IMG/VR virus record: IMGVR_UViG_3300021197_001949
Coordinates: 2,984-66,983 of that record
DNA: 64,000 bases
Source of the DNA: a virus
Strand: one strand, 5' to 3'
The notes beneath the pieces were generated by a model. The model was not told where the DNA came from and did not search any database. It saw only the letters and a program-made list of their open reading frames with translations. Both the position numbers and the translations under genes were made by a program. Each line of letters opens with the position of its first letter. Positions within the stretch are counted from its first letter, which is position 1. Positions 1 through 64,000 of this stretch are shown here, piece by piece.

Positions 1-464
1 ATCCAGTTGCCGTAGAATGTGGCCTCGTCGCTACGCTTCTTGTAGTTTCTTGTGTCACCAAAAACATTGTTCAATTTGTATCTGTTGTTCTTGCTGTCTT
101 CCTTGTGCCCTTGGTAGTCAAATCCCAGTATGTAGATCTCTTTGAATCCGTGGTCACAGGCCAGTTTCAGTGCAGTTGGTCCACTGCTCCAGCCCAGGCT
201 GGGTTTACTCCATGTGACGTGATCCAACAACTTCTGATGTTTCTGGTATTGATTATTGTAGTTGGAGTACACCTTATTATGTGTAACATAATCCGTCTCC
301 GCTATCTCTAGAATCATTTTAGGGTCAACTGCGACCAACCAGTGGGGTTCGTGTGTCCTGTAAACTGCGTTGCAGGCGTACACCGTTCCCTTTTGTTTGA
401 GATCGTTGATATCTATGCCCCTACGGGACTCACCGTTACCCAGTACGAATGCTGTTTGTGACAT
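1..464 (-). CDS. MptE/MAF-glycosyltransferase-like protein (partial, runs off the left edge)
   Basis: Not in the ORF track; translated by hand from ATG at 464: MSQTAFVLGNGESRRGIDINDLKQKGTVYACNAVYR...WSSGPTALKLA...IYILGFDY. The start overlaps the upstream stop (TAATG). Confidence 0.6.
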   Translation of the reverse strand, partial: MSQTAFVLGNGESRRGIDINDLKQKGTVYACNAVYRTHEPHWLVAVDPKMILEIAETDYVTHNKVYSNYNNQYQKHQKLLDHVTWSKPSLGWSSGPTALKLACDHGFKEIYILGFDYQGHKEDSKNNRYKLNNVFGDTRNYKKRSDEATFYGNW

Positions 465-706
465 TATAACTCTAAGTTATCGTCTTGGGCAGGTTGTCCG
501 TACATTTTTTGGACGAATACTGCCTCTTCCTTCTGTTGAGCATCGTGTGCCTCTGATGCCAATCTCATAGAGTTGATTTGTTTGAGTGTTAATCTTGTTT
601 TCCTGGTGTCTTCTGCATCCAGTATTGAAATATCGTTCTCGGGCTCGTATGTTTTGTCCTGTTCAAAACCATCTGCGCCATATGTGAAGAATTCATTGAG
701 TTTCAT
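464..706 (-). CDS. hypothetical protein, 80 aa
   Basis: ORF directly downstream of the portal, preceded by TAAATA (717-712) and coupled to the next gene. Confidence 0.7.
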   Translation of the reverse strand: MKLNEFFTYGADGFEQDKTYEPENDISILDAEDTRKTRLTLKQINSMRLASEAHDAQQKEEAVFVQKMYGQPAQDDNLEL

Positions 707-721
707 AATCGTATTTAATCC

Positions 722-2452
722 TTATACCTGTCCGCCGCCACCTGTACCGCCTGGTGTTTGTCCGCCTGGTGTCTGTCCTGGTCCACCCGGTTGTGGTGAT
801 CCTGGTTCTGGTGCTTCTGGATCCGCTGTTGGTTCCTCGAATTGGTCTAGGTCACTTGATATACCCGACTGTGTGACACCACCGCCTCTTAATTCGTTTG
901 ATTTGCTCTGTTTCTTCTGTGGTATGTTGTTTTCTTCTGCCCACAGTTCAGCATTCCTTGCCATTTCTTCCTCAGAAAGACCGAGATATCTTTTCAGTGC
1001 GAATCTTTTTGACATGTAAGGTAGATCTGCCACTGCTGTGAATGTGTTCACCCTGCTTTGGTCCATTTCTGTCTGTCTGTACTGTGCAAAGTTCTGTGGT
1101 GGGTTAAGTTTTATTTCAAACATTCCGTTGTCTATGTTGTAACCTTTTGTTTTGACCCATAATTTGAACTCACTGTCAAAAGTTTCGGCCAACATTGACT
1201 GTAGTCTAGCACAATACTTGTTGAATCTCAGTTCCTGGATGTATGCTGTTCCAACCCTACCGTCATTGTACTGTTGTCCACCGTCTTCTGCACCTGTTGG
1301 TAGATAAGAACTTGGAATCCTCAGTCCCCTGAACAGTTTGTTAGTGAAGAATCTTAAGTCATCTATCTCACCTAGGTTTGTACCACCTGGTAGTGTGTCA
1401 ACTTTAGATCCTCTACCCTCTGCTGTCTGTGGGAAGAAGTAATCTTCGTTTATACTCATCGGGTTGTATGTTGCATCTATGAAGTTTGCTCCCCCCGATG
1501 CACTTGGAATTCTTCTTTGATTGATCTCGTTTTTGACTCTCTCAACGAACTGCATCGCCAAGTGGGTAGGCATGTTACCCACGTCTATGTAGAATACTCT
1601 TCTTTCAGGTGCTCTCTGTACCCTGTAGATGATGATTGCGTCTTCTAATAATTCTTTTTGTTTGTAAACTTTGAAAACTTGTTCCAACACTGACTGTCCA
1701 AATGGGAAAAGGTTGTCTAAACCATCTGACATTGACATATGGATAACGTGCTCTGCGTTTATGTTGTACGCATTCATCGTTTTGTAGAATCTTCCACCTG
1801 CGTTTCCACCAGCGAAGCCTGACATGTTATTTGTGGCACCTGCGTTGGCATAACTTGAACCGTATGCCGCTGTACCACCACCAGTTGTTCCACCACCACC
1901 GTATGTTTGGTTGGGTGTGATCTGTGTAGCACTTAATCTCTGTAGGTTGGGGTTGATGTCTCTGATCACATACTGTTCGGGTTTCTTGCCCTCGGATTCA
2001 TTCACAACGATCCTGTCAACCTTGGCGTTGTCAATGTACAACCATTTGTTCGTTTCTGGATCTCTTACGAAGAAACAGTCTCCATACTTCAGTGCGTTCC
2101 TGAAAATCCTGAAGATTCTCTTGTTGAACTGATTAGATTTCGTCCACTGTTGCAAAGCCTTCTTTAAAAGTTTCACTTCGTGTTCTGTGGTCTCGTCCTT
2201 GAACACAAGATCAAACGGGGTCTCGTTCTCTGTGTTCTTCTGTGTTGAGAATTCTGCCAGGATGTCCAGTGCCGCGTTGATCTCTGAATCCGAATCCATC
2301 TGGTCATACTGGAAGTATCTCTGTATCCTGTTGGGGTGTCCCGTGTACACGTCCGGCAAGTAAGAACTGTAGTTCCTCTTGGCGAAGTTAGGTACCTTCT
2401 CTCCACTGATTGGAGACATGTTTGCGTCTTTAAAATATTTTTTCCAAGCCAT
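722..2452 (-). CDS. gp20: portal vertex protein, T4 gp20-like
   Basis: Motifs LLEDAIIIYRVQRAPERRVFYIDVGNMP, EDYFFPQTAEGRGSKVDTLPGGTNLGEIDD and ELRFNKY match T4-type portals. Confidence 0.93.
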   Translation of the reverse strand: MAWKKYFKDANMSPISGEKVPNFAKRNYSSYLPDVYTGHPNRIQRYFQYDQMDSDSEINAALDILAEFSTQKNTENETPFDLVFKDETTEHEVKLLKKALQQWTKSNQFNKRIFRIFRNALKYGDCFFVRDPETNKWLYIDNAKVDRIVVNESEGKKPEQYVIRDINPNLQRLSATQITPNQTYGGGGTTGGGTAAYGSSYANAGATNNMSGFAGGNAGGRFYKTMNAYNINAEHVIHMSMSDGLDNLFPFGQSVLEQVFKVYKQKELLEDAIIIYRVQRAPERRVFYIDVGNMPTHLAMQFVERVKNEINQRRIPSASGGANFIDATYNPMSINEDYFFPQTAEGRGSKVDTLPGGTNLGEIDDLRFFTNKLFRGLRIPSSYLPTGAEDGGQQYNDGRVGTAYIQELRFNKYCARLQSMLAETFDSEFKLWVKTKGYNIDNGMFEIKLNPPQNFAQYRQTEMDQSRVNTFTAVADLPYMSKRFALKRYLGLSEEEMARNAELWAEENNIPQKKQSKSNELRGGGVTQSGISSDLDQFEEPTADPEAPEPGSPQPGGPGQTPGGQTPGGTGGGGQV

Positions 2453-2457
2453 GCTTT

Positions 2458-2486
2458 ATATTACACTTTTTTATTCATTTTAGCAA
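2458..2486 (-). promoter_or_regulatory. sigma70-like promoter upstream of portal
   Basis: TTGCTA-17 nt-TAATAT on the minus strand, ending 5 nt before the portal ATG. Confidence 0.4.
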
Positions 2487-2487
2487 C

Positions 2488-4599
2488 CTAAACCAGTCCA
2501 ACTTGGTTACGGTCTTTACGTGCTGTTGTTTCAACTGCTTTCAAGGCCCTGGATTCCACTGCTACAAGCGTATTTACGCCATTTACCATACTTGCTAGTG
2601 CCTTGTTGGCGTTGTTCAGTTCAGTTGACATAGCGGCCATCTTGGTCTCCAATGCAGATGTATCAAATGTTTTCTGTAGATCCTGGTTCGCTGTCACTGT
2701 TGACTTGGTTCCTGCGGTGATCAATTCGGGACCACGTTCACCTGTGAGGTATGTTTTGCCTTCGTCCATGCCTCCGCCAAACTGTTTTTCACCACCGTAG
2801 GCTTTCATCAGTCCATATGCACCGCCAAGTGCACCACCGATTGCTGTGCCTATTCCTGGTGCTATTGCTGATCCCAATAGAGCTCCGGAAGCCGCCGATC
2901 CCAACGCACCTAAAATCTTTTCTTCATTGCTTTCACCGGAAGCAAGTCCTCCTGAATATGCCAGTCCGGCCGCACCTGCGGCACCTAACCCTGTTCGACC
3001 CATAAATCCTAATGCACCTCTGGCGGCTCCACCTTTGCCAAAGCCTTTTGTAACACTTCCTATCGTTCTGCCTAAGCCTCTCATTCCTATACTAGTACCT
3101 GCGGCTATTATTCCTATCTGAGCGGCCTTATTAAAAAGAAATTTGCCTCCTAATGCAGTTCCTATCAAAGTTGCAGTAAGATAAGGTGCTTTGGCCAGTG
3201 CTGTGGCTATGCCTCCTGTTCCTCCCATGATACCCTGTATGCCTCCTATCAGTCCACCTAATGCTGGACCAAACGCACTCAACAGTCCTGTCTCGATAGA
3301 CTGAAATTGGCTTGATAACACTTTTGAAGCCTGTTCAAATGTCGTTAAATTTTTCACTAGATCGGTCGCACCCGGTTTAAGTTCTTGGAACACACCATCA
3401 ACGTCCACGATCCTATTACCCAGGTTAATTACATCACCTTGCAACCTTAAGAATTCTACCTGTCCTGTCACGGTCGCCTTGCCAAATCTGTCTATACTCT
3501 TAGTTGACGCATCTCTGATCTGTCCCAGTGCGTTCTCGGCCGATATTGTGCCGTTGATCAAACTCCTGATCACTCCAGACGCTTCCGGAATGTTTTGTAT
3601 CAGTGCCAGTGCTGACTCTGTTACCGGAACACCTGCGTTGGCGATCAAGTCCTGGAATCCTTCGTTAAGTCCTGGTGCTATGTTTCCAACCGTTGCCGCG
3701 AAACCCTGCAACCTCCTACGTGTCTCTTCCGTCTGTCCCTGTAGTGCTACCTGAAATCTTTCATTGCTCTGTTGTGCTTCTATCTGTGCCCTTAGTTCGT
3801 CTCGTTGTGCACCTGTGAGTTTAGCCAACCTGTCTAATTCTTCCGCGAAATTTATCGCACTGTCTCGTCTCTGGGCATTGGTCAGTTGGTCCAGTACACC
3901 TGTCCTTCTCTGACTGTCTAGGTTCAATAGCAGTGTCTCGTTGATCTCGTCGACCGTCAGTCCCAACGGAGCCAATCTGTCAATGCCAACTTCCCTGACC
4001 TGTCTGCCCAGTGAAGCGATCTCCTTGGCACCTTGCGTGGTGGTTCCAAACAGTGCGGCCAGATTGGATGAATTGTTGGCGACCAATGAGGCGAAGTCGT
4101 CTAGTGGCAATGCCGCATCCGCGGCCGCCGTCCTCAATTCCACAATGCTCTGTCCAAAGTTGGCACCTGACTGCGAGAGTTGTCTGAATGTTTCTATGTT
4201 TACATCTAACCTGTTACCTAGTGTGCCAAGACCCTTGACGTTGTCAGTGAATGCACTGATGTTTCCTTGACCTTCGAATGCGGCCTTGCCCAAACCCATG
4301 AAACTGTTTCCAACCTTTTCCAGGATGTCCACCATGTCGGCATTCGCTTTGCTTAAATTCTCTTGTGATTTAATTGCTTTTTCAACTACTTTGACCTGTT
4401 CCTTGTCATTTTTCAGCAGTTCTTTTGATACCTTTAATTGGGCGATTAGTATGTCACGCTCTTTAGTGGTAAGTGGTAATTTCTTCTGCAGGGCCGCTAG
4501 TTCATCTAAGGCTATTTTCCTTTTTTTGGCTTGATCTCTAGATGGATTTAGTTTCTGTAGTTCATCTATCAGTTGTTTTATAAGTTGTTGATCGTCCAT
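2488..4599 (-). CDS. tape-measure-like tail protein
   Basis: 703 aa helical Ala/Gln/Leu-rich body, Gly/Ala-rich hydrophobic segment and C-terminal GG..YLTGERGPEL motif typical of tape measures; divergent from the chaperone-like pair. Confidence 0.65.
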   Translation of the reverse strand: MDDQQLIKQLIDELQKLNPSRDQAKKRKIALDELAALQKKLPLTTKERDILIAQLKVSKELLKNDKEQVKVVEKAIKSQENLSKANADMVDILEKVGNSFMGLGKAAFEGQGNISAFTDNVKGLGTLGNRLDVNIETFRQLSQSGANFGQSIVELRTAAADAALPLDDFASLVANNSSNLAALFGTTTQGAKEIASLGRQVREVGIDRLAPLGLTVDEINETLLLNLDSQRRTGVLDQLTNAQRRDSAINFAEELDRLAKLTGAQRDELRAQIEAQQSNERFQVALQGQTEETRRRLQGFAATVGNIAPGLNEGFQDLIANAGVPVTESALALIQNIPEASGVIRSLINGTISAENALGQIRDASTKSIDRFGKATVTGQVEFLRLQGDVINLGNRIVDVDGVFQELKPGATDLVKNLTTFEQASKVLSSQFQSIETGLLSAFGPALGGLIGGIQGIMGGTGGIATALAKAPYLTATLIGTALGGKFLFNKAAQIGIIAAGTSIGMRGLGRTIGSVTKGFGKGGAARGALGFMGRTGLGAAGAAGLAYSGGLASGESNEEKILGALGSAASGALLGSAIAPGIGTAIGGALGGAYGLMKAYGGEKQFGGGMDEGKTYLTGERGPELITAGTKSTVTANQDLQKTFDTSALETKMAAMSTELNNANKALASMVNGVNTLVAVESRALKAVETTARKDRNQVGLV

Positions 4600-4629
4600 A
4601 CGAAGTTTTTTCAGCCCTTTTTATACGCA

Positions 4630-4670
4630 TATAAATATAGACATCTATACGCTTTTAGTGTATATTTATA
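4630..4670. promoter_or_regulatory. two opposed T4-type late promoters
   Basis: TATAAATA at 4630-4637 (+) and at 4670-4663 (-) in the divergent intergenic gap. Confidence 0.7.
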
Positions 4671-4680
4671 GAATAAAAAA

Positions 4681-5535
4681 ATGACGGAAAACACAAACCC
4701 ATTAAACAAGTACTTCAGACAGCCGGCTATATACGTGTCGTTGCCGTCGGGTACTGCCTATCCACCACACGTGGTCACACCAGCACAGACCGGTGAACTG
4801 GGTGTGATGCCCATGACTGCCAAGGATGAGATCAGATTCAAGACACCAGACGCACTAATGAATGGTCAAGGTGTGGTAGACGTGATACAGAGTTGTGTGC
4901 CTGACATCAAGGACGCATGGCAGATCAAGAGCTATGACCTGGACACTATACTGGTTGCCATAAGGATCGCCACTTACGGCGAGACCATGGAGATTAATTT
5001 CAACGTGCCGGGTGCGAACGAGAACGTTTCACACACAGTGAACCTGCCCAGCATATTGGATCAGTTGAGATCCACTAAAGTTGACAGTGATATTGTGTTG
5101 AAGGATGGTTTGAAGATCACTGTCAGACCTCTAACATACAAGGACATGACATCGACATCGCTACAGACTTTCCAACAACAGAAGATGTACAGTGCCATAC
5201 AGGATTCACAACTGTCGGACGAGGACAAGGCCGCTAGATTCAATGATGCATTCAAGACACTGACCGAATTGAATGCCAGCATACTGCTCAAGAACATAGA
5301 GAAGGTCACAATGACGGAAGGAACAGAGATAACTGACCCTGCCCACATCAAAGAATTCATAGAAAATGCAAACGCAACATTGGTCAAAGAGATCGAAGAC
5401 AAACTGATGCAACTGCGTGGACAGGGTGCGGTGAAACCACTCAAACTGAAAGCAACGGAAGACCAGATCAAGAAGGGTGCACCGGCCACTTACGAGGTAC
5501 CCGTAACTTTCGACACATCAAATTTTTTCGTATAA
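4681..5535 (+). CDS. baseplate hub / tail assembly chaperone, T4 gp26-like
   Basis: Motifs NPLNKYFRQPAIYVSLPS, PMTAKDEI and DLDTILVAIRIATYGE; ends in SNFFV at a slippery site. Confidence 0.7.
   Translation: MTENTNPLNKYFRQPAIYVSLPSGTAYPPHVVTPAQTGELGVMPMTAKDEIRFKTPDALMNGQGVVDVIQSCVPDIKDAWQIKSYDLDTILVAIRIATYGETMEINFNVPGANENVSHTVNLPSILDQLRSTKVDSDIVLKDGLKITVRPLTYKDMTSTSLQTFQQQKMYSAIQDSQLSDEDKAARFNDAFKTLTELNASILLKNIEKVTMTEGTEITDPAHIKEFIENANATLVKEIEDKLMQLRGQGAVKPLKLKATEDQIKKGAPATYEVPVTFDTSNFFV
5520..5529 (+). other. putative programmed -1 ribosomal frameshift site
   Basis: Overlapping in-frame heptamers A-AAT-TTT (5520-5526) and T-TTT-TTC (5523-5529) just before the stop; the -1 frame is open to 5759. 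Confidence 0.65.
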
Positions 5536-5537
5536 CC

Positions 5538-5759
5538 TTGCTTTCACAATCGGAGTCTGATATAATCAAGACCCTGAAGGACATGGAGAACGGGCAGAAG
5601 GAACTCAAGCACGAACTGGTTAAGATCAGTTGGTACATGAGGGGAGGACTTTCATACTCGGAGGCCATGGGGTTGAGTCCAACAGAACGAGAGATCATAG
5701 CACAACTGGTAAAAGATAACCTGGAAACTACCAAGAAAAGCGGTCAACCTTTCTTCTAG
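5538..5759 (+). CDS. gp51-like baseplate assembly protein, probably the frameshift extension of the upstream gene
   Basis: ISWYMRGGLSYSEAMGLSPTEREII; only a TTG start with no SD; lies in the -1 frame of the upstream ORF. Confidence 0.65.
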   Translation: MLSQSESDIIKTLKDMENGQKELKHELVKISWYMRGGLSYSEAMGLSPTEREIIAQLVKDNLETTKKSGQPFF

Positions 5760-5811
5760 AATATAGTATACTATTATGGTATCCAAAAATGCAGATAATT
5801 AACACTTACAT

Positions 5812-6129
5812 ATGTCCGACAAAGACCTAGTCAAGGAACTCAAAGCCGAACTCGCAGAAATCACAAAAGACCGTGATGACACTCTGGCGAAAATGAAATC
5901 AAAGGAGAGCCGGATCAAGCAGGTGTTGATCAAACTGGAACACAGGGAACAGGACGTACACAGTTGTGGACACAAGATAGGTGAGCAGAACAAGGAGATC
6001 GCGGACCTCAAGGCCAAGTTGGAGACCAAGAGCAAGTTGCTGGACGAGGCACTCGAAAAGATAAAAAACATACACAACGATTCCACGACAGAACTATCCC
6101 AAACAATAACAGATAGCGAACAACAATAG
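5812..6129 (+). CDS. coiled-coil hypothetical protein
   Basis: 105 aa heptad-rich K/E/L sequence with ATG start. Confidence 0.65.
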   Translation: MSDKDLVKELKAELAEITKDRDDTLAKMKSKESRIKQVLIKLEHREQDVHSCGHKIGEQNKEIADLKAKLETKSKLLDEALEKIKNIHNDSTTELSQTITDSEQQ

Positions 6130-6135
6130 TTGATT

Positions 6136-6557
6136 GTCAGAGACGGCTTACGCCATCTGAAACTTCGCTTACGCTCGTTTCTTTTTTTAACTTACGCAGT
6201 TGTAAAACTAAATGACGCATCTTTGCGTCGCCTGTGGTAGATGAGCAGTCACAATTCGGCTATTTCTAGCCGAACCGACTTGAACCCTGTGGTGAGTTCG
6301 CAGTCACTATACATCGCTACCGGAGTTGGGCGGTTGTGCTGTACCCATTTGCTCATTCATTACAACGCGAGCCCGTCAAACCCTTGTATAATAGTTCTTG
6401 GCGGACCTGGGGATTATCTTTTTCTAAGAGCCCCATCATTTTTTGCTGTCTGCATCTAAGGATTCACCTGTCGCCTTGTCGGCCGCATTTCCTTGCTCAC
6501 TGGTTGCGATGCTATGTTTGCCTGTTGGAAATTTTTGAGAAGTTTTGTTTGCCTATC
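6136..6557 (-). ncRNA. candidate large structured non-coding RNA (or RNA-primed origin)
   Basis: The longest gap lacking a credible gene in the window. Minus-strand GNRA hairpins TTCGGCTA-GAAA-TAGCCGAA and GATGGC-GTAA-GCCGTC (with G-U pair), a 22-nt bipartite repeat, and an upstream promoter-like TTGACC/TATAAACA. Confidence 0.6.
6231..6307 (+). repeat. bipartite direct repeat CCTGTGGT-N6-GCAGTCAC, two copies
   Basis: Copies at 6231-6252 and 6286-6307; the 33 nt between them contain a perfect 8-bp hairpin. Confidence 0.85.
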
Positions 6558-6614
6558 GCACTTGTTTATATGAGTTTTCTTTATAGGTCAATCTTTTTGG
6601 CTTTAAATACCACG

Positions 6615-7022
6615 ATGCATTGGACGTACCAAGGAAATAAAATTACCAACATGCCGGAAGATGTTGTGGGATTTGTTTATCTCATAACAAATACAACTAA
6701 CGGTAGGAAGTACATAGGCAAGAAATTGGCCAGGTTCAAACGATCTAGGCCACCACTCAAAGGCAGGAAGAACAAGCGTAGATACAAGGTGGATTCAGAC
6801 TGGCAGGACTACTATGGATCCAGCGATGATCTAACGATGGATGTGAATAAACTTGGTAAAGAAAAATTCACCAGGGAGATACTGTTTTGGTGTAGGTCCA
6901 AGGCGGAACTGTCATACGTGGAGGCACGTGAACAGTTTGCACGTAAGGTGCTTGAGTCAAACGATTACTACAACGGCCATATCCGTGTGAGGGTGCATGG
7001 AAAAGGGATTATAAAGTCTTAA
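6615..7022 (+). CDS. GIY-YIG family endonuclease (Seg-like catalytic domain)
   Basis: GFVYLITNTTNGRKYIGKK...YYGSS...FTREIL...YYN. Start placed at ATG 6615, 5 nt after TAAATA, rather than at 6336. Confidence 0.85.
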   Translation: MHWTYQGNKITNMPEDVVGFVYLITNTTNGRKYIGKKLARFKRSRPPLKGRKNKRRYKVDSDWQDYYGSSDDLTMDVNKLGKEKFTREILFWCRSKAELSYVEAREQFARKVLESNDYYNGHIRVRVHGKGIIKS

Positions 7023-8013
7023 CAATTTCGTCAGCAAAATACTCGTAGTGTTTCCTGTGAGGATGTGCCCCATCATCTGCACGTTCTGTGAACAGTGATA
7101 ATTTAGGGAATCTCGGCAACATTGTAAAATTCATTTTGTCTCTTTGCTTTTGAAGATATTGGTACACCTCATCAACCCAACTTGAAACAAACAAGTCTAT
7201 GTTGTTTTGCTTACAGTAGTCTATTATTTTGTTCAAAAATCTTTTAGAATATCTATTTTTTACATCTTTTATGATGTTATCCCTGACCTCTTGCATTTTG
7301 GACAGCAATCTTTTATTCCTGTAAAACGAGTATTCACTAGTCACGTGGGACAAATCTACAGTGCTATAGATACTTATATATTTGTCATCAATAGCACAAC
7401 GAACCACCCTGCGTTCAAAATTAGGAAACAGTATTAAACACTGATCAAACCCTTTTCTTTTGTGCAGTAACTTCAGATTGTGGTAAATGCCATCCACACC
7501 ACTTCCGTTGATACCCATATTGAGATAGTTTGCACCTGTCCTTTGAGATAACTGAAATGGCCAAGTGTCCGAAGCGGATTGGTAAGCACCATATGTATTA
7601 GAACAGCCAAAGCAAGGAATGAATTTTTTTCCAAAGCCTTTGTGATCTCGATCTCTGTACCAATTGGTAAAACTATCGTTTGTAAATTCGTATTGAAAAA
7701 TATAATCATCCTTTTTTGTAGCACAATGCCAATTATTTGACCTATGAGATAAGATGTAAAGGTCATCTAGTTCTAGGGTGAATACTCCTTTCATGGATAC
7801 TTCATGTATAGATGTCAGTACAACATCACTGCCGTCTATGAGTAATGATGTGTTGTAAAATTTATTGGTTTCGATACCGTTAAGAATAATTTTATTAATG
7901 CCGATGGTATTACCCTTTGGATCCAAAGGGAAGGAAATTTTATTTTGCTTGGGATAATCTATGTCCCACTCCATAACTTTTGTGCTGAGGTGGATTTCAA
8001 TTTTCAAATTCAT
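7009..8013 (-). CDS. SGNH/GDSL hydrolase-like protein
   Basis: Blocks FGCSNTYG, NMGINGSG and DGAHP. ATG at 8013 preferred because the longer start crosses a terminator. Confidence 0.65.
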   Translation of the reverse strand: MNLKIEIHLSTKVMEWDIDYPKQNKISFPLDPKGNTIGINKIILNGIETNKFYNTSLLIDGSDVVLTSIHEVSMKGVFTLELDDLYILSHRSNNWHCATKKDDYIFQYEFTNDSFTNWYRDRDHKGFGKKFIPCFGCSNTYGAYQSASDTWPFQLSQRTGANYLNMGINGSGVDGIYHNLKLLHKRKGFDQCLILFPNFERRVVRCAIDDKYISIYSTVDLSHVTSEYSFYRNKRLLSKMQEVRDNIIKDVKNRYSKRFLNKIIDYCKQNNIDLFVSSWVDEVYQYLQKQRDKMNFTMLPRFPKLSLFTERADDGAHPHRKHYEYFADEIVKTL

Positions 8014-8018
8014 ACTAC

Positions 8019-8053
8019 AAAAAAACCTCCGACTCGTTAAAGACGGAGGCTTT
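8019..8053 (-). terminator. intrinsic terminator after the Hc1-like gene
   Basis: GCCTCCG-TCTTTAACGAGT-CGGAGGT followed by a T run on the minus strand. Confidence 0.75.
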
Positions 8054-8078
8054 GGGTTTTGCAAAATCCAATGATCGA

Positions 8079-8273
8079 TTACGCCGCTGTTTTGGCCGCG
8101 TTCTTAACTTCTTGAATTTCTTTTCTTCTTGCTTTGATCAGTTTAGATAATTCTGCTAGGGCCTTTCTGGCTCTTGTTGCAGAGGCTTTTACACCCTTAT
8201 CAACAAACTTCCCATTCTCTTCAGAGTAAGTTTGAATTGCTGTCATTATAGCGTCATGTGTTTCATTTGACAT
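8079..8273 (-). CDS. histone H1-like (Hc1 family) DNA-binding protein
   Basis: KFVDKGVKASATRARKALAELSKLIKARRKEIQE; strong SD (AAGGAAGGA); own TTGACA-18-TTTAAT promoter and terminator. Confidence 0.7.
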   Translation of the reverse strand: MSNETHDAIMTAIQTYSEENGKFVDKGVKASATRARKALAELSKLIKARRKEIQEVKNAAKTAA

Positions 8274-8364
8274 ATTATTGTCCTTCCTTTATTATCGTAC
8301 GATTAACATTAATTAACGTCAGTGTAATTAAAGCACGTAAGAAGTGGTTTTGTCAACATAAAAA

Positions 8365-10140
8365 TTAAACAATTATGTCAACATCATTGGCATAGTTGGT
8401 AAAACCATTTTCTTTGACTACTTTTAATACAGAGTTCACTCTGCTTACCAATTCGTCTTTGTGTGAGATAAGGAATATGTTCTTTTTCTGTGTCCTACTC
8501 ATATCTTTTAAAACCGCCATTGAACTCTCAACACCTGATATGTCCATGCCTGCGTCCACAAGTTCGTCAATGAACAGCAAGTTGATCTGTTGATAAAGAC
8601 TTTCCCACACATCTCTGAACGCCCAACTCAGACTCAGAATCAATCTGTTTCTCTCACCTCTGCTTAGATTATCAAAATCTAGTTCTCTGCCAAGTTCTTC
8701 GATACGCACACTTAGATCCGATTGGAAAGTCACAGTGTGTGGCAGTTTGACCTTGCCCAGGAAGTATGCCAATCGCTGATTCAGGTACGTTAAGTTCTGT
8801 TCTATGATCCTTGTTCTTATAAATGAATCTTTCGCTGTCAACAGTTTGTATAAAAACTCTTGATGTCTGTGTAGGTCTTCTAGTTCGTTTGCCTTCTCGT
8901 AATCGATATCTTGTATTGCCGATTTCTTCATTTCTGCAATCTGTTCTGCGTAGGTATCTTCTTTTTTCTCTGTCTGTTCCAACTGTCTCTTAAGATCCTG
9001 TAGTGATCCTTTGTGATTGAATGCTTCATCTATGGTGTCGTAGTATGTCTCTGGTATCTGACCGAGATTTCCCACGTCGTCTATGCCTTCTTGTATTTTT
9101 GCTAGATCTGTTTTTAATTTTGTTACGTAGTCCGCAGATTCTGTAAGTTGCACTTTTAGTTTGTCAACAAGATGTGTGTGCTTGTCGTCGTGTAGTTCCT
9201 GTTCACAAGTTGGACATTTCTGTTGTTCTGCATATTCTAAGTCTGCGTTTGTTTTTGTCACGGTGCTTTCCGCTTTTGTTAATGAGTTCTCGTGGTAGGC
9301 CTTTTCCTTCTCTAGACTTCTCAGCATAGTTTGTAATTCGGTTCTTTTTTGAAGTTTTTTGTGTTTTGCAATCTCTATCTCGCTGTCCACTTTGTCCAGT
9401 TCCGCTATTGCTTCTTTGAAACTTTTTATATCATCATCTTTTTGCTTTGTCCAAGCGTTTGATCTGATCTGCAGGCTTTCTATGGACTCCTGTATTTTTT
9501 CATTACTAGCAACCCTGGCATCTATCTTTAATTTTTCTTCAGTCAGCATCTGTTTTGTTGCTTTTTGTTTTTCCTTCAACAGATCTGCTTTTTGTGACAG
9601 AAGTGTTATGCCAAGCAACTGTTCGATTATCTCTCTTTGTTCTGCTTGTTTTGTAGACAAAAACGGTTGTGTGTAAGTGTTCAGTGCTATTATGTTCTTG
9701 AACATAGAATGGGTCATGCCCATTAGTTTGTTTATTTCTACCTGTGTTTCTCTGTTCTCACCTTGTGCTTCGTTACTCTCTGTTTTCTGTTCTATATCGT
9801 TGGCATAGAATCTAAATATCTGCGGTTTACGTCCTCTCTCGATCGTGTAAGTTATTCCGTTCTTTATAAATTTTACAGCAACTAACATACCTTTCTCGTT
9901 GGTCTTGTTTACAAGGTTGTCTCTTCTGATGTTTGTCAGTGCTTCGCCAAAGAACACATAACTCAATGCGTTTATGATAGTTGTCTTACCTGTACCATTC
10001 CTGGCACCTGCGTCGTCACCACCTAGGTCCATGTTCTCACCGATAACAAGCACTAGGCTTTTGTTAGAGAAGTCTATGGCTTGGACCTGATTGCCCACGC
10101 TCATGAAGTTCTTTACTGTGAGTTCTTTAATCGTTAGCAA
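8365..10140 (-). CDS. gp46: recombination endonuclease ATPase subunit (gp46/SbcC/Rad50-like)
   Basis: Walker A NGTGKTT, zinc hook CPTC, signature LSRGE, Walker B LLFIDE, and ISH. Confidence 0.93.
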   Translation of the reverse strand: MLTIKELTVKNFMSVGNQVQAIDFSNKSLVLVIGENMDLGGDDAGARNGTGKTTIINALSYVFFGEALTNIRRDNLVNKTNEKGMLVAVKFIKNGITYTIERGRKPQIFRFYANDIEQKTESNEAQGENRETQVEINKLMGMTHSMFKNIIALNTYTQPFLSTKQAEQREIIEQLLGITLLSQKADLLKEKQKATKQMLTEEKLKIDARVASNEKIQESIESLQIRSNAWTKQKDDDIKSFKEAIAELDKVDSEIEIAKHKKLQKRTELQTMLRSLEKEKAYHENSLTKAESTVTKTNADLEYAEQQKCPTCEQELHDDKHTHLVDKLKVQLTESADYVTKLKTDLAKIQEGIDDVGNLGQIPETYYDTIDEAFNHKGSLQDLKRQLEQTEKKEDTYAEQIAEMKKSAIQDIDYEKANELEDLHRHQEFLYKLLTAKDSFIRTRIIEQNLTYLNQRLAYFLGKVKLPHTVTFQSDLSVRIEELGRELDFDNLSRGERNRLILSLSWAFRDVWESLYQQINLLFIDELVDAGMDISGVESSMAVLKDMSRTQKKNIFLISHKDELVSRVNSVLKVVKENGFTNYANDVDIIV

Positions 10141-10291
10141 GTTGTTTTCTCTTCCATTCGTTATATCCTTTCAACCACTCTTCCTGTGTCACAGGTTTCG
10201 CAAGTTGATCTAAAAGTGATTGTTTGGTTACAGGTTGCTCGAGATCACCCTTCAATACTTTTATCAATTTCTTTTTACTAATTCTGGACAT
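10127..10291 (-). CDS. small hypothetical protein, 54 aa
   Basis: Manual translation MSRISKKKLIKVLKGDLEQPVTKQSLLDQLAKPVTQEEWLKGYNEWKRKQLAND; fills the gp47-gp46 gap and overlaps both genes. Confidence 0.55.
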   Translation of the reverse strand: MSRISKKKLIKVLKGDLEQPVTKQSLLDQLAKPVTQEEWLKGYNEWKRKQLAND

Positions 10292-11300
10292 CTAGATCAT
10301 TGTAAATTGCTGTCAATACGTTCTTGTCATAGACTTCTGAGTCCACACCCTGTAACTGCTTGATAACAATTTGATCAACACTGTCAAACTTCTGCACTTC
10401 AACAAGTGGTTGCTGTGCATTGTCCACCTGTTCAGGTATCAGTTGTAGTTCTCTCAACTGGTATTTGTCTATGAATGTCTCTCTTACGAAGTTTGCTTCC
10501 TCGTAACTAATTTTTATATCAAGAGTAACCCTCACATACATTTTTGGTTTTAGGTACTTGTCTGGATCTTCTAGTAGCTCAGAAACCTTGATAGTGATGT
10601 ATCTAGGCATATCCGGCCAATTGACAAATTTTGGTTCATTGCCATATTCCAATACCATCATGCCACGATCGTCATCCCAAGCATCTGCATAGTTGTGTGG
10701 GAAGGCGTTGCCCATATACGTGACGTTCTTCATGTACTGTCTCTTGTGGAAGTGTCCTGAGAACACTTTACCGCAACCTGCGAAATGATCTGTCTGTATT
10801 CCGCCCACGTCTGGCATCTCCACCATTGCGTTCATTTTGAAGTAAGGCAGTTCGAAGTGTCCAAAAACATACTTCTGTTTCATTTTTTCAATTTTCTTCC
10901 ATTCGTCTTCCACAATCCATGGGAGTATGGCAACATCGTCTTCCACTAGCCATTCATTTACGATGTGTATGTTTGGAATGTTCCTGATGTATTCCATTGA
11001 ATTAATTTCTCTCTTGTCTCTGTAATACAGGTCATGGTTTCCCATGATCACATAAACTTTTTCAAATGCCGCACCCAGCCGTTCCATGTTGGAAACTGTG
11101 TAGTTCATGGTGCTTACGTTTGTGGCAGATCTATGGTGATGCCAGTCGCCCAGGAATATACAGGTCTCACAACCTTCTGCCTTGGCCTGTGTTATGAACC
11201 ACTTTACGAACTCTTCGCAGTCATCGTTGTGTACACGACTGTTGCCTTTGAGGCCAAAGTGTATGTCCGTAAAACAGGCTACCTTTTTAAAGAATGCCAT
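10278..11300 (-). CDS. gp47: recombination endonuclease nuclease subunit (gp47/SbcD/Mre11-like)
   Basis: Metallophosphoesterase motifs DIHFG, LGDWHH, GNHD and SGHFH. Confidence 0.93.
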   Translation of the reverse strand: MAFFKKVACFTDIHFGLKGNSRVHNDDCEEFVKWFITQAKAEGCETCIFLGDWHHHRSATNVSTMNYTVSNMERLGAAFEKVYVIMGNHDLYYRDKREINSMEYIRNIPNIHIVNEWLVEDDVAILPWIVEDEWKKIEKMKQKYVFGHFELPYFKMNAMVEMPDVGGIQTDHFAGCGKVFSGHFHKRQYMKNVTYMGNAFPHNYADAWDDDRGMMVLEYGNEPKFVNWPDMPRYITIKVSELLEDPDKYLKPKMYVRVTLDIKISYEEANFVRETFIDKYQLRELQLIPEQVDNAQQPLVEVQKFDSVDQIVIKQLQGVDSEVYDKNVLTAIYNDLDVQN

Positions 11301-11303
11301 GGA

Positions 11304-12287
11304 TTACCATTTCTTCTTAACGATTGGTTTATGATTGGTCATGTCTATCTTGTTCTTGAATTGCACGTCGTCAAAATCATCAGAGTCCAGTTTGCCTTTT
11401 TTCTTTAACGTCTTGTTTAATTTCTTTAATGTGGTCTTGTTGACCTCATGCACGTCACCGTGTGCGGTCTTCATTCTCTTCTGGTATGACGGTCCTGCAG
11501 TCTCGTTCTCATTCTGTCTCGTGAAACTAGGCATCATGCCGTTGAACTCCAATAGGTCATCTCTGATCGCTTGATTCTTCTTTTCAATGTTCAGTATCCT
11601 CGTGAAACTGTTTGTGATCGCCGCCGTGTAGTACGCGAACGGGTTGTCTGATTTTGATTCATCAAACTGTAGTCCAATCTGACTCAACTGCATCAGTGCC
11701 TGTGATTGCATCTCGTCGTTGTAGGTGTAACCTCTCCAGTTGGCCCTGGTACCATATCTCTCACACAACTTCATGTACATCATGGCCAGTTGGTTGGTCA
11801 TCTTGCCATGGTCCACAGAGAAGTGTCCGTTGTCCATGCCACCCACCCAGTGGCTTTTGCCCACACACACCAGTTTGCCTTTTTTGTCAAACTTGTAGTG
11901 TTGGAATGGAGGGAAGTTCACTTTTGAATGATGGTCCGCTGTTGTCTTGGGATTTCGTTTCCGCTCGTCATCCATGGGCACGTGATCGAACATCATGACC
12001 CTGAACACGAGATCGGTCTTCTCTATCTTCCTGGGACTGACAGTGTAGTCCACTAATTTTATTTTTTTAAGTCCTGACGCTTTGGCTTCCTCCCATGCTT
12101 CTTGTGTGAGTCTCTTGGCCTTGGCTTTTCTGGCCTGCGCCACCGCACTGGCGTTGACTTTCTTTAAATTTGGCACTATTAAGTCATACTGTGCGTCCTC
12201 GGGTGCGACGTATGAGCAGTAGGTGTTTTTGCTGGCGTGTATCTGTGCCAGTAGATCTCGGTTGTTTAGGTACTTGACTCTCTTCAT
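11304..12287 (-). CDS. gp55: late-transcription sigma factor, T4 gp55-like
   Basis: YLNNRDLL, NWRGYTYNDEM and FDESKSDNPFAYYT motifs; sits next to gp47/gp46 as in T4-like phages. Confidence 0.85.
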   Translation of the reverse strand: MKRVKYLNNRDLLAQIHASKNTYCSYVAPEDAQYDLIVPNLKKVNASAVAQARKAKAKRLTQEAWEEAKASGLKKIKLVDYTVSPRKIEKTDLVFRVMMFDHVPMDDERKRNPKTTADHHSKVNFPPFQHYKFDKKGKLVCVGKSHWVGGMDNGHFSVDHGKMTNQLAMMYMKLCERYGTRANWRGYTYNDEMQSQALMQLSQIGLQFDESKSDNPFAYYTAAITNSFTRILNIEKKNQAIRDDLLEFNGMMPSFTRQNENETAGPSYQKRMKTAHGDVHEVNKTTLKKLNKTLKKKGKLDSDDFDDVQFKNKIDMTNHKPIVKKKW

Positions 12288-12354
12288 AATTTGTTCTCTT
12301 TATATTGTGTTGATTCGTGTCGTATGGTGAATTAAGTGCGCCTAAAATAATGCC

Positions 12355-12362
12355 TATAAATA
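12355..12362 (+). promoter_or_regulatory. late promoter for the baseplate operon
   Basis: TATAAATA. Confidence 0.7.
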
Positions 12363-12369
12363 TAGTTAA

Positions 12370-12398
12370 AGTATACGAAATTTTACAAAGGAAAGCAA
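12370..12398 (-). promoter_or_regulatory. sigma70 promoter for the gp55-gp47-gp46 operon
   Basis: TTGCTT (12398-12393), 17-nt spacer, TATACT (12375-12370). Confidence 0.65.
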
Positions 12399-12405
12399 CC
12401 ATATA

Positions 12406-13236
12406 ATGGCATTCGGAGACATAGGCAAGATAGTGAAGAACGTGGGAGGGGGCATATTCAACAGGACCCTGGGCAGGCTAACGGGTGCTGGTATTTCCAC
12501 GGATTCGAGGATAGTGCAGGCCAGGGCAAAATGGTCTGGACGGAGTGATAAAAGAGATTGGCGTGTGAGACTGCAGATACCAAACGGCGCAGACGCGGTC
12601 TACGATTCAATACTGGCCAACAACGACCTATTGAATCCATTGGTGCCTTCACGTGGCATATTCTGGCCATTGACTCCAGCGGTTGTGATACAGCATTCCG
12701 CCAACTACAATCCGTTGGCACAGACACACAGCAACTATCCGTTCCAGGCGTACCAGAACTCACAAGTGGATTCCATGAACATAATCGGAGAGTTCCCTGT
12801 GCAGAATTCAGATGATGCCAAACACTGGGTGGCCACTGTGAACTTCCTGAGGACCATAACCAAGATGTATTTTGGTAAGGAACAAGCACTCAAAGGTAAC
12901 CCACCACCGATCATGCACCTGTCAGGGTATGGTGATCACATGTTCAACAAGGTGCCGGTTGTAGTTAACACATTCAACGTGGAACTTAGACCAGGCATTG
13001 ACTACATCTCCACCAAACAGACAAACACACCCTACAGAGAACTGAATGGACCAGATGCTGGTTTTGACTTGTCTAATGACCAAGGAGCATCACAGACCTG
13101 GGCACCAACACTGTCAAACATATCAGTGCTGGTTACACCTATCTACAGCAGAGAGTCCGTAAAGAACTTCTCACTGTCAGAATTCGCACGTGGCAAGTTG
13201 AGTGGCAAGGGTGACGGAGAGATAGGATTCATCTAA
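12406..13236 (+). CDS. baseplate/tail-tube initiator-like structural protein
   Basis: First gene of the baseplate operon; FLRTITKMYFG...GNPPPIMHLSGYG motif; followed by a gp53-like gene. Confidence 0.55.
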   Translation: MAFGDIGKIVKNVGGGIFNRTLGRLTGAGISTDSRIVQARAKWSGRSDKRDWRVRLQIPNGADAVYDSILANNDLLNPLVPSRGIFWPLTPAVVIQHSANYNPLAQTHSNYPFQAYQNSQVDSMNIIGEFPVQNSDDAKHWVATVNFLRTITKMYFGKEQALKGNPPPIMHLSGYGDHMFNKVPVVVNTFNVELRPGIDYISTKQTNTPYRELNGPDAGFDLSNDQGASQTWAPTLSNISVLVTPIYSRESVKNFSLSEFARGKLSGKGDGEIGFI

Positions 13237-13535
13237 TGGCCAAGTACTCTTCAACATCACCATACTTCAATACTCCACAGAATGAGGTCAATCTTGAAAC
13301 GTTTGTTCCCAGAACCATAACTGCGGAGGACGATGATCAGAGTTACACCATCGAGAGGACATACGCATACAGGCCAGACCTGTTGGCCTATGACCTATAT
13401 GGATCACCTAGACTATGGTGGGTGTTCGCACAACGTAACCCAGACCAGATAGAGGATCCCATATACGACTTCAAACCAGGAGTGACCATACAGTTGCCTA
13501 AACCCAGCAACGTCAACTCAGATCTAGGAATATAA
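13236..13535 (+). CDS. baseplate wedge protein, gp53/LysM-like
   Basis: YRPDLLAYDLYGSPRLWWVFAQRN motif. Confidence 0.8.
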   Translation: MAKYSSTSPYFNTPQNEVNLETFVPRTITAEDDDQSYTIERTYAYRPDLLAYDLYGSPRLWWVFAQRNPDQIEDPIYDFKPGVTIQLPKPSNVNSDLGI

Positions 13536-13536
13536 C

Positions 13537-15765
13537 ATGGCGTCAAGCATGAAGGAAACAAATCCGCTACACATGGCCGCCAGTTACAACACGATATTCA
13601 CCCTCAGTGGTATCAGAGAGTCTGAAATACGAGATCACAGTTTCTTAAAGAATGCTCCACATGACATCATAGCACGTACTGGAGGCATCGGTGAGAACCC
13701 TAAGCTCACTAGTGGTGGAGACATATTTGCGGGCACAGGTGGTGCGAAGGCAGATGACAAGATTGTCAGGGACGCATACAAAGATTTCACAGGACGTTAT
13801 CAGGACAGCATAAGCATCTTGAAGAGGAGCCATGACATGTTTATTGAGAACGTCAACATACTTTCAACGGTGGGACCAAATGCAGAAAGGAACCTGGCCA
13901 ACTTCACCAAGATGGAGTTCGAGGTGCACGAGCCCTATGGCATCACACTGATAGAGAAGGTCAGGGCCGCGACCGCACTGAACGGATTCCAGGACTACCA
14001 GGACGCACCATTGTTGCTGACCATAGAATTTAAAGGGTTCGACGAAAACGGGAGACCACTTGGGTTCAAAAGGAAAGGCGGCACCGATGGGCTTGTAAGG
14101 AAGATACCCATACTGATAGCACGTGTAGATTTTGACGTGAACGAGGGTGGTGCCAAGTACAACGTGGTTGCGGTCCCGTACACTGATCTAGGGTTCGACG
14201 ACAGATTCAAATTCCCAAGGACAAGTTTGATACAGGCTGGCAACAAAGCAGAAGATTGGTGCATTGATGTTGCCGCACAACTTGACGTACAGATGGAGCA
14301 GGAGATAGCAGAAAACAAACGGCAATTCAAAGACACATACATATTCAAGATAGATCCCGAAGTGTCCAAAAACGGCCTCGATTATCAATCAGTCACGGAC
14401 AGCATCGCTAACACTTCCACTGCGGAACAACATGATGAGATAATCAACATTGGTGGAGGGTACAAAGAGACCGCCACGAACAAATTACAGGGACTGGTAA
14501 CAGGAACCCAATACAAGAGCACGGCCAAGGCAGACAGTTTCACCGCACTAACTAAATTCTTCGAGGACGCGGTAAGGCAGTCGTTTGGTTACCTCAGCCT
14601 GGTGCAGAACTTCTGGGTGGGATACCTGACAAGCCTGGGACACACAGTGACCAAGGACGACACAGACAAGATCCGGAGCATAATCCGTAGCAAGAAATTC
14701 CAGGAAGATGTAGCCAAGGAGCCTTTCGTTCCGTGGTTCAAGGTAAAACCCACTGTAGAGACTGATACGACTCGATTCGACAACATAACCAAGATGCATC
14801 CAAAGACCATAATATACCGTGCCATGCCTTACAAGATACACATCTTGAAACTGATAGGTTCGGGAATGAGTCTAAAGACAGACTGGTCCAAGTACGTGCG
14901 GAAGGAATACAATTACCTGTACACAGGAGATAACCTGGATGTGCAGGGATTGAGGATTAATTACAAGTCAGCCTATTACATGAGGAATGTGAGGGAAGCC
15001 AAGGACACAACCGAGGCAGGTATATTAGAGGATTTGAAACAAACAATACTGGAAGCATTTGGCCAGGAAAAAGACCCAGAGCCCACACTACCATTGAGAC
15101 AGTATCCGTCTATAATCAAGGGTAGGAGTACCGTTAGCACGACCAATCCAGAGAATCTTAAAGCACAGGAATTCTATGACTACCTGACCAATCCAGAGGC
15201 GGACATGATGCGTATAGAACTGGACATACTGGGAGACCCGGCATACATATGCCAGGACATATACATGCCTGTGGATGACAAGGAAAAAGACAAAACCCCA
15301 ACAACAACCGGCGGTGGCACAGGACCATTCAACAATAGGGCACACAGTTTCAACGCAGATCAGTTCATGACCTGCATAAATCTCAGATACAGATTGCCCG
15401 CGGACATAAATGAAAAAGAAGGAACCATGTTTTCAGGCACAGAAAAATTCAGAGACGAGAACCTGTTCTTCAGCGGAGTGTACCAGGTGGTAAAAGTGGA
15501 CAGCAAGATGGACAATGGACAGTTCATGCAGACGCTGACCTGTGTGAGGATGAACAACCAGACTGGCGAAGGTTTACCAGTGGAATTGGTCAACTCAGCA
15601 AGGATAGGAAACGAAATCATAGCAAGTGCAAAATCAGATGCTGGTAATAAATTCAAAGGTAATAGGACCAGGCACGGCACCGTAGAGAACATCACAACCA
15701 AGGTAAGTGAGAAAATCAACGAGGTAACTAAAATAAAAAAAAATTTAAGAGGGATGAATAGATAA
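13537..15765 (+). CDS. baseplate hub protein (gp27-like)
   Basis: Position between gp53 and gp5; IELDILGDP and FSGVYQVVKVDSKMDNGQFMQTL motifs. Confidence 0.6.
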   Translation: MASSMKETNPLHMAASYNTIFTLSGIRESEIRDHSFLKNAPHDIIARTGGIGENPKLTSGGDIFAGTGGAKADDKIVRDAYKDFTGRYQDSISILKRSHDMFIENVNILSTVGPNAERNLANFTKMEFEVHEPYGITLIEKVRAATALNGFQDYQDAPLLLTIEFKGFDENGRPLGFKRKGGTDGLVRKIPILIARVDFDVNEGGAKYNVVAVPYTDLGFDDRFKFPRTSLIQAGNKAEDWCIDVAAQLDVQMEQEIAENKRQFKDTYIFKIDPEVSKNGLDYQSVTDSIANTSTAEQHDEIINIGGGYKETATNKLQGLVTGTQYKSTAKADSFTALTKFFEDAVRQSFGYLSLVQNFWVGYLTSLGHTVTKDDTDKIRSIIRSKKFQEDVAKEPFVPWFKVKPTVETDTTRFDNITKMHPKTIIYRAMPYKIHILKLIGSGMSLKTDWSKYVRKEYNYLYTGDNLDVQGLRINYKSAYYMRNVREAKDTTEAGILEDLKQTILEAFGQEKDPEPTLPLRQYPSIIKGRSTVSTTNPENLKAQEFYDYLTNPEADMMRIELDILGDPAYICQDIYMPVDDKEKDKTPTTTGGGTGPFNNRAHSFNADQFMTCINLRYRLPADINEKEGTMFSGTEKFRDENLFFSGVYQVVKVDSKMDNGQFMQTLTCVRMNNQTGEGLPVELVNSARIGNEIIASAKSDAGNKFKGNRTRHGTVENITTKVSEKINEVTKIKKNLRGMNR

Positions 15766-17537
15766 TGTCATACACAGATTCCAGGGGATTTACGGACTCG
15801 CAGGACAACCAGAAGAGTTTCAACGAGAAGTACGTTGACAACGATGCCGGTCCCTACATTGCCACTGTAAAGACCACAGTGGATCCATTGAGGATGGGAC
15901 GTCTGGGAGTCAACATACCAGCACTGACCAACACCACTAATCCCAAGCCATCACAGATCACTTGGTGCCAATACCTGTCACCGTTCTATGGGGTCAAGAG
16001 TCTCAGGACAGTGTCTAAGACAGATCCCTATTCATTCAAGGACACACAGCAGTCATACGGAATGTGGGCAGTGCCACCAGACATAGACACCACGGTGTTG
16101 GTGATATTTGCCAAGGGAGAAAATCAAAACGCAAACGCCTTTTGGATGGGTTGTGTGCAGGATCCACTGACCAACCAGATGGTTCCAGGACACGGTGCCA
16201 CAAACAAAACCAGGGTCGCCGGCAACAACACAGATTTCGCACAGAGCAAAAAAGATCTTTACGGCACGGATGTTTTACCAGCAGGTGAGAAAAATAGAAA
16301 CATGTTTGATCCGGGCGACACTGTAGCCAGTGCCGACAAATGGAATTATCCCATTAACGACGCATTGGCAGAACAACTGCAGTCGCAGGGACTTGTGCAA
16401 GACACAGTCAGGGGCACCACTACCTCATCTGCACGTAGGGAATCACCAAGCCGAGTATTTGGTTGGAACACCCCTGGCAGGATCAAAGAAGACAGCACAC
16501 CGAGAAATATTGGTCTCGGTGAATCACCGGAATTAGTTGAAAGAGAAACTGGACACAGTTTCGTAATGGATGACGGTGCAGTAGACGGCACCAACCAACT
16601 CACAAGATTGAGAACCGCTTCAGGACACCAACTGTTGATGAACGACTCGGAGGGTGTGGTGTACTTGGCCAACGGATCAGGAAAAGCATTCATTGAGATG
16701 GCCAAGGACGGCACTATCAGTGTGTATTCAGACGGTGGAATAAATTTAAGATCAGGTAGGGACTTCAACCTACACTCAGACATGAACATCAACTTCCACG
16801 CCAAGGGTGCCATAAATTTCACTTCAGAGACAAACGTGGCCTTGAACGCGGAAGGTTATGTGTTTGCGATGGGGGACAAAGGCATACTGAACAGTTCACA
16901 GAAGGGCTCAGTTAGGAACTACGCTAGGGACGGGATAAGTTCATTCACGGACGGAACACAACTGCACGGAGCGAAGGGCAGGATAGACCTGGCAGGATCA
17001 CAGGTGCACTTCAACTCGGTGGGTGCTAGTAGCACGTGGGGGCCTGGTTGGCTAAAACCAGATGCCATAGGCATCAAGGTCACAGACGGCTTGATAGACA
17101 TCGACGACGACAATCCTCTACCGCAAGGAAAACCCAACAAGATCGAGAACAAGACCACTGTGTCGGACTTCGTCACCCATGAACCATATGACAGGCAGAG
17201 TAGCACACAGAGGACAAAGGCATTCATAAATGAAGCAATGGCAGAGATCAAGGCAACCAGCCCGGAACTGTCAGCAACAGAACTGAAAATAATCAAGGCG
17301 GAACTGTTGAAACAGCCGAGCATAAAGGCAGTGTCTGACAAACTGGGCAAAGTGGTCAAACTCAACGACAAGATCAAACTGCCCGTGAAGAATCTCAACA
17401 CGCTCGTGAGCAAGGCAAATGACATACAAAAATTATTTGAAGATCCAAAAGGTGCGGCGATGAATTTCGTGCAAGGTAAAATTGCAGACTTGAAAAATCA
17501 GGCCATCTCGGCGGTGAGGAGTTTCTTTAGATTTTAG
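15765..17537 (+). CDS. baseplate central spike, gp5/VgrG-like
   Basis: OB-fold DPLRMGRLGV...SYGMWAVPPD and beta-helix repeats GHSFVMDD...RLRTASGHQLLM; no lysozyme domain recognised. Confidence 0.8.
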   Translation: MSYTDSRGFTDSQDNQKSFNEKYVDNDAGPYIATVKTTVDPLRMGRLGVNIPALTNTTNPKPSQITWCQYLSPFYGVKSLRTVSKTDPYSFKDTQQSYGMWAVPPDIDTTVLVIFAKGENQNANAFWMGCVQDPLTNQMVPGHGATNKTRVAGNNTDFAQSKKDLYGTDVLPAGEKNRNMFDPGDTVASADKWNYPINDALAEQLQSQGLVQDTVRGTTTSSARRESPSRVFGWNTPGRIKEDSTPRNIGLGESPELVERETGHSFVMDDGAVDGTNQLTRLRTASGHQLLMNDSEGVVYLANGSGKAFIEMAKDGTISVYSDGGINLRSGRDFNLHSDMNINFHAKGAINFTSETNVALNAEGYVFAMGDKGILNSSQKGSVRNYARDGISSFTDGTQLHGAKGRIDLAGSQVHFNSVGASSTWGPGWLKPDAIGIKVTDGLIDIDDDNPLPQGKPNKIENKTTVSDFVTHEPYDRQSSTQRTKAFINEAMAEIKATSPELSATELKIIKAELLKQPSIKAVSDKLGKVVKLNDKIKLPVKNLNTLVSKANDIQKLFEDPKGAAMNFVQGKIADLKNQAISAVRSFFRF

Positions 17538-17553
17538 GGAGTAAATATAGCAT

Positions 17554-17967
17554 ATGGCATACGGGGATTCAGGATCAGGCGATTTATCAAACAAATCAGT
17601 TACCTTCAAGGGTTTCAGTTCACGTGCGGACAAGAAGAACTTCAAACTGTATGACTTCGAGGTGGCCAAGCAGGACCTGATCAACAGGTTGAGCATACGT
17701 AAGGGCGAGAGGGTGGAGAATCCAGAGTTTGGCACAATAATATATGATGCCATATTCGAACCATTCACAGAGGATCTGAAAGACGCCATTGTAGAGGACA
17801 TAACAGCAAATCTCAACGCAGATCCACGTATCAGCACGGAAGAGATCTTGGTCACGGAAGCGGACAAGGGCATAGCCATACAGGCCACTATAACCTATGT
17901 GCCACTGAACATCACAGAGAAACTGAGATTCAACTTCGATGAGAATTCGTTGTTACGCCTATCTTAA
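17554..17967 (+). CDS. gp25: baseplate wedge subunit gp25
   Basis: KQDLINRLSIRKGERVENPEFGTIIYDAIFEP...DPR motif. Confidence 0.88.
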   Translation: MAYGDSGSGDLSNKSVTFKGFSSRADKKNFKLYDFEVAKQDLINRLSIRKGERVENPEFGTIIYDAIFEPFTEDLKDAIVEDITANLNADPRISTEEILVTEADKGIAIQATITYVPLNITEKLRFNFDENSLLRLS

Positions 17968-17987
17968 TATACGCATATTTCCTAACA

Positions 17988-17995
17988 TATAAATA
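17988..17995 (+). promoter_or_regulatory. late promoter upstream of gp6
   Basis: TATAAATA, 14 nt before the ATG. Confidence 0.65.
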
Positions 17996-18009
17996 CCATT
18001 GTAATTACA

Positions 18010-21000
18010 ATGGCCACAACAGATAGACAGAACAGATTATTAGTAGCGGAAGATTGGAGGAAGATCTACCAGGCTTTCCAACAGGCCGACTTCAAATCAT
18101 ACGATTTCGAGACCTTGAGAAGGACCATGGTGGCCTATCTCAAGGAGAACTACCCGGATGACTTCAACGATTTCGTTGAAAGTTCTGAGTACGTGGCACT
18201 GATAGATCTCATAGCATACATCTCACAGGCACTTTCATTCAGGGTTGACCTGAACGCCAGGGAGAACTTCCTAGAGACAGCGGAGAGAAGGAATAGTGTT
18301 CTACGATTGGCGAGATTGATCAACTACAACGCCAAGAGGAATCAACCAGCCACAGGAATGTTGAAGATAGATTCAATATCCACCACACAGGACGTGCAGG
18401 ACAGCACAGGTACAAATCTAGCAAATCAAAATATTATTTGGAATGATTCAGCAAACTCAAACTACAGGGAGCAGTTCACTGCGATACTGAACGCGGCCAA
18501 CCAATCAGGACAACTGTTCGGCAATCCCAGGGAGTCAGGCACAATAGGTGGCATCAGCACAGAGGTCTACACCCTGAGCTCAAATCAGTTGGATCTACCC
18601 ATATTCAAATTCCAGAAGTCAGTGGGAGGCGTGTCTAGATCATTCGAGATAGTGCCCAGCACTATTAATGATTCTGATTCAATATACGAATCTTCACCAG
18701 TGCCCGGAACTGGGTTGACCTACACCTATAGGACCGATGGTTCTGGTGACAGTTCAAACAACACGGGATTCTTCTTCCTGTTCAAACAGGGCACTCTACA
18801 GCAGTCAGACTTCACAGTGGACACGTCAGTGACCAACTACGTCAAACCTTTGGATGCATCCAACATCAACAACACAGACGTGTGGTTGTACAAGTTAGAT
18901 CAGTTTGGACAGTTGTCAGAGTCATGGACCAAAGTTCCATCACTGTCGGGCAACAACGCAATTTATAACTCTCTGTCAAAGGCAGAGAGAAACACTTACA
19001 ACGTGGTGACCAAGAACAACGACGCGATCGACCTTGTGTTTGGAGACGGCAACTTCTCTAACATACCACTTGGAAGTTTCAGGACCTACTACAGGGTCAG
19101 CGACAACGCCAAGTATGCGATACAGTCATCGGACATACAGAACGTACAGTTGACCGTGCCATACACGGACGCCAACGGTGCACAGCAGAGTTTGACCATG
19201 AGCATAAGTTTGAAGGCCAGCGTTTACAATTCAGCGGCGACCGAATCAAATGATTCAATAAAAGAGAAAGCCGCACAGGTCTACTATTCACAGAACAGGA
19301 TGATCACAGCAGAGGACTACCAAGTGGTGCCTTTGAGTGCGTCACAGGAAATAGTGAAAGTGAGATCCGTAAACAGATCGGCATCAGGTATATCGAGGGC
19401 AAAAGAAATACTTGATCCAACCGGTGCATATTCTAACGTGAGTGTGTTCGCAGAGGACGGAATATTATACAGGGAAGAATCTCTACAGCAGTTCACATTC
19501 ACTTTCAACAACAGGAGTGACGTACAGTCAACAATAGACACATCTGTAGAAGCGAAACTTAAAGAAGCGTATGCTAGGCAGTTCTACTATCTGAAGTACG
19601 GAACTAAAGATGCCAGCACACTTTCCGCAACATGGAATTCAACTACAACATCTACGAATACCAACACAGGTTATTTCACTTCTGGTGGAGCGTTGGTGAT
19701 AGGTGATTTTGCAACTTCAAACATGAAGTTCGCTAAACCAGGTGCTTTGGTTAAATTCACATCACCGGACACAAGAAAGTTCTTGAACGGTACACTAGTA
19801 ACCTCTACTACGGACAACGCAGAAGACAGGGCATGGGCCAAGATAGGAGATGTTGTGCTTGATGGAGCCAACGGTGGAGTTGGCAATCTTGAATCAGGGG
19901 TAGGTCCTGTGACTCTGGCAGACATCATACCAAACGGGTCTGTGGTCAATGCCATAATCCCTAATTTTACAACTTCGTTTTCATCAACACTAGAAACAGA
20001 TTTGCAAGACAGGATAGAGGCTTACGAGGAATTTGGATTGAGATATGACGTCGATTCAGAAACATGGAAGGTGATAACATCAACAAATTTAAGCACTAGC
20101 ACAGTCTTTGATTTAGCCGGAGCGGGATCAACCACAGGCACAAACGCTGATGCTAGTTGGTGGTTCAAGTTCACAAATGACGGCAATACATATACGGTGC
20201 AGTACAGGAAATTAGATTACATATTCGAATCTGAATCACAGAACAAGTTCCATTATGACGTGGAAGAGAAAATTTACGATTACACAACAGGCAAGAGTGT
20301 CAAGGACACAGTCAAGATATTGAAGACCAATAGCATTGTTTCAACGGGCAATAGTGTTGGATATCCAATCACGTGGCAAGTGGTTGACGTAGTCACAGAA
20401 GCAGACGGTTTCCAGGATAACAGGAAAGTAAAGATTGGATTCTTTGATGCTGATGATGATGGAGTAGTAGACAACCCTGAAATATTTGACATTTACGTTG
20501 AGCCTACACTTTCGGAATCTACTAAATTTGTGTTCTTTGAAAAGTACACGTCCTATGACAACATCGAAAGATTCAGACCATACGCATCAACCAACTTTGT
20601 TGTTGCTGAAAAAGAAACTGATATCAATTTAAACACGTCCACTTATACCGACGGGCAACTATTTTATTTCTATGACAGTGCCGAGGACGTGATCAAGAAG
20701 TACAGTTCTACCACCAACACTTTAAGCACTACTACTGACTACACAGCAAGGAAAGGCAGAGGTTCTATTGATTTCCAGTACAAGCACCACGCAGGACAGG
20801 AAACCAGAATTGATCCTAGTGTATCAAACATCGTTGACGTATATCTGTTGGAGAGAACCTATGACAACCTGTTCAGAATCTGGTTGCAGGAAGGTGGATC
20901 GAAACCAACTGTGTCCACAGCAGACCAGTTGAGGATAAATTACTCAGGCACACTTAACCCATTGAAATCTTTATCTGATCAAATCATTTACCATCCAGTA

Positions 21001-21492
21001 AAATACAAAATTTTGTTTGGTTCAAATGCAGATGAACAACTACAGGCAACTTTCAAGGTTGTTAAAAATCCAAAGACCAATGTGTCAGATGCAGTGATCA
21101 AGACCAGAGTGATCGCCTCAATAAACGAATTCTTCGCACTAGACAACTGGGATTTTGGAGACACTTTTTACTTCACAGAATTGGCCGCTTACATACACAA
21201 TCAACTAGCACCAGACTTGTTGACAGCGGTTATTGTGCCCAACCAGTCAGGACAGGGTTTTGGGTCCTTGTTCCAACTTGACTCAGCGGCAGACGAAATT
21301 TTCATCAGTGGGGCCACCGTTGATGATGTGTCAATCATAACAGCACTGGGAGCCAACCAACTGGCGGCCTCCGGCACTGTGGTCACATCGACATCAACTG
21401 CCACGACGAACACCACGACAGGATCAGCAGTGTCAGGCTCTACTACAACAGGTTCCGGTTCAAGCACCGGCAGTAGTGGGTCAGGATACTAA
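18010..21492 (+). CDS. gp6: baseplate wedge subunit gp6-like
   Basis: ENFLETAERRNSVLRLARLINY, FGDGNF and SQNRMITAEDY motifs. Confidence 0.85.
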   Translation: MATTDRQNRLLVAEDWRKIYQAFQQADFKSYDFETLRRTMVAYLKENYPDDFNDFVESSEYVALIDLIAYISQALSFRVDLNARENFLETAERRNSVLRLARLINYNAKRNQPATGMLKIDSISTTQDVQDSTGTNLANQNIIWNDSANSNYREQFTAILNAANQSGQLFGNPRESGTIGGISTEVYTLSSNQLDLPIFKFQKSVGGVSRSFEIVPSTINDSDSIYESSPVPGTGLTYTYRTDGSGDSSNNTGFFFLFKQGTLQQSDFTVDTSVTNYVKPLDASNINNTDVWLYKLDQFGQLSESWTKVPSLSGNNAIYNSLSKAERNTYNVVTKNNDAIDLVFGDGNFSNIPLGSFRTYYRVSDNAKYAIQSSDIQNVQLTVPYTDANGAQQSLTMSISLKASVYNSAATESNDSIKEKAAQVYYSQNRMITAEDYQVVPLSASQEIVKVRSVNRSASGISRAKEILDPTGAYSNVSVFAEDGILYREESLQQFTFTFNNRSDVQSTIDTSVEAKLKEAYARQFYYLKYGTKDASTLSATWNSTTTSTNTNTGYFTSGGALVIGDFATSNMKFAKPGALVKFTSPDTRKFLNGTLVTSTTDNAEDRAWAKIGDVVLDGANGGVGNLESGVGPVTLADIIPNGSVVNAIIPNFTTSFSSTLETDLQDRIEAYEEFGLRYDVDSETWKVITSTNLSTSTVFDLAGAGSTTGTNADASWWFKFTNDGNTYTVQYRKLDYIFESESQNKFHYDVEEKIYDYTTGKSVKDTVKILKTNSIVSTGNSVGYPITWQVVDVVTEADGFQDNRKVKIGFFDADDDGVVDNPEIFDIYVEPTLSESTKFVFFEKYTSYDNIERFRPYASTNFVVAEKETDINLNTSTYTDGQLFYFYDSAEDVIKKYSSTTNTLSTTTDYTARKGRGSIDFQYKHHAGQETRIDPSVSNIVDVYLLERTYDNLFRIWLQEGGSKPTVSTADQLRINYSGTLNPLKSLSDQIIYHPVKYKILFGSNADEQLQATFKVVKNPKTNVSDAVIKTRVIASINEFFALDNWDFGDTFYFTELAAYIHNQLAPDLLTAVIVPNQSGQGFGSLFQLDSAADEIFISGATVDDVSIITALGANQLAASGTVVTSTSTATTNTTTGSAVSGSTTTGSGSSTGSSGSGY

Positions 21493-24400
21493 TGGCGGAC
21501 AATCCCACAAACGCATTAACAAATAACGAAGTTGTCAAACAGGGCACGAACGAGTACAGACGTACAGTACAGCACCTACCCGCTTTCTACAGGACGGACG
21601 CTAACCAGCGGTTCCTGGCCAGCACCATGGATCCGTTGGTACAGAAAGGTTCACTGGAGAGGCTGGATGGTTACATTGGTAGACAGGACGCATACACAAG
21701 GAGTGTCAGTGATAGATATATCACCGCAACAAGCAGGGACAGATTCGCATATCAGTTAGAACCTGCAGTCACATACACGGATAGAGACACAACGTCGGTG
21801 AATCCTGAAGATCAGGTCAAGTTCACAGGAACGTACGATGATTATATAAACCAGATAAAGTATCTGGGAGGCAAGGTCAACAACCACGACAGGCTCAACA
21901 AAGAGACCGTGTACAGTTGGAACCCAGCCATAGACTACGACAAATTAGTCAACTACAGAGAATACTACTGGATGCCGGATGGTCCTAGCTCTATTGAAAT
22001 TGATTCTGTTGGACCAAGTGTGGTAGCGGAATACAGTGTAAAAAACAACAGTCAATCAGCATACGAGTTCACACACAGGGAGAATGAGAACAATCCCATA
22101 CTGACACTATACAGAGGCAACACATACAAGTTCAGTGTGAATGCCAAAGGACACCCTTTCTGGATAATGACCGAACCCTACAAGAGCAAGGTTTCATTAG
22201 ACGGATCAACATCTACCATATTTGACACAGGTGTCACTAACAACGGTGCCGACGAAGGAACGGTCACATTCACCGTGCCCACGTCTGGTGCACCAGACAC
22301 TTTATACTACCAGTGTGGCAACCATGATGCCATGTACGGCATACTACAGATAAAAGATGCCACAAGCACCACAGCGATAAATGTCGAGGACGATATCATA
22401 GGGGTCAAGAATTACAGTATTAGAACTCTGGACCTATCAAACGGTATGAAGATAAAATTCACAAATTCCCTAGTGACAAGTTCTTATCAAGACAAGGAAT
22501 ACTACGTAGAGGGTGTTGGTGATGCCATAACATTAACCGATGTGGAGGATCTTATCACACCAGGCAGTTATGCCACTGAATCTACGCTACTGTATGATCA
22601 AGCAGGATACGATTCACGTCCATACGCCAAAGCGTTCTACACACCAGAAAACAAAGATTACATGACGATCAAGAGAGACTCACGTGATCAGAATGCCTGG
22701 TCAAGATACAACAGATGGTTCCATAAATCCGTCATAGAGGAAACTGCGAGGGTCGGTGGATTCACTCCCGTCCTTGATGAAGATGACAGAGCAAAGAGAC
22801 CGATCATAGAATTTGACTCTGGACTTGCATTATACAATCATGGCACTGTGGCCAAAAGATCCATCACACTGTATGACACAGTCACAACGGACGCATTCAG
22901 CACAGTGGTCAAACAGACAGGCTACATCATTGATGGACTGGCACTAGCAGACGGAATGAGAGTCATATTTGCGGCGGACACAGATCCAATAGTAAAGAAC
23001 AAGATATATGACGTCAACTTTGTGACAGCGGGAGATTCCACGCAAGTCATTAACTTGACCGAAGCGTCGGATGCCACACCCACCGCAAACGATTCAATTT
23101 TCATCGAATTTGGAACAAATAATCAAGGCAAATCTTTTTACTATGATTCAACAACAGAGACTTTCAAGGAAGCACAACAGAAAACAGGAGTAAATCAGCA
23201 ACCTCTGTTCGGTATGTGGGACAACAATCACATCTCGTTCGATGATGCCACAGCATATCCCAACTCAACCTTCGCAGGAGCAAAAGTGTTCGCTTTCGCA
23301 ACGTCGGACACGGCAACCAAGGACACAGTGTTGGGAATCAAAGTCAAGTACAACACAATCAACAATGTGGGCGACATAGTCTTTGAATCGGACCACACAT
23401 CGGGAACGTTCACTTACAAGGACGGTGCACAGACATTAACAAAAAATTTAGCAGAAGGCCATCTGCACTACACAACAGGAAGAGCAACACACAATTCACG
23501 TAGTGCCTGGATCAAAAGGACGACGGAAAACAAACAGCGTGTGATCAGGACTTTCATAGTCGACGCAACTGAGAAGCAGTTTTTCCCGATTGACTTCTAC
23601 AAGGATTCAGCGGAACTAACCGATCTTGAAGTATCAGTTTCTGTAAACGGTTCGCGTAAGACACTGACCACCGATTACACACTAGAAACAGGAACAAAAA
23701 ACAAATACGTAAAATTTAATACTGCCCTTGAAGTCGATGATCAGATCAGGATAGCAGGACACAGCAGTACTGACAAGATTGCTGAAAAGGGTATATACGA
23801 GATACCGGAAAATTTAGCGACAAACAGTCTCAACCAACAGTTAGGCACATTCACATTTGGACAGATACTGGCCCATGTCAGAGATATACTTGACAAGAAT
23901 CAAGATGTCACAGGGGCGATACCAGGAGTTTCGAATCTACGAGATAAACCAGATGCGAGATTGAAGGGCGGTAGCATACACCAACACGAAGGGCCATTGC
24001 TCCCAGCCATATTTGGGTTGGTGGATCAGAATTCCAACGTAACTTCATCGATAGATTATGTCAGCCAGGAATACGAGAAATGGTACAATGCTTTCTTGAC
24101 ACACGCCACAGGCACTGCTTACGAAGGCGTGGCCGCGGACAGAGTCGATGAAATTATAACAGCCATAACACCAGGAAGGAACAGCACGTTTCCATTCTTT
24201 TATGAGGACATGTTAGGGTGGGGAGAAAATGTTTCAACGAGATCGTACACAGTGATGGGATCATCTCAGACCGAGTATGCTCTCGACTCACAACACAACA
24301 TCACAACATTGAGCAATAGAGCAGTATACGTTTATCTCAATGACGTTCAGTTATTATTAGGAACAGATTACACTTTCAGCACAACAGACGATAGTGTCAA

Positions 24401-27400
24401 CATTAGCAAGGCATTGGCCGAAGGCGATAAGATCTTGATCAAAGATTACGCAGACACCACGGGCAGTTACATGCCACCGTCACCGACTAAACTGGGAATG
24501 TATCCCAAGTTCACACCGGAGACATTCACAGACACTACGTATCTCACAGACACAGCGGTTATCCGTAAGCACGACGGTTCCATAATCAAGGCGTATGGAG
24601 ATGAACGTGATGATTTAATATTAGAGTTGGAAAAAAGAATTTACAACAACATCAAGGTGACCTACGATGCCACTTTGGTAGACTTACACGATGTGTTGCC
24701 AAGTGCTTTCACATCAACGGAATACACGCTACAAGAAGTGGACGGGGTGATGGGACCTGATTTCTATCAGTGGGCAGGTCGCAACAATGTGCAGTACATC
24801 AACAACACAGCGTTCACAGAAGGATCACCATTTACGTACAACTATGCTAGATCAAAAGGCAGACTGATAAATGAAAACTTACCAGGATACTGGAGAGGCA
24901 TATACAAATATTTCTACGACACAGATGCTCCGCATGTCAGACCATGGGAGATGTTGGGTCATTCAGAGAAGCCTAGCACGTGGGACGCTACCTACGGAAC
25001 TGCTCCATACACATCAGGCAATGATGTCTTATGGAACGCGATAGCAACTGAGCCTGGCAGATACGGCAAGCCTTTGATCAGGAACTACCTACCTGTTGAT
25101 GCATCGGGTAACCTACTAGATCCATTGGCGGCGGGACTAGTTGACAATTTTGATATACCAGGAAGGCAGAATGCATGGAAGTTTGGCGATCAAGCACCAG
25201 CGGAGACGGCATGGAGGAGATCCAGTGCTTACCCATTCACGGTCATAAAGACATTGGTACTGACTAAACCGGCTAAGTTCTTCTCAAATTTATTTGATCC
25301 ATCCAGATTAACGACTAACGTTGCAGGCAACCAGATCAACACAGAGACTGGTATCAGGAACACACTGGCAACAGCGAAATATCATCTGGAAACAGAAACA
25401 AATACAGCAACAGGTGTAACGACAAGATACCAGACGGCAGGATATCAACCCTTTGTGATCAATTATTTGATATCAAGGAACCTAGACACTAAAACTTTTT
25501 ATTATGATAAAATGAAGAACTTATCTGTACAACTATCGTACAAGTTGGGCGGATTCACAGACAAAGCCAATATAAAGATCTTAACAGACAGCGTGTCTCC
25601 GGGATCTAAGTCAGGGTCAAAATTCATACCAGATGAAAACTACAAGATACTTTTCAGGACATCAAATCCTGTAGAGAGTTACCAATATTCTGGTGTGCTG
25701 ATCGAGTACAACACAGATATCAGCCAGGATGGATCTACATTACTGGGCGGATACAAGGTGTTGGGTTACAGCACTACCAAACCATATTTCAATTTCAACT
25801 ATCCGGTCAAGACCACGACGGCCACAGCGGTATCGATCGAGGGGTCGACAGTAGTCAGACAATACACTGCATACCAAGAAACCACGCAGACCATACCATA
25901 TGGTCACGTGTTTGACACCATACAGGACGTTACAGACTTCTTGTTTGGCTATGGACAATGGCTTGAATCACAAGGATTCCGATTCAACAAGTTCTCGAAC
26001 GAACTCAAAGAAACACTGAACTGGTCAAATGCTGTACGAGAATTTTTATTCTGGACCACACAGGAATGGGCTCCAGGATCAGCGATAACTGTTTCTCCGG
26101 CCGCTGATGGTTTCGAACTAGACACCAACAACAGCATTGTTGGGAAACTGAAGAACCTGGCAGGTGACTATTCACTACTAGACTCGGGAGGCAGGAAGAT
26201 AGACATCAGTGAGATATCAACCAAGCGAATTGGCAAGACTTTTGAACTGGGGATCAAGTCCGACACGGTTGGACTGTACAACATAGCACTGAACACCGTA
26301 CAGAAGGAACACGTACTGTTGTTCGACAACAGCACAGTGTTCGCTGACATCATTTATGATCCATTCACAGGATTCAGACAACAGAGACTGAAACTGGTGG
26401 GTTGGAAGACAGCAGGATGGAATGGAGACTACTACGCACCTGGCTTCGTATTTGACGCCGCACAGGTCACATACTGGACTGCCAACACAGACTACAGGAT
26501 CGGCGACAGCGTAGAGTACCAAGGCAAGTTCTACGTGGCAAAAACCAATCACAACTCGGGTGCCACTTTTGAAAAAACCAACTGGACACTCAAAGATGAG
26601 AAACCAGCACCACAGTTAATACCCAACTTCGAGTACAAGATAGCACAGTTCAACGACTTCTATGATTTAGAGACCAACAACTTCGACGAATCGCAACAGC
26701 AGTTGGCCCAGAGGCTCACAGGATACCAGTCTAGGGACTACCTGGAGAACCTTTTCGTCAATGACGTGTCGCAGTACAAGTTCTACCAAGGCTACATCAG
26801 GGAGAAGGGCACACAGAACGCCATAGACAAGATCTTGAAGGCCAAGTATGAGGGAGAGGACATCACGCTGGACCTGTATCCGGAATGGATGATTCGTACA
26901 GGTAACTTTGGTAACACAGATTCAATACAGAACATACAGATCACGTTGAAAGACGACGAGATCACGGCAAATCCACAGAGCATAGAGTTGTTGGACACAA
27001 CCAATGACACGGTAGAATATGCAAGATCAGATGCCATAGTCAAAGACAACTTCTACTACAAGCCAGTTGAGTACACGGCATCTACCACATTCCATAGATT
27101 GGACTACACCAAGGAAGGGGTCAGCAGGGACACAGCACAGGTCTTTAAGACCGCAGGGTATCCTCAACCACAACAGGTACAGCACACAGCGTTCAACATA
27201 GAAGAGATCCTCAACTTGGACATGAATGCTATATCAACCAATGATCTAATATGGGTTGCCAACAAAAGCAACAGGGATTGGGACGTTTTCAGGATCACGA
27301 GTGCAAGTATAAAGATAGCAGATCTACACTTGATAAACGATGCCTCACAGTTGGAGATCACGTTCACTGGCTCCCACAACCTGACGGCAGGGTCAACGAC

Positions 27401-30400
27401 CACACAGGCAGATTATTTTGCAATATCAAACAGCGAGGAAGCAACACTTAATGGTGTGTACCAGGTCAGTGCAACGCCGGACCACAAGACAGTGATCATA
27501 GATTATGACGGCAATGTGGGATTCATTCCCGCACTTGAGGACGGGTCAACGGCAGACAGTTACGGAAACATCTACAAGTTCGTGTCTGTGAGATTAGCGT
27601 CAATGGACAACGTCAACGACCTGATAGATTTTGAAAATTACACAGACAAGGATGACGCTATAGAACAGCCGGGAGACAAAGTGTTCGCAGATGCGGACAG
27701 TTCAGGATTGTGGCGTGTTTACGAGAAGCAAGATCCGTACACCACAGCGATAGTCTTATCGCCAGACGCCAGCACAGCAGAGCAGGAGTTTGGACACAGG
27801 ATCGTGGCACGTAATGACGGAAGGACGGTGATTGCGTCCGCACCAGGCAAAGGCCAAGGTGAGGTACACTTCCTGTTTAGATCTTCCACAGAAGCAGGAG
27901 CAACATTACAGACGCAGTCAACAGCCACCATGACAGACAACAACGACAACACCAGCAGGCTGGGAGAGTCTCTGTCGATCAGTACTGACGAGAACTTTGT
28001 GGTCGCAGGAGCACCATACACCAATGCAGTTGGCGCCGATGGAAGCACAAGATTTATTGATTCAGGGCTGGTCAAGGTCTACATATGGGATCAAAGCACA
28101 TTCAAGTATGGAATACTAGACACAGTGAGAGCACCTACAGATGGTTCCACGTTGAATGAGAATGCCAACTTTGGGTGGGCACATAAGGTTTCGGAACCTG
28201 GCGCTAGTTCTGTTAGATCAACCCCTGACAAATACATGTTCGTATCAGCACCAGGTCATGACAACGACAAGGGTCGGGTGTACATGTACACGTGGGGAAT
28301 TGGTGCAGACGGATCAACATACGACACTTGGACACAGGACTACACCATAGAAGCACCGGCGGGTGGGTCAGGACAGAGATTTGGACACAGGATACAGGCC
28401 AACGACAACGGTGATATTCTGGCAGTAAGTTCACTTGCACCAGGCAATGCAGGCAAGGTAGAGATATTCATCAAGACATCACAAAGCAATGATGGTAGCA
28501 CACAGAATTCATTCGCACTGGCACAGACCTTGACAGGTGTGGCGTCAGACGGGTCAAGCATAAACACAGCGTTTGGTGAATCCATAGCAATGAGCAAGGA
28601 TGGCACTACACTTATCATAGGTGCACCAGGTGTTGATGGCACTACACATCCAGATGCGGGGGCCATATACTACTACAAATGGAACGCAGACGATTCAACA
28701 AACACTTACACCTTACAACAGACCATAACTGCACCTGAATCAAGTACCAACATCAAGTTTGGTACAAGTTTAGATATTAATAATAATGGTACAAGGATTA
28801 TAATAGGTGCAGAAAAATTTGCGAGCTCTAGGGAGATGAAATTTGACGCAGGCGAGACGACCTTTGATCTACAGGATACTACTATAGTTGACAGCAACAC
28901 AGAATCCGGAGGTGCGTTCACGGCAACCATGTACAACACAAAATACATCGTGGATGACAGATTGATGACAGACAATGTCACAGCAGACGATGACTTTGGA
29001 AGAGGCGTTTGCATGATTGACAATTCCGTTTTCGTTGGAGCACCAAAAGACGACGGCAACACAACATCAGACGGAAGCACCAAGGTAGTAAACGATGGTA
29101 CTGTCGCGTGTTACGATCTCACAGTGAATGGTCAATATGCATGGAATAACCTAGTCACTGAAACGGCGTTGATGGACACTGATAAACTGGGCAAAGTTTT
29201 TGAATTCAATAAAAAAACAAAACAATTACAAGACTATTATGATTTGTATGATCCTATAAAAGGCAGAATACTTGGTTTAGCAGACAGGGAGATCGACATC
29301 AAGACTGCGTGGGATCCAGCGACCTACAACGTGGGGGACAAAGCCGACCTTAAAACACCATGGGCGGAGACACACGTAGGAGAGGTATGGTGGGATCTAT
29401 CAACGGTGAAATGGTTGTGGTACGAACAAGACACACAGGAATACAAGCAAAATCATTGGGGACAGACGTTCCCAGGTTCAAGCATAGATGTTTATGAATG
29501 GGTCGAGTCAAGGCTCCTACCGAGTGAATGGGACAACAGGGTCGAAGGAACAAGTTCAACGATATCAGGCACAGCATTATATGGTGATGACTCTCGATAC
29601 ACAGTGGTTCAGAAATATGATTCGAGATTAGACACATTTGTCAACTATTACTACTACTGGGTCAAAGACAAGACAACATTGCCAACAGGCCACCATACAA
29701 GGGGTGACAGGCACGCTCACCAACACAGGAAGAACACAGTGGCCTTTGTTGCCAACTTGATCACAAACCCGAAGGCGTTTGACACCAAATATTATTCTGT
29801 CACAGACACTAACAAATTATTATTGAATAATGTTACAAATTTAACCAATGACGATATAGTACTGAATGTAGATATAAGAACAAATACGTTCGAGGGAGAT
29901 TCACACAGCATATGGAAATTAGTCAAGGAAGGCGATGCTGACTACAGGCCAGGACTTCAGACAGAGACACGTTGGTGGGATTCGTTGATAGGTAAAAATT
30001 CTGCAGGTGACTTAGTTCCAGATGTGAACCTGCCGGTAAATGAGAGATACGGCAACAACATCAGACCAAGACAGAGTTGGTATGTTGACAGGTATGATGC
30101 CCTGAAAGAGATCATAGATTACGCAAACAGTGTCTTGAAGAACAATCAATTGGTGGGACAGGTCAATCTAACAAACTTGGATTCCCAAGATCCACAACCC
30201 ACAGCACAGAGTGGCGAATGGGACGCTTCGGTGGAAACATATGCTGATTTGACTTACATAAACACAGCAGATCTTTCAGGAACAGTGAATTACTTGGTCA
30301 CGGCAGACGAGACAGCCAACAACTACTGGGCGATATACACCTGGGATGGCACGGAATGGTCAAGGACCAAAATACAAACTTACAACACTTCTGCATACTG

Positions 30401-33400
30401 GAGTTACACTGATTGGTACAAGACAGACGGTGACATGGTGCATGATGACAATACCAAGATCGACAAACAGGTCACGTACCAGTACGAATTGGACACACTG
30501 GATCTTGCGATAGGTAAACATGTGAAAGTGACAAGTGCGGACACAGGTGGCTGGAAACTGTTTATGAGGACAGCAGACGGATGGGAAAATGTTGGGACAG
30601 AAAATGGGACCATCAGGTTAAGCACTAAACTTTACGACTACAGCCAGGACGGATCAGGATTCGCAGGACAGGACAATTTCGATGACAACTTCTTTGATCA
30701 GGAACCAAGCATAGAGACCAGGAAGGTTTTGACTGCACTGAGAGATGATCTATTCATTAATGACCTAGCAGGTGAATACAACACATTGTTTTTTACAGGA
30801 CTGAGAAAAGTACTTTCTGAACAGACATATGTGGACTGGATGTTTAAGACATCGTTTATAAATGCAAAAAATTCTGTGAGGCAACTGGACCAGAGGAAGA
30901 CCTACACAACAGGCACTGACAGTTGGATCGAGAGTTACATCAATGAAGTGAAGCCATTCCATACAAAATTGAGGGAGTACAAACTTGCCTATGACAAGAC
31001 TGAAACACAAGACGGTATATTCTCTGACTTTGATAATCCAACTTTTTATGATGCCACAACAGGCAAAATCAGGAGTCTCAACGTTGATTTAGACACAGCG
31101 AAATTGACGGAGTATCCGTATCAGATGTGGTATGACTACCATAAGAAATATGTGCAGTCGATAACTGTCACAGCAGGTGGCTCAGGATACGAAGTGGCAC
31201 CGACAGTGACTATTCTAGGCGGAACTACGGGATCAACGGGACCTTTCCAGATACAGGCGACTAGTTCCTCTGGTGCTACAAGCGGACAGTTCGGTTACTA
31301 CTATCCCTTATTCACTAGTAAGCAACAGGCAGAGATATATGACACACAGAATTCAGGCTCAGGCACAACCAAAACTTATACTTTTGACGGGTACACCGAC
31401 ACATTCTATGGTCCTACAGCATCAACCAGTGAAGCACAGGGCGATAAATCAGGCACGTTCAAGATATATGTTACACCAACGACCACTGCGGCAACTGCCA
31501 CTGCTATCATACAAGGTGGAGCAGTAACAAAAATAAATGTGACAGGTAAAGGTGCGAACTACACAGCAACACCGACGGTTGTTATATCAGGTGGTAAGAC
31601 AGACGGAACGACACCAACAGACACTGCCAAAGCATATGCCAACCTAAACAACGACCTTGTAAGAGACTTTGACACAACTATAAAATTTGACAGGGTTTCA
31701 AGCACTTCACGTGTTGTTGATTGGACGGCATCAACAGCATACGCTTACAACGATTTACTAAGATACAACAATCAACTGTACAAAGTTACAAACGCATTCA
31801 CTTCAAGCACAGACTTCGATGACAACATAGGAAGTGTGTACAAGGTGTACGGTGACGAGACAGGACTTACAGCGGCAGACAGGACGAAAGGTTTCTACAC
31901 GCCAGGCTCTGAAATGCCAGGTAATGAACTAGATCAATTGATGACAGGTGTTGACTATGGTGGTACCATGGTTACAGGCCTACTATTCAACCAAGAAGCA
32001 GGTTGGGACAAAGCGGGTTGGTATGACTTCCCATGGGACAACTACGGAGACTCGAGAGTCAAGGCGTTCAGGGCAGATGGTTCAACAGCGGCGTACACAT
32101 TTGACATTGCACCAGCAACTTCAGAAGTATATCAGGTATACTTGACACAAGACGACAGCACAAGGAAAAAATTATCAGATGTAATCAGGGGTGACGGGTC
32201 TACAGCGACTTTCACAATCAGTGAGACACCAGAAGAGAACGCATTAGTTGAGTTCATCCCTTTCGATGACGACGGTGTGCTTACTCCGACAGATGATAGG
32301 ACATTGGACTCTATAGTCAAAGGTGGACTTTTCACATCAGCGTTGGGCCATGCACCGAGTGATATAGTTTTAGAAGGCGACGAGTTTGTATCTCCGGACA
32401 CAAGTTATGCACCTGAAGAAACTGTGCCAGGCCAGTTGTTTGATACATTGGACATAAAAGTTTACACGTCACCGGAGTCTGGCGTGCCATTCATCAGTGA
32501 GATGAATCACAGAGGTAACGGAAGCACAACAACATTCAGCATAGGTGACTATCCTGGCTCACTTGGGTCAGTGACTGTTGCAGTTGACGGTGTGGTACAG
32601 AAAGGCAGTGCATTAGATTCAACAGTGTCTGATTATTCAATCAATGTTGCAAACAAAACAATTACATTTGACACGGCACCTGCAAATCACACACAGATAT
32701 CAACGAAAGTGTTTGCTATATCCGGAGAAAATTACAGAGTGTTGAATTCATTCACAGGAGACGGGAGTACTACTACATTCCTTACTTCAACTAGAGGTGA
32801 ATTTAATTTAGATTCAACATCTTCTGACATCTATGTCACAGTGGACGGTGTGCCAACAACTGCATACTCGACTACCACTTCGGCCAACACAATCACAGTC
32901 GTGTTCGACTCGGCTCCTGAAGCAAGTTCTTATATACAGATAGCCGGTTTCAACAAGTCAGCAACATCTACACGAAGTTATGCAAGTGTCAGAAACCAAT
33001 CCATAACATATGATGGTTCAACAAACAGATACACTTTGACATATCCACCTGGTGCAATAGGACCGTTCTCTGGTCTTACAACGGTAGAAGTCAATGGTAG
33101 GGTGCTACGTGGACCAGACAACACTTATTACTTGGGAGATGGAAGCACTTACACGTATGGTGTGGTTTCAGGATTGGAAGATGACTCAACGGTGGATCCT
33201 GCTAAAACTATTTCGAGTGCAAGTGAAGTACAGGTTTTCGTAAACGGTGTCAAGAAAGATTTGAGCACACATTACACTGTGGATGTTGGGAATCAAAATG
33301 TTGAATTTGTTACTGCACACGTACCGACTACTACGGATGTGATATGTATTTCAACCTTAGTTGATCATCAGTATTTCAATGAGGGGACTGATATAATATT

Positions 33401-34382
33401 AGTACCAAGTGCAATTACATCACCTTACAGTTTGAGTTCTAGTGATGTATTATCAGTCACGACATTCAACAACGCTCTAGGCATGAAGCAAAGAAGAGAA
33501 GTGTTAGAAGGCAGAAGTAATGGTGTGTTCAAACTAAGATTTGACACCCTTGATGCAGGATACACGTATGTTTGGTTGAATGGACAACAATTAATACAGG
33601 CAAGTGATTACACGGTCAGTGGAAACACAATAACAATCAATGGCAGAACGATCTCATCATCCGACAGGCTTGATGTGATGTACTTTGCGGTGGATTCAGC
33701 GGTAAATGCCACGGGATTCAGGATATTCAAAGACATGCTTAACAGGACGTTCTACAAACGTATATCAAAAACAGCAACAACAAAATTAACACTGGACATG
33801 ACAGAAAGCACACAGACATTTACTGTGGAAGATGGTAGTGTATTGCCTACACCAGATATTGCCAGCAACACCCCAGGCGTTGTGTTCATAGACAAAGAAA
33901 GAATTGAATATTTTATCAAGACAGACAACGTGTTGAGTCAATTAAGACGTGGAACTCTTGGAACAGGAATTAAGGAGCATGGATCAGGCACGGAAGTGGT
34001 AGATGCGTCTGGTACTCAAACCATCCCTTATGCGGACACAGTGTACACCAACACCTTCACAGGTGACGGCAGTACGTTGACGTTTGCACTATCACAAGCA
34101 CCATCATCCGCTAGTGAGTTAGACATATTCATTGGTGGCCAACGATTGTTGCTCACTAGCGAGGATGGATCGACTATTAACTATTCTGTGGACGGAAGCA
34201 CAACAGCAGTAACATTGAGCTCTGCACCTGCTTCAGGAACACAGGTTAAAATTTTACACAAGAAAGGACAGGTATGGTACACGGCACTAGATGGTAATCC
34301 AGCAGATGGTAAAGGATTACAGGCTTCCGGCACACAACAGGCTAAATTCATTGCTAACGAGCCTACAAACTCACCTGAATAA
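21492..34382 (+). CDS. giant (4296 aa) baseplate wedge initiator / virion structural protein, gp7-like
   Basis: Follows gp6. Contains a cupredoxin-like motif, two CBM5/12-like W..Y...D.V.Y modules, FG-GAP-like propeller repeats, YIREKGTQNAI, YINEVKPFHTKLR, and GDGSTxTF repeats. Confidence 0.75.
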   Translation: MADNPTNALTNNEVVKQGTNEYRRTVQHLPAFYRTDANQRFLASTMDPLVQKGSLERLDGYIGRQDAYTRSVSDRYITATSRDRFAYQLEPAVTYTDRDTTSVNPEDQVKFTGTYDDYINQIKYLGGKVNNHDRLNKETVYSWNPAIDYDKLVNYREYYWMPDGPSSIEIDSVGPSVVAEYSVKNNSQSAYEFTHRENENNPILTLYRGNTYKFSVNAKGHPFWIMTEPYKSKVSLDGSTSTIFDTGVTNNGADEGTVTFTVPTSGAPDTLYYQCGNHDAMYGILQIKDATSTTAINVEDDIIGVKNYSIRTLDLSNGMKIKFTNSLVTSSYQDKEYYVEGVGDAITLTDVEDLITPGSYATESTLLYDQAGYDSRPYAKAFYTPENKDYMTIKRDSRDQNAWSRYNRWFHKSVIEETARVGGFTPVLDEDDRAKRPIIEFDSGLALYNHGTVAKRSITLYDTVTTDAFSTVVKQTGYIIDGLALADGMRVIFAADTDPIVKNKIYDVNFVTAGDSTQVINLTEASDATPTANDSIFIEFGTNNQGKSFYYDSTTETFKEAQQKTGVNQQPLFGMWDNNHISFDDATAYPNSTFAGAKVFAFATSDTATKDTVLGIKVKYNTINNVGDIVFESDHTSGTFTYKDGAQTLTKNLAEGHLHYTTGRATHNSRSAWIKRTTENKQRVIRTFIVDATEKQFFPIDFYKDSAELTDLEVSVSVNGSRKTLTTDYTLETGTKNKYVKFNTALEVDDQIRIAGHSSTDKIAEKGIYEIPENLATNSLNQQLGTFTFGQILAHVRDILDKNQDVTGAIPGVSNLRDKPDARLKGGSIHQHEGPLLPAIFGLVDQNSNVTSSIDYVSQEYEKWYNAFLTHATGTAYEGVAADRVDEIITAITPGRNSTFPFFYEDMLGWGENVSTRSYTVMGSSQTEYALDSQHNITTLSNRAVYVYLNDVQLLLGTDYTFSTTDDSVNISKALAEGDKILIKDYADTTGSYMPPSPTKLGMYPKFTPETFTDTTYLTDTAVIRKHDGSIIKAYGDERDDLILELEKRIYNNIKVTYDATLVDLHDVLPSAFTSTEYTLQEVDGVMGPDFYQWAGRNNVQYINNTAFTEGSPFTYNYARSKGRLINENLPGYWRGIYKYFYDTDAPHVRPWEMLGHSEKPSTWDATYGTAPYTSGNDVLWNAIATEPGRYGKPLIRNYLPVDASGNLLDPLAAGLVDNFDIPGRQNAWKFGDQAPAETAWRRSSAYPFTVIKTLVLTKPAKFFSNLFDPSRLTTNVAGNQINTETGIRNTLATAKYHLETETNTATGVTTRYQTAGYQPFVINYLISRNLDTKTFYYDKMKNLSVQLSYKLGGFTDKANIKILTDSVSPGSKSGSKFIPDENYKILFRTSNPVESYQYSGVLIEYNTDISQDGSTLLGGYKVLGYSTTKPYFNFNYPVKTTTATAVSIEGSTVVRQYTAYQETTQTIPYGHVFDTIQDVTDFLFGYGQWLESQGFRFNKFSNELKETLNWSNAVREFLFWTTQEWAPGSAITVSPAADGFELDTNNSIVGKLKNLAGDYSLLDSGGRKIDISEISTKRIGKTFELGIKSDTVGLYNIALNTVQKEHVLLFDNSTVFADIIYDPFTGFRQQRLKLVGWKTAGWNGDYYAPGFVFDAAQVTYWTANTDYRIGDSVEYQGKFYVAKTNHNSGATFEKTNWTLKDEKPAPQLIPNFEYKIAQFNDFYDLETNNFDESQQQLAQRLTGYQSRDYLENLFVNDVSQYKFYQGYIREKGTQNAIDKILKAKYEGEDITLDLYPEWMIRTGNFGNTDSIQNIQITLKDDEITANPQSIELLDTTNDTVEYARSDAIVKDNFYYKPVEYTASTTFHRLDYTKEGVSRDTAQVFKTAGYPQPQQVQHTAFNIEEILNLDMNAISTNDLIWVANKSNRDWDVFRITSASIKIADLHLINDASQLEITFTGSHNLTAGSTTTQADYFAISNSEEATLNGVYQVSATPDHKTVIIDYDGNVGFIPALEDGSTADSYGNIYKFVSVRLASMDNVNDLIDFENYTDKDDAIEQPGDKVFADADSSGLWRVYEKQDPYTTAIVLSPDASTAEQEFGHRIVARNDGRTVIASAPGKGQGEVHFLFRSSTEAGATLQTQSTATMTDNNDNTSRLGESLSISTDENFVVAGAPYTNAVGADGSTRFIDSGLVKVYIWDQSTFKYGILDTVRAPTDGSTLNENANFGWAHKVSEPGASSVRSTPDKYMFVSAPGHDNDKGRVYMYTWGIGADGSTYDTWTQDYTIEAPAGGSGQRFGHRIQANDNGDILAVSSLAPGNAGKVEIFIKTSQSNDGSTQNSFALAQTLTGVASDGSSINTAFGESIAMSKDGTTLIIGAPGVDGTTHPDAGAIYYYKWNADDSTNTYTLQQTITAPESSTNIKFGTSLDINNNGTRIIIGAEKFASSREMKFDAGETTFDLQDTTIVDSNTESGGAFTATMYNTKYIVDDRLMTDNVTADDDFGRGVCMIDNSVFVGAPKDDGNTTSDGSTKVVNDGTVACYDLTVNGQYAWNNLVTETALMDTDKLGKVFEFNKKTKQLQDYYDLYDPIKGRILGLADREIDIKTAWDPATYNVGDKADLKTPWAETHVGEVWWDLSTVKWLWYEQDTQEYKQNHWGQTFPGSSIDVYEWVESRLLPSEWDNRVEGTSSTISGTALYGDDSRYTVVQKYDSRLDTFVNYYYYWVKDKTTLPTGHHTRGDRHAHQHRKNTVAFVANLITNPKAFDTKYYSVTDTNKLLLNNVTNLTNDDIVLNVDIRTNTFEGDSHSIWKLVKEGDADYRPGLQTETRWWDSLIGKNSAGDLVPDVNLPVNERYGNNIRPRQSWYVDRYDALKEIIDYANSVLKNNQLVGQVNLTNLDSQDPQPTAQSGEWDASVETYADLTYINTADLSGTVNYLVTADETANNYWAIYTWDGTEWSRTKIQTYNTSAYWSYTDWYKTDGDMVHDDNTKIDKQVTYQYELDTLDLAIGKHVKVTSADTGGWKLFMRTADGWENVGTENGTIRLSTKLYDYSQDGSGFAGQDNFDDNFFDQEPSIETRKVLTALRDDLFINDLAGEYNTLFFTGLRKVLSEQTYVDWMFKTSFINAKNSVRQLDQRKTYTTGTDSWIESYINEVKPFHTKLREYKLAYDKTETQDGIFSDFDNPTFYDATTGKIRSLNVDLDTAKLTEYPYQMWYDYHKKYVQSITVTAGGSGYEVAPTVTILGGTTGSTGPFQIQATSSSGATSGQFGYYYPLFTSKQQAEIYDTQNSGSGTTKTYTFDGYTDTFYGPTASTSEAQGDKSGTFKIYVTPTTTAATATAIIQGGAVTKINVTGKGANYTATPTVVISGGKTDGTTPTDTAKAYANLNNDLVRDFDTTIKFDRVSSTSRVVDWTASTAYAYNDLLRYNNQLYKVTNAFTSSTDFDDNIGSVYKVYGDETGLTAADRTKGFYTPGSEMPGNELDQLMTGVDYGGTMVTGLLFNQEAGWDKAGWYDFPWDNYGDSRVKAFRADGSTAAYTFDIAPATSEVYQVYLTQDDSTRKKLSDVIRGDGSTATFTISETPEENALVEFIPFDDDGVLTPTDDRTLDSIVKGGLFTSALGHAPSDIVLEGDEFVSPDTSYAPEETVPGQLFDTLDIKVYTSPESGVPFISEMNHRGNGSTTTFSIGDYPGSLGSVTVAVDGVVQKGSALDSTVSDYSINVANKTITFDTAPANHTQISTKVFAISGENYRVLNSFTGDGSTTTFLTSTRGEFNLDSTSSDIYVTVDGVPTTAYSTTTSANTITVVFDSAPEASSYIQIAGFNKSATSTRSYASVRNQSITYDGSTNRYTLTYPPGAIGPFSGLTTVEVNGRVLRGPDNTYYLGDGSTYTYGVVSGLEDDSTVDPAKTISSASEVQVFVNGVKKDLSTHYTVDVGNQNVEFVTAHVPTTTDVICISTLVDHQYFNEGTDIILVPSAITSPYSLSSSDVLSVTTFNNALGMKQRREVLEGRSNGVFKLRFDTLDAGYTYVWLNGQQLIQASDYTVSGNTITINGRTISSSDRLDVMYFAVDSAVNATGFRIFKDMLNRTFYKRISKTATTKLTLDMTESTQTFTVEDGSVLPTPDIASNTPGVVFIDKERIEYFIKTDNVLSQLRRGTLGTGIKEHGSGTEVVDASGTQTIPYADTVYTNTFTGDGSTLTFALSQAPSSASELDIFIGGQRLLLTSEDGSTINYSVDGSTTAVTLSSAPASGTQVKILHKKGQVWYTALDGNPADGKGLQASGTQQAKFIANEPTNSPE

Positions 34383-34391
34383 ATACACTAG

Positions 34392-35117
34392 ATGACACAG
34401 GACAACAAACCCACAGAAGCAAAAGAAGAGAACAAAAAGCCTCAGGATAACACGGGTGTTATGATGACGGGCCACATAAAGATTTCAGATCCAGAGACAG
34501 GTGAGGTTATCGTGGACAAAAGAAATGCGATACACTACGAGAACATGTCTCAGGCACTTGCTAATTCTTTAGCAAACAAGACAACAGGCTTTGTACATGA
34601 GATTGCACTGGGCAATGGTGGTACGAGCGTTGATCCAACAGGTATAATAACATATCTTACTCCAAACTCAACAGGCACAAATGCATCACTTTATAATCAA
34701 ACTTATTACAAAGTAATAGATGACAATTCTGCAACCAACAAAGACACAACCAGAAACAAGATGGAAGTTAGACACACTGCAGGTAACAAGTACACTGACA
34801 TAGTAGTCACTTGTACATTAGACTACGGCGAGCCGACAGGACAGGCGGCATTTGATAACACAACAGATTTCAATGGTGATTATGTTTTTGACGAACTAGG
34901 ACTTAAGAGTTGGGAAGGAACAGAGAACGGTTCAACTAATAAATTATTGACACACGTAATATTCCACCCGGTACAGAAGTCATTGAACAGACTTATACAG
35001 ATTGATTACACATTAAGGATACAGAGTTTAACAACATTCACTGAGACTAGTTCAACAGCACTGTCAACATCCAACACAGTTAGTGGAACGACATCAGGTG
35101 GTAACACAGGATACTAA
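34392..35117 (+). CDS. virion/baseplate structural protein
   Basis: TLDYGEP, FDELGL and LLTHVIFHPVQKSLNRLIQIDYTLRI; preceded by TAAATA. Confidence 0.6.
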   Translation: MTQDNKPTEAKEENKKPQDNTGVMMTGHIKISDPETGEVIVDKRNAIHYENMSQALANSLANKTTGFVHEIALGNGGTSVDPTGIITYLTPNSTGTNASLYNQTYYKVIDDNSATNKDTTRNKMEVRHTAGNKYTDIVVTCTLDYGEPTGQAAFDNTTDFNGDYVFDELGLKSWEGTENGSTNKLLTHVIFHPVQKSLNRLIQIDYTLRIQSLTTFTETSSTALSTSNTVSGTTSGGNTGY

Positions 35118-36613
35118 TGGCATACACTGTTAACAAGACAAATAGTTCAGCGTCACCGAACTCATACACTGTACAGGATGGTGTGGTAAACACACAGACT
35201 GATCTCAGTTTCGTTGGAAAAGGGTATGCTGGATACGGAGAAAGCATAGCAGAGAACTTCCTGCATCTTCTAGAAAATTTCTCAAACACATCAGCACCTT
35301 CCAAACCAATACAAGGACAACTTTGGTGGGATTCAACAAATTCAAAATTACAAGTGTACAACGGAACTGCATTCCAAACCGCTGGAGGCAGTGCACCATA
35401 TCAATCAACTGCACCGGCCAACCTGGCCTCGGGAGACATCTGGATAGATTCAGACACGGGACAGATGTACTTTTACAACGGCACATCGTCTGTGTTGGTA
35501 GGTCCACCTAGTTCCACAGGAACAACTAATGGTTTCACGTACGACACAATACTAGATTCTAGTGATGCAAATCAAAACATCACTAAATTATTCAATGACG
35601 GTAACTTGATAGCAATCATTTCGGAAGACGAGTTCACCCCAAAAGTTTCTATATCTGGATTCGCAACTATAAAGAAAGGTATCACTTTATCTACAGCAAT
35701 TTCAGGCAACAAGTTCCAAGGAACGGCCACAGACTCAGATGCACTGGGCGGTGTTGCGGCGGAAAACTACTTACGATCAAATGCCAATGACACAACATCA
35801 GGCACAATAAGTGTGGCCAATGATGGTGGTGTCATAGTTGGAGTAGACAGTGACATGACATTAACGGTAGATTCATCGGGTGGTATCATAGCCAATACCG
35901 TGCCAAACACAGACATCACATTCAAGGTCAACGATGGTGGAACAACAACCACTGTGATGACCATAGACGGTTCTGAATCAAGAGTTGGTATAGGAACAAC
36001 CACACCTACAGCCAAATTAGAAGTAAGCGGTACTATAAAAGCAACCTCACTTGAAACTTCTGTCACAGGAAACGTCGCAGGTAACCTAACAAGTTCAGGC
36101 GCCAACACAATGGGCACTTTGACAATGGGAGGCAATCTAACATCGAAAGCGATACTGCCAGACACAGATGCTTCATACGACATAGGAACAAGTTCAAAAG
36201 GATACAACACTGTATACGCAAAAGCAACATCGGCGCAGTACGCTGACTTGGCGGAGGTGTATGAGACCGACGCGGAATACGAAGTGGGTACTGTTGTAGT
36301 GTTCGGAGGAGACAAGGAAGTCACTATATCCACCGAAGGAAATGACCCAAGGGTGGCAGGCGTGATAAGTGAAAAACCTGCTTACTTGATGAATTCAGAA
36401 TCAGCGGGACAACCGGTAGCATTAATGGGTAAAGTGCCTTGCAAAGTGATAGGACACATTGTAAAAGGTGATATGTTATCAACAGATCCGGCAAACAACG
36501 GTGTTGCCAAGAAAACACATGACCCACAGGTAGGTGAAGTGATAGGAAAAGCGTTAGAGAATTACGATTCTGACGAAATAGGCACAATTAATATAGTAGT
36601 GGGAAGGTGCTAA
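35117..36613 (+). CDS. tail fibre/spike protein with C-terminal autocleaved-chaperone-like domain
   Basis: N-terminal GKGYAGYGE..AENFLHLLENF and C-terminal ATSAQYADLAE...PAYLMN...VALMGKVPCKV. Confidence 0.7.
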   Translation: MAYTVNKTNSSASPNSYTVQDGVVNTQTDLSFVGKGYAGYGESIAENFLHLLENFSNTSAPSKPIQGQLWWDSTNSKLQVYNGTAFQTAGGSAPYQSTAPANLASGDIWIDSDTGQMYFYNGTSSVLVGPPSSTGTTNGFTYDTILDSSDANQNITKLFNDGNLIAIISEDEFTPKVSISGFATIKKGITLSTAISGNKFQGTATDSDALGGVAAENYLRSNANDTTSGTISVANDGGVIVGVDSDMTLTVDSSGGIIANTVPNTDITFKVNDGGTTTTVMTIDGSESRVGIGTTTPTAKLEVSGTIKATSLETSVTGNVAGNLTSSGANTMGTLTMGGNLTSKAILPDTDASYDIGTSSKGYNTVYAKATSAQYADLAEVYETDAEYEVGTVVVFGGDKEVTISTEGNDPRVAGVISEKPAYLMNSESAGQPVALMGKVPCKVIGHIVKGDMLSTDPANNGVAKKTHDPQVGEVIGKALENYDSDEIGTINIVVGRC

Positions 36614-36623
36614 ATATAAGCAA

Positions 36624-38075
36624 ATGGCGTACACAATTAACAAAACAGACGGAACAGTAGTAACAACGATCACAGACGGAACAGTGGACAACACCACTTC
36701 GTTGCAGTTGTTTGGAAAGTCATATTCAGGTTTTGGTGAAGGTTTAAACGAGAATCTTGTAAAATTATTAGAGAATGCGGCTTCGACCGCGGCACCCACA
36801 GCACCACTCAAAGGTGAACTGTGGTTCGACACAACAACAAACCAGTTAAAAGTTTACGACGGCACGAGTTTCAAACCCACGGGTGGTTCAAAATCTAGTT
36901 CAAGCGAACCGACATCACCATCAGCGGGTGACCTATGGCATGACACAGCAAACGACCAAGTATTTGTGTACACAGGAAGTGCGTGGTTGTTGGTTGGACC
37001 GGTTTACACATCAGGACAGACATTGTCAGGATGGAAAATAGAAACGTTAGCAAGTTCGGGAGGCAACAAGGTTGTTTCTTCTATGTACGCAGGCAACACA
37101 AGGGTTTGCATAGTGTCCAAAGAAACATTCACTCCGAGTGTTACACAATCAGGTTTCGCAGAAATCAAAGCAGGCCTAACACTTAACTCAACGTTGAGTG
37201 CAGTGTTTGAAGGTACTAACACACAGGCGGCTACTATCGATGTGTCATCAACAACAAACACATCAGGTACACTCATTGCAGGCGGAAATTTTTTAAGGGC
37301 AGATGCGGCAGACACAACAACAGGTGCACTCACAGTTGATGCAGATGGGGGTGTGATCATAGGTGATGCACAAGAATTAAGCATAACTGTATCAAGCAAT
37401 GATGTAACAGTAGCACAGACTTCTCAAGATAAAGATCTAAGTTTCACAATCAATGATGGTGGCGTTACAAAGACTCCATTGTCGTTTGAAGGTGCGTCAG
37501 GTAACATCGCTTTGACAGGTGTGACAACAATCACAGGCAATACAACAATCACAGGTAACTTGACAATCACTGGAGAATTTGAAAACAGTTCGAGTGAGAT
37601 CAACATTGTAAATGATGCTTTCTTAAAATTAAACACGGGTAACTCCGAAGCAGATTCGGGTATAATTGTTGAAACAACAGACACTGACGATGCGAGATTG
37701 TTTTACGACGTGTCAGAGAACTACTGGGCGGCTGGTGAAAATGAAAGTTATTCGCAGATTATTAGATTAGCAGATGCAGTTGCAGACGGCAACGCGGCAA
37801 AAGAAAAAGTTCTTAAAACTACGGCGGCAGGTTTGTTGACAGTGACCAACGTAAGTTTGGCCGCAGTAGGTTCAGACATCACGTCATCTACAAGTACATC
37901 AAGCACCTCGGTTCCAACTACAGGACAGGTGGCCAAATCATTAAAACTTTGGGGTGGATCTACAATCTCAGATGACAGCAGTAACAGTATCGCAGGAAAC
38001 AGATACGTTGAGACTTCGGCACCAACATCTGGACAAGGTTCAAACGGGGATCTTTGGTTCGTAAGGGAGGCGTAA
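36624..38075 (+). CDS. tail fibre protein (paralog)
   Basis: Same N-terminal module (NENLVKLLEN, GELWFD); ends APTSGQGSNGDLWF with no chaperone domain. Confidence 0.7.
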   Translation: MAYTINKTDGTVVTTITDGTVDNTTSLQLFGKSYSGFGEGLNENLVKLLENAASTAAPTAPLKGELWFDTTTNQLKVYDGTSFKPTGGSKSSSSEPTSPSAGDLWHDTANDQVFVYTGSAWLLVGPVYTSGQTLSGWKIETLASSGGNKVVSSMYAGNTRVCIVSKETFTPSVTQSGFAEIKAGLTLNSTLSAVFEGTNTQAATIDVSSTTNTSGTLIAGGNFLRADAADTTTGALTVDADGGVIIGDAQELSITVSSNDVTVAQTSQDKDLSFTINDGGVTKTPLSFEGASGNIALTGVTTITGNTTITGNLTITGEFENSSSEINIVNDAFLKLNTGNSEADSGIIVETTDTDDARLFYDVSENYWAAGENESYSQIIRLADAVADGNAAKEKVLKTTAAGLLTVTNVSLAAVGSDITSSTSTSSTSVPTTGQVAKSLKLWGGSTISDDSSNSIAGNRYVETSAPTSGQGSNGDLWFVREA

Positions 38076-38081
38076 TCCCAA

Positions 38082-39512
38082 ATGGTCGCAGTCACTAAGA
38101 CATTCAACTACACAGGTACTCTACAACAGGCAACGATTCCACCAGGCACTACATCTATAGATGTACATCTCTGGGGCGGCGCTGGAGGTGGTGGAAGTTC
38201 AGATGCGGGAGGCCCAGGAGGCACAGGAGCCGCAGGACATTACGTTACATCGTCCACGATAACCATATCATCAGCACAGGTCAACACCACGCTGGAAGTG
38301 GCAGTGGGTGGTGGTGGAGCAGGTGGTAGTTCAGGTGGCGGTGCACCAGGTGGCACTAACGGAAAAAGCAAAACAGGTTATTCAGGTGGAGAAGGCGGTA
38401 ACGCTGGACCAAACCCATACTCGGGTTCAGGCGGAGGCGGCGGAGGAGCCACTCTAGTAAGGATTGACGGAACAGACATTGCAGTCGCAGGAGGCGGCGG
38501 TGGAGGAGCAGGCGCAGGACAAGGCTCTAATGGAACAGCAGGGGTAAACACAAACACAGCAACAGGTAATTCACCAGGCACACTGGGAGAAGACGGCAAG
38601 GACCACTCCGGAGACGGAGGTGGTGGTGGAGCCGGCGGAGGTGGTGTCGATGGCGGTACTTCTGGTGACGCAGGAACAGGAGATGCGGGCGGTACTGGCG
38701 GTAAGTCAGGATCCAACAACGCGGCCGGTGGCACACAAGATAACGGATCCGGAGTAACTCCGGGTGGCACGGGATCAGCATATTACAGTTCAGGAATTGC
38801 GGTAGGCGGACAACCAAGTTCGTCAGGAGCAGATGGTAAAGCGGTAGTGATATTCAACATAGGTGTGCAAGGAGAATTCAAAGTTGGAGGAGCATGGAAG
38901 TCTATAGAACAGGCTTTTTTCAAAGTCGGTGGTGCATGGAAGCAGATCACAGCAGGTTATGTTAAGATTGGTGGAGCATGGAAGGCATTGTTCAACTCGG
39001 GCGTGACTTTCGTGTCGACAGCCGCAGGCTTTGGTGACAGCAACGGTAGTTCTAGTTCAGGTGGCGGTGGATCTGGTGGTGGTGGTTGTTTCATTGCAGG
39101 CACACCGATAACAATGGCGGATGGTTCATTCAAGCCAGTTGAACAAGTCGAACTGGGTGATAGAGTAGCGGTTGGCGGCAAAGTGTTCGCAACAGCGAAG
39201 TTCTTGATAGACAACTTATACGAGTACAAAGGCATACAAGTATCAGGCACGCACATGGTCAAAGAAGACGGCATGTGGACAAGGGTGGAGAACAGCAAAC
39301 ACGGTGAATCCCTTGGCAATGACGATGCAATAGTGTATGTGTTTGGATCAGAGAACAGAAGAATCATAATTGACGGAATAGAATTCACAGACTACTTCGA
39401 ATTGAGCGAGCAACAAGAATTAGTAAATCACGGCGAACAAATCTTTAGTAATTGGCAGGATCATGATAGACAGATACATGATAAAAATGTTAATATACTG
39501 AATGCTTCATAG
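38082..39512 (+). CDS. glycine-rich adhesin-like protein with C-terminal Hint domain
   Basis: Polyglycine blocks, three K(V/I)GGAWK repeats, and a GGGG|CFIAGTPITMADGSFKPVEQVELGD Hint N-terminus. Confidence 0.75.
   Translation: MVAVTKTFNYTGTLQQATIPPGTTSIDVHLWGGAGGGGSSDAGGPGGTGAAGHYVTSSTITISSAQVNTTLEVAVGGGGAGGSSGGGAPGGTNGKSKTGYSGGEGGNAGPNPYSGSGGGGGGATLVRIDGTDIAVAGGGGGGAGAGQGSNGTAGVNTNTATGNSPGTLGEDGKDHSGDGGGGGAGGGGVDGGTSGDAGTGDAGGTGGKSGSNNAAGGTQDNGSGVTPGGTGSAYYSSGIAVGGQPSSSGADGKAVVIFNIGVQGEFKVGGAWKSIEQAFFKVGGAWKQITAGYVKIGGAWKALFNSGVTFVSTAAGFGDSNGSSSSGGGGSGGGGCFIAGTPITMADGSFKPVEQVELGDRVAVGGKVFATAKFLIDNLYEYKGIQVSGTHMVKEDGMWTRVENSKHGESLGNDDAIVYVFGSENRRIIIDGIEFTDYFELSEQQELVNHGEQIFSNWQDHDRQIHDKNVNILNAS
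38877..38984 (+). repeat. three 42-nt-period repeats encoding K(V/I)GGAWK
   Basis: KVGGAWKSIEQAFF / KVGGAWKQITAGYV / KIGGAWK. Confidence 0.8.
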
Positions 39513-40173
39513 TAGTTTTTACCAAGGACAGCAAGGCGAATGTTTCAGACAGTTAGACAAACACTGGGAAGACATAAAGCACGAGTTCGACACACAACCA
39601 AACAAAACTTTCCTGGAACCAGAAGATTTCTCTGACAGTGTGAGGGGATTGCCCGATGACTTTGATGACAGGTCAGGTGACTATGTTCACGGAGAATGGC
39701 AGGCGTTGGCAATACAGATCGGAGAGAAGGAACTGCAAAATTTTAACGATTATCCGATGCTGTACTCCATACTGAGAAAATTTCCCTACAAGACCAATGT
39801 CGCTATCATGACTGTCGGACCAGACACGAAGATTGGTAATCATACTGACAACGAAGGAGGATGGCGGTACCAAATGTGCCTAGATGACGGAGGGGGAGAC
39901 CAAAGCGGTATGCAAGTGATGAATTTAGAAACACGTGTGCAGGAACCTATGATTTGGAAAACAGGTGAAGCGTATGTTTTCCAGCCTGACAAACAATTAC
40001 ACAACGGATTCAACAAAAATACAAGGCCAAGGACCACGTTATTGATTGACTTTTGGAAAGAATCAGCGTACACTAAAGACAAGTTTGAAAAATATTACCA
40101 ACACTATTCGGAGTGCTTCGAAGGGTTGGAAAATTTAGTGGACACATATGAATCTAGGAAAAAACAAAAATAA
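39502..40173 (+). CDS. aspartyl/asparaginyl beta-hydroxylase-like Fe(II)/2OG oxygenase
   Basis: IGNHTD (HxD), WKTGEAYVF, LHNGFN and RTTLLIDF motifs. Confidence 0.75.
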   Translation: MLHSSFYQGQQGECFRQLDKHWEDIKHEFDTQPNKTFLEPEDFSDSVRGLPDDFDDRSGDYVHGEWQALAIQIGEKELQNFNDYPMLYSILRKFPYKTNVAIMTVGPDTKIGNHTDNEGGWRYQMCLDDGGGDQSGMQVMNLETRVQEPMIWKTGEAYVFQPDKQLHNGFNKNTRPRTTLLIDFWKESAYTKDKFEKYYQHYSECFEGLENLVDTYESRKKQK

Positions 40174-40738
40174 GATCGCAATAATAGGTCACACACGAGG
40201 CATAGGTAAAGCAATAGCCGATCTATACATCGACAAGAAATATAACGTGATAGGTATGAGCAGGAGCAATGGCTTTGATCTTGTTCATGATCAAGAAAAA
40301 ATTTTAGAGAAAATTGAGGACTGTGATCTCGTGGTGCTGAATGCACACTCCTTGCAAGGACAGTTGACCCTGCTGAAGAGAATTTACGGAAGATATTCAT
40401 TTAATAAAATGCAAGTGGCAGTGATCACAAGCACGTCAGGACTAGATGACGAACCCGACCTACAACAATTTAAACTCTGGGATAAGTTTGAGTACTCGCA
40501 GTATTGCGAAATTAAAAAAGAATTGATAGAATACATCAGTGAACTACAAGAAGAATTATTCACTAAACCTTTGTCGGTGTATGACATATGTCCAGACGTG
40601 GTGGACACAGATATGACAAAAGGATTATGGAACAATCTGCCAAAATTAACAGCACAAGAAGTTGCGGATGCAGTAAGATACTGTTTTGAGTCAACTTTCA
40701 ATGTGAACAAGATAGTGTTACAGAAAAATGCAAAGTAG
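40148..40738 (+). CDS. short-chain dehydrogenase/reductase
   Basis: IAIIGHTRGIGKA, YCEIK (YxxxK) and PDVVDTDM. Confidence 0.8.
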   Translation: MNLGKNKNKIAIIGHTRGIGKAIADLYIDKKYNVIGMSRSNGFDLVHDQEKILEKIEDCDLVVLNAHSLQGQLTLLKRIYGRYSFNKMQVAVITSTSGLDDEPDLQQFKLWDKFEYSQYCEIKKELIEYISELQEELFTKPLSVYDICPDVVDTDMTKGLWNNLPKLTAQEVADAVRYCFESTFNVNKIVLQKNAK

Positions 40739-41192
40739 ATCGTGGGACAGAGACAAGGATTATGAAACACTGGTCAAATGGTGGACACAATGGGAATTTG
40801 GAATAGTACCAAAGGATATGCTTCCTGTAGACGGAGTGATAGTTTCGATAGATGACAAACCAATTTGCGCCGCTGGGATATATTTGTATCCAAAGACAGC
40901 TCTCGCATTGATGGAATGGGTCGTATCAGACAAAGATTCGAATCTGAGGGAAAGGCACAAAGCTCTCAAAATGTGCATAGACAGTATTATGAATCTTGCC
41001 AAAGAAAGAGGTGCAAAGTTAGTGTACACAATGACAAAAGATGAGGCATTACACAAAAGATACACAAAATACCACAATATGGTGCTTACGGAGAGCAACG
41101 TAAAGACTTTTTTACGAGATCTAGACGGATCAAATTCTGAGGACTTAACTTGGATATCCGACGATGAGCAGATCGAATCACGTAATAAATAA
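40728..41192 (+). CDS. GNAT-like acyltransferase-fold protein
   Basis: PICAAGIYL...MEWVVSD...LAKERGAKLVY pattern. Confidence 0.5.
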   Translation: MQSRSWDRDKDYETLVKWWTQWEFGIVPKDMLPVDGVIVSIDDKPICAAGIYLYPKTALALMEWVVSDKDSNLRERHKALKMCIDSIMNLAKERGAKLVYTMTKDEALHKRYTKYHNMVLTESNVKTFLRDLDGSNSEDLTWISDDEQIESRNK

Positions 41193-41211
41193 GCATAAGG
41201 AGAGCATTTAA

Positions 41212-41394
41212 ATGGCAACAAAACAAGAAGTCGCAGACTACATCAACGCAAATTACGAATCGGAGTGGACGGCAGAAGAAGAAGCAAAGATCGATGCTAT
41301 GCTGACACCCGAACTGGCAACCATATTGATCAAATTAGTAGGCGATGTAAGTTTCTTGACAGAAGTCAGAGACAACGCATCAAACAACGACTAG
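41212..41394 (+). CDS. small acidic hypothetical protein
   Basis: TAAATA (41186-41191) and a strong SD (TAAGGAG) upstream. Confidence 0.65.
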   Translation: MATKQEVADYINANYESEWTAEEEAKIDAMLTPELATILIKLVGDVSFLTEVRDNASNND

Positions 41395-41397
41395 AAA

Positions 41398-43026
41398 ATG
41401 GCATACAAGATAAACAACACATTCGGAACCTTATTGGTTACCCTAGCGGACGGAACAATTGATGTTGCGACCACAGACCTCACACTGATAGGAAAAGGAT
41501 ACGCAGGGTTTGGCGAGAAGTTAAATGAGAACCTTGTAAAACTACTAGAGAATTTCAACAACACAACGGCACCAACAAATAAAGTGCAAGGACAGTTGTG
41601 GTACGACAAGACGAACAATCAGTTGAACGTCTACACAGGATCAAAATTCAAACCAGTTGGGTCAACAGCCAACTCTGCCACAGCGCCAACTAACGCGGTG
41701 CAGGGTGACTTGTGGTTTGACACAACCAACACTCAACTTTATGTGTACACAGGTTCTGCCTGGACACTTATTGGGCCGACAACAGTCGCTGGATCAGGAG
41801 TAACACAGGTTATCACAGAATCACCAGAAGACAACACAGGCGTCAAACGAAGTATTCTAAAACTTGTTGCCAATGACACCGTTGTTGGTGTGGTATCCAA
41901 CCTAGCATTCACACCAAGTTCAACGGAAACATTGGGTGCCGCACTGGTATCGGCGGGGTTCGCTACAGTGGCACAAGGTATTCAATTATCATCATCGGTT
42001 ACATCAGTGAAATTCAGAGGTACTGCCACGGACGCAGACGCATTGGGAGGCGTAGCCGCGGCCAACTATCTGAGATCAGATTCGGCTGACACTACAACAG
42101 GTAGATTAACAATACAAACAGACGACGGTATACGTATTGGTGCAGGTACTGATGTCACCATGAGTATGTCATCAGATGATTTCACCATTGCACAGACAAC
42201 ACAGGACAAGGACATAATTTTCACGGTCAATGATGGCGGAACTACAAAAGAAGCATTAAGAATTACAGGTTCTACAGGTAGGATAGAACATTTAAGAGTA
42301 GGCGACCTTACAGTGGACGGCACAAATACCATACTTAACACAAGCACTTTGAGTGTTGAGGACAACATCATTGAATTAAACAGGAACATATCTAACAACG
42401 CAGGTATGCCTAGTTTCACAGGATTAAAAGTGAACAGAGGTGAGACATCATCAGCAACTGAACAGAACCTTTATTGGGTATGGGACGAAACGTTTGCAGA
42501 TGACGGAACAACCATACATGGAAATGCAGGCGGTGCCTGGACAGCATTCAAGTCAGGTGGCGGAGAAAACGAATTATCAGCACCTACATTAGTTGATGTG
42601 AGAGCAAACATAGTACATGCAACATCAACATCGGCTCAGTACGCGGATTTGGCCGAAAGATACGCATCAGATGTACCACTATCTGTAGGTGAAGTTGTTA
42701 TATTGGGCGGATCGGAAGAGATAACAAGATGTGATAGTGATTTAAGTGACGCAGTTTTTGGAGTGGTCAGCGACAGTCCAGCATTTCTCATGAATGCTTC
42801 AGCAGGAAACAACGATTCACACCCAATGATAGCTCTAAAAGGAAGGGTATTTGTCAAACTTAACGGTTCTGGCAAGGCAGGAGACAGGATTGTTTCAGCA
42901 GGCGGAGGCGAGGCACGTGTCGCTACTTTAGACGAGTGCAACCATTTCAACGTGCTTGGGCGTTTAATTAAAGATAAATATAATGAAGAAACGGCACTCA
43001 CAGAGTGCATTATAGGAGTTAAGTAG
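41398..43026 (+). CDS. tail fibre/spike protein (paralog) with C-terminal chaperone-like domain
   Basis: Shared N-terminal module, DALGGVAAANYLRS, and TSAQYADLAE...IALKGRV. Confidence 0.7.
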   Translation: MAYKINNTFGTLLVTLADGTIDVATTDLTLIGKGYAGFGEKLNENLVKLLENFNNTTAPTNKVQGQLWYDKTNNQLNVYTGSKFKPVGSTANSATAPTNAVQGDLWFDTTNTQLYVYTGSAWTLIGPTTVAGSGVTQVITESPEDNTGVKRSILKLVANDTVVGVVSNLAFTPSSTETLGAALVSAGFATVAQGIQLSSSVTSVKFRGTATDADALGGVAAANYLRSDSADTTTGRLTIQTDDGIRIGAGTDVTMSMSSDDFTIAQTTQDKDIIFTVNDGGTTKEALRITGSTGRIEHLRVGDLTVDGTNTILNTSTLSVEDNIIELNRNISNNAGMPSFTGLKVNRGETSSATEQNLYWVWDETFADDGTTIHGNAGGAWTAFKSGGGENELSAPTLVDVRANIVHATSTSAQYADLAERYASDVPLSVGEVVILGGSEEITRCDSDLSDAVFGVVSDSPAFLMNASAGNNDSHPMIALKGRVFVKLNGSGKAGDRIVSAGGGEARVATLDECNHFNVLGRLIKDKYNEETALTECIIGVK

Positions 43027-43030
43027 TAAC

Positions 43031-43999
43031 ATGGCATATTCGGCAGGTGATACAATTTTAGACGACGAATACAACACATTCGTAAACAGCAGTTCAGATC
43101 CATACGGATACAATCATTTCGCAGGTACAGGAGCAGGTTCGTACGGTCTTGGACAGACACACATTGGCACAGTAGTAGCAGGCGATAACACTGTAACTGC
43201 ATCAAGTTGGAATTCATTATTCACGGGCATGGACAACATTTCCAACCACACAAACGTTTCTATCACAGCATCATCGGTCACAGCGGGAGACACAATCGCC
43301 GTGAGATCAGCATTGATCTCAGACCTAGCCAACCTGGCGGCGGCGGTCGCGGGCGGTTCAACATCCGCAACAGCAATTTCAGAATCATCAGAATTACAGA
43401 GTTCAGTCTCATCAACAAGATGGGTAGGATCACACATAGTAGAACACTCAATCACTTTCTCTAACAACGCTGACCTAAGGCACTTCTTCAATGCTGGAGG
43501 AACCATGAGGATGAAGTTTACAAGGAATGGCAACGGCGGAAGCGGAGCCACTTCTAAGGATTCGTCAGTAGATGAACTTATCAGTGCTTGTGGAAACTTC
43601 GACCTAAAGGCGCAGGTGTCAACTAGATCAGGTTCAGGAGAGAGTCTCACAGACGGTCTGGCAAACGGAGCGGCAGATCTTGATGCTAGTTACACGCAGT
43701 TGATGATCCTGACACAGTCTTCAGGCACATACACCTCAATGAACTTGAAGGTAGAGGCAAAGACAAACAACACAGACTACACAGATGCGACAGTGATAAC
43801 AATGAAATACTCACTGACTGATCCAGACTCAGGTGACGGCGAGTTCACAAGCGGTAACACATCAGGTGTTGATCAATACGCGAACTTCATCGGTCAGACC
43901 GACTTCGCCTTACACACTGTGAACCCAACAACAGCACAGGGTCTAGCAAGTGTGGCGGCAATCGCCAGTAGCGCCGTGGTCAGCAACACTACTGCATAA
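43031..43999 (+). CDS. virion structural protein
   Basis: MAYSAGDTI...; LRHFFNAGG motif; S/T/G-rich; last gene of the tail block. Confidence 0.55.
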   Translation: MAYSAGDTILDDEYNTFVNSSSDPYGYNHFAGTGAGSYGLGQTHIGTVVAGDNTVTASSWNSLFTGMDNISNHTNVSITASSVTAGDTIAVRSALISDLANLAAAVAGGSTSATAISESSELQSSVSSTRWVGSHIVEHSITFSNNADLRHFFNAGGTMRMKFTRNGNGGSGATSKDSSVDELISACGNFDLKAQVSTRSGSGESLTDGLANGAADLDASYTQLMILTQSSGTYTSMNLKVEAKTNNTDYTDATVITMKYSLTDPDSGDGEFTSGNTSGVDQYANFIGQTDFALHTVNPTTAQGLASVAAIASSAVVSNTTA

Positions 44000-44015
44000 T
44001 AAATTTTTCCCAGTA

Positions 44016-44044
44016 TTGATTTTATCCATAAATTACTGTATAAT
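44016..44044 (+). promoter_or_regulatory. sigma70 promoter for the tailoring-enzyme operon
   Basis: TTGATT-17 nt-TATAAT with TG immediately upstream of the -10 box; ATG follows 6 nt later. Confidence 0.7.
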
Positions 44045-44050
44045 ACAGTT

Positions 44051-44368
44051 ATGGATATTGGCAATCTCAAAAAACATGCAGACCTTACGTTCAAGGTAGT
44101 CCAGGCCAAGAAGAACGCCTTGGAGCGACTTAATTCGAGGCAACTGATGGCCTACAACGGACGACTGTTCCGTGCGGACGCCAACACAATAAACATAGTG
44201 AGCACACTGAAACAACATATGCATGAATTCTATGTGCTGGATGTCAATGACAATCCCTGCCACATCACGGATCCTGTGGATTTTCTTAGAAAACTCATCG
44301 AAAGGAATCAGGAAACATTAAATGCATATCAACAGTTACACCAAGATCTTGCGAACAAAAGGATCTAA
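44051..44368 (+). CDS. hypothetical protein
   Basis: 105 aa ORF, first gene after the promoter, coupled to the next gene by TAATG. Confidence 0.65.
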   Translation: MDIGNLKKHADLTFKVVQAKKNALERLNSRQLMAYNGRLFRADANTINIVSTLKQHMHEFYVLDVNDNPCHITDPVDFLRKLIERNQETLNAYQQLHQDLANKRI

Positions 44369-45120
44369 TGACCACAGGTGTATTACTGTACTGCTTTGAC
44401 ACCCCGGAGATGGACTACCACAAGTTGGCGGAACGTTGTGTGGCACAGATACGCAAATATCTACGACTGCCCGTTACGATCGTAACAAACTTTGAAACTT
44501 TTAAAAAATTCAAACCATTAGGGATGATCGATTATAGGTTGGTTAAAAACAAAACCACGAATACCAGATCATACAGAGGACAGAAAGTAGCATGGCACAA
44601 CAAGGAACGTGCCCTGGCATACGACCATTCACCCTACGAAACCACGATCTTGATGGATTGTGATTACTTCGTGTTTTCCTCAACACTTTTAGAATTAGTT
44701 AACACAGAGTTTGATATTTTGTTGCATGACCGTGTGCATGACATCACAGGGAAGGACATGATCATGGGACGGAATGAAAGCACTCTGCCTTTGGTGTGGG
44801 CAACAGTCACATTGTTCCGAAAAACAGAGAATGCACGTAGGGTGTTCGACATGATAAAACATGTTCAACAGTATTACCCTCACTATCAAAATTTATATAG
44901 AATAAGATACCCTAACTACAGGAATGATTATGCTTTTGCGATAGCCCTACACCAGTTGAATCTGGGCAACTTTATCCCAACACCCATGGCCATGTCAGCC
45001 GACAAGGTCGATGTAATAGACAGTGATGACGACGGTATTGTTTTCAAGTATGACGACTGTGTAAACCTCATAACAGGACAGGATGTCCATGTCATGGACA
45101 AGGAGTGGTGTAATGGATAG
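44368..45120 (+). CDS. GT-A fold glycosyltransferase-like protein
   Basis: SPYETTILMDCD (DxD), WATVTLFRK and YRNDYAFAIA. Confidence 0.7.
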   Translation: MTTGVLLYCFDTPEMDYHKLAERCVAQIRKYLRLPVTIVTNFETFKKFKPLGMIDYRLVKNKTTNTRSYRGQKVAWHNKERALAYDHSPYETTILMDCDYFVFSSTLLELVNTEFDILLHDRVHDITGKDMIMGRNESTLPLVWATVTLFRKTENARRVFDMIKHVQQYYPHYQNLYRIRYPNYRNDYAFAIALHQLNLGNFIPTPMAMSADKVDVIDSDDDGIVFKYDDCVNLITGQDVHVMDKEWCNG

Positions 45121-45913
45121 AGGATACATGTGGTTTGCATTGAATAATTCGACCACAGATTACATAGCACTCAGCAAGATACTAGCAACAAGCATCAAGA
45201 AATTCAACACACACAATAAAGTTTGTATAGTGACTAACGAGCCCATCGAAGATGAATTATTTGACTATGTGAAAATTTTAAAGACAGATGATAGTGCAGG
45301 CCAGGAATGGAAGTTGAGCAATGAATACAAGGCTTTCGGTTTGTCACCATTCACACACACAATTAAATTGGAGGCCGACATGATCTTCACACAGACCACT
45401 GACTGGTGGTGGAATCAATTATGGCAACATGATCAGGTGTTCTCCTACCACTGCAGGAACTACAAAGATAAATTGATTGAGCAAAGTTACTATAGAAAAT
45501 TATTCGCCAGAAACAATCTACCAGACGTGTACAATGGGTTGCACTATTTCAGGAAAAGCATGAAAGCGAAACAGTTCTATGACATCTGTAAGATTATTAC
45601 AAAACAGTGGTCAACAGTTAAAGAAATGGTATTAGTAAACTGTCATGACGAACAACCCACCACAGATGTCGTTTATGCATTGGCAAACAAAATGCAAGAT
45701 CCTTTACAGTTGGACAAAGTTGATTACGCATGGTTCAAATTCATGCATAACAAATTACACATAAATGAAATTGACTCATCATTTGACAATGACAATTACT
45801 TAAACCCTTTGAAAGTCAACGATACGTTGTACATAGGCGGATACAGACAGGACAGGGTAGTACATTATCATAACAAAGACATAGCAAAGGATTTAGATGT
45901 CCGGATTTTTTGA
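45113..45913 (+). CDS. GT-A fold glycosyltransferase-like protein (paralog)
   Basis: SPFTHTIKLEAD, LPDVYNGLHYFRKS and TDVVYALA; ATG at 45113 with AGGAG SD. Confidence 0.65.
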   Translation: MDRGYMWFALNNSTTDYIALSKILATSIKKFNTHNKVCIVTNEPIEDELFDYVKILKTDDSAGQEWKLSNEYKAFGLSPFTHTIKLEADMIFTQTTDWWWNQLWQHDQVFSYHCRNYKDKLIEQSYYRKLFARNNLPDVYNGLHYFRKSMKAKQFYDICKIITKQWSTVKEMVLVNCHDEQPTTDVVYALANKMQDPLQLDKVDYAWFKFMHNKLHINEIDSSFDNDNYLNPLKVNDTLYIGGYRQDRVVHYHNKDIAKDLDVRIF

Positions 45914-46202
45914 AGCATTTAACAATTGGCCAAAACCTGATGTGAAGAAATACATGGTTACTTTGCAGGGCAAAGAGATAGAGGTATCTTTGCAACAGAA
46001 ACTTGAAATAATTAGGATGGGCGAGGACAAGTACATGTTGGAAAACGGTAAAATTATTTTAAAACCAGTACAAAGAAAAACAGACAGGAAGTTTCCTGTA
46101 TTGTGTAGACATTCAAATGGTTTAGGTTTCCATGACAAAGACCCCCACTGGGTGCAAGGTGTCATAAAGGAAGGGTACAAATGGCAGATAGAGTCAGAAT
46201 AA
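45897..46202 (+). CDS. hypothetical protein
   Basis: 101 aa ORF overlapping both neighbours. Confidence 0.55.
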   Translation: MSGFFEAFNNWPKPDVKKYMVTLQGKEIEVSLQQKLEIIRMGEDKYMLENGKIILKPVQRKTDRKFPVLCRHSNGLGFHDKDPHWVQGVIKEGYKWQIESE

Positions 46203-47083
46203 GCGACCTAGACTTCGTGTACATCTCATTCAAGGAGCCAAACAAGGAAGAGAACTGGGCAGACCTCAAGAACAAAGTGCCATGGGCGAAAAGAGTTGAC
46301 GGTGTCGTTGGATTCGACAATGCACACAAGGCCGCGGCGAAAGTTGCGGAGACAGACTTCTTCATCAGCGTGGACGGGGATAACATTATAGATGAAACAT
46401 TTCTTTTACAAACTCTAGATTGGGAGAAAACAAATAAAAAAGCAGTGCATAGATGGAGAGCAAAAAATAATATTAATGGATTAGTCTATGGCAATGGCGG
46501 TTTAGTTGGATGGGACAAGGAGACCTGTCTGGCAATGAAGACCCATGAGAACGCAGACAAAGATGAGAACCAGATAGACTTCTGTTGGGGTGTGCCACAT
46601 GAAAACCTGTACAACTGTTATTCAAAGACAGTGATCAACGCAAGTGAGGAACAGGCGTTTGTGGCAGGTTACAGGGAAGGAGTCAAGATGAGCACTGAAA
46701 AGGGAAAACCTTTTCGCTCAAAAAATTTCAATACAATATGGCCGGAGAACTTACAGAGATTGAGCACGTGGTGTACCATTGGTGCTGACGTGGAGTATGG
46801 CAAGTACGCCATGTTGGGGGCCAGAATGGGTTGCTTCTACACGGTGCTGGAGAACTACAACACTGAATTACACATGGTTCGGGATCTTGATCACATGCTA
46901 GAGTACTTCAAAGGCATAGTCGATAGTGACAACGTTGACTACCAACTCACCATGTTCGGCAACAGCCTGAGACAGCAATTGGACCTGCCTATAGCAGAGA
47001 TGGATGAAGCACAGAGCAGATTCTACAGGTTCGTTAAACCAACACACAGGAACAAGGGGGTGCAAGATCGTGAGTACCAGTAA
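46181..47083 (+). CDS. glycosyltransferase-like protein (GT-A)
   Basis: ISFKEPN, AKRVDGVVGFDNAHKAAA, VDGD (DxD) and NGLVYGNGG. Confidence 0.7.
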   Translation: MADRVRISDLDFVYISFKEPNKEENWADLKNKVPWAKRVDGVVGFDNAHKAAAKVAETDFFISVDGDNIIDETFLLQTLDWEKTNKKAVHRWRAKNNINGLVYGNGGLVGWDKETCLAMKTHENADKDENQIDFCWGVPHENLYNCYSKTVINASEEQAFVAGYREGVKMSTEKGKPFRSKNFNTIWPENLQRLSTWCTIGADVEYGKYAMLGARMGCFYTVLENYNTELHMVRDLDHMLEYFKGIVDSDNVDYQLTMFGNSLRQQLDLPIAEMDEAQSRFYRFVKPTHRNKGVQDREYQ

Positions 47084-48440
47084 TTACAAGTCAGACGCAC
47101 TGAAGGCCAAGGAAAAATTGAAAACAGTGTCTCCCACGATGTGCCTGGCCAAGTGGAACCAGACGTCACTGCACCTGCCAACAGGACTGACCAACAGTTG
47201 CTACCATCCACCACTGCACAGCATAGATGAGGGCATGCTGAAAGGCAATCCCGCCGCACTGCACAACACACACGAGAAACTGCAGGAACGTGCCATGATG
47301 TTAGACGGTGACAAGCCTCAAGGTTGTAGTTACTGCTGGAACATAGAGAAGACAGGAGAAATGTCAGACAGGCACTATCGTTCGGGTGAGCCATGGGCCA
47401 TGCAGGATTTCGAGGACATCAGGAACAATCCCATAGATGACAAGTGGTCGCCGAGATACGTGGAAGTGAACTTCAACAACGCCTGCAACTTCAAGTGCAG
47501 TTATTGTAGTCCACAGTTCTCGACCACGTGGGGCAAAGAGATCGACAGGTACGGAGAGTACCCCACTTCGCCACCACACAACGCACCAGAGCACTTCCAG
47601 GGGCGTAGACGTCCCATACCCAACAGGGAGGAGAACCCATACGTGACCGCTTTCTGGCGATGGTGGCCCACGCTGTACAAGAATCTGAAACACTTCCGTA
47701 TGACCGGCGGTGAACCCATGATGGATGTGAACACATACAAGGTGTTCCAGTACATAATTGACAATCCCAAACAGGACCTGCACCTAAACGTTACCAGCAA
47801 CATGTGTCCGCCCGACAAGAAACTCAAAGAGAAGTACTTCAACATGGCACAGACGATATGTATGCAGGAGAAGGTGGAACACATGATGCAGTTTGTGAGC
47901 GTGGATGCGTTCGGCAAACGTGCGGAGTACATACGTGACGGGCTGGACTTCAATCGCATGATGGACAACGTGGAGGAGTTCTTGGAGAGGATACCCGGAC
48001 GTAACAGCATAACCTTCATATGCACCTACAACAACCTCAGCATAACCAGTATGGACAGACTGTTGGAGAAGATATTGGAACTGCGTAAAAGGTACTCCAA
48101 GACGTATCAGAGGATTTGGTTCGACGTGCCACTGCTGAGGCAACCCGCATGGCAACAGATCACACTGCTACCGGAGTCATACCAGAGCATACATGAGGCG
48201 AACATAGAATACATGAAGGCCAATTCCGGTGAGGCTAACGGACTACACATATTCAAGGACTTCGAGATTCAGAAGATGCAACGCAATCTAGCATACTGGC
48301 GCGAAAACGCGGACGCAAGTACGCAAAACAAAAAAAACTTTTACGCTTTCTTCAACGAGCACGATCGCAGACGTCTCACAAGGTTCTTGAACACCTTCCC
48401 TGAGATGGAAGAGTTTTGGGAGGTATGCAGGACAGCATAA
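47070..48440 (+). CDS. radical SAM protein with N-terminal Twitch/SPASM-like domain (1 of 5)
   Basis: CLAKW...SCYH, CSYCW, CNFKCSYC and TGGEP; GTG start at 47070 behind AAGGGGG. Confidence 0.88.
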   Translation: MSTSNYKSDALKAKEKLKTVSPTMCLAKWNQTSLHLPTGLTNSCYHPPLHSIDEGMLKGNPAALHNTHEKLQERAMMLDGDKPQGCSYCWNIEKTGEMSDRHYRSGEPWAMQDFEDIRNNPIDDKWSPRYVEVNFNNACNFKCSYCSPQFSTTWGKEIDRYGEYPTSPPHNAPEHFQGRRRPIPNREENPYVTAFWRWWPTLYKNLKHFRMTGGEPMMDVNTYKVFQYIIDNPKQDLHLNVTSNMCPPDKKLKEKYFNMAQTICMQEKVEHMMQFVSVDAFGKRAEYIRDGLDFNRMMDNVEEFLERIPGRNSITFICTYNNLSITSMDRLLEKILELRKRYSKTYQRIWFDVPLLRQPAWQQITLLPESYQSIHEANIEYMKANSGEANGLHIFKDFEIQKMQRNLAYWRENADASTQNKKNFYAFFNEHDRRRLTRFLNTFPEMEEFWEVCRTA

Positions 48441-48442
48441 TT

Positions 48443-49786
48443 ATGGAAGATTTAGAATACAAAAAACAGATACTAGATACGAAAAGTGCAAGTTTTTGTG
48501 GAGCCAAGTGGTATAATGCCACTATATGGTTGGGCAGTGGTATGACCACAAGTTGTCATCACCCACTTCCACACAAGATTGATCTAGAAGCAATCAAAAC
48601 TAATCCTAGTGCAATACACAACACAGCACAAAAGAAACTGGAACGTAAACAGATGCAGTGCGGAGACAGACCAAAAGGCTGTGAATACTGTTGGAAGATA
48701 GAGGATATCAAAAGAGATAATATCAGCGACAGGGTCTACAAATCAAAAATATTTACAAACGAAGCATTGGACTACGCACACAAAACTGATGCCAACACAG
48801 ATGTAAATCTTAAAACACTAGAAATAGCATTTGATAGGACCTGTAACTTTGCCTGTACATACTGTAATCCTGCATTTAGTTCAACGTGGGCAAACAATAT
48901 CAAGAGGCAAGGACCATACACAGACATGAAAACAGATGGACGTAATCACTTCACCCATAGTCATGAAAGTGCAGAGCCATATAAGAAGGACGAAACGAAT
49001 CCCTACGTGGAAGCGTTCTACAAATGGTGGGAAACAGATCTACACAAAAGTTTAGATGAATTAAGGATCACAGGCGGAGAGCCAATGATGTCGCCTAACC
49101 TGTGGAGACTGTTGGATTGGATAGAAACACAAGGCGATAAAATGAATCCTAACATGACACTTGCCGTAAATTCTAACCTGGGTGCAAAGCAAAGCATCAT
49201 TGACAGATTTAAAACAAAATTAAAGAAGTTTGAAAACTTTGAACTGTATACCAGTTGTGAAGCAACATTTGGACAAGCAGAATACATCAGAGATGGGTTG
49301 GTATACGGAGATTGGCATAGTAATTTCTTGCATATGATGTTGGACAAAGTTCCACGTGCGATCCATAACATGTGTACCATAAATGCACTGTGTTTGGAGT
49401 CTCTTCCTAACCTGTTGGAAAAAATGGTATGGTTTAAGAGTGCGAGCAAGGTGTACGGACCGGAGGTCAATTTCACATTGAATATATTGAGGTTTCCTAG
49501 TTTCCAATCACCACTTGTTCTACCGGACGACCTGAGAAATAAATTTAAAGGGGACTTGGTAAAGTTTTTAAATAGCAATGAACAGCATCTAGAACACATG
49601 GAAATTAATCAAACTCAAAGGCTTATTGACTATCTGGATGTTGTGAAGACCCCACACGCAGGGGCGGCCGAACAGAGTAAACTACAAAAAGACTTTAAAG
49701 CATTTTACAGTCAATACGACAAACGATCAGGAAAGGACTTCGAGAAGACTTTTCCAATAATAGGAGAATGGTACTGTGGCATATGA
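48443..49786 (+). CDS. radical SAM protein with N-terminal Twitch-like domain (2 of 5)
   Basis: CGAKW...SCHH, CEYCW, CNFACTYC and TGGEP. Confidence 0.88.
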   Translation: MEDLEYKKQILDTKSASFCGAKWYNATIWLGSGMTTSCHHPLPHKIDLEAIKTNPSAIHNTAQKKLERKQMQCGDRPKGCEYCWKIEDIKRDNISDRVYKSKIFTNEALDYAHKTDANTDVNLKTLEIAFDRTCNFACTYCNPAFSSTWANNIKRQGPYTDMKTDGRNHFTHSHESAEPYKKDETNPYVEAFYKWWETDLHKSLDELRITGGEPMMSPNLWRLLDWIETQGDKMNPNMTLAVNSNLGAKQSIIDRFKTKLKKFENFELYTSCEATFGQAEYIRDGLVYGDWHSNFLHMMLDKVPRAIHNMCTINALCLESLPNLLEKMVWFKSASKVYGPEVNFTLNILRFPSFQSPLVLPDDLRNKFKGDLVKFLNSNEQHLEHMEINQTQRLIDYLDVVKTPHAGAAEQSKLQKDFKAFYSQYDKRSGKDFEKTFPIIGEWYCGI

Positions 49787-51074
49787 GTACGGGGCCAAAG
49801 AGCCCGAGAAACTAAAAATTAAAGATATGACTCCTAGAGAAAAAGAGTTGTTGATAGAGAGTGATACATTTTGTATGCTTCCATGGATGCATTTACATGC
49901 CTATCCGGATGGCAGGGCATACCCTTGTTGTTTTTCGTTTGATGCCTATCCTGTTGGCAATCTAAACAAACATAGTCTGAAGGAAGTGTTTAACGGAGAT
50001 AAGATGAAAGAAATGCGAGTCAGGATGTTGAATAACCAGAAATCACGTGAATGTATGAAATGTTATGATCAAGAGAAATCGGGCTTTTTCTCATTACGTC
50101 TGAGTTCCAATAAACATTTTGGTCACAATATTCCTCTGGTACACAACACACTACCAAACGGTGAAGCGGACTTCGTGATGAAGTACTGGGACATACGTTT
50201 CTCAAACTTGTGTAACATGGCTTGCAGGAGTTGTGGTACGTGGTTTAGTTCGAATTGGTACGAAGATCATAAAAAACTTACAGGCAGTCCACCACCACAT
50301 GCAAAAGTAATGAAAGTGGGAAGAAGCACCAATGACATGTGGGAACAGATGCTGGAGTCATTCGAACACGCAGAACAGTTCTACTTTGCAGGTGGTGAGC
50401 CAATCATAATGGAGGAGCATTATAGGATATTGAAAGAATTAGACAAACGTAAAATGTATCACGTGAGATTAATCTACAACACAAACTTTAGTAGAACAAC
50501 GTTTAAGGATATCGATGTATTTGAATTATGGAACAAGTTTGACTCGGTATCGATCGGGGCCAGCCTAGATGCGGAAGGATCAAGAGCGGAACTTATGCGT
50601 AAAGGAACTGTATGGCAAGAAACAGTGGCAAACAGGAAACGTATGATGGAAGTTTGTCCACAGGTGGATTTTTACATATCATCAACTGTGGGACTGGTTA
50701 ACAGTTTGCATGTGACTGATTTTCATAAGAGTTGGGTAGATCAAGGGTTGATCAAACCTGCAGACTTCAACTTCAATCTTTTGCAACACCCGATATGGCA
50801 GAGGATGGACATATTACCACCAGAATACAAACAGCAAGTCAAAGAAAAATACGAGTCACACATAGAATGGTTGAAGGACAAGGATCCATTGACAAGAGCA
50901 ACCAAAGGATACGAATCAGCAATCAAATGGATGCTAAAAGAAGACAATCAAAAACACCTAGAGCTCCATATTGATCAAACAAAGAAATATGACAAAATGA
51001 GGAATGAGAACACATTAGACGTGTTCCCAGAATGGAAAGAACTGTTTGACAAGTATGACAAGAATAAAACCTAA
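49776..51074 (+). CDS. radical SAM protein with N-terminal Twitch-like domain (3 of 5)
   Basis: CMLPW...PCC, CMKC, CNMACRSC and AGGEP. Confidence 0.88.
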   Translation: MAYEYGAKEPEKLKIKDMTPREKELLIESDTFCMLPWMHLHAYPDGRAYPCCFSFDAYPVGNLNKHSLKEVFNGDKMKEMRVRMLNNQKSRECMKCYDQEKSGFFSLRLSSNKHFGHNIPLVHNTLPNGEADFVMKYWDIRFSNLCNMACRSCGTWFSSNWYEDHKKLTGSPPPHAKVMKVGRSTNDMWEQMLESFEHAEQFYFAGGEPIIMEEHYRILKELDKRKMYHVRLIYNTNFSRTTFKDIDVFELWNKFDSVSIGASLDAEGSRAELMRKGTVWQETVANRKRMMEVCPQVDFYISSTVGLVNSLHVTDFHKSWVDQGLIKPADFNFNLLQHPIWQRMDILPPEYKQQVKEKYESHIEWLKDKDPLTRATKGYESAIKWMLKEDNQKHLELHIDQTKKYDKMRNENTLDVFPEWKELFDKYDKNKT

Positions 51075-52338
51075 AGACGGCAACAAGACATTCTGCATGG
51101 CGCCATGGACGCACACGTATCTGTCACCCCAGACTGAGAGACGTATGTGTTGTGCATCGAGGGAGCCTGCACAGAGTTTCAAGCAGTACATAGACACAGG
51201 CAATGACGCCAAGGAATACAAGCCTCTAACACTGAAAGAACACTGGAATTCAGATCACATGCGATCTGTGAGACTGCGTATGATGGCGGGGGAAGAACTG
51301 TCAGAGTGTGAAGTGTGCGACCACAAACTGTTGAACACAGACGTATACAGGTCATACTGGAATCAGTTGTTCAAGGACAGGGTAGACGAAGCATTTGAAA
51401 GCACGGACGAGACGGGTGCGACCACAATGCAAACGATCAGTTTTGATTATAGGTTCAACAACCTATGCAACTTCAAATGTAGGATGTGTGGTGACATGTT
51501 GAGCAGTAGTTGGGAAGCAGAATCTAGGAAAAATAAAACTTGGACCAAGGAATCACAACCATGGATGGCATCACCTTTAAGGGAACAAATAATAAAATTC
51601 CAAGACACGCAGGTTGTACAGGAGTTCGTCGAAGCAGTTGAAACAAAAAGAATAAAAGAAATATATTGGTGCGGTGGAGAACCGTTAATGTGGGAGATGC
51701 ATTGGAAAGCCATGCAACGAATAATAGAACTAGGATTCGCAAAAGAAGTTTATGTGAGATACAACACCAATCTAAGCAGGACGTCATTCAAAGGCACAAA
51801 GTTATTTGACTTGTTACCGCAGTTCCAAGACTGGCAAATATGTTCATCACTGGACGGAACAGGAGAAGTTGGTGAATATATCAGAGACGGACTGAACTAT
51901 GAGCAGTGGTTACGTAATTTCAAAGAAGGATTAGCAGTGGCAAAAACGGCCAGGGAGATGAGATTAGATTACACAATTACAATGCCTGGTTTGCTAGAAC
52001 TTAAAAATATGTTTGATTTAAGCAGAGAGCTGGACACAGAGATATTGACAAAAGTCATGTTCACTTTTAGCAATGATGAGGTTCTAAGTCCATTAGCACT
52101 GCCTAAACAACTGCTACACACACTCATTGACGAAGCACTGGCATACATGGAACCTCTTGCCTCTAGAAAACAACGCTCATTGATAGACGTAATAAAAAAT
52201 TTAAAAAATAGAGAAACCTTTACACCAACTAAAAAAGGAAAACAGAGACAAGAAAGCATTGACAAGATCAGAAGACAGGATATAGCCAAAATATTAAGCA
52301 GAGATGAAAGGGTGTTGGACTGGTGGACAAGTATATAG
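51055..52338 (+). CDS. radical SAM protein with N-terminal Twitch-like domain (4 of 5)
   Basis: CMAPW...MCC, CEVC, CNFKCRMC and CGGEP. Confidence 0.88.
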   Translation: MTRIKPKDGNKTFCMAPWTHTYLSPQTERRMCCASREPAQSFKQYIDTGNDAKEYKPLTLKEHWNSDHMRSVRLRMMAGEELSECEVCDHKLLNTDVYRSYWNQLFKDRVDEAFESTDETGATTMQTISFDYRFNNLCNFKCRMCGDMLSSSWEAESRKNKTWTKESQPWMASPLREQIIKFQDTQVVQEFVEAVETKRIKEIYWCGGEPLMWEMHWKAMQRIIELGFAKEVYVRYNTNLSRTSFKGTKLFDLLPQFQDWQICSSLDGTGEVGEYIRDGLNYEQWLRNFKEGLAVAKTAREMRLDYTITMPGLLELKNMFDLSRELDTEILTKVMFTFSNDEVLSPLALPKQLLHTLIDEALAYMEPLASRKQRSLIDVIKNLKNRETFTPTKKGKQRQESIDKIRRQDIAKILSRDERVLDWWTSI

Positions 52339-53501
52339 ATTCAAACATATGTCCATTGCCGTGGAACCATTTAGAGGTTGATGTAAATGGCGGTGCATCT
52401 CCTTGCTGTTTGTACAAGGGCAGTATTCCTGGAGTAAAAGTGTACGAACAAAGTCTAAAGTCTATACAATATACAGAATACATGGACAATCTTAGAGCAC
52501 AGTTTAGAAAAGGTGAACGTCCTAAAGGTTGTCAGAGTTGTTGGCAAGAAGAAGATGCCGGCAAAACTTCTAAAAGGCAAAACTCCATATACAAGATGCG
52601 TAGCAGTCTAGAAAAATGGACACCTAATAGCGAGCCAACGTTGAAGTTTATTGACTTTAAGTTAGGCAACGTGTGTAATTTAAAATGTAGGATATGTGGA
52701 TCGTGGAGTTCTAGCAAATGGGCACAGGAAGAAATAGATTATGAGACAGCCAAGGGTGGAGACAATCCTGTCGCTAGAAAACAACTGAAGGAGGGCGGCT
52801 GGCCAAAACGTAACCCACAATTTTTTGAGGAGTTACAAGAGGATCTAAAACACGTGGAGTACTTTGAGTTCACCGGCGGCGAGCCGTTCATGATTAAGGA
52901 CCACTTCAAGATCTTGATGCATTGTGTGGAGAAGGGATATGCAAAGAACATAGACATACACTACAACACCAACGGCACACAGTTGCCTCCGCAGGATATA
53001 TTTGACCTGTGGAGTTATTTCAAACATGTAGAAGTGGCGTTCAGCATCGATGACGTCGGAGAACCTTTTGAGTATCAGAGGCATCCAGCCAAATGGAGAG
53101 AGGTGAGTCAGAATCTCGTCAAGTTTAAGGAAATGAAAACACACAACATGGATTTCCAGATATGTTCTACGGTTTCTATTTTTAACGTTTTTAACTGGGC
53201 CAAGATAGCATTATGGGTGGCACAATTCCAGCCGAAGTTCTTCTACGTCAACACCTGTTTTGATCCGGACGTGTTCAACATACAGACACTGCCACGACAG
53301 GTAAAAGACATAGTAGTGGACAGATACCACATGCTCACAGACTATCAGCCCAGCATACGATTCATGAATGCGGCCGACAGGGATACTCCTGAGATACGGG
53401 CAGAAAGAAAAAGAAGGATACTACAGACGGACCGGTATCGGAAGGAAAATTTTGGAGAGGTGTTCCCACTTTTAAATAACATATTGAGGATATATGAGTA
53501 A
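52323..53501 (+). CDS. radical SAM protein with N-terminal Twitch-like domain (5 of 5)
   Basis: CPLPW...PCC, CQSCW, CNLKCRIC and TGGEP. Confidence 0.88.
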   Translation: MDKYIDSNICPLPWNHLEVDVNGGASPCCLYKGSIPGVKVYEQSLKSIQYTEYMDNLRAQFRKGERPKGCQSCWQEEDAGKTSKRQNSIYKMRSSLEKWTPNSEPTLKFIDFKLGNVCNLKCRICGSWSSSKWAQEEIDYETAKGGDNPVARKQLKEGGWPKRNPQFFEELQEDLKHVEYFEFTGGEPFMIKDHFKILMHCVEKGYAKNIDIHYNTNGTQLPPQDIFDLWSYFKHVEVAFSIDDVGEPFEYQRHPAKWREVSQNLVKFKEMKTHNMDFQICSTVSIFNVFNWAKIALWVAQFQPKFFYVNTCFDPDVFNIQTLPRQVKDIVVDRYHMLTDYQPSIRFMNAADRDTPEIRAERKRRILQTDRYRKENFGEVFPLLNNILRIYE

Positions 53502-54297
53502 ATTTATAGCAGGCGGATGCAGTTTCACGTTGGGCAATGAACTCAGTGATGACAAGGATGGAAAGACACCATCCAAAAAATCTTGGGCCCATGGCTTATT
53601 CAAAACCTGTAGGGACGACGACAACACAACGTATCTGTGCTCTGCTTTCGGTGGTCTAGGAAATTCTGCGATAGCCAGGAGGACCTTCAATGCTATAAGC
53701 CAGAGTGAACGTGTGGACTGTGTGGTCGTGATGTGGAGTTTCCTGTCCAGGTATGACTGGGCCATGCCCAGGCACAAATCTTTAGAAAACACTAGGTGGA
53801 CATCTATTTCTCCCTGGGACACGAACGCAGGCAATGAAGAAGCACTAATAACATTGGCAGGATCAGAGACACAGCAGGAGCAATGGAGAACCAGGAGGGA
53901 CACATTCGCGGAGTCGGGAGTGAAACCGTTCGCGGAAGCAATCTACAAACATGCGGCCAACCAGTACCACGAGACATACCTCAGTTGGAAGAGCATAATC
54001 TGGTTGCAGAACATCCTGGAGAAGAAGAAAATACCATACATGTTTACCCTGGCGGACAATACCTTGTTCTATAACGAATTTAAGCAACACAAGGATCAAG
54101 ATACTTTTATGACTGCTCTGCATGACGAGATCAATTTTAATAATTGGTATTTCTTTGGAGAAAGGAAAATGGGGTTCAACCAATGGGCAATGCTGGAAGA
54201 TTATCCACGTGGTACAACACACCCACTTGACGAGGCACACCGAGATGCTGTAAAATTAATGCTACCAACGTTTAAAAAACTAATAGGAGAGAAATAA
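53494..54297 (+). CDS. SGNH-hydrolase-like protein
   Basis: GGCSFTLG, GLGNSAIARR and THPLDEAH. Confidence 0.65.
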   Translation: MSKFIAGGCSFTLGNELSDDKDGKTPSKKSWAHGLFKTCRDDDNTTYLCSAFGGLGNSAIARRTFNAISQSERVDCVVVMWSFLSRYDWAMPRHKSLENTRWTSISPWDTNAGNEEALITLAGSETQQEQWRTRRDTFAESGVKPFAEAIYKHAANQYHETYLSWKSIIWLQNILEKKKIPYMFTLADNTLFYNEFKQHKDQDTFMTALHDEINFNNWYFFGERKMGFNQWAMLEDYPRGTTHPLDEAHRDAVKLMLPTFKKLIGEK

Positions 54298-54401
54298 TGT
54301 TCACTTGGATTAAGAACCTGATCAACAAGATCAAACAAGAGATCAAGTACAGGAAGAGATTGAAAGAACTCAAAAAGAAAGATCCATTCATATACAAATA
54401 G
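54297..54401 (+). CDS. small basic peptide, 34 aa
   Basis: Manual translation MFTWIKNLINKIKQEIKYRKRLKELKKKDPFIYK; AGGAG SD and TAATG overlap. Confidence 0.65.
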   Translation: MFTWIKNLINKIKQEIKYRKRLKELKKKDPFIYK

Positions 54402-54402
54402 G

Positions 54403-54960
54403 ATGGTGCTCACAAAAATTAAGAAAGCGTTGGAAAAAACGCCAAAGTTCGAACTGATCGAACTGCCTTACATAGATGTCACGGAAGATCCTGTGAGACC
54501 AGAATTGAGTCTGGAATTCAGACAGGCATACGGTAGAAAGATATACGGCATCAAGGACGTGGAGGGCGACATAGCGGCCGTGATGTGTTTCGCATTCACA
54601 CATGGTATTCCCAAAAGTGTAGAGGAGATGGACACCATGAGCCGGGACGCCGCTATGCAGGCCATACACAGGGCAGGACAACAAGGTTCGGTAGCAATAG
54701 CCTACACGGTGTGGGCCAAGAAGAAAGGCGGTGGCAAGCACATAGTCAATGAAGTATACAAGATGATCAAACAAAGCAATCACCTTAATAGACTGATTAC
54801 ATTGAGTCCATTAACGGACATGGCCAGGAAGTTCCATCTCAAGAATGGAGCCAAGGAAGTGCAGGTTAACCTCACAACACAGAATTTCGAGTATGACGTA
54901 GAGTTGAATGATTGGGAGAAGTTCAGGGACAGGGCGAAAGGGTGGTTTAACATCAAATGA
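54403..54960 (+). CDS. hypothetical protein, possible GNAT/malonyl-CoA-decarboxylase-like fold
   Basis: AIAYTVWAKKKGGGKHIV...LITLSPLT...FHLKNGA pattern. Confidence 0.5.
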   Translation: MVLTKIKKALEKTPKFELIELPYIDVTEDPVRPELSLEFRQAYGRKIYGIKDVEGDIAAVMCFAFTHGIPKSVEEMDTMSRDAAMQAIHRAGQQGSVAIAYTVWAKKKGGGKHIVNEVYKMIKQSNHLNRLITLSPLTDMARKFHLKNGAKEVQVNLTTQNFEYDVELNDWEKFRDRAKGWFNIK

Positions 54961-56429
54961 AGATACTAGGAATAAATTGCATGAATCACGATGCCGCAAT
55001 GGCAGTTGTCGACTACAGCTCAGGAATGGGTGAGATACTATGGGCGGCACACAGTGAACGATATTCAAAGGTAAAGAATGATCACTACCTGAATCAGAAG
55101 ATAGTGGACGAGGCCAACACGTTTGGTCCTTTCGACAAAGTGGTGTACTACGAGAAACCCTTGCTTAAGAAAACGAGACAGTTCTACGCAGGACAGTATG
55201 GTTTGGCCATGAGTTACACAGAGATGCCACAATGGCATTTGGATCACTTTGGCATAAAGATAGATGAATACGTCAAACACCACGACTCACACGCCGCGGC
55301 AGGATACTTCACGTCACCGTTCAAGGACACAGGAGCAACTATACTCACAGTGGACGCCATAGGTGAGTGGGATACTGTTTCCATATCAACAGCGGATAAG
55401 AATCACATAGAAAGAAAAGAAACAATCAAATATCCACACAGCATAGGTATATTGTATTCAGCATTCACACATCGTTGTGGACTCAAGCCTGCGGAAGAGG
55501 AATACATCCTGATGGGAATGGCCGCTTATGGCACGCCAAAGTACAAACAGAAGATATATGATGACTTCGTGGAACAGTCTCCTTTCAAACTTAAACAGAA
55601 TTTACACAGGGGACTGAGCGGTTGGGAACCAAACGCAGACGTGATGGACATAGCGGCCAGCATACAGGCAGTCACAGAAGAATGCCTCGCAGATCTATGG
55701 ACGAGAGCATCCAAGTATGGCAGTAGGAACTTGGTGTATGCAGGCGGGGTGGCACTCAATTGTGCCGCAAATAGAGTATTGGCAAACATGGGACTGTTCG
55801 ATAACATATGGATTATTCCAAATCCAGGAGATGCAGGGTCAAGCCTAGGATGTATTGCCGCACACGAAAAGAGACATCTTAATTGGCAACACCCATTCCT
55901 TGGCCACAACATAGATGGAGAGTATCCTGTAGATGCACTGATAAAAGAATTAAAGGAAAACAAGATGGTAGGAGTGGCCAGTGGCAGGGCGGAGTTTGGT
56001 CCTAGGGCACTTGGTAATAGATCACTGTTGGCAGACCCCAGGGGTGAGGACATCAAGGATCTGGTAAACTCAATCAAGAAAAGACAGAAGTTCAGACCGT
56101 TCGCTCCGGCCATATTAGAGGAGGATGTACACGAGTATTTTGACCTGCCTAAAGCAGTACAAAACACCCCTTATATGCAATTTACAGCGGCGTGTACGCA
56201 TGGTAAAGAGTTTCCTGCCATAATACATCATGATCACACAAGTAGGGTCCAAACGGTGCGTAAGACGGATAATCCAGGGTTTCATGCGTTGTTAACGGAA
56301 TGGAAACGACAGACTGGTTGCCCTATACTTTTGAACACCAGTTTGAACATAAAAGGACAACCAATAGTCAACGACAGGGAGGATGGTAAAGCGTTTACCA
56401 ACAAATACGGAGTGAAAGTACTAGGATGA
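54957..56429 (+). CDS. carbamoyltransferase (NodU/CmcH family)
   Basis: HDAAMA, HHDSHAAAGY, DAIGE, GGVALNC, EFGPRALGNRS, FRPFAP and LNTSLN. Confidence 0.93.
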   Translation: MKILGINCMNHDAAMAVVDYSSGMGEILWAAHSERYSKVKNDHYLNQKIVDEANTFGPFDKVVYYEKPLLKKTRQFYAGQYGLAMSYTEMPQWHLDHFGIKIDEYVKHHDSHAAAGYFTSPFKDTGATILTVDAIGEWDTVSISTADKNHIERKETIKYPHSIGILYSAFTHRCGLKPAEEEYILMGMAAYGTPKYKQKIYDDFVEQSPFKLKQNLHRGLSGWEPNADVMDIAASIQAVTEECLADLWTRASKYGSRNLVYAGGVALNCAANRVLANMGLFDNIWIIPNPGDAGSSLGCIAAHEKRHLNWQHPFLGHNIDGEYPVDALIKELKENKMVGVASGRAEFGPRALGNRSLLADPRGEDIKDLVNSIKKRQKFRPFAPAILEEDVHEYFDLPKAVQNTPYMQFTAACTHGKEFPAIIHHDHTSRVQTVRKTDNPGFHALLTEWKRQTGCPILLNTSLNIKGQPIVNDREDGKAFTNKYGVKVLG

Positions 56430-57385
56430 AATATCTAATAACTGGCGGACTTGGATTTATTGGATCTAAGATTATTGAAAAACTTTCCAATGACGGACAC
56501 AGTATCACGTGTGTGGACAACGAAGACACGTATGACATACTGACAAAGGTGGAGTTAAACAAACTTATTGCGTGGAGGACACGTAACTGGATACACAAGA
56601 ACATAAATGTGATAAAGGGTGACATACTAGATCGGATGGTATGTCTAAAAGCATTTACAACTCGTCCGGAGATTGTGATACATCTTGCAACGTACCCGAG
56701 GGCAAAGATAGTAGACCAAGATCCAATAAACGGAATACCCAAAGTGATCGGCACAACAACAAATTTATTGTGGCACGCCACTCAGTTTGACACAAAGAAA
56801 TTTGTGTACATCAGCAGTAGTATGGTTTATGGAGATTTTGGAGACGGAACAAGGGAAGAATCAAACACTAAACCACAAAATATATATGGCGAGGCCAAAC
56901 TCACAGGGGAGAGGTTAACGAAACTATTCGCAAAGCGTGATGGACTAAATTACACGATAGTAAGACCCAGTGGCGTGTACGGTCCTGGTGACCTACCAGA
57001 TAGGGTAGTATCTAAGTTTTTTGCCAAGGCGATGGCCAATGAACAGATCACTTTACACAACGGTGAGAACAAAGTGGACTTCACGTACAGGCAGGATGCC
57101 GCGTATGGAATAATCAAGGCGGCCAACAGTGAAGTTGCCAACACAAGTTTCAACATCACGGCGGGCAACGCTACAAGCCTAAGGACACTAGCAGAAACAA
57201 TAATTGATATCACAGGCAGTAAGTCCGAAGTGAAAGACATCGGAATGCACAAATTGTACCCAATGAGGGGAACACTAGATATCAGAAGGGCAAAGGATCT
57301 GCTCGATTACGAACCACAGTATTCATTTAGACAAGGACTTGAAAGTTACTATGACTGGATTCGACAGTATACAGGTAAGATTTAA
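56426..57385 (+). CDS. NAD-dependent sugar-nucleotide epimerase/dehydratase
   Basis: TGGLGFIG, SSSMVYG, YGEAK and RPSGVYGPG. Confidence 0.9.
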   Translation: MKYLITGGLGFIGSKIIEKLSNDGHSITCVDNEDTYDILTKVELNKLIAWRTRNWIHKNINVIKGDILDRMVCLKAFTTRPEIVIHLATYPRAKIVDQDPINGIPKVIGTTTNLLWHATQFDTKKFVYISSSMVYGDFGDGTREESNTKPQNIYGEAKLTGERLTKLFAKRDGLNYTIVRPSGVYGPGDLPDRVVSKFFAKAMANEQITLHNGENKVDFTYRQDAAYGIIKAANSEVANTSFNITAGNATSLRTLAETIIDITGSKSEVKDIGMHKLYPMRGTLDIRRAKDLLDYEPQYSFRQGLESYYDWIRQYTGKI

Positions 57386-58655
57386 AAACACTAAACACTG
57401 GCCATCACCTTTTGCTAACACAAGAGAAGTGCCGTTTGTTGACAGTTACCTTACTGTGTTGAAGTCGGTAATAGACGATATACAGACAGAATACTTTTGG
57501 TTCTTCGCAAACTTCATGAATCTCAAAACAATGGATCTTAATTATATTCCAGAACAGCACGAGAGTAAACAGGTACATGTTTGGTACAACACTCATCCGT
57601 TGGGAGGTACCAACAAGGAGGGCAATGTATTTTTATTGCCTACCGAGGCACTTCGGAAACAGATAAAGGATCTAAAATTTTTACGAGACTTCAAAGATAT
57701 TAATTATCATGCCCACACTAATCTTTTTCAAAATTTTATACCTAAGATAAGTTTCAAATTGAAGAATCCTTACACGAGGTACAAAGACACAGAACCAACT
57801 TACTACAAATGGCTACACAACAAAGATTTGGAGCCATCAATAATACCTAACTTTTTTCCTAGTTTTTGGGAGGATGTCAAATTGTATACGTTTGGTGAAA
57901 CAAAGGACGTGATGTTAGTACCTCACAAAGATAATATAAAACAGTTTTATGATATTGATAGGATAGTCCACCATGACCTAGAATATCCGGTCAAGCCAAT
58001 GGACATAATATTCATATCATACGATGAGCCTAGTGCGGAAAAACGATTTAATCAATTAAAGAAAAGGTTTCCCAGAGCCAAATGGGCGAAGAACATCATA
58101 GGACAAACACTTGCTTACATGGCGGCGGCCGCCATGAGCGATACAGATTATTTCTTTGCGGTATTTCCTAAATTAGAAATAGTAGAAAATTTTAAATTTG
58201 ACTTCCAACCAGACAGGCTTAAAAATCCTTGCCATTATATATTCAATTGCAAGAATCCAGTGAATGGACTGGAATACGGACACGGTGCAGTATTACTGTA
58301 CAACAAGGAACTTGTTATGAAAACTACCAATCCCGGACTTGATTTTACTCTGTCAGCACCACACGAAGTTGTACCAATTTTAAGTGCAATAAATCATTTC
58401 AACCAGACACCATGGTTAGCATGGCGTACCTCATTTAGAGAGGTTATTAAATTACTACAAGCAAAACCAACCGTAGAGGGTGTTTATAGATTAAAGAAAT
58501 GGCTCATGATGGGAGAGGGAGAAAACGCAGACTGGGTATTCAAAGGGGCCAATGATGCCAAGAAGTTTTTTGATAAAAACAAAGACAACCATGACGAATT
58601 AATGTTATCATATGATTTTGAATGGTTAAAGAAATATTATGAATCAAAATATTAA
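57351..58655 (+). CDS. two-domain glycosyltransferase-like protein
   Basis: The C-terminal half (DIIFISYDEP, NPVNGLEYGHG, AWRTSFRE) is paralogous to 46181-47083. Confidence 0.6.
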   Translation: MTGFDSIQVRFKNTKHWPSPFANTREVPFVDSYLTVLKSVIDDIQTEYFWFFANFMNLKTMDLNYIPEQHESKQVHVWYNTHPLGGTNKEGNVFLLPTEALRKQIKDLKFLRDFKDINYHAHTNLFQNFIPKISFKLKNPYTRYKDTEPTYYKWLHNKDLEPSIIPNFFPSFWEDVKLYTFGETKDVMLVPHKDNIKQFYDIDRIVHHDLEYPVKPMDIIFISYDEPSAEKRFNQLKKRFPRAKWAKNIIGQTLAYMAAAAMSDTDYFFAVFPKLEIVENFKFDFQPDRLKNPCHYIFNCKNPVNGLEYGHGAVLLYNKELVMKTTNPGLDFTLSAPHEVVPILSAINHFNQTPWLAWRTSFREVIKLLQAKPTVEGVYRLKKWLMMGEGENADWVFKGANDAKKFFDKNKDNHDELMLSYDFEWLKKYYESKY

Positions 58656-59733
58656 GATACCTTTTGTAGATCTATATCCTCAATACGAAGAGGTACAAAC
58701 AGAAATAGACATGGCGATAAAGGACATTATAACAAGATCCGATTTTATCACCGGACCAACTGTTGACAAGTTTGAAAGATCTATATGTGATTACACAGGT
58801 GCAGAAGACTGTGCCAGTATTGGATCTGGAACGAATGCTTTGGTTTGTGCCTTGAAAGCATTGGGAATAGGAGCCGGGGATCAAGTCATGACAGTGGGAC
58901 ACACTTTTGTTTCAACAACAGAAGCAATAGTCAATGTTGGTGCAGAACCTGTCTTCGTCGATATAGACGAGTACTATCATTTAGATACAAAACAGATGCA
59001 GTCGAATGATAGACTCAAAGCCATACTATTTGTAGATCTTTATGGACAGACTCCGGACATAAGCAAAATTAAAGATTTTGCCAAGCAGTTTAACTTGAAA
59101 GTGATCCAAGATGCCGCACAGAGTTTTGGTTCAGAGTATAAAGGTAAGAAAGTAGGAAGTTTAGTCGACCTTACTTGTTTCAGTTTCAACCCTGTTAAGA
59201 ACCTAGGAGCCATGGGTGACGCAGGTGCAGTGACGGGCCGTAAAGAATTTGTTGATAAAGTGAGAATGTACAGGGATCACGGAAGAAAGACAAAATTTGA
59301 ATACGACACTGTTGGCTACAACGCAAGGATAGACAATCTACAAGCGGTCATTGTCCAAGCAAAACTGAAAAAGATAGACGCTTGGTTGGATAAGAAAAGA
59401 CAGATATGCAGAAAGTACACAGATCAACTTAAAGACATAGTGGAATGTCCTAAGGAAGCACCATGGTCAAAGCACACCTACTACGTGTATGTCATACACA
59501 CACCCGAAGGCACACGTGATACTCTACAAACATTTTTAAGAGACAAAGGTATAGCCACCAACATACATTATAAATTCCCAACACACAAAACGAAAGCATT
59601 TGATAATGGTACAATACTACCAAGAACAGAATATATATGTGACAATATAATTAGTCTGCCTTGCTATCACACACTGCCAGAACATCATCAAGACTACATA
59701 ATCAAGGCCATAAAGGAGTTCTATGGAGATTAG
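58639..59733 (+). CDS. DegT/DnrJ/EryC1/StrS PLP-dependent sugar aminotransferase
   Basis: IPFVDL, QDAAQSFG, FSFNPVKNLGAMGDAG and GYNARID. Confidence 0.93.
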   Translation: MNQNIKIPFVDLYPQYEEVQTEIDMAIKDIITRSDFITGPTVDKFERSICDYTGAEDCASIGSGTNALVCALKALGIGAGDQVMTVGHTFVSTTEAIVNVGAEPVFVDIDEYYHLDTKQMQSNDRLKAILFVDLYGQTPDISKIKDFAKQFNLKVIQDAAQSFGSEYKGKKVGSLVDLTCFSFNPVKNLGAMGDAGAVTGRKEFVDKVRMYRDHGRKTKFEYDTVGYNARIDNLQAVIVQAKLKKIDAWLDKKRQICRKYTDQLKDIVECPKEAPWSKHTYYVYVIHTPEGTRDTLQTFLRDKGIATNIHYKFPTHKTKAFDNGTILPRTEYICDNIISLPCYHTLPEHHQDYIIKAIKEFYGD

Positions 59734-60601
59734 TCTAGTTGGTGCAGGATACTGGGGATCAAAATTAAAAGCAGAACTTGAGACGATACCTGGTGTTGAT
59801 GCAATAGAAATAATTGATATAAAAGACGGCAAGGATCTCAAGGACATCAAGTACAACAATGTGATACTGGCCACACCTGCTTGGGATCACTACAATCAAA
59901 CTGTGAAACTACTTCAGCAGGACAAAAATCTATATGTGGAGAAACCACTTGCTTTGACTTGCACAGACTGTTGTATAATAAAAAGTTTCCTACGTGAACA
60001 GACATTAATGGTGGGACATATCTTCTTGTACAATGACAGGGTGCATAAGATAAAAGAACTTCTGCCTGAAATAGGTGATGTACAACATATCGAAATGAAC
60101 AGGCTCAATTGGGGCAGATTTCAGACAAAAATAAGCACACTGCACAGTTTGGCACCACACGATGTCAGCATAATACATTATTGGTTGGGCACTCATGATT
60201 TCCAAAACATCAAACACAGGGGCCAAAAGTACAGCGGTAAAGTACAGAACGACAGGGATGAGTTCTCATTTACTTGCAATCGTATTCCAATTGACTTCAA
60301 CCTAAGTTGGTACCATCCAGAAAAAGTTCGTACAACAACTATAATAGGAACAAAAGGGATGATTTTTTGGGATGAAGAAACAAAGTTAATAAAACTAGTA
60401 ACAAATATATGGAATGGAGACAGGATGAACTACGAACCTACTGTAGTGGAATACCAAGTATCATCTAATCCTTTGCGTAATGAATTGATAGAATTTGTGG
60501 AGTGTGTGAAAGAAAAAAGGACACCTCTTTCTGATGTTGACAATGCGATTGCAGTAGCAAAAAATTTAGATTTACTTTTTAAAAGTCTTAGCCATAATTA
60601 G
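59723..60601 (+). CDS. Gfo/Idh/MocA family oxidoreductase
   Basis: VGAGYWG, YVEKPL, MVGHIFLYN and LAPHDVS. Confidence 0.88.
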   Translation: MEISLVGAGYWGSKLKAELETIPGVDAIEIIDIKDGKDLKDIKYNNVILATPAWDHYNQTVKLLQQDKNLYVEKPLALTCTDCCIIKSFLREQTLMVGHIFLYNDRVHKIKELLPEIGDVQHIEMNRLNWGRFQTKISTLHSLAPHDVSIIHYWLGTHDFQNIKHRGQKYSGKVQNDRDEFSFTCNRIPIDFNLSWYHPEKVRTTTIIGTKGMIFWDEETKLIKLVTNIWNGDRMNYEPTVVEYQVSSNPLRNELIEFVECVKEKRTPLSDVDNAIAVAKNLDLLFKSLSHN

Positions 60602-60916
60602 AGAAGTCCTAGATTCCATATCCTTTTTCAAAGCAGGGATGTCAAATTTCATATCTACACTTTTAATTTTCATGTAGTTTTGTTCTATTGTTTTTTTTAA
60701 GAATCTAGCGATAGTATCTTGCTTTTTAGATTTTAACTCTTTGGCTATATCGTAGTGTATGGTGAGATTATTTTTTAGTATAATGTTTATGTACATTAGG
60801 TACTTGACCGGCATGTTCTGAAAGTGTAGTCCCTCTAGAACCTCCGGCCATTCCTTGACGAAATCTTGCGTCAACTGTACCCATGTCTTATTTCTTCGCG
60901 GGTGTTTTTTTGGCAT
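60572..60916 (-). CDS. hypothetical protein
   Basis: MPKKHPRR...VKEWPEVL; converges on and overlaps the oxidoreductase 3' end; start uncertain. Confidence 0.6.
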   Translation of the reverse strand: MPKKHPRRNKTWVQLTQDFVKEWPEVLEGLHFQNMPVKYLMYINIILKNNLTIHYDIAKELKSKKQDTIARFLKKTIEQNYMKIKSVDMKFDIPALKKDMESRTSLIMAKTFKK

Positions 60917-61424
60917 CCGCTTTCTTGGTAGTCTTTTCTGCTGGTGCATCAGGATCAGTGGCCATGTCTTTTACTGATATGCCTTTCTCCTTGGCAACCA
61001 TCTCGTTCAACTTGTTAAGAAGGATCCTTCCATCGGCAGTATTGCCAAATGTGACCATTATCTCGTTGGTCTTGAACTTCTTGATGTAGTTGTCGTTGTG
61101 CATCATTGCCAACATATTAGTTCCGTCTGGGAACGTCTGTCTACTGGCGAAGTCCGCAAACTCATCAGCAGATTGTCCACCTTCTGATTCCACAGCCTTC
61201 ATTAATGCATTGTGATACAAGTCCGGCAAGAACTTTGTTCCTACTACTAGACAGTTGTTGGGTTCACCAGGCACAGTTCTGTACATGATTACTACCTTCG
61301 CTCCACCGTCCACAAGTTCTCCAATGTGTTTGAAGTGTCTCTTTGGACCTGTTTGCCCTTCACCTGCTCCTGAGTCTGCACCCATTGGCATGGCTTGGTC
61401 GTTAACGTTCATTAGTGTTGCCAT
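60888..61424 (-). CDS. hypothetical protein
   Basis: 178 aa ORF with a Lys-rich tail, in an operon. Confidence 0.7.
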   Translation of the reverse strand: MATLMNVNDQAMPMGADSGAGEGQTGPKRHFKHIGELVDGGAKVVIMYRTVPGEPNNCLVVGTKFLPDLYHNALMKAVESEGGQSADEFADFASRQTFPDGTNMLAMMHNDNYIKKFKTNEIMVTFGNTADGRILLNKLNEMVAKEKGISVKDMATDPDAPAEKTTKKADAKKTPAKK

Positions 61425-61425
61425 A

Positions 61426-61749
61426 TTATTTTCCTTCCGCAGTCGCTGGTGCCGTTACTGGTGCCGTTGCTCCTGCTATTCCTTCAGGCCTTTGTTCTGG
61501 TGCCACCTTGGCCAAGAACGCCTGTAACTTATTGTAGATGTATCCTACGCCTGACATTTCACTAGCCTTGAACGCACCTCTAGTTGATGCCACGTCAAGT
61601 ATTGTCATAAGATTTTTCAAGTCGCCGATCGACAAAGCAGTTGGATCCGGTTGCGGAGCCTGTTGCCCTGCTGATGCAGTAGATCCGGCCGTCGCCGTTT
61701 CTGGTGCTTCAACTGTTTCGTTGGCTTTTGTATTTTCTTCGTTTGCCAT
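61426..61749 (-). CDS. hypothetical protein
   Basis: LSIGDL...IDVASTRGAFKASEM-type core; AGGAG SD. Confidence 0.7.
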   Translation of the reverse strand: MANEENTKANETVEAPETATAGSTASAGQQAPQPDPTALSIGDLKNLMTILDVASTRGAFKASEMSGVGYIYNKLQAFLAKVAPEQRPEGIAGATAPVTAPATAEGK

Positions 61750-61788
61750 TTTTTTTCTCCTAATTGCAATTGGTATTAATATACGTAT

Positions 61789-61817
61789 ATTATACTAAAA
61801 TTAGTTATGGAGTGCAA
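61789..61817 (-). promoter_or_regulatory. strong sigma70 promoter
   Basis: TTGCAC (61817-61812), 17-nt spacer, TATAAT (61794-61789). Confidence 0.75.
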
Positions 61818-61820
61818 CGA

Positions 61821-62087
61821 TTAGTTTTGATTGATTTGGGCAATGCCACTAAGTGCGAACAGTGTTAGGTCACCTGGGTTCTCAAAACCAAGTACAGTGA
61901 TTGATCTCGAATTGTCACCTTGGTAAATGACGTCTTTGGTAATTGAATATCTGCCTGAACAGTTCTCATAGATCCATTTACGCATCTTCTCTATGTCAGA
62001 CTCATGTGCTTTCACCACAGTGTTCACGAAGTGTGGTGGTAACATGTCTAGTTCTCTCTTGAAGAAATTATTTGGATTTACTTTCAT
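61821..62087 (-). CDS. hypothetical protein
   Basis: MKVNPNNFF...WIYENCSGRY...GFENPGDLTLF; ATG overlaps the upstream stop. Confidence 0.65.
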   Translation of the reverse strand: MKVNPNNFFKRELDMLPPHFVNTVVKAHESDIEKMRKWIYENCSGRYSITKDVIYQGDNSRSITVLGFENPGDLTLFALSGIAQINQN

Positions 62088-62446
62088 TAGGCTCCCCAAA
62101 CGTCGTCGTACATTGGTGGTTCTTCGGTAGAAGGTTTCTTAGTGTGTGGTAGCCCATGGAACTGCTTGAACGTGTAGTATGCCGCAAATATTATTGCCAC
62201 GTGTCCACCAAACCATCCTAGCCATATGTCGGTCCTCATAACTCCCCATATGTAAATGGTAAAAGCAGTGGACCAAATGAAACTTAAAGTAAGGAGTAAT
62301 TGTAATCTCACTGTTTTTGGTAATGCACGTAGATCGTTTTTGGAATCGTCAAATAGAACAGATGCAGTATCGATCATCCAGTTGCGTAGATTCTTTACTT
62401 TGACCATTTTGCCTGAATACGGGTTTGTGTTTGGAAATAACATCAT
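62087..62446 (-). CDS. membrane protein (two hydrophobic helices)
   Basis: LQLLLTLSFIWSTAFTIYIW and WFGGHVAIIFAAYYTF; ATG at 62446 in a TAATG overlap. Confidence 0.65.
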   Translation of the reverse strand: MMLFPNTNPYSGKMVKVKNLRNWMIDTASVLFDDSKNDLRALPKTVRLQLLLTLSFIWSTAFTIYIWGVMRTDIWLGWFGGHVAIIFAAYYTFKQFHGLPHTKKPSTEEPPMYDDVWGA

Positions 62447-62517
62447 TACAACATCCAATTCAAAATTATTAATATGAACGCCATAATAATTGTGGCTTTT
62501 ATAATTGGGCCGATCAT
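62446..62517 (-). CDS. 23-aa hydrophobic micropeptide
   Basis: MIGPIIKATIIMAFILIILNWML; coupled on both sides (ATGA and TAATG). Confidence 0.5.
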   Translation of the reverse strand: MIGPIIKATIIMAFILIILNWML

Positions 62518-62624
62518 GATAGGTAATTCCATAATGCTAAAAATAACAATCCAAAACTCATTATGGATATCGACACTTCGTTTAAGAACCAATCCTTGAA
62601 AGTTTCCCAAAGTAATCTAATCAT
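62514..62624 (-). CDS. 36-aa membrane micropeptide
   Basis: MIRLLWETFKDWFLNEVSISIMSFGLLFLALWNYLS; overlaps the vWA gene stop and the next start. Confidence 0.5.
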   Translation of the reverse strand: MIRLLWETFKDWFLNEVSISIMSFGLLFLALWNYLS

Positions 62625-63846
62625 TGTACTGTACTGTTAGTCCGAAAGGAGCCTCTATGTCCCTTTCGTATGGATTGTTGATTAAGAATATAGTGTCACA
62701 GTAGTGTTGGTCACCCCATGTTTCGAAAGGCCAACCGTCTGTGAACATCACGAATTTCTTTGGTTCGATGCCTTGCTCTTTCATGTATTCCCAATTACAT
62801 TCAAACTCTGTACCACCACCTGAACCCAACTCGTAGTCTAGCAATTCGTCTGCATTATCTGGTGTGAATACCTTTGGATTGAACACCGCAGTATCAAATG
62901 ACCATAAATGTATTCTGAAGTCCTTGTATTGATCCATTATGTTCTTAACTTCTGTCAAGAACTCTTTGCACTGGTCGTTGCTGATCGAACCACTGGCATC
63001 AAGTGCCAAACAAATATCAATCATCTCATCATTGTTTTGTCCTGGTAGTATGGCAGATGTGTGCCAACTTTTTCTGCTGGGTCTCATCCAAGTGTAGTCT
63101 GACTTCAATGTGCTCATTATCTGTTGTTGCAGTATTTCTCTCCAGTCCATTTTAGGCTCTGTGAGATCCTTGACCAATCTCTGTAAAGCACCTGGTAGAT
63201 TACTTGCACCTGTGCTCTGTGCCGCACTCACCATCGCTTCTTTTACTTCATCTCTGATCTTCTTAAGTTCTTCTTTTGTGTAAACCGGCTTGCCACCTTT
63301 CTTGCCGTCCTTGTCACCTTTACCTTGACCTTCACCATCTCCCTTGCCCCACTCCTGGTGATCGTCCATCAGCTCGCCGAGTTTCTCTAACATCTTCTTG
63401 CCGTTCTTCTTGGCCTGCTTGTAGATGTCATCGTATATTCTTTCTGATGCCCAGTCCTTGTACTTGTCGTCCTGGAAGCCTTTGTTCTCACCTTTCTTGC
63501 CTTTGGGCATCTCACCGATGTTTGAGTCTTTCAATATCTGGTTAACGGCATAGTCCGCCGCGATGTTCCAAAGTTGTGGATCTCTGTCACCAATCCTCAC
63601 CAGCATGTGTTCGAATACATTGTGCAACACTTCATGACCAAACAAGAACTCTGCTTCTTTGGGTGTAAGTGAATCTATGAACTTCGTGTTGTAGAAGAAG
63701 TGTCTACCATCTGTACCTGCTGTGGGACACCATTCATCTGCGTTCACAAGTTTCAATCTAGTTGCAAGGTTACCAAAGAACGGATGCTTCAGTAGTAAGG
63801 CAATCCTTGCCGTTACCAATTTATCTATGATTCTTTGATCTGACAC
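62617..63846 (-). CDS. metallopeptidase-vWA domain protein (DUF2201-like)
   Basis: TAGTDG, HEVLH (HExxH), WNIAADYAVN, MIDAS-type DASGS, GGGTEF and FTDG. Confidence 0.85.
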   Translation of the reverse strand: MSDQRIIDKLVTARIALLLKHPFFGNLATRLKLVNADEWCPTAGTDGRHFFYNTKFIDSLTPKEAEFLFGHEVLHNVFEHMLVRIGDRDPQLWNIAADYAVNQILKDSNIGEMPKGKKGENKGFQDDKYKDWASERIYDDIYKQAKKNGKKMLEKLGELMDDHQEWGKGDGEGQGKGDKDGKKGGKPVYTKEELKKIRDEVKEAMVSAAQSTGASNLPGALQRLVKDLTEPKMDWREILQQQIMSTLKSDYTWMRPSRKSWHTSAILPGQNNDEMIDICLALDASGSISNDQCKEFLTEVKNIMDQYKDFRIHLWSFDTAVFNPKVFTPDNADELLDYELGSGGGTEFECNWEYMKEQGIEPKKFVMFTDGWPFETWGDQHYCDTIFLINNPYERDIEAPFGLTVQYND

Positions 63847-64000
63847 TATTTAGACTCCATAGCAGTTATGACATACTTGCCAAACTTCTTATGGAACCTA
63901 TCAAATGATTTCAACTTGCTAGGATCGAACGGAAGTTTGTAATTTGTTAAGGCAATCTTCGCACCCATAACAACCAACTCTGTCTCGAAGTTGTCCATCA
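63846..64000 (-). CDS. C-terminus of a probable AAA+ (MoxR-like) ATPase (partial)
   Basis: ...MDNFETELVVMGAKIALTNYKLPFDPSKLKSFDRFHKKFGKYVITAMESK*. The call rests on the usual pairing with DUF2201/vWA genes; ATPase motifs lie outside the window. Confidence 0.55.
   Translation of the reverse strand, partial: MDNFETELVVMGAKIALTNYKLPFDPSKLKSFDRFHKKFGKYVITAMESK

What the first reader, a model, noticed from the sequence alone, without database searches (positions are those of the whole stretch)
6136..6557. Candidate ~420-nt structured non-coding RNA with its own promoter
Seen: a ~485-nt gap (6130-6614) without a credible gene in an otherwise tightly packed genome. Hairpins close GNRA loops only on the minus strand: TTCGGCTA-GAAA-TAGCCGAA (6274-6255) and GATGGC-GTAA-GCCGTC, whose U-G pair would be an A-C mismatch on plus. 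Other elements are GACGCA-AAGA-TGCGTC, a GGGG...CCCC stem around 6406-6434, a T-loop-like GGTTCAAGTC, and a duplicated GTGACTGC-N6-ACCACAGG module. A minus-strand promoter-like TTGACC (6591-6586) / TATAAACA (6570-6563) points into the gap, with no gene behind it. I do not recognise tmRNA, RNase P, 6S, tRNA or group I/II intron signatures. Inference: a large ornate phage RNA (GOLLD/ROOL-like in character), or a primer RNA for a replication origin.
Basis: partly seen in the sequence, partly recalled or inferred. Interest (0 to 1): 0.85.

Follow-up and report, generated by a model that had tools for sequence, protein, structure and literature searches.

The report
Large phage RNA with twin heptamers
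The gap holds a real, roughly 400-base folded RNA gene that is conserved in hundreds of uncultured aquatic phage contigs and carries two always-identical seven-letter tags whose partner and purpose are still unknown.

Summary
Window 6136-6556, read on the minus strand, is a conserved, highly structured non-coding RNA.

- **Structure:** on 80 distinct homologues, a 78-pair model with a 9-bp pseudoknot is paired in 96.5% of cells, against 32-37% when partners are slid. 40 pairs change on both sides.
- **Strand:** G-U cells outnumber A-C cells 631 to 65. The main hairpin loop is GNRA in 80 of 80 homologues.
- **Not coding:** there is no 3-base periodicity, and the 72-aa ORF is intact in only 9 of 80.
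- **Rfam:** no family matches the window. In 7 of 19 relatives tested, the orphan motif Polynucleobacter-1 (RF01718) forms the 5' domain of the same RNA.
- **New feature:** two heptamers (6293-6287 and 6238-6232) are identical within each RNA in 121 of 127 parsed sequences. They differ widely between RNAs, with 21 variant pairs and an invariant A at position 6.
- **Neighbours:** a domain-only GIY-YIG gene lies beside the RNA in 166 of 188 loci, though not always.

Function is unknown. My best guess is a trans-acting RNA whose twin heptamers read an outside partner. I tested leader, template-jumping, guide-RNA, tRNA-binding and coding readings, and none was supported.

The parts
6136..6556 (-). 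Structured non-coding RNA gene, about 400-420 nt. The ends are approximate: the 5' end is inferred from where conservation starts after the -10-like element, the 3' end from the last covarying hairpin.
   Evidence: Matches in 48 of 80 syntenic loci at 73-96% identity. 164 nhmmer hits, of which 108 are full length. The 78-pair model is 96.5% paired on 80 sequences.
6586..6591 (-). TTGACC, a -35-like hexamer upstream of the RNA.
   Evidence: Position confirmed. Exact in 20 of 37 aligned relatives and TTGAC[ACT] in 24 of 37. Not called by the promoter scan.
6563..6570 (-). TATAAACA, a -10-like or late-promoter-like element. It is either TATAAA after a 15-nt spacer or TAAACA after 17 nt.
   Evidence: spacer 15 + TATAAA in 16 rows; spacer 17 + TATATA, TAAACA or TATAAT in 6 rows. 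Function not shown.
6452..6512 (-). 5' domain. P1 is 6512-6508 / 6456-6452. It encloses P2 (6493-6490 / 6462-6459) and a small variable hairpin (6483-6481 / 6475-6473).
   Evidence: Helices 1-3 are 96%, 92% and 79% paired, with 3, 2 and 3 pairs changed on both sides. Coordinates.
6408..6435 (-).
   Evidence: Helices 4 and 5 are 98.5% and 100% paired. 3 of 5 and 2 of 2 pairs change on both sides.
6370..6407 (-). P4, an 11-bp hairpin whose apical loop (6393-6385) is the 5' strand of the pseudoknot.
   Evidence: Helix 6: 9 of 11 pairs change on both sides, 96.7% paired.
6305..6313 (-). 3' strand of the 9-bp pseudoknot, which pairs with 6393-6385.
   Evidence: Found by mutual information and a helix scan. 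Helix 7 is 98.6% paired; 4 pairs change on both sides (for example CG 39 / UA 39). It is kept with a wholly different sequence in L067 (read by eye).
6327..6347 (-). Invariant hairpin. A 5-bp stem closes the loop UACAGCACAACC. The 19-mer core motif is 6346-6328.
   Evidence: The 19-mer is invariant in 37 of 37 rows. An exact-pattern scan found at least 120 viral contigs. The variant GGTACAGGWCAACCGCC found at least 120 more.
6287..6307 (-). Module 1: GUGACUGC-GAACUC followed by heptamer 1 (ACCACAG, 6293-6287).
6252..6277 (-). P9, an 11-bp hairpin with a GNRA tetraloop.
   Evidence: The loop is GAAA 59, GCAA 11, GUAA 6, GAGA 3 and GCGA 1 of 80. Helix 11 is 98.9% paired.
6232..6254 (-). Module 2: GUGACUGC-UCAUCU followed by heptamer 2 (ACCACAG, 6238-6232).
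6214..6229 (-). P10, a variable and dispensable hairpin.
   Evidence: Helix 12 is 87% paired. The region is deleted in several members.
6141..6181 (-). 3' domain. P11 is 6181-6177 / 6163-6159 with an inner GC/GC pair and a GUAA loop. P12 is 6158-6153 / 6146-6141.
   Evidence: Helices 13-15 are 96-99% paired. No U-run follows on the minus strand.
6615..7022 (+). GIY-YIG nuclease gene of 135 aa, catalytic domain only. This is the usual neighbour and is divergent here.
   Evidence: PF19835 at 4.2e-37, covering residues 3-123. Divergent neighbour in 118 of 127 loci of the window's clade. Same-strand upstream neighbour in 48 of 61 loci of the sister clade.
6602..6609 (+). TTTAAATA, a T4-late-promoter-like motif 5 nt before the GIY-YIG start codon.
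   Evidence: Present in 32 of 37 aligned relatives. Similar TAAATA motifs lie 5-16 nt before many start codons in the window. The T4 late consensus TATAAATA is recalled, not tested.

Best explanation
The gap holds a stand-alone gene for a large, pseudoknotted, non-coding RNA of about 400 nt, read from the minus strand. It belongs to a family found in uncultured aquatic T4-like phage contigs that are probably from very large genomes.

Shown:
- The RNA, its strand and its fold.
- A variable 5' domain, a nearly invariant core hairpin, a loop-to-strand pseudoknot and a GNRA hairpin.
- Two homologous single-stranded modules. Each ends in a heptamer that is identical to the other copy within one RNA but differs between RNAs.

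Inferred mechanism:
- The folded core is a scaffold, for a protein or for the RNA's own chemistry.
- It presents the two heptamers in equivalent positions as specificity elements.
- Both heptamers pair with the same short sequence in an outside nucleic acid: two sites, two copies, or the two strands of a symmetric site.
- Heptamer and partner therefore change together.

The RNA acts in trans. It is not simply the leader or trailer of one neighbouring gene.
For: Conservation:
- Matches in 48 of 80 syntenic loci at 73-96% DNA identity, even where the adjacent baseplate protein is only 52-58% identical.
- At least 120 plus at least 120 viral contigs carry the core motif.
- The core model R1 reports 71 matches at E <= 1 over the 100 searched second-scan loci.

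Structure:
- RNAalifold: 28 of 62 pairs show compensatory change.
- 78-pair model: 96.5% paired against 32-37% slid; 665 compensatory cells against 56-92 slid; 0 of 500 shuffles reach the observed score.
- Sister clade: 89.8% paired against 43-56% slid, with 27 of 31 pairs changed on both sides. That alignment is fitted to the model.

Strand:
- GU/UG cells 631 against AC/CA 65. Pairing is 96.5% on this strand and 87.3% on the complement.
- The P9 loop is GNRA in 80 of 80. A small hairpin swaps UNCG (36) with GNRA (35) loops.

Not coding:
- Power at period 3 ranks 71st of 205.
- The 72-aa ORF is intact in 9 of 80, and the segment length is not a multiple of 3 in 39 of 80.

Twin heptamers:
- Identical in 73 of 80 RNAs of the window's clade and in 121 of 127 across clades. 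The other 6 differ only at the last base.
- 21 variant pairs, all with A at position 6.
- The 6-nt spacers before the two copies stay different from each other, so recombination between the copies does not explain the identity.

Independence from neighbours:
- The RNA is intact where the downstream p256 gene is absent: the window, and 33 of 111 loci.
- It is intact in 9 of 127 loci without the GIY-YIG gene.
- It also lies in unrelated contexts in L217 and L272.
Against: - No partner for the heptamers was found. I looked inside the RNA +-200 nt, in the flanks, in two partial genomes of 139 and 171 kb and in the GIY-YIG mRNA.
- Transcription, strand and ends are not shown. The public metatranscriptome data are contigs, which cannot show them.
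- No intrinsic terminator follows the RNA on the minus strand. In 78 of 111 loci a same-strand gene starts about 21 nt downstream. In the sister clade the GIY-YIG gene lies directly upstream on the same strand. Co-transcription as a UTR therefore remains possible.
- Identity of two short segments could also serve a copying or jumping process, or a co-evolving protein, rather than base pairing.
Confidence: 0.5

Rival explanations
1. The RNA is a cis-acting untranslated region. It would be a 5' leader (riboswitch-like or T-box-like sensor) of the downstream ATE_C/FemAB-like gene p256, and/or a 3' trailer of the GIY-YIG gene. The heptamers would be specifier-like elements (a triplet plus a conserved A) that read a tRNA.
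For: - p256 starts about 21 nt after the RNA on the same strand in 78 of 111 loci.
- p256 resembles aminoacyl-tRNA-dependent transferases. Atlas neighbours carry ATE_C. 3 of 27 family members hit PF04377 (best 1.2e-07) and 2 hit Acetyltransf_6.
- In the sister clade the GIY-YIG gene lies on the same strand directly upstream in 48 of 61 loci.
- Position 6 of every heptamer variant is A. I recall that a purine follows the specifier codon in T-boxes.
- No terminator follows the RNA.
Against: - The window and 33 of 111 loci lack p256 downstream, yet keep the full RNA with compensatory changes.
- p256 is absent from the window's 67-kb record, which is only about 16% of a genome.
- In L217 and L272 the neighbours are unrelated (redoxin, phosphorylase).
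- Rfam's T-box model does not match.
- All seven positions stay identical between the two copies, not only a triplet.
- As anticodon-loop complements, many variants would need a C at position 37. This rests on reasoning and on tRNA rules I recall.
- tRNA genes beside the RNA in L206 and L217 (Ile-TAT, Met-CAT, Leu-TAA) do not match its heptamer AACAGAA.
Confidence: 0.15
2. The two identical heptamers are matched jump sites that flank a 47-63-nt template. A polymerase copies the unit, and the nascent strand re-anneals at the other copy, giving tandem-repeat DNA or RNA. DRT2 ncRNAs do this with their ACA-1/ACA-2 motifs.
For: - In form this is the arrangement described for DRT2: identical short motifs at both ends of the template, needed for template jumping (PMC11100668, passages read).
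- The heptamers keep identity while their sequence drifts.
- Structured elements flank and lie within the unit.
Against: - No RVT_1 reverse transcriptase in 5 large records of 131-197 kb (0 of 5; the control genomes did give hits). None was seen next to the RNA.
- Unit length is 47-63 nt with no multiple-of-3 bias (35, 53 and 39 for the three residues).
- The concatemer is open in only 24 of 127 (RNA sense) and 23 of 127 (copy sense), so there is no neo-like gene.
- The records are 38-55% complete, so a polymerase elsewhere is not excluded.
Confidence: 0.07
3. The RNA is a guide or specificity subunit for the adjacent domain-only GIY-YIG nuclease. The two identical heptamers would pair with the two strands of a symmetric DNA site.
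For: - The nuclease is 135 aa, and PF19835 covers residues 3-123, so no DNA-binding domain is visible.
- It is the nearest known neighbour in 118 of 127 plus 48 of 61 loci.
- Two identical guides are what a palindromic target would need (reasoning).
Against: - Homologues of the nuclease at 58% and 50% identity occur in Methylophilales phage Melnitz and Synechococcus phage S-SRM01, whose complete genomes give no R1 match.
- The RNA occurs without the nuclease nearby.
- The phage's own DNA does not avoid the heptamer: 19 seen against 13.8 expected.
- Seven-base guides are very short.
Confidence: 0.06
4. The region works at the DNA level: a replication-origin primer with iteron-like repeats, or matched recombination cores. 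Alternatively it is a decayed or small protein-coding gene.
For: - Identity between direct repeats is what iterons or crossover cores show (general knowledge).
- AT skew in the gap resembles that of minus-strand genes.
- A 72-aa plus-strand ORF and a 35-aa minus-strand ORF exist in the window.
Against: - Strand-specific G-U pairs (631 against 65), GNRA/UNCG loop swapping and a covarying pseudoknot point to a folded RNA.
- No period-3 signal. The ORF is intact in 9 of 80, and length is off-frame in 39 of 80.
- There are only two repeats. The arms around the heptamers are not symmetric.
Confidence: 0.05

Closest known systems
Polynucleobacter-1 RNA motif (Rfam RF01718; Weinberg et al. 2010, PMC2864571, where I saw only the table row)
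   Same: - In 7 of 19 relatives tested it scores 84-117 bits (gathering threshold 37).
- In each it lies 42-57 nt 5' of the conserved core on the same strand, so there it is the 5' domain of the same RNA.
- It is also an orphan motif from fresh-water and estuary sequence.
   Different: - The window's RNA does not match it, even at E <= 10.
- Neither do the three relatives of the window's clade that I tested (L002, L056, L043).
- The Rfam model is 141 nt. It lacks the invariant hairpin, the pseudoknot and the twin-heptamer modules.
- The 2010 table calls it probably cis-regulatory. The only paper in the library that names it is that one.
GOLLD / ROOL and other large ornate bacterial and phage RNAs
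   Same: - Several hundred nucleotides long, with many covarying helices, pseudoknots and GNRA loops.
- Phage-borne, of unknown function, and sometimes near tRNA genes (L206 and L217).
- The properties of GOLLD and ROOL are recalled. For 10.1101/2024.12.08.627333 I saw only the listing and the start of its abstract.
   Different: - No Rfam model of these families matches.
- Nothing like the twin identical heptamers is known to me for them (recalled).
DRT2 template ncRNA (ACA-1/ACA-2 template jumping)
   Same: A structured, pseudoknotted ncRNA with two identical short motifs bounding a segment (PMC11100668, passages read).
   Different: - No reverse transcriptase was found.
- The motifs are 7 nt rather than 3 nt.
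- The unit is 47-63 nt with no frame constraint and no open concatemer.
- It is carried by a phage, not by a host defence locus.
Regulatory sRNAs with duplicated seed motifs (for example staphylococcal RNAIII or RsaE; recalled)
   Same: Several identical single-stranded motifs in one RNA, used to pair with targets.
   Different: - This RNA is far larger and more conserved in fold.
- Its seeds are not C-rich anti-Shine-Dalgarno motifs.
- No target was found.

Membership tests
Rfam RF01718 Polynucleobacter-1 | Covariance-model score at or above the gathering threshold (37 bits) | tested here: not met
   The window gives no match at gathering or at E <= 10 over 5900-6800. Met instead in 7 of 19 relatives' loci, next to the core.
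The family defined here (core model R1, built from 65 sequences including the window) | P4 hairpin, invariant UACAG..CAACC hairpin, GNRA hairpin and two GACUG...CUC/UCU + heptamer modules in this order | tested here: met
   The window is a seed sequence, so it matches by construction. Independent matches: 71 at E <= 1 over the 100 searched loci of the second scan, plus L099, L102, L127 and L081.
Group I intron | Match to Rfam Intron_gpI, and flanking exons that restore an ORF or RNA gene | tested here: not met
   No Rfam match. On the minus strand the RNA is flanked by the antisense of GIY-YIG and the antisense of a coiled-coil ORF, or in relatives by the start codon of p256.
tRNA / tmRNA / RNase P / 6S | ARAGORN or Rfam model match | tested here: not met
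   ARAGORN finds 0 genes in the window. No Rfam match.
GOLLD / ROOL / HEARO / OLE / raiA | Rfam model match | tested here: not met
   No match in the window or in 24 distinct relatives' loci.
T-box leader | Rfam T-box match; specifier codon followed by a purine; terminator/antiterminator with a UGGN bulge | tested here: not met
   No Rfam match and no terminator. Only the 'triplet plus A' resemblance holds, which is inconclusive alone.
DRT2-type template ncRNA | Adjacent reverse transcriptase | tested here: not met
   RVT_1 in 0 of 5 large records that carry the RNA. The neighbours are other families.
DRT2-type template ncRNA | Identical short motifs at both ends of the copied unit | tested here: met
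   121 of 127 RNAs have identical heptamers 47-63 nt apart. This is a resemblance of form only.
DRT2-type template ncRNA | Concatenated unit gives a stop-free reading frame | tested here: not met
   Open in 24 of 127 (RNA sense) and 23 of 127 (copy sense). No multiple-of-3 bias.
Protein-coding gene | Conserved ORF and 3-base periodicity of variation | tested here: not met
   The 72-aa ORF is intact in 9 of 80. Period-3 power ranks 71st of 205.

The most novel reading that the evidence does not exclude
The RNA is a programmable specificity module. Its twin heptamers are a pair of identical guides, reset again and again during phage evolution. They would direct an effector, possibly the adjacent GIY-YIG nuclease that has no DNA-binding domain, to a symmetric or duplicated nucleic-acid target. 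Alternatively they would act as matched jump sites for repeat synthesis. Either would be a new kind of RNA-directed system carried by large phages.
Probability: 0.12. Interest if true: 0.95.

Novelty: new variant of a known kind. Interest (0 to 1): 0.72.

Why it matters
- **Abundance:** the RNA family is common in uncultured aquatic phages. At least 240 viral contigs were found in two capped scans, so the number of hits I could see was limited.
- **Conservation:** it is better conserved than the proteins around it.
- **Link to Rfam:** it ties an orphan Rfam motif from 2010 to a much larger RNA of about 400 nt.
- **A testable handle:** the twin heptamers stay identical inside each RNA while differing between RNAs. 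That is the signature of a specificity element. It gives a direct experiment: change one copy, change both, and look for what binds.
- **If the partner is a nucleic acid:** the RNA could be a compact natural re-targeting device.
- **If not:** the family is still a good candidate for structure determination among large phage RNAs.

Tried and rejected
**Coding gene: rejected**.

**Known RNA family for the window: none**, at Rfam gathering threshold or at E <= 10. No tRNA or tmRNA.

**Cultured phages**
- blastn of the window RNA and of the L067 RNA against 50,697 phage records gave no match.
- R1 gave no match in the complete genomes of Melnitz and S-SRM01.
- R1 gave weak hits in Atu_ph07, fHe-Yen9-03, Phosso and PA5oct (E 2.8e-4 to 0.38). 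These lack the invariant hairpin, so I did not count them.

**Prokaryote genomes**
- The 15-base pattern hit at least 120 places, which chance alone would give in 596 Gb.
- 0 of the 100 places I tested match R1. I did not test the other 20.

**Partner of the heptamers: none found**
- No complement inside the RNA +-200 nt.
- Flanks: own reverse complement 63 against 73 for control heptamers. The same-strand excess (197 against 95) reflects common coding words.
- No extended complementary site in G003 or G004.
- GIY-YIG mRNA: only wobble-rich matches to a constant UUUGUUU that does not change with the heptamer.
- No self-avoidance of the heptamer in the window.

**tRNA link**
- No tRNA genes in G004 (139 kb). 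G003 carries Leu, Arg and Ser.
- The tRNAs near the RNA in L206 and L217 do not match its heptamer.

**Template jumping for a gene: rejected**.

**T-loop resemblance:** the segment is not conserved.

**A long-range GCGU/ACGC helix** proposed by RNAalifold competes with the local P10 hairpin and never varies. I left it out of the model.

**Metatranscriptomes**
- Four runs from three studies, all kept as assembled contigs, cover the RNA region. One example is a 188-nt contig over 6451-6637 with 6 differences.
- Summed contig depth is highest over 6212-6615. Contigs cannot show transcription, strand, ends or level, and the conserved RNA attracts relatives' contigs.
- I draw no conclusion from this.

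**Tools and sources that were closed**
The supplement of PMC2864571 probably describes Polynucleobacter-1 and its neighbouring genes. The tables of PMC10690425 may list this RNA among 10,000 candidates. I saw neither. In the main text of PMC10690425 a term search found no mention of an endonuclease-linked or T4-like RNA.

**Not in print, as far as searched:** searches found no paper describing this RNA or twin heptamers.
Full report
**What is there**

The window comes from a T4-like phage contig. It carries a T4-type portal (PF07230) and a baseplate protein (PF12322). The record is 66,983 bases and is rated about 16% complete. Other records that carry the same RNA are 131-197 kb and rated 38-55% complete. 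I infer from this that the genomes are very large.

Between the stop of a coiled-coil ORF at 6129 and the start of a GIY-YIG gene lies a gap with no credible gene. The GIY-YIG gene runs 6615-7022 on the plus strand. It encodes 135 aa, and PF19835 covers residues 3-123.

**Is it conserved?**

I fetched 80 loci that encode relatives of the baseplate protein.
- 48 of them hold the gap sequence at 73-96% DNA identity.
- This includes loci where the baseplate protein is only 52-58% identical.
- A 19-base stretch is invariant in 37 aligned copies.
- A profile search then found 164 copies in the 198 loci held. 108 were full length, and 79 of those were distinct.
- A variant of the core motif, seen in distant copies (L067, L081), hit another 120 or more contigs.
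- A covariance model of the core (R1, 178 positions) gave 71 matches at E <= 1 over the first 100 of those loci.

**Is it a folded RNA, and on which strand?**

RNAalifold on 37 copies predicted 62 pairs, of which 28 show compensatory change. Mutual information and a helix scan on 80 distinct copies added a pseudoknot. The apical loop of a long hairpin (window 6393-6385) pairs with 6313-6305.

The resulting 78-pair, 15-helix model gave these counts on the 80 sequences:

| Measure | Model | Partners slid by 1-3 columns |
|---|---|---|
| Cells paired | 96.5% | 32-37% |
| Compensatory cells | 665 | 56-92 |
| Pairs changed on both sides | 40 | 8-18 |

None of 500 shuffles reached the observed values.

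The core helices also hold in the second clade. There 89.8% of cells are paired against 43-56% slid, and 27 of 31 pairs change on both sides. That alignment is fitted to the model, which favours it.

The strand is the minus strand:
- G-U cells number 631, against 65 A-C cells.
- Pairing would fall to 87.3% on the complement.
- The main hairpin loop is GNRA in 80 of 80.
- A small hairpin alternates between UNCG (36) and GNRA (35) loops.

The window's own fold is better than shuffles on the minus strand (z = -2.51) but not on the plus strand (z = -1.17).

The region is not coding:
- Variation has no period of three (rank 71 of 205).
- The 72-aa plus-strand ORF is intact in 9 of 80 copies.
- The segment length is off-frame in 39 of 80.

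**The twin heptamers**

Each module follows a helix and reads GUGACUG(C), a short spacer, then seven bases. The spacer ends in ACUC in the first module and AUCU in the second.
- In the window both heptamers are ACCACAG (6293-6287 and 6238-6232).
- Within the window's clade the two copies are identical in 73 of 80 RNAs, across nine variant pairs.
- In the second clade the heptamers are quite different (GGAUGAA, AGAUGAA, AGAUAAU, ACGAAAU, AACAGAA and others), yet again the same in both modules.
- Over all clades, 127 of 135 distinct core sequences could be parsed. 121 of the 127 have identical copies, and the other 6 differ only at the last base.
- There are 21 variant pairs, and position 6 is A in all of them.
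- My parser picks the best-matching pair among the few CTC- or TCT-anchored candidates, which favours identity slightly.
- The spacers in front of the two copies stay different from each other. Homogenisation by recombination is therefore an unlikely cause.

No column of the RNA covaries with the heptamers in a Watson-Crick way.

**Neighbours**

Window's clade:
- The GIY-YIG gene is the nearest known gene on the RNA's 5' side, on the opposite strand, in 118 of 127 loci with enough flank.
- On the 3' side, 78 of 111 loci have a 256-aa gene (p256) on the same strand, starting about 21 nt after the RNA.
- 19 loci have the coiled-coil ORF there, as in the window. 13 have a 73-aa ORF, and 1 has none.

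p256 has no direct Pfam or PHROG hit. Its atlas neighbours carry ATE_C, and 3 of 27 family members hit ATE_C (best 1.2e-07). It is probably an aminoacyl-tRNA-dependent transferase-like protein. It is absent from the window's record.

Second clade:
- The GIY-YIG gene lies on the RNA's own strand directly upstream in 48 of 61 loci.
- Rad50 is there in 5 loci, and nothing known in 8.

A third group (L217, L272) has unrelated neighbours: redoxin, and a phosphorylase-family protein. L206 and L217 have tRNA genes nearby.

So the RNA keeps its place and orientation at the junction of the recombination and baseplate gene blocks. The GIY-YIG gene was inverted in the window's lineage. No single neighbour is obligatory.

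**Known families**

Rfam gives nothing for the window. In relatives it gives a clear hit. Polynucleobacter-1 (RF01718, 141 nt) scores 84-117 bits in 7 of 19 loci tested. Each hit lies 42-57 nt 5' of the R1 core on the same strand.

That motif was listed in 2010 as a probable cis-regulatory RNA from Burkholderiales and fresh-water or estuary sequence. I saw only the table row, and it is the only paper in the library that names the motif. It is thus the 5' domain of one subclade of a larger RNA. The window's 5' domain has a different helix layout and does not match.

No cultured phage holds the RNA by blastn. The complete genomes of Melnitz and S-SRM01 hold GIY-YIG homologues (58% and 50% identity) but give no R1 match.

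**How might it work?**

A 400-nt RNA with a near-invariant hairpin loop, a pseudoknot and stable tetraloops looks like a scaffold or catalyst rather than a simple antisense RNA. The twin heptamers behave like a specificity element: free to change, but only together.

The simplest reading is that both heptamers pair with the same short sequence in an outside partner. I could not find that partner:
- not in the RNA itself;
- not in the flanks;
- not in 310 kb of two partial genomes;
- not in the GIY-YIG mRNA, where apparent matches are wobble pairs to a constant U-rich codon run and do not covary.

The phage does not avoid the heptamer in its own DNA.

A tRNA-reading model (triplet plus conserved A, next to an aminoacyl-tRNA-type enzyme) is attractive. 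It does not explain why all seven positions match, and nearby tRNA genes do not fit.

A template-jumping model copies the logic shown for DRT2. But there is no reverse transcriptase in 5 large records, and no frame or open-reading constraint on the unit.

A guide role for the GIY-YIG nuclease is weakened by RNA-free phages that keep the nuclease.

**Expression**

Contigs from four metatranscriptome libraries of three studies cover the region. Contigs cannot show strand, ends or level, and DNA may be present in such libraries.

It is only partly conserved: TTGACC is exact in 20 of 37 aligned relatives, with a 15- or 17-nt spacer to a TA-rich hexamer. The consensus scan did not call it.

On the other strand, TTTAAATA sits 5 nt before the GIY-YIG start in 32 of 37. 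It resembles the TAAATA motifs close to many start codons in this phage.

**Verdict**

The 'large ornate phage RNA' reading is right. The origin-primer alternative has no support.

The RNA is a new, much larger relative of an orphan Rfam motif. Its function is unknown. The twin heptamers are an unusual and experimentally tractable feature.

Noticed in passing
L081 4360-4493 (-), L295 411-543 (+), and L255, L257, L211, L227, L238: Rfam Polynucleobacter-1 (RF01718) matches at 84-117 bits. Each match lies 42-57 nt 5' of the conserved core on the same strand. The orphan 2010 motif therefore appears to be the 5' domain of a longer RNA.
   Followed up: partly
window 6615-7022 compared with L067, L081 and 48 of 61 second-clade loci: The small GIY-YIG gene lies on the RNA's strand directly upstream in the sister clade. 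In the window's clade it is inverted and divergent. In Methylophilales phage Melnitz its homologue follows the ribonucleotide reductase small-subunit gene with no RNA. I recall that T4 denA sits in that position.
   Followed up: partly
L002 5863-6633 (-) and 77 other loci: A 256-aa gene starts about 21 nt after the RNA. It is a distant ATE_C / FemAB-like (aminoacyl-tRNA transferase-type) protein. It is absent from the window's record.
   Followed up: partly
window, upstream of many start codons (for example 18010, 36624, 17554, 34392, and 706 on the minus strand): TAAATA-type motifs, like the T4 late promoter, lie only 5-16 nt before start codons. This suggests very short leaders on late genes.
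   Followed up: no
window 21492-34382 (+): A single ORF of 4296 aa follows one of 1160 aa. I did not examine either.
   Followed up: no
L002 7598-7828 (-): A 76-aa ORF matches the histone H1-like protein Hc1 (PF07432, 2.6e-11). It lies between the GIY-YIG and Rad50 genes in relatives.
   Followed up: no
L206 5475-5651 and 9679-9754; L217 1177-1353 and 5381-5456: In a third group of contigs the RNA core lies inside a cluster of tRNA genes (Ile-TAT, Met-CAT, Leu-TAA). Its neighbours there are a redoxin and a WYL_2 protein, not the GIY-YIG gene.
   Followed up: partly
L342 (Agrobacterium phage Atu_ph07 465363-465486) and L343-L345: The core model gives weak matches (E 2.8e-4 to 0.38) in four cultured giant phages. 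These keep a hairpin and GACUG-like modules but lack the invariant hairpin. They may be chance or very remote relatives.
   Followed up: partly
window 6544-6556 and 6516-6524 (minus strand): AGGCAAAC occurs twice about 30 nt apart at the 5' edge of the RNA, and three times in L014 and L023. These could be protein sites in the shared control region or part of the RNA.
   Followed up: no
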